This document shows positions 1 through 10,178 of a DNA stretch of 10,178 nt, one piece after another. The stretch's first letter is position 1. Each line of letters begins with the position of its first letter. The DNA comes from an uncultured delta proteobacterium (GTDB taxonomy: Bacteria; Desulfobacterota; Binatia; UBA9968). The notes beneath the pieces are model-generated. The model was not told the DNA's origin. It saw only the letters and a program-made list of their open reading frames with translations, and did not search any database. Made by a program: the position numbers and the translations under genes. The stretch is from the NCBI GenBank assembly GCA_963840855.1, contig CAWJBB010000089.1, positions 1 to 10,178 of the forward strand, written 5' to 3'.

Positions 1-35
1 TCTCCCCGTTTCATGCCCGCCGCTGGAGTTTGCGA

Positions 36-1266
36 TCAGAATCCGTAGAGCAACTGGAGCCCCAAGGTTGTCTGATTAGCACTAGCGTTGCTGGACCCTC
101 TCTTATAAACGGCTCGATTGGCCCAGTCCTGCCTGAGTTCCGCTCGCCCGACGAACATTTTGGTGAACTTGTAGGTTCCCGCCAATGTCACTTCGCCGAG
201 GGCAACGTTGAAGATAGGTTTGGTAGCTGCAAAGCCTTGGGTCCTCGACGCCCCCTCGTCTAGGAATAGCTCCGTTCGGATCGCCGTGCTGAAGCGGTCC
301 GTCCAGCTCCAAGATCCAACGGCGGCAAACGCGTACCACTGCGCATCCTTAACCCCCGTCGGTGTCGATGCGTCTTGCTCAGAACCTAACGTGGCTTCCA
401 GTAAGACAGTGAGGGGATCCATTGGCTTGATTGTGGCGACATTACTCCAGGTAAAACGCGCGTCGTTGGTATTATGCGTCTGTTCCGGACCAACAACGAT
501 ATTGCTTGCCAATGAGAAAGAATCGGTAGGTGTAAAGGTAACCCCGAACAAACCCGAAGGGGAACCGTTGTTATCGCGCGGATTATCCCATCCGGTTATA
601 ACACCCACGCTCGCTGTTAGGGTTTTGAGAAACGGATAGCTAAAAAGTGTCCCCAGATGACGTAGGGGAACCGCAAAGTTAAACGCGAACGAGCGGGTTA
701 TTTGGTCGTTGTAGCTTCCAGGGTTAAGAAGGATTTCCGTCCCTAAGGGGGTGACAAACAAACCGCCTTTGAATTGAATTCCCTCGCCGAAGGGAATCGT
801 CGTCGTTATATAGGACTCGCGCAACTCGGCAGAGGGTTCCTTGTTGAGATTTTTTCCCCACAAAGTTGTTTCCCTCAACAGCTCTCCGGTGCGGCCGAAA
901 TCACCGGATATGTGGAAGCCAACACCCCAATCCTTCTCCGGCTTATCCAAAACTATATGAAAATCGTTAAAGTTGACTTTGTTTTGGTCCCCATAAAAAT
1001 ATCGACCGCTGATTCTGGACGGGATCCTTCGGATGACGCGAACTCCAAGTGTAACTCGTGTCCAGATACCCACCGAAGTTAATTCCCAGCGCATCTTGAA
1101 TAGCGCCCTTTCCGCTGGCGATACCTGTGTCCATGGGCCCAATACAACAATCTAAACTAAGCCAACCCGGTGCCAAAGGTTTCTCTTCCTCAGCAGCGCG
1201 CGCCAACTGCGGCACAAGGGTAAGTACCGAGAAGAAAATCAGTAATCGCACAATCCGAAATGTCAT
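36..1266 (-). CDS. Outer-membrane beta-barrel porin, probably BBP2/DUF1597-like, ~409 aa after correcting one frameshift
   Basis: ATG at 1266 lies 8 nt after a GGAGGAGG SD. Sec signal MTFRIVRLLIFFSVLTLVPQLARA|AEE. ORF 967..1299 joins ORF 36..1142 on removing one G from GGG 1021-1023 (GGYLDTSYTWSSRHPKDP-SRISGRYF). Alternating beta-strand pattern, motifs GLFVTPLGTE and GVITGWDN, and a C-terminal beta-signal ending LGLQLLYGF. Family assigned by recognition, not by search. Confidence 0.85.
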
Positions 1267-1274
1267 TTCGCAAA

Positions 1275-1282
1275 CCTCCTCC
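1275..1282 (-). promoter_or_regulatory. Shine-Dalgarno site of the porin gene
   Basis: GGAGGAGG on the minus strand, 8 nt upstream of ATG 1266. Confidence 0.8.
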
Positions 1283-1351
1283 AACTTTTCCGTCGTCATA
1301 ATCGATCTTGCCTAGGCAAAGACACTAGATCAAGATCCCTCGCGGGACAAC

Positions 1352-1367
1352 GCAATCAAAGTGCCAA
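1352..1367 (-). promoter_or_regulatory. sigma54 (-24/-12) promoter of the porin gene
   Basis: Minus strand reads TTGGCAC-TTTGA-TTGC, matching TGGCAC-N5-TTGC with 10 nt between GG and GC. It is intergenic and correctly oriented; predicted +1 is near 1340. Confidence 0.85.
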
Positions 1368-1449
1368 GCAAACAGTAATTACAATCACATGCAAGGATCT
1401 GTAAACATTGATATTTTGTTCTGGAACTTAAAGGTGCTACGAAACTGAT

Positions 1450-1486
1450 TGCTGAATAAATGGGCACCGTGATTATCATTTGTGCA
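1450..1486. promoter_or_regulatory. Tandem NtrC-like enhancer sites upstream of the porin promoter
   Basis: 1450-1466 TGCTGAATAAATGGGCA (TGC-N11-GCA; minus strand TGCCCATTTATTCAGCA) and 1470-1486 (minus strand TGCACAAATGATAATCA). Centres are 20 bp apart, at about -110 to -146 from the predicted +1. Confidence 0.6.
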
Positions 1487-1543
1487 GCGCCAAATTCCAG
1501 GCTACACCCTGGTACCCCAGCAGGCATCCGGCGCCGCGCAAAT
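1478..1543. repeat. Imperfect 14-bp inverted repeat just downstream of narB
   Basis: ATTTGTGCAGCGCC (1478-1491) and GGCGCCGCGCAAAT (1530-1543) match at 12/14 positions. An inner hairpin CCAGG-N6-CCTGG lies at 1497-1512. No U-tract follows. Confidence 0.35.
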
Positions 1544-1569
1544 CCAGAAAGTTGGTACAACAGCCCACG

Positions 1570-3727
1570 TCAATTATCCTCTATCGGAAAGTCCTCGACT
1601 TTCCGCACCCGCACGGCGCAGGCCTTGAGCTCCGGCTGGCGCGAAACCGGATCGCGGGCGCTGATGGTCAGATTATTCGCCGCCTTGAAAAAACCCTGCT
1701 CGCGGCTCCAGTGGAACGGCAGAAAGCATGTGCCCTGGACTATTTCTTCAGTGACTCGGCACTGCGCCATCACCTTGCCGCGGCGCGAAAGGATTTCGAC
1801 AAAGTCCGCGTCCTGGATGCCGTATCGGCGCGCGTCCGCGCGATTAATCTCCAGGATCGGGTCTGGAGCACTTTTGCGCAGTGCTTCGTTTTTTCCGGTC
1901 CGCGTCAACGTATGCCAGTGATATTTCGACCGGCCGGTCGTCAGCGTCAGAGGATAATCGCGATCCGGACCTTCGACGGGTTCCACGTGATCCACCGCGA
2001 TGAAGTTTGCTTTGCCGCTCGCCGTCGGAAATTTTCCGCGGTCATACAACCGCTCCGTTCCACCGGGTTTTTTCTTTGAACAAGGCCATTGCAGCGGCCC
2101 CTTTTCCTTGAGCCGGCCGGTAGCTCATGCCCGAGCAGTCGCACAAAGTATTCTGCGTAAGCGCGGCGTACTCCGTGAAAATGGTCTCAGTGGAGTCATA
2201 AGAAAAAGCCGCATCGAATCCCATCGCATGGGCGAAGCGGGCGATAATTTGCCAGTCCGGCAACGCTTCACCGGGCGGGTCCACGAGCTGCGGCATATAA
2301 GTGACCCGCCGTTCGGAATTGGTCATAACGCCCTCTTTTTCGCTCCACTGCGCGGCGGGCAGCAAAACATGGGCAAGACGGCTGGTGGCGGTCGGATGAT
2401 AGGCGTCTTGGACTACCACCAGCTCCGCTTGGCGCAGCGCCTTTTCGATGAGGTCGGTCTCCGGCACAGAGGCCGCGGGATTGGTGCAAAGAATCCAGAG
2501 CGCCTTAAGTTTACCCGCGGCGAGCGCCTCGAACTGTTCCAATGCCGGCAGTCCCGGTTCAGGAGAGATACTGGCGCAAGGCACACCCCAGAAACGCTCG
2601 ACTTCTTGACGATGCTTCGAGTTCTCAACGCTCCGATAACCCGGCAGCATATGGGCAAGCCCGCCCACTTCCCTGCCGCCCATCGCGTTGGGCTGGCCGG
2701 TTAGCGAAAAAGGGCCGCAGCCGGGCTTGCCGATCTTGCCGGTGGCCAGATGCAGATTGTGGATGGCGTTGTTTTTATGCACGCCGGCGCTGCTCTGGTT
2801 GACGCCCATGCTCCAGAGACTCATGGCCGTTTTCGCCATGCCGAATATCAGCGCCGCTTCGACGATCAAACATTCGGGCACGCCGCAGATTTTCTCGGCT
2901 AGCTTTGGCGGATAGCGCTTGATCCTGTCCAGCAGCGCGGCAAAGCCTTTCGTTTGCCGAGCGATAAACTGCCGGTCGATCAGATTTTCGTCGAGCAAAA
3001 CGTAAAGCATGCTATTGAGCAGCGCAATGTCGCTGCCGGGGCGAATCGGCAAATGGAGATCGGCGAAATCCGCGGTCTCGGTGCGCCGGGGATCGACGGC
3101 GATAATCGTCACGCGCTTGGGATCGTCGTTCTTGCGCGCCTTAATGCGTTTGAAAATCACCGGATGACAATCGGCGGTGTTGCTGCCGATCAGCAACAGG
3201 CAGTTGGCTTCATCGATGTCGGCATACGAACCCGGCGGCCCGTCCGAACCCAGCGATGTTTGATACCCCACCACCGCCGAGGACATGCAGAGACGCGAAT
3301 TGGTATCGAAGTTGTTCGTGCCGATGAAACCTTTGGCGAGCTTGTTGGCGATGTAATATTCCTCCGTCGTCAGCTGCCCTGAGCCATAAAAAGCCACAGC
3401 ATCGGGTCCGTGCTCGGCGATGATCTCGCGAAAGCGCCGGCCGAGATAATTCATTGTCTCGTCCCATGACGCGCGCTTGAACGGGCCTTCCTGGCAGGAG
3501 CGGATTTGCGGATAGAGCAAGCGGTCTGGCGTTCTGAGTATTTCAGGCAGATAGACGGCTTTGAGGCAAAGATCGCCCAAACTGGACGGATGATCCGGAT
3601 CGCCCTTGATCTTGTGCACGGCGCCGTCTTTGATCCCGGCGAGAAGCCCGCATCCCACGCCGCAGTAGGGGCAGTACGATTTGCTCCAGCGCTCCACCGC
3701 GTTCTCGTTATTCGTTTCCGCTCTCAC
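1570..3727 (-). CDS. narB: Assimilatory molybdopterin nitrate reductase, NarB-like, ~718 aa after correcting one frameshift
   Basis: GTG at 3727 with a GAGG SD. [4Fe-4S] motif CPYCGVGC-x27-C, Mo-ligand region NSRLCMSS, LTGQPNAMGGRE, and C-terminal LTTGR...W...TRT and DPVSRQPELK. Removing one base at ~2117-2120 gives SY-GRLKEKGPLQWPC...TERLYDRGKF, joining ORFs 2042..3727 and 1570..2049. No Tat signal (so not NapA) and no C-terminal BFD [2Fe-2S] domain. Confidence 0.9.
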
Positions 3728-3738
3728 ACCTAATCCTC

Positions 3739-4731
3739 TCAGGCCGCGGTTTCACGCCCCATGGGTACCGCTCTTTCGGCCACCCCGACGCTCCTCTGGT
3801 CGGAGGATTCGGAGTGAATTCGCGCCGCGCGATAACGGCGTCGAAAGCGGTTGAAACCCGTGAATTTTTCGATGACAAACAGCTCGTCCGGGGTCGCGGC
3901 GCACCGCGCATCCGCCGTGTTTTGCTGCGGCGCCGGCGTCGTTGCCGCCGCTTGGTGATGCGCCCGTTCCTCGAGAAAATCGATGAGATGTCCGCGGGTC
4001 TCGGCATAAACCGGATCGGCGATGATCGCCAATCGGTCACGCGGACGTTGAAACGGCACCGTAACGATTTCACCGACGGTGGCGGCGGGACCGTTGGTCA
4101 TCAGCACGATGCGATCGGCGAGCAACAGCGCTTCATCGACGTCGTGGGTGACCATGAGCACGGTCTTGTGCGTTTCGGCGCAGAGTTGAATCAACTGGTC
4201 CTGCAACTCCATGCGCGTGACGACATCAAGAAGGCTAAACGGCTCGTCGAGCAACAGCACCTTGGGCTCCAGCGCAAAGGCGCGAGCGATGCCCACCCGC
4301 TGGCGCATGCCCGCGGAAAGTTCTTCCGGATAAGCGCCGGCAACATCGCTGAGCCCCACCGAGGCGAGAAACTCGTCGGCGCGTGCGATACGTTCCCTGC
4401 GCTTGCCTCGGCCATTGACCTGATCCAGCGCGAGCAGCACATTTTCCCGCGCCGTTAACCACGGCAGCAGCGCCGGGGACTGAAATACCACGCCGCGTTC
4501 CAATCCTGGACCGACCACCTCACGGCCGGCAACGACGACCCCGCCTGCCGTGGCATCGTTGAGCCCCATGGCGATGGAGAGCACGGTGGACTTGCCGCAG
4601 CCCGAGTGGCCGACGATACTGACGAATTCACCCTCGCTTACACGCAGGTTAAAATCCTTGACGATAACCGCGGGGCCTTGCTCGGTGTCGTATGTCTTGC
4701 CGAGGCTCGTCAGTTCCAGTAATGGAATCAT
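3739..4731 (-). CDS. nrtD: Nitrate ABC transporter ATP-binding subunit with a ~73-aa C-terminal tail
   Basis: Walker A GHSGCGKST, Q-loop VVFQ, signature LSAGMRQR, Walker B LLLDEPF, H-loop VTHDVDE. Fourth gene of the nrt block. Confidence 0.88.
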   Translation of the reverse strand: MIPLLELTSLGKTYDTEQGPAVIVKDFNLRVSEGEFVSIVGHSGCGKSTVLSIAMGLNDATAGGVVVAGREVVGPGLERGVVFQSPALLPWLTARENVLLALDQVNGRGKRRERIARADEFLASVGLSDVAGAYPEELSAGMRQRVGIARAFALEPKVLLLDEPFSLLDVVTRMELQDQLIQLCAETHKTVLMVTHDVDEALLLADRIVLMTNGPAATVGEIVTVPFQRPRDRLAIIADPVYAETRGHLIDFLEERAHHQAAATTPAPQQNTADARCAATPDELFVIEKFTGFNRFRRRYRAARIHSESSDQRSVGVAERAVPMGRETAA

Positions 4732-4749
4732 AGCTGCTTTTCTTCCTAT

Positions 4750-5592
4750 CTAGTTAAGTGCAATACCGCCCTGTGCCGGCGTCCCATGGCCGGCGCGATC
4801 CTTTCCACCCATGACGAGCAAGCTCACGGTTTCGCGCCGCACCCGTTGATAGCCCGGCGCGCCGCCCAACTGCGCGCGGGAGCGAGGATGCGGCGCATCG
4901 ACGCGGACGGCCGGTCCGAGGGTAGCGCCGGGCCCGGGCGCCAGCGTGTAAATGGAGTCGGCGAGCAGAATTGCTTCGTCGATGTCGTTGGTAATCATCA
5001 CCACGGTCTTGCGCGTTGCCATCCAGATGCGCCCCAATTCCTCCTGCAGCGTGCCGCGGGTGAGCGCGTCGAGGGCGCTGAACGGCTCGTCCAAGAGGAG
5101 CACTTTCGGATCCATCGCGAGACCGCGCGCCACGGCGACGCGCTGGCGCATGCCGCCGGAAAGCTCCCGCGGCACTTTCTTCATCGCGGCGCCAAGATTG
5201 ACTAAACGGATGTAGTGCTCCGTGCGCTCGCGCTTCTCCGCTTTGGCGAGATTCGGTCCCACCGCGTCGACGGCCAGATAGACGTTTTCGAAGACCGTCA
5301 TCCACGGCAACAACGAATAATTCTGAAAGACCACGCCGCGGTCGGGGCTCGGTCCATCGATCGGTTTGCCTTCGAGAAGGATTTCGCCGAGATCCGGTTC
5401 GATCAGCCCCGCGATCAATGAAATCAACGTCGTCTTGCCCGATCCCGAGCGGCCGACGACGCAGACGAATTCATTCTCGTCGATGTTCAAGTTGACATCG
5501 CGCAGCACCGGCAGTTTGCCGCTCACCTGGGACGGCGCGCGCGCATTGCGCACGTAGCTCTTGCTGATGCCTCTGAGTTCGAGATAGGCCAT
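4750..5592 (-). CDS. nrtC: Nitrate ABC transporter ATP-binding subunit, short form without the NrtA-like regulatory domain
   Basis: Walker A GRSGSGKTT, VVFQNYSLLPW, LSGGMRQR, LLLDEPFSALD. The H-loop reads ITND (His replaced by Asn). Confidence 0.88.
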   Translation of the reverse strand: MAYLELRGISKSYVRNARAPSQVSGKLPVLRDVNLNIDENEFVCVVGRSGSGKTTLISLIAGLIEPDLGEILLEGKPIDGPSPDRGVVFQNYSLLPWMTVFENVYLAVDAVGPNLAKAEKRERTEHYIRLVNLGAAMKKVPRELSGGMRQRVAVARGLAMDPKVLLLDEPFSALDALTRGTLQEELGRIWMATRKTVVMITNDIDEAILLADSIYTLAPGPGATLGPAVRVDAPHPRSRAQLGGAPGYQRVRRETVSLLVMGGKDRAGHGTPAQGGIALN

Positions 5593-5602
5593 GAGTGAAA
5601 CC

Positions 5603-6376
5603 TCAAGCGGTCTTGAATCGCCGTTCGACCACGCTCATCAGCCGGTCCAAACCGAAGCCGATGAGCCCGATCGTCAGCACCGAGAGAAGAATGTGCGAGT
5701 AAACCAGACTGTTGTATTCCTGCCAGAGAAAACCGCCCAGACCCGGCGAGCCGGTGAGCATTTCCGCGGCGACGATAACCAGCCAGGCCATACCCAGGCT
5801 CAAGCGATAGCCGGTGAACATGTAAGGCAGCGTCGCCGGAATCATGATCTTTCTGAGTTTTTTCATAGGTGAAAGTTTCAGCACCCGGCCGACGTTCAAG
5901 TACTCGGTGCTGATGCTGCGCACGCCCATGGCCGTGTTGATCACCGTCGGCCACATGGCGCACAGCGCGATCGTGAACAAGGCTGCGGGCTCCGACTGCT
6001 TGAAAATGACCAGTCCCAATGGCAGCCAAGCGAGCGGCGAAATCGGCCTGAGCACTTGGATGACAGGGTCGAAGGCGCGGTTGAAGTTCGTCGACACGCC
6101 GAGCAAGAAACCCAGCGGCGTGCCTATCGCTATCGCCAACAAAAACCCCTTGGCCACCCGAATGAGACTGAGAAACGAAAAGCGAAGAATCCCTTGATTC
6201 ATCTCGCCGTCCTTGAAGAACGGATTCAGGATATATTGCTGGCTCTCTTGCCAGGTGCGCAGCGGCGATGGCAGATCCGGAGCGACGTTGAAACTGAGCG
6301 CCGTCCAAATCACCAGTACCAGACCGATGCCGAGCATCGGCAAAAACAGCGCCGCTGAGTCGAAGCGTTTTTCCAT
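5603..6376 (-). CDS. nrtB: Nitrate ABC transporter permease
   Basis: About 6 hydrophobic segments, with motifs LPSP, LRPISPLAWLPL, WPTVINTAMGV and AWLVIVAAEML. GAGGT SD overlaps the nrtA stop. Confidence 0.92.
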   Translation of the reverse strand: MEKRFDSAALFLPMLGIGLVLVIWTALSFNVAPDLPSPLRTWQESQQYILNPFFKDGEMNQGILRFSFLSLIRVAKGFLLAIAIGTPLGFLLGVSTNFNRAFDPVIQVLRPISPLAWLPLGLVIFKQSEPAALFTIALCAMWPTVINTAMGVRSISTEYLNVGRVLKLSPMKKLRKIMIPATLPYMFTGYRLSLGMAWLVIVAAEMLTGSPGLGGFLWQEYNSLVYSHILLSVLTIGLIGFGLDRLMSVVERRFKTA

Positions 6377-6391
6377 TGTTTCGTTTGACCT

Positions 6392-7666
6392 CTAGGCGAG
6401 ATTGGTGACCGCAAATTTCTTCACATACTCTTCGGGATTGCTTGGATCGAACTCGACCTTGTCGAAAAGCGTTTCCTTCTTCATATCTTCTTTCGGTACA
6501 GCGACGCCCATCTCTTTGCGCGACTTCGCGGTAAAGCTCTGGGCGGAGCACCTTGTTGACGATACCGGCGTAATCCGGCGCGCCCTTGACCATGCCCCAG
6601 CGGCGAAACTGGCTGATCCACCACACGCCGTGCGACTTCCATGGGAAATTGGTATTGCGGTCGAAGAACGTCATATAGTTCGGATCTTTTTCCTTGCGGC
6701 CGTCGCCGTAGTCGTAATCGCCGAGCATGCGGCCCAAGATGACTTCTTTCTGCGTGTTGATGTACTGCGGCTTTGAGACCACCTCGGCCATGTGGGGGCG
6801 ATTTTCCAGCTTATCGATATACTGGCTCGACTCGGTCACGGCTCGGAGAATCGCCTTGACGGTTTTTGGATTCTTGTCGGCGAACTCTAGCGTGAAGGCC
6901 AGCACTTTCTCCGGATGGTCTTTCCAGATTTGCTGCGTTGTCACCGCCGTGTAACCGATGCCGTCCGCGATGGCGCGCGCGTTCCAGGGCTCGCCGACGC
7001 AGAATCCGTCCATTTTGTCGACTTTCATGTTCGCGACCATTTGTGGCGGCGGAATCGTGATCAAGGTCACATCTTTGTCCGGGTTGATGCCGCCGGCGGC
7101 GAGCCAGTAGCGCGTCCACATGGCGTGGGTACCGGGCGGAAACGTCATCGCAAAGGTCATCGGCTTGCCGGCTTTTTTGGCCTCGTCGACGATCGGCTTC
7201 AATGCCTGCGGCGTGCGTATTCCTTTGGCTTTTAAATCATTCTCCAGCGTAATCGCCTGGCCGTTGCGATTGAGCACGAACGGAATGATCATCGGTTTTA
7301 CCGGCGAGCCCAACAGCCCCATGCTCGATGAAAACGGCATGCCGAAAAGCATGTGGGTCGCCTGGTTTTCGCCCAACGTCAGCTTGTCGCGAATCGCCGC
7401 CCACGACGCTTCCTTTGAAATTATCGATTCGATGCCATGTTTCTTGAAGAGCCCGAGCTCATGGGCCATGACGATGGATGAACAGTCGGTCAGGGCGATG
7501 ATGCCAAAGCGAATATTTTTCGTCTCGGGACCATCCGCCGCATAAGCGCCGCCAATCCAGCCTTTCGGCATGCCGACCGAGCAGCAACCCCAACGAACTA
7601 GCCGTCGATAGTTTGATAAACTTGCGCCGCGTCAGCGCATTTGTTTGAGCCGCTTTTCTTTGCCAC
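6392..7666 (-). CDS. nrtA: Nitrate/nitrite ABC transporter substrate-binding protein (NrtA/CmpA family) with Tat signal, ~423 aa after three corrections
   Basis: GTG at 7666 lies 9 nt after GGAGGG. The reconstructed N-terminus is MAKKSGSNNALTRRKFIKLSTASSLGLLLGGMPKGWIGGAYA|ADGPE (extra bases at ~7641 and ~7575). Motifs SWAAIRD, NGQAI, TFPPGTH, IPPPQMV, CVGEPWN and HPEK. Removing the base at 6518 gives EVAKEMG...FDPSNPEEYVKKFAVTNLA with TAG at 6392-6394. Confidence 0.9.
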
Positions 7667-7671
7667 GATTT

Positions 7672-7975
7672 CTATCCCTCCACCATGAAAATTGATCGCC
7701 TTGGCGAACGAGCTTGAATACTTTGACTTTGAGCTTGGGGTTGGTCGAGCACGACCCGGTCTTAAGGTCGAACTTATAGCCGTGCAGCGGGCAGACGACT
7801 TCGCCCTCTTCGATCGAACCCATCGCGAGCTGCCCGCCTGCATGCGGGCAGGTGTTTTGAATCGCGCACAGTTGTCCCTGATGTTTAAAGACAGCCACCT
7901 CGTCATTTGTTCATGCGAGCCAATTTCGCCGAGCCTTCGTCGATCTCGTTCGGATTGATCATGGGGCCTATCGAC
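7672..7975 (-). other. Rieske [2Fe-2S] ferredoxin-type (NirD-like) domain, either the C-terminal domain of NirA or a separate small gene from ATG 7962
   Basis: NTCPHAGG and VCPLHGYKFDLKTG give complete CxH...CxxH ligands. Upstream INPNEIDEGSAKLARMN-NDEVAVF joins on removing one T at 7906-7908. The likely true end is ...MVEG* at TAG 7672-7674, overlapping the nrtA SD region. Confidence 0.85.
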
Positions 7976-9538
7976 TCTTTCGTCGCTGCAGGACGGGCGG
8001 AGGTTCCAGTTGCTCTGTGGAATTTTCCGCAGTTGCTGGCGCATCGCCTTGAATGCACCGTGACTGAGCGAGCCCAGCGCAGGACATTGCGGCAGATCGT
8101 TGCATGGCACATCGTCCATAATCTTAACCGGAAGATTGGGCTCCGGCCGCGTGGATCCGCCGACATAAACATCCACCGCCTCCTCAACTTGGCCATCGAT
8201 CTTGATGTTCTTGCCGACAGGCCGATGTCCGCCGCCGCTTGGTTCGCGCAGCTGCCGGGCAACCTGACCAATGGATGGCAACCGGCTTGGTCTTGCCGAG
8301 TAGTTGCTTCCAGAGCGCGGGCGGTTTTGAGCGCCTGCATCCTTTGGTCTCGATCAACGCGAAGTGGCAGTAGTCCATGCCCGTGCAACTCACCAGGCCG
8401 CGCATGACCTCTGAAGGATCGTAGCGGAGTTCCTGGAGCAACGGCTCATCTGGTGAGATCGCCGATCTTGCTGTCGGGCACGTCGGGAATGATGAGATTT
8501 TGCCCGACGGTTAGACGGATATTGCCACTGCCATAATTCTCGGCCAGAACGCGCGATTTGCAAACATCTGTCCGGCCGGTGATGCGCCCCACAGGCACAG
8601 CGAGGCCGACATAGTTGAGTCCGGCCTGTATCTGGCGCAACACGCCGAGATGGTCGGTGTGCTCGCTCGTGCCGCTCATCTTTGCCGGCGGTGCGCAAGG
8701 GAATGATCAGCGCGAAGCTCCAGCTCTCTGCGAAATTTCTCTACTCCCCAGTCGTCGATAAGAAAGGCAAGTCGCGCCTTCGTGCGCGGCTCCCGAGAGC
8801 CATGATCGCGAAAAATAAAAACGATGTGACTGCAGATCGCCGCCGCCTCTTCCGCCTGACAAAGAGATCCAGCGGCGAGGCCATCCGATATCCGCCGGAG
8901 CCCATCTTGCCGCCAACGGCGACGTTGAATCCTTTCACGCTCGCGCCTTCGATCTCCTTTGTCGCGGGCGTTAACGCGATGTCCTGCGACTCAGCGTGCG
9001 AGCAATTCTCCTTGCAGGCGGTTATGGTTACGTTGAACTTGCGCGGGAGATTCGTGTACTCCCTGTTGCCAACAAACATGTCGGTAAACTGCCGCGCCAC
9101 CGGCGAGGCGTCGAATAGCTCACCAGGCGTAAGTCCCGCCACAGGGCAACCGACTACGTTGCGGATATTGTCCATGCCGGTCTGGAGCGAGACCAAATCT
9201 ACGGCTTCCAGCCGCCGCCAGATCTCGGGCACATGCTCGATTTTGAACCAGCGCAATTGTATTTGCTGGCGGGTGGTGATATCAGCGAAGCCTTTGCCGA
9301 ACTCTTCACTGATTTGCGCGATGGTGCGAAACTGCTCGGCGCTGCTCATGCCGTTGGGCATGCGCACGCGCATCATGAAATTTCCAGGCGTCTGGCGGCG
9401 AAAAAAGACCCCGGCCCATTTGAGCCGCTCTTTGTCGCCCTCGGTGATGGCTTCCCAACCTTCCTTGGCATAGCGCGGAACATCAGAAAGAATATCGAGC
9501 CCGTCTTTTTCCTTCTTATATTCTTCGATCTTGTTCAT
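7672..9538 (-). CDS. nirA: Ferredoxin-nitrite reductase (siroheme/[4Fe-4S]), probably fused to a C-terminal Rieske domain, ~620 aa, heavily frameshifted
   Basis: N-terminus MNKIEEYKKEKDGL...LKWAG...FMMRVRMPNG, then TTRQQIQLR, DNIRN, NLPRKFN and (shifted frame) IFRDHGSREPRTKARLAFLIDDWGVEKFR. Also VPVGR, IRLTVGQN, and cluster ligands CTGMDYC and HWSGCPAxCAN. About 16 indels between 7690 and 8860 must be corrected. Confidence 0.85.
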
Positions 9539-9557
9539 CGCTCGCGAACCGTCATGA

Positions 9558-9572
9558 GCAACCCTTATGCCA
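9558..9572 (-). promoter_or_regulatory. sigma54 (-24/-12) promoter of the nirA-nrtABCD-narB operon
   Basis: Minus strand reads TGGCAT-AAGGG-TTGC with correct GG-N10-GC spacing, intergenic and immediately upstream of nirA. Predicted +1 is near 9546. Confidence 0.8.
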
Positions 9573-9632
9573 CGCGGCCATGGCGAAAAATTTGCTCTTT
9601 TTGCGTGCCTTCACCCAGATGGCAAGTTCCGA

Positions 9633-9671
9633 TGCCCACACTTGATGCGCATGCCGCCTACAAGCTGGGCA
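9633..9671. promoter_or_regulatory. Tandem NtrC-like enhancer sites upstream of the nirA promoter
   Basis: 9633-9649 TGCCCACACTTGATGCG and 9655-9671 (minus strand TGCCCAGCTTGTAGGCG), both TGC-N11-GCG. Centres are 22 bp apart, at about -87 to -125. They share the TGCCCA half-site seen upstream of the porin. Confidence 0.6.
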
Positions 9672-9681
9672 AGTGTTGAAG

Positions 9682-10178
9682 CTATCCATTGGGCGCCATC
9701 TTGAGCTCAAACCGACGCGCCCTGGGCTCGTTTCCACCACCCGCCACCGGGGGACCTACCAACACCGGACAGGAGAGTCGCCTGGCAATCCTGAGAATTT
9801 TGAGCGCCGCCAGATCCGGAAACACAAATCGCTTGCGCAGCTTCAGAACCAGCAGATCGATATGTTCTTCGCGAATGACCGCGGATATCTCCCTGACCCG
9901 ACTACCGATACGAATGAGTTTGGTAATCCTGTCGTGGCTCGCGGTACCTACCGTCCTGTCGACGAAATTCCACAAATCAAGGCTTCTTTCCCGCCGCAGA
10001 ACGTCCATGGGGAAATTTCGCGAGTCGTTTAACTGCAATGGGAAACCCTCCACCGGGGCTATACAAGACAATAGAAAATCGCTTTCCGCGCACACGTCGA
10101 TGACGTGCAAAGCGATAAGCTTCGCCTTCGTTTCGCGGACGAGAGACGCCGCGTCACGCAGGGCAGCGGCCGATTCAT
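9682..10178 (-). CDS. Universal stress protein (USP family), 5' end outside the window
   Basis: The frame is open to the window edge: ESAAALRDAASLVRETKAKLIALHVID...IRIGSRVREISAVIREEHIDLLVL...ARRLSCPVLV. This is the USP pattern (S..AL..A..L....A.L..LHV; G...I...E..DLLV; CPVLV). TAG at 9682-9684. Confidence 0.85.
   Translation of the reverse strand, partial: ESAAALRDAASLVRETKAKLIALHVIDVCAESDFLLSCIAPVEGFPLQLNDSRNFPMDVLRRERSLDLWNFVDRTVGTASHDRITKLIRIGSRVREISAVIREEHIDLLVLKLRKRFVFPDLAALKILRIARRLSCPVLVGPPVAGGGNEPRARRFELKMAPNG

Follow-up and report, generated by a model that had tools for sequence, protein, structure and literature searches.

Textbooks recognize two kinds of assimilatory nitrite reductase, the ferredoxin-dependent NirA and the NAD(P)H-dependent NirBD; what NirD, the small subunit with a Rieske fold, contributes is still not clear. 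The NirD of Escherichia coli lacks the full set of Cys/His ligands and is cluster-less, and the NirA of Plectonema/Leptolyngbya boryana has a C-terminal extension resembling a plant-type [2Fe-2S] ferredoxin. A literature search returned no paper on a cyanobacterial NirA with such an extension. Nor did it return a description of a fusion of NirA with a Rieske domain; NirA and the NirD-type Rieske protein are each already known, and it is their fusion for which no description was found. Here I describe such a fusion in the window (the whole stretch of 10,178 nucleotides analysed, from an uncultured member of Binatia). The gene, on the minus strand, joins a siroheme nitrite reductase of the NirA type through an 18-residue linker to a Rieske [2Fe-2S] domain. 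On balance, this gene is likely to encode a NirA-type enzyme that belongs to one fusion clade and uses a NirD-like, low-potential-type Rieske domain at the end of a flexible linker for electron entry, within a nitrate/nitrite assimilation operon. It would share with the L. boryana enzyme a built-in C-terminal [2Fe-2S] domain, while the fold (Rieske versus plant-type ferredoxin) and the hosts differ.

Architecture of the fused gene and its operon

The fused gene lies at 7672 to 9538 (ATG at 9538, TAG at 7674-7672) and would have about 617 codons if read through; all genes described below are on the same minus strand. In frameshift-aware alignments, 505 of 614 aligned residues are identical to P0002, the closest fused homologue, with 12 frame changes and zero in-frame stops, and 457 of 612 are identical to the protein of locus L019, with 13 frame changes. 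The NirA core (8017 to 9538) is a siroheme-[4Fe-4S] hemoprotein with two NIR_SIR_ferr/NIR_SIR repeats in about 500 residues, detected by Pfam (PF01077 and PF03460) on pieces of the window as well as in P0002 and the L019 protein. It shares this layout and four cluster cysteines with the NirA of plants and cyanobacteria (spinach 2akj, tobacco 3b0g); the sequence match to 2akj has E = 5e-113, and the assimilatory gene context is common to both. Unlike these enzymes, it has a C-terminal extension of about 115 residues (linker and Rieske domain), and its hosts are non-phototrophic uncultured lineages. The first [4Fe-4S] motif, C-x5-C (SCTGMDYC, 8367 to 8387), is intact. The second, C-x3-C (GCPAGC in homologues, 8248 to 8261), has a one-base deletion at ~8252 in the Gly codon between its two Cys codons (alignment HWSGCPA/-CANQ). 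All four Cys codons are present in the window, and the equivalent residues (C383, C389, C424 and C428) are invariant in 94/94 fused proteins. The core ends in the helix HGAFKAMRQQLRKIP, which is typical of the fused clade and matches the consensus of 94 aligned fused proteins; other C-termini (e.g., ...VLERLVPYLSRKD) were seen in the displayed proteins that lack a Rieske motif.

The linker, RATGTSARPAATKESIGP (7963 to 8016), is reached by dropping one base at ~8017, and 9 of its 18 residues are identical to P0002. Indels at ~7905 and ~7691 cut the reading of the Rieske domain (7672 to 7962, about 96 codons) into three segments, and 77 of 97 residues are identical to P0002. The window's own 92-residue piece (7910-7635) matched PF00355 (E = 3.8e-16) and PF13806 (E = 3.4e-11), and the best NCBIfam match of the domain was NirD TIGR02378 (53 bits). 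The first-pass annotation correctly recognized a full set of CxH/CxxH ligands: the block CPH-x17-CPLH, CPHAGGQLAMGSIEEGEVVCPLH, lies at 7782 to 7850 (Cys 7850-7848, His 7844-7842, Cys 7793-7791, His 7784-7782). The equivalent C560, H562, C579 and H582 are invariant in 94/94 fused proteins, and the ligand pattern is present in 25/25 fused loci. The pattern C-x-H ... C-x-x-H without the disulfide cysteine pair of bc1/b6f proteins is that of Rieske-type ferredoxins of the low-potential class.

The frame of the NirA C-terminus (...KIMDDVPCNDLP...HGAFKAMRQQLRKIPQ) is free of stops down to 7598, as had been noted at first pass. It had also been proposed that removing one base at 8014 would lead through the linker into the Rieske domain. 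The position was right (~8014-8017, where the window has one extra base relative to 10/10 intact fused relatives), but the removal does not open the fusion. The linker frame, which reads RATGTSARPAATKESIGPMINPNEIDEGSAKLARMNK over 8016-7906, ends at a TGA (7905-7903); the Rieske core occupies the third frame (7910-7632); and the natural C-terminus FMVEG* (TAG 7674-7672) is back in the linker frame. Since three indels lie within 7672-8100 (in the DNA alignment, +1 at ~8017, +1 at ~7905-7909, and +2 or -1 at ~7691), one correction is insufficient.

Among NCBIfam models, NF007125 was by far the best match for P0002, with 577.4 bits against an equivalog cut-off of 594. The unfused relative P0009 is also below this cut-off (578.2 bits); thus, the shortfall is a property of the clade and not of the fusion. 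The Rieske part scored 43 bits with PF13806 (cut-off 27) and 59.4 bits with TIGR02378 (NCBIfam NirD cut-off 74.65). An AlphaFold2 model of P0002 was of moderate confidence (pLDDT 71.3, pTM 0.65), the linker residues 503-520 having pLDDT below 50. In Foldseek searches, the modelled core matched spinach NiR 2akj (E = 9e-40, TM 0.73 on target), and the modelled Rieske part matched dioxygenase Rieske ferredoxins and NirD 3c0d (TM 0.72-0.77). The domain resembles the NirD of NirBD (TIGR02378/PF13806; 3c0d, TM 0.73), whose Rieske fold is of similar length (about 100 residues) and likewise belongs with a siroheme nitrite reductase. However, NirD is a free partner of NirB, whereas the domain here is fused to a NirA core, has the full ligand set that E. 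coli NirD lacks, and is accompanied by no NirB-type flavin module. With the dioxygenase Rieske ferredoxins (2qpz, 1fqt, 3gce, 5bok), it shares CPH...CPxH and the absence of extra disulfide cysteines (E = 1e-8 to 2qpz; fold TM 0.73-0.77). Those are free carriers from a flavin reductase to an oxygenase, whereas this domain is tethered to its presumed acceptor.

The window carries a minus-strand operon in the order usp, nirA::Rieske, nrtABCD, narB and porin. The nrtA gene (6395 to 7668; NMT1_2 E = 4e-93) encodes a nitrate/nitrite ABC substrate-binding protein with a twin-arginine signal and has two frame changes (~7575-7578 and 6518). It is followed within 3735 to 6376 by nrtB (6376-5608, intact), nrtC (5592-4753) and nrtD (4731-3735), assigned by Pfam and alignments. 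The narB-type assimilatory nitrate reductase gene (1573 to 3727), with one frame change (~2045-2116), encodes Fe4S4, molybdopterin and dinucleotide-binding domains and no [2Fe-2S] domain. It had been suggested that the Rieske domain might also serve NarB, but this is not supported: in three of the 12 scanned fused loci (L011, L018 and L045), a nitrite channel gene follows and no narB was found in the fetched flank. Directly upstream of nirA lies a universal stress protein gene (9682 to 10176; Pfam Usp E = 3.2e-6), which runs off the window end; in L034 and L039, too, the ORFs annotated upstream of the fused gene end with a Usp gene. Conserved neighbours of the fused gene include amtB/PII, glnA, an ANTAR regulator, nitrate or nitrite transporters, narB and siroheme synthesis genes. 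It is the gene context (nrtABCD, narB, glnA, amtB and nitrite channels) that points to nitrite as the probable substrate. An Rfam scan of the window gave no match at E <= 1, and the fold of the nirA leader was no better than shuffles (z = -0.96).

Distribution of the fusion and its proposed role in electron entry

Among the 120 homologues that best match the NirA N-terminus, 90 carry PF00355, and 88 of the 120 have the full C-x-H-x17-C-x-x-H motif after residue 480. The closest relatives of the window gene are NirA-Rieske proteins of 615-626 residues, so the homologues of about 620 residues that the first-pass annotation had proposed to look for do exist. At the genome level, 25 of 80 related loci have the NirA C-terminus and the Rieske domain in one frame with no stop between them: 23 with the core and the Rieske domain in one ORF, plus L036 and L048, where one ORF holds the NirA C-terminus and the Rieske domain behind an upstream frameshift. 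The remaining 55 loci have no Rieske domain nearby. In a 72-row tree, the fused label needs one change (SH-aLRT 88), and all fused enzymes fall into a single clade; the window lies within a starred (97) set with 22 fused rows as the sister of fused L002. With the linker frame also conserved, the fusion architecture proposed at first pass is upheld. The fused clade was seen here in metagenome-assembled genomes only; their labels include Binatia, 'Deltaproteobacteria' and Methylomirabilis.

The NirA-Rieske architecture is common in uncultured soil and groundwater bacteria. The pairing had been called unusual even for unfused genes, but the Rieske piece matched 153 longer proteins, nearly all with NIR_SIR domains, and a passage in a report on Nitrospinia already notes NirA together with an orphan NirD (PMC10839748). 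A search of a representative library with the same piece gave mainly stand-alone Rieske proteins and fragments, P0204 (662 residues) being the only match listed with a NirA-like core and a Rieske domain. It is likely that fused proteins are represented there by unfused NirA at 50% clustering.

Built into the enzyme, the Rieske domain probably serves as a module through which electrons reach the [4Fe-4S]-siroheme centre one at a time. A donor whose gene lies elsewhere, plausibly a Rieske-ferredoxin reductase of the Pyr_redox_2 type that uses NAD(P)H, or else a ferredoxin, would reduce the tethered domain, which would then pass single electrons to the [4Fe-4S]-siroheme centre, where nitrite would be reduced to ammonium. 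The architecture, the conserved ligands, the clade and the gene context are observed directly, whereas cluster binding, the donor and the relay to siroheme are inferred, the relay being plausible. The redox potential of Rieske ferredoxin-type clusters is usually above that of plant-type ferredoxin; the transfer to the [4Fe-4S]/siroheme pair could then be uphill. A complex prediction for the NirA core (1-502) and the Rieske domain (521-617), run without controls, scored 0.00 and is neutral as evidence.

It is also possible, though rather unlikely, that the fused domain performs no relay. It might, like the cluster-less NirD of E. coli, support the enzyme structurally or activate it, or it might tune the enzyme as a redox or nitrogen sensor; in either case, a free ferredoxin that docks on the core would still deliver the electrons. 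Four close unfused relatives (L001, L003, L004 and L009) share the operon context, and neither a Rieske motif nor a tblastn match was found within up to 6 kb on each side (less at contig ends). The Rieske domain is therefore dispensable for this enzyme type, and the core presumably still accepts an external donor. Pfam found no Pyr_redox_2 protein in the window, and the ORFs scanned at 12 fused loci (L019 and 11 others, several flanks in part) included neither such a protein nor another partner reductase, a ferredoxin or an oxygenase gene. The best NCBIfam family of the domain, NirD, has itself an unsettled role. On the other hand, the invariance of all four Rieske ligands argues for selection on a bound redox cluster. 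Moreover, the same core is joined to a true electron-input module in a clade without the Rieske fusion, which neighbours the fused clade in a fork that the tree does not resolve. The Acidobacteria loci L021, L024, L027 and L033 encode proteins of 870-1,080 residues with Pyr_redox_2, Rubredoxin_C and BFD-[2Fe-2S] domains N-terminal to the NirA core, and in L062 (also Acidobacteria) the BFD part alone was seen. These NirB-like fusions belong to the same NirA subfamily and have a narB neighbour, but their module is N-terminal with its own NAD(P)H/FAD reductase, and they have no Rieske or NirD domain. They suggest that this NirA subfamily repeatedly acquires built-in electron-input modules, which fits the electron-entry role preferred here.

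Frame breaks and gene boundaries

As sequenced, the fused gene is broken by 13 single-base indels, where the first-pass annotation had seen a single break. They lie within 7691 to 8857, as placed to within a few bases by two reference proteins (P0002 and that of L019), at ~8854-8857, 8699-8702, 8662-8671, 8574, 8548, 8448-8451, 8339-8342, 8301-8307, 8252, 8217, 8017, 7905-7908 and 7691. In addition to the three within 7672-8100, ten lie upstream in nirA, from 8857 to 8217, and the first 684 nucleotides of the gene are free of them. The density is about ten times higher in nirA (13 in 1,867 nucleotides) than elsewhere (5-6 in about 7,245 nucleotides), and uniform sequencing error does not explain this clustering. 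The indel sites have no common sequence motif and no methylation-like or long-homopolymer pattern, the homopolymers there being short. Nevertheless, the indels are most likely sequencing or assembly errors, since all are single-base, in-frame stops are absent and there is no excess of amino-acid divergence. Residues identical to P0002 make up 88.6% where the gene is unbroken and 79.2% in the broken core, a ratio of 0.894, compared with 0.900 +/- 0.036 for 93 intact homologues. Thus, the real gene is probably intact.

If the indels were real, the gene would be a recently inactivated pseudogene in a decaying nitrate-assimilation operon. The concentration of breaks in nirA and the lack of a shared motif are in line with such decay, as are further breaks in nrtA (two), narB (one), the porin gene (one) and perhaps nrtD (one), with nrtB clean and nrtC clean against one of two references. 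Yet larger deletions are absent, the gene's beginning is clean, amino-acid change does not exceed that of intact homologues, and the related loci L036 and L048 are likewise frame-broken in this gene. I regard inactivation as unlikely.

Another proposal was that two genes are present: NirA would stop at TAG 7970-7968, and a separate Rieske protein of 96 codons would start from ATG 7962. Public data do contain 95-residue proteins that start MIDPKEI... (P0350, 85% identical; P0353, with 22 members; P0356), and these could be genuine split forms. It is doubtful that such a start would clip the first strand, as had been suggested: in P0002, the Rieske match by Pfam begins 4-5 residues past the equivalent Met, and the 95-residue proteins score as complete Rieske domains, so a domain begun at ATG 7962 would be complete. 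However, the contigs that encode these proteins measure 0.6-2.5 kb, and the proteins may be fragments produced by gene calling. The frame bearing the TAG translates to a peptide that resembles no homologue, as opposed to the half-identical linker of the fused frame, and all 25 Rieske-bearing loci are single-frame with the NirA C-terminus. Two separate genes are therefore highly improbable here. Chimeric assembly is rejected as the origin of the fusion because 25 separate genome records have it.

Implications for nitrite assimilation

The large monophyletic set of NirA proteins with a covalent NirD-like Rieske domain ties that domain to the hemoprotein module, while neighbouring lineages have a flavin/BFD module attached instead, or nothing. 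As a single polypeptide, the fusion is a tractable system for testing the function of NirD-type domains. It also bears on annotation, as such genes are currently named 'ferredoxin-nitrite reductase' or 'Rieske 2Fe-2S domain-containing protein' in databases. The fusion suggests a route of electron supply to nitrite reduction in abundant uncultured non-phototrophs. More tentatively, it may serve as a 'Rosetta stone', indicating that NirD-type Rieske proteins donate single electrons directly to the siroheme hemoprotein module and that a third class of assimilatory nitrite reductase occurs widely among uncultured bacteria of soil and groundwater, Binatia among them. If true, this class would be fed by a tethered Rieske domain reduced by a separate NAD(P)H reductase, rather than by free plant-type ferredoxin or a built-in flavin module.

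Distribution of the NirA-Rieske architecture

From the sequence alone, the first-pass annotation had read the minus-strand nirA gene of the window (start ATG 9538) as a probable fusion with a C-terminal Rieske domain (7962-7672). Does this architecture occur elsewhere? With the intact NirA N-terminus (265 aa) as the query, 8,000 candidates were scored, and 4,648 proteins matched at E <= 0.001. Among the best 120 of these 4,648 homologues, 90 carry a Pfam Rieske domain and 88 have the full Rieske ligand motif after residue 480, usually in proteins of 615-626 aa. Thus, the NIR_SIR plus Rieske proteins of about 620 aa, which the first reading had proposed to look for, exist. Their public names are automatic only ('ferredoxin-nitrite reductase' or 'Rieske 2Fe-2S domain-containing protein').

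In 80 related loci, kept from one-genome-per-species contigs, the core and the Rieske domain share one ORF in 23 cases. In L036 and L048, which have a frameshift further upstream, the ORF with the Rieske domain also contains the C-terminus of NirA. The contigs of L016 and L017 stop before the Rieske position, and a Rieske match is absent in the remaining 53 loci. The motif CPH...CP[LI]H was detected in all 25 fused loci, and scanning of the other 55 gave only five chance-like matches, in unrelated ORFs. A maximum-likelihood tree (quick search, no bootstrap) was made from 72 rows, that is, 71 loci and the unbroken N-terminal part of the window's protein; L016, L017, L032, L036, L044, L048, L049, L050, and L061 were left out due to short or stop-containing matches. 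One change suffices for the fused label (SH-aLRT 88), and the window lies in the starred set with 22 fused rows, as the sister of the fused locus L002. The fused genes of MAGs assigned to other phyla (L011, Verrucomicrobiia; L045, Chloroflexota; L030 and L046, Thermodesulfobacteriota; L018, Methylomirabilis) nest among Binatia/'Deltaproteobacteria' sequences, which indicates either horizontal transfer or binning/labelling problems.

In the window, the frame of the NirA C-terminus (...HGAFKAMRQQLRKIPQ) is open, with no stop down to 7598. The second frame reads RATGTSARPAATKESIGPMINPNEIDEGSAKLARMNK (8016-7906) and then meets TGA 7905-7903, while the Rieske core is in the third frame, with CPHAGGQLAMGSIEEGEVVCPLH at 7850-7782. 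The natural C-terminus FMVEG* (TAG 7674-7672) is in the second frame again. Compared at the DNA level with 10 fused relatives that are intact, the window has one extra base at about 8016, another at about 7909, and, at about 7690, either two bases too many or one too few. Thus, the single base removed at 8014 in the first-pass annotation was at the right place, but three corrections are needed within 7672-8100, and that observation as a whole is only partly confirmed. Ahead of the linker, the 94 aligned fused proteins have the consensus HGAFKAMRQQLRKIP, with which the window agrees; among the proteins without the Rieske motif that were listed, the C-termini end differently. Two separate genes, with NirA stopping at TAG 7970-7968 and a Rieske protein starting from Met 7962, would resemble the 95-aa Rieske proteins P0350, P0353, P0356, and P0370, which start exactly at the equivalent Met, but this is very improbable for the window: the peptide in the TAG frame resembles no homologue, whereas the linker frame upstream of this Met is identical to the closest fused homologue, P0002, at 9 of 18 residues. 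These four short proteins are encoded on contigs of 1.0-2.5 kb, those of P0350, P0353, and P0356 being 1.5-2.5 kb long, and may be gene-caller fragments or true split forms. Based on the homologues, the 25 fused loci, the tree placement, and the conserved linker frame, the NirA-Rieske fusion is very probably a genuine architecture.

Frame breaks in the nirA gene of the window

The gene set of the window is a nitrate/nitrite assimilation operon, with every gene of interest on the minus strand. A universal stress protein gene (10176-9682) precedes nirA, and nrtA with a twin-arginine signal (7668-6395), nrtB (6376-5608), nrtC (5592-4753), nrtD (4731-3735), a narB-type nitrate reductase gene (3727-1573), and a BBP2 porin gene (about 1263-39) follow. 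Since the GTG at about 7666-7664, which corresponds in alignment to the start of nrtA in relatives, is not in frame with the twin-arginine signal TRRKFIKLS, nrtA may have an extra indel at its extreme 5′ end, beyond those at about 7575 and 6518. A 63-aa ORF in the public protein set, encoded on a contig of 10,178 nt, is identical to part of the window; thus, the window appears to be a complete contig on which the gene calls are already fragmented.

In a frameshift-aware alignment, 9538-7676 matches P0002 (617 aa) at 505/614 residues, with 12 frame changes and without in-frame stops. For the protein of the syntenic fused locus L019 (615 aa), 457/612 residues are identical and there are 13 changes, the same 12 plus one at about 7691. 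All of these changes lie within 8857-7691 and none in the first 228 codons (684 nt). The other genes have few (nrtA, 2; nrtB, 0; nrtC, 0-1; nrtD, 1; narB, 1; porin, 1), so that 13 indels in 1,867 nt of nirA compare with 5-6 in about 7,245 nt of the other six genes. Per nucleotide, the 3′ two-thirds of nirA have roughly ten times as many single-base indels as these six. This clustering in one gene, at sites where inspection revealed no motif or long homopolymer to account for it, would suit a real, very recent pseudogene, which is unlikely. Each break is one base, and no nonsense codon was found. The identity to P0002 is 88.6% for residues 1-228, 79.2% for residues 229-502, and 79.4% for the Rieske domain; the resulting ratios (0.894 for 229-502 and 0.896 for Rieske) are ordinary among 93 intact fused homologues (0.900 +/- 0.036 and 0.83 +/- 0.10). 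L036 and L048 have similar breaks in their nirA::Rieske genes. For these reasons, the indels are most likely sequencing or assembly errors. The window's copy is a poor, error-ridden exemplar of the fusion.

Protein anatomy and known systems

The [4Fe-4S] cysteines (C383, C389, C424, C428), the Rieske ligands (C560, H562, C579, H582), and C593 are invariant in the 94 aligned fused proteins. The linker varies in both length and sequence and is predicted to be disordered (pLDDT below 50 for residues 503-520). The core resembles spinach nitrite reductase 2akj (sequence E = 5e-113; fold TM 0.73), and the Rieske part resembles dioxygenase Rieske ferredoxins (2qpz, E = 1e-8; 3gce, 1fqt, and 5bok, TM 0.73-0.77) and NirD (3c0d, TM 0.73). 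With NCBIfam models, the core scores 577 bits for NF007125, under the cut-off of 594 (unfused relative P0009, 578), and the Rieske part 59 bits for NirD TIGR02378, under the cut-off of 74.65, with dioxygenase ferredoxin models close behind. The disulfide cysteines typical of bc1-type Rieske proteins are absent from the ligand pattern, which points to the low-potential ferredoxin class. P0204 (662 aa), a distant NirA/SiR-like hemoprotein, has at its C-terminal end a Rieske domain 48% identical to that of the window, suggesting a second, independent hemoprotein-Rieske fusion. P0122 (362 aa), the second-best representative match to the window's Rieske piece, has three tandem Rieske domains.

The enzyme itself would work like NirA but carries a NirD-like or Rieske-ferredoxin-like domain, and it falls outside canonical NirBD since NirB is absent. 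The nearest published analogue is probably a cyanobacterial NirA whose C-terminal extension resembles a plant-type ferredoxin. In full-text literature outside subscription journals, neither a paper on that NirA nor any description of a NirA-Rieske fusion was found. According to PMC10839748, Nitrospinia genomes encode NirA and mostly NirD too, NirB being rare, which hints independently at a link between NirA and NirD-type proteins.

Gene neighbourhood and possible role of the Rieske domain

The window and L019 share synteny along 6.7 kb (76% nucleotide identity). The same neighbourhood surrounds nirA in the fused loci and in L001, L003, L004, and L009, the closest four of the unfused ones: amtB/PII, glnA, amidotransferase, and ANTAR response regulator genes; STAS, metallo-beta-lactamase, or Usp genes; nrtABCD, an MFS transporter, or a formate/nitrite-family channel; and narB, siroheme-synthesis genes, and the BBP2 porin gene. 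The scan of neighbouring ORFs covered 12 fused loci (L019 and 11 others; 103 ORFs in the 11-locus scan, including four unfused loci); for L015 and L030, as well as the downstream half of each of L028, L034, L039, L043, and L046, DNA synteny was used instead. Genes for flavin reductases, ferredoxins, or flavodoxins were absent from the ORFs scanned at these 12 fused loci. The NasT-like ANTAR regulator gene lies upstream of nirA at L019:3864-4448, with equivalents in L001-L004, L006, L008, L011, L043, L045, and L046. The window ends short of this position, and the RNA fold of its nirA leader was not significant (z = -0.96).

The first-pass annotation had also suggested a relay to NarB, said to lack its own [2Fe-2S] module. 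The domain scan of the narB product indeed gave Fe4S4, molybdopterin, and dinucleotide-binding domains and no [2Fe-2S]. However, in the flank of the fused loci L011, L018, and L045, a nitrite channel gene was found but narB was not, and a NarB-directed role is thus disfavoured.

A neighbouring clade of Acidobacteria has no Rieske fusion. Its members have an N-terminal fusion to the same NirA core (L021:4939-7554, L024:4462-7554, L027:4408-7554, L033:1907-5137; in L062, only the BFD part was seen), in which Pyr_redox_2, Rubredoxin_C, and BFD-[2Fe-2S] modules precede the core in proteins of 870-1,080 aa. The genes are preceded by narB, and no NirD gene was found near them. This protein is a NirB-like enzyme built on the two-repeat NirA core and bears on the mechanism of the NirA-Rieske enzyme. 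A Pyr_redox_2-type module is contained in NirB, and dioxygenase Rieske ferredoxins partner with a Pyr_redox_2-type reductase.

The NirA hemoprotein and a Rieske domain with all of its ligands are parts of one polypeptide. The ligands are invariant across one clade, and the gene context is nitrogen assimilation. The main alternative to electron transfer, a NirD-like structural, activating, or sensing role, gains support from close relatives doing without the domain, but is rather doubtful. As an electron relay, for which I consider the case evenly balanced, the Rieske domain would bind a [2Fe-2S] cluster and, tethered to the core, let electrons enter the [4Fe-4S]-siroheme centre one at a time. 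The donor that reduces the domain would be encoded elsewhere, one candidate being a Pyr_redox_2-type NAD(P)H:Rieske-ferredoxin reductase. Judged from sequence, such a function of the fusion is plausible.
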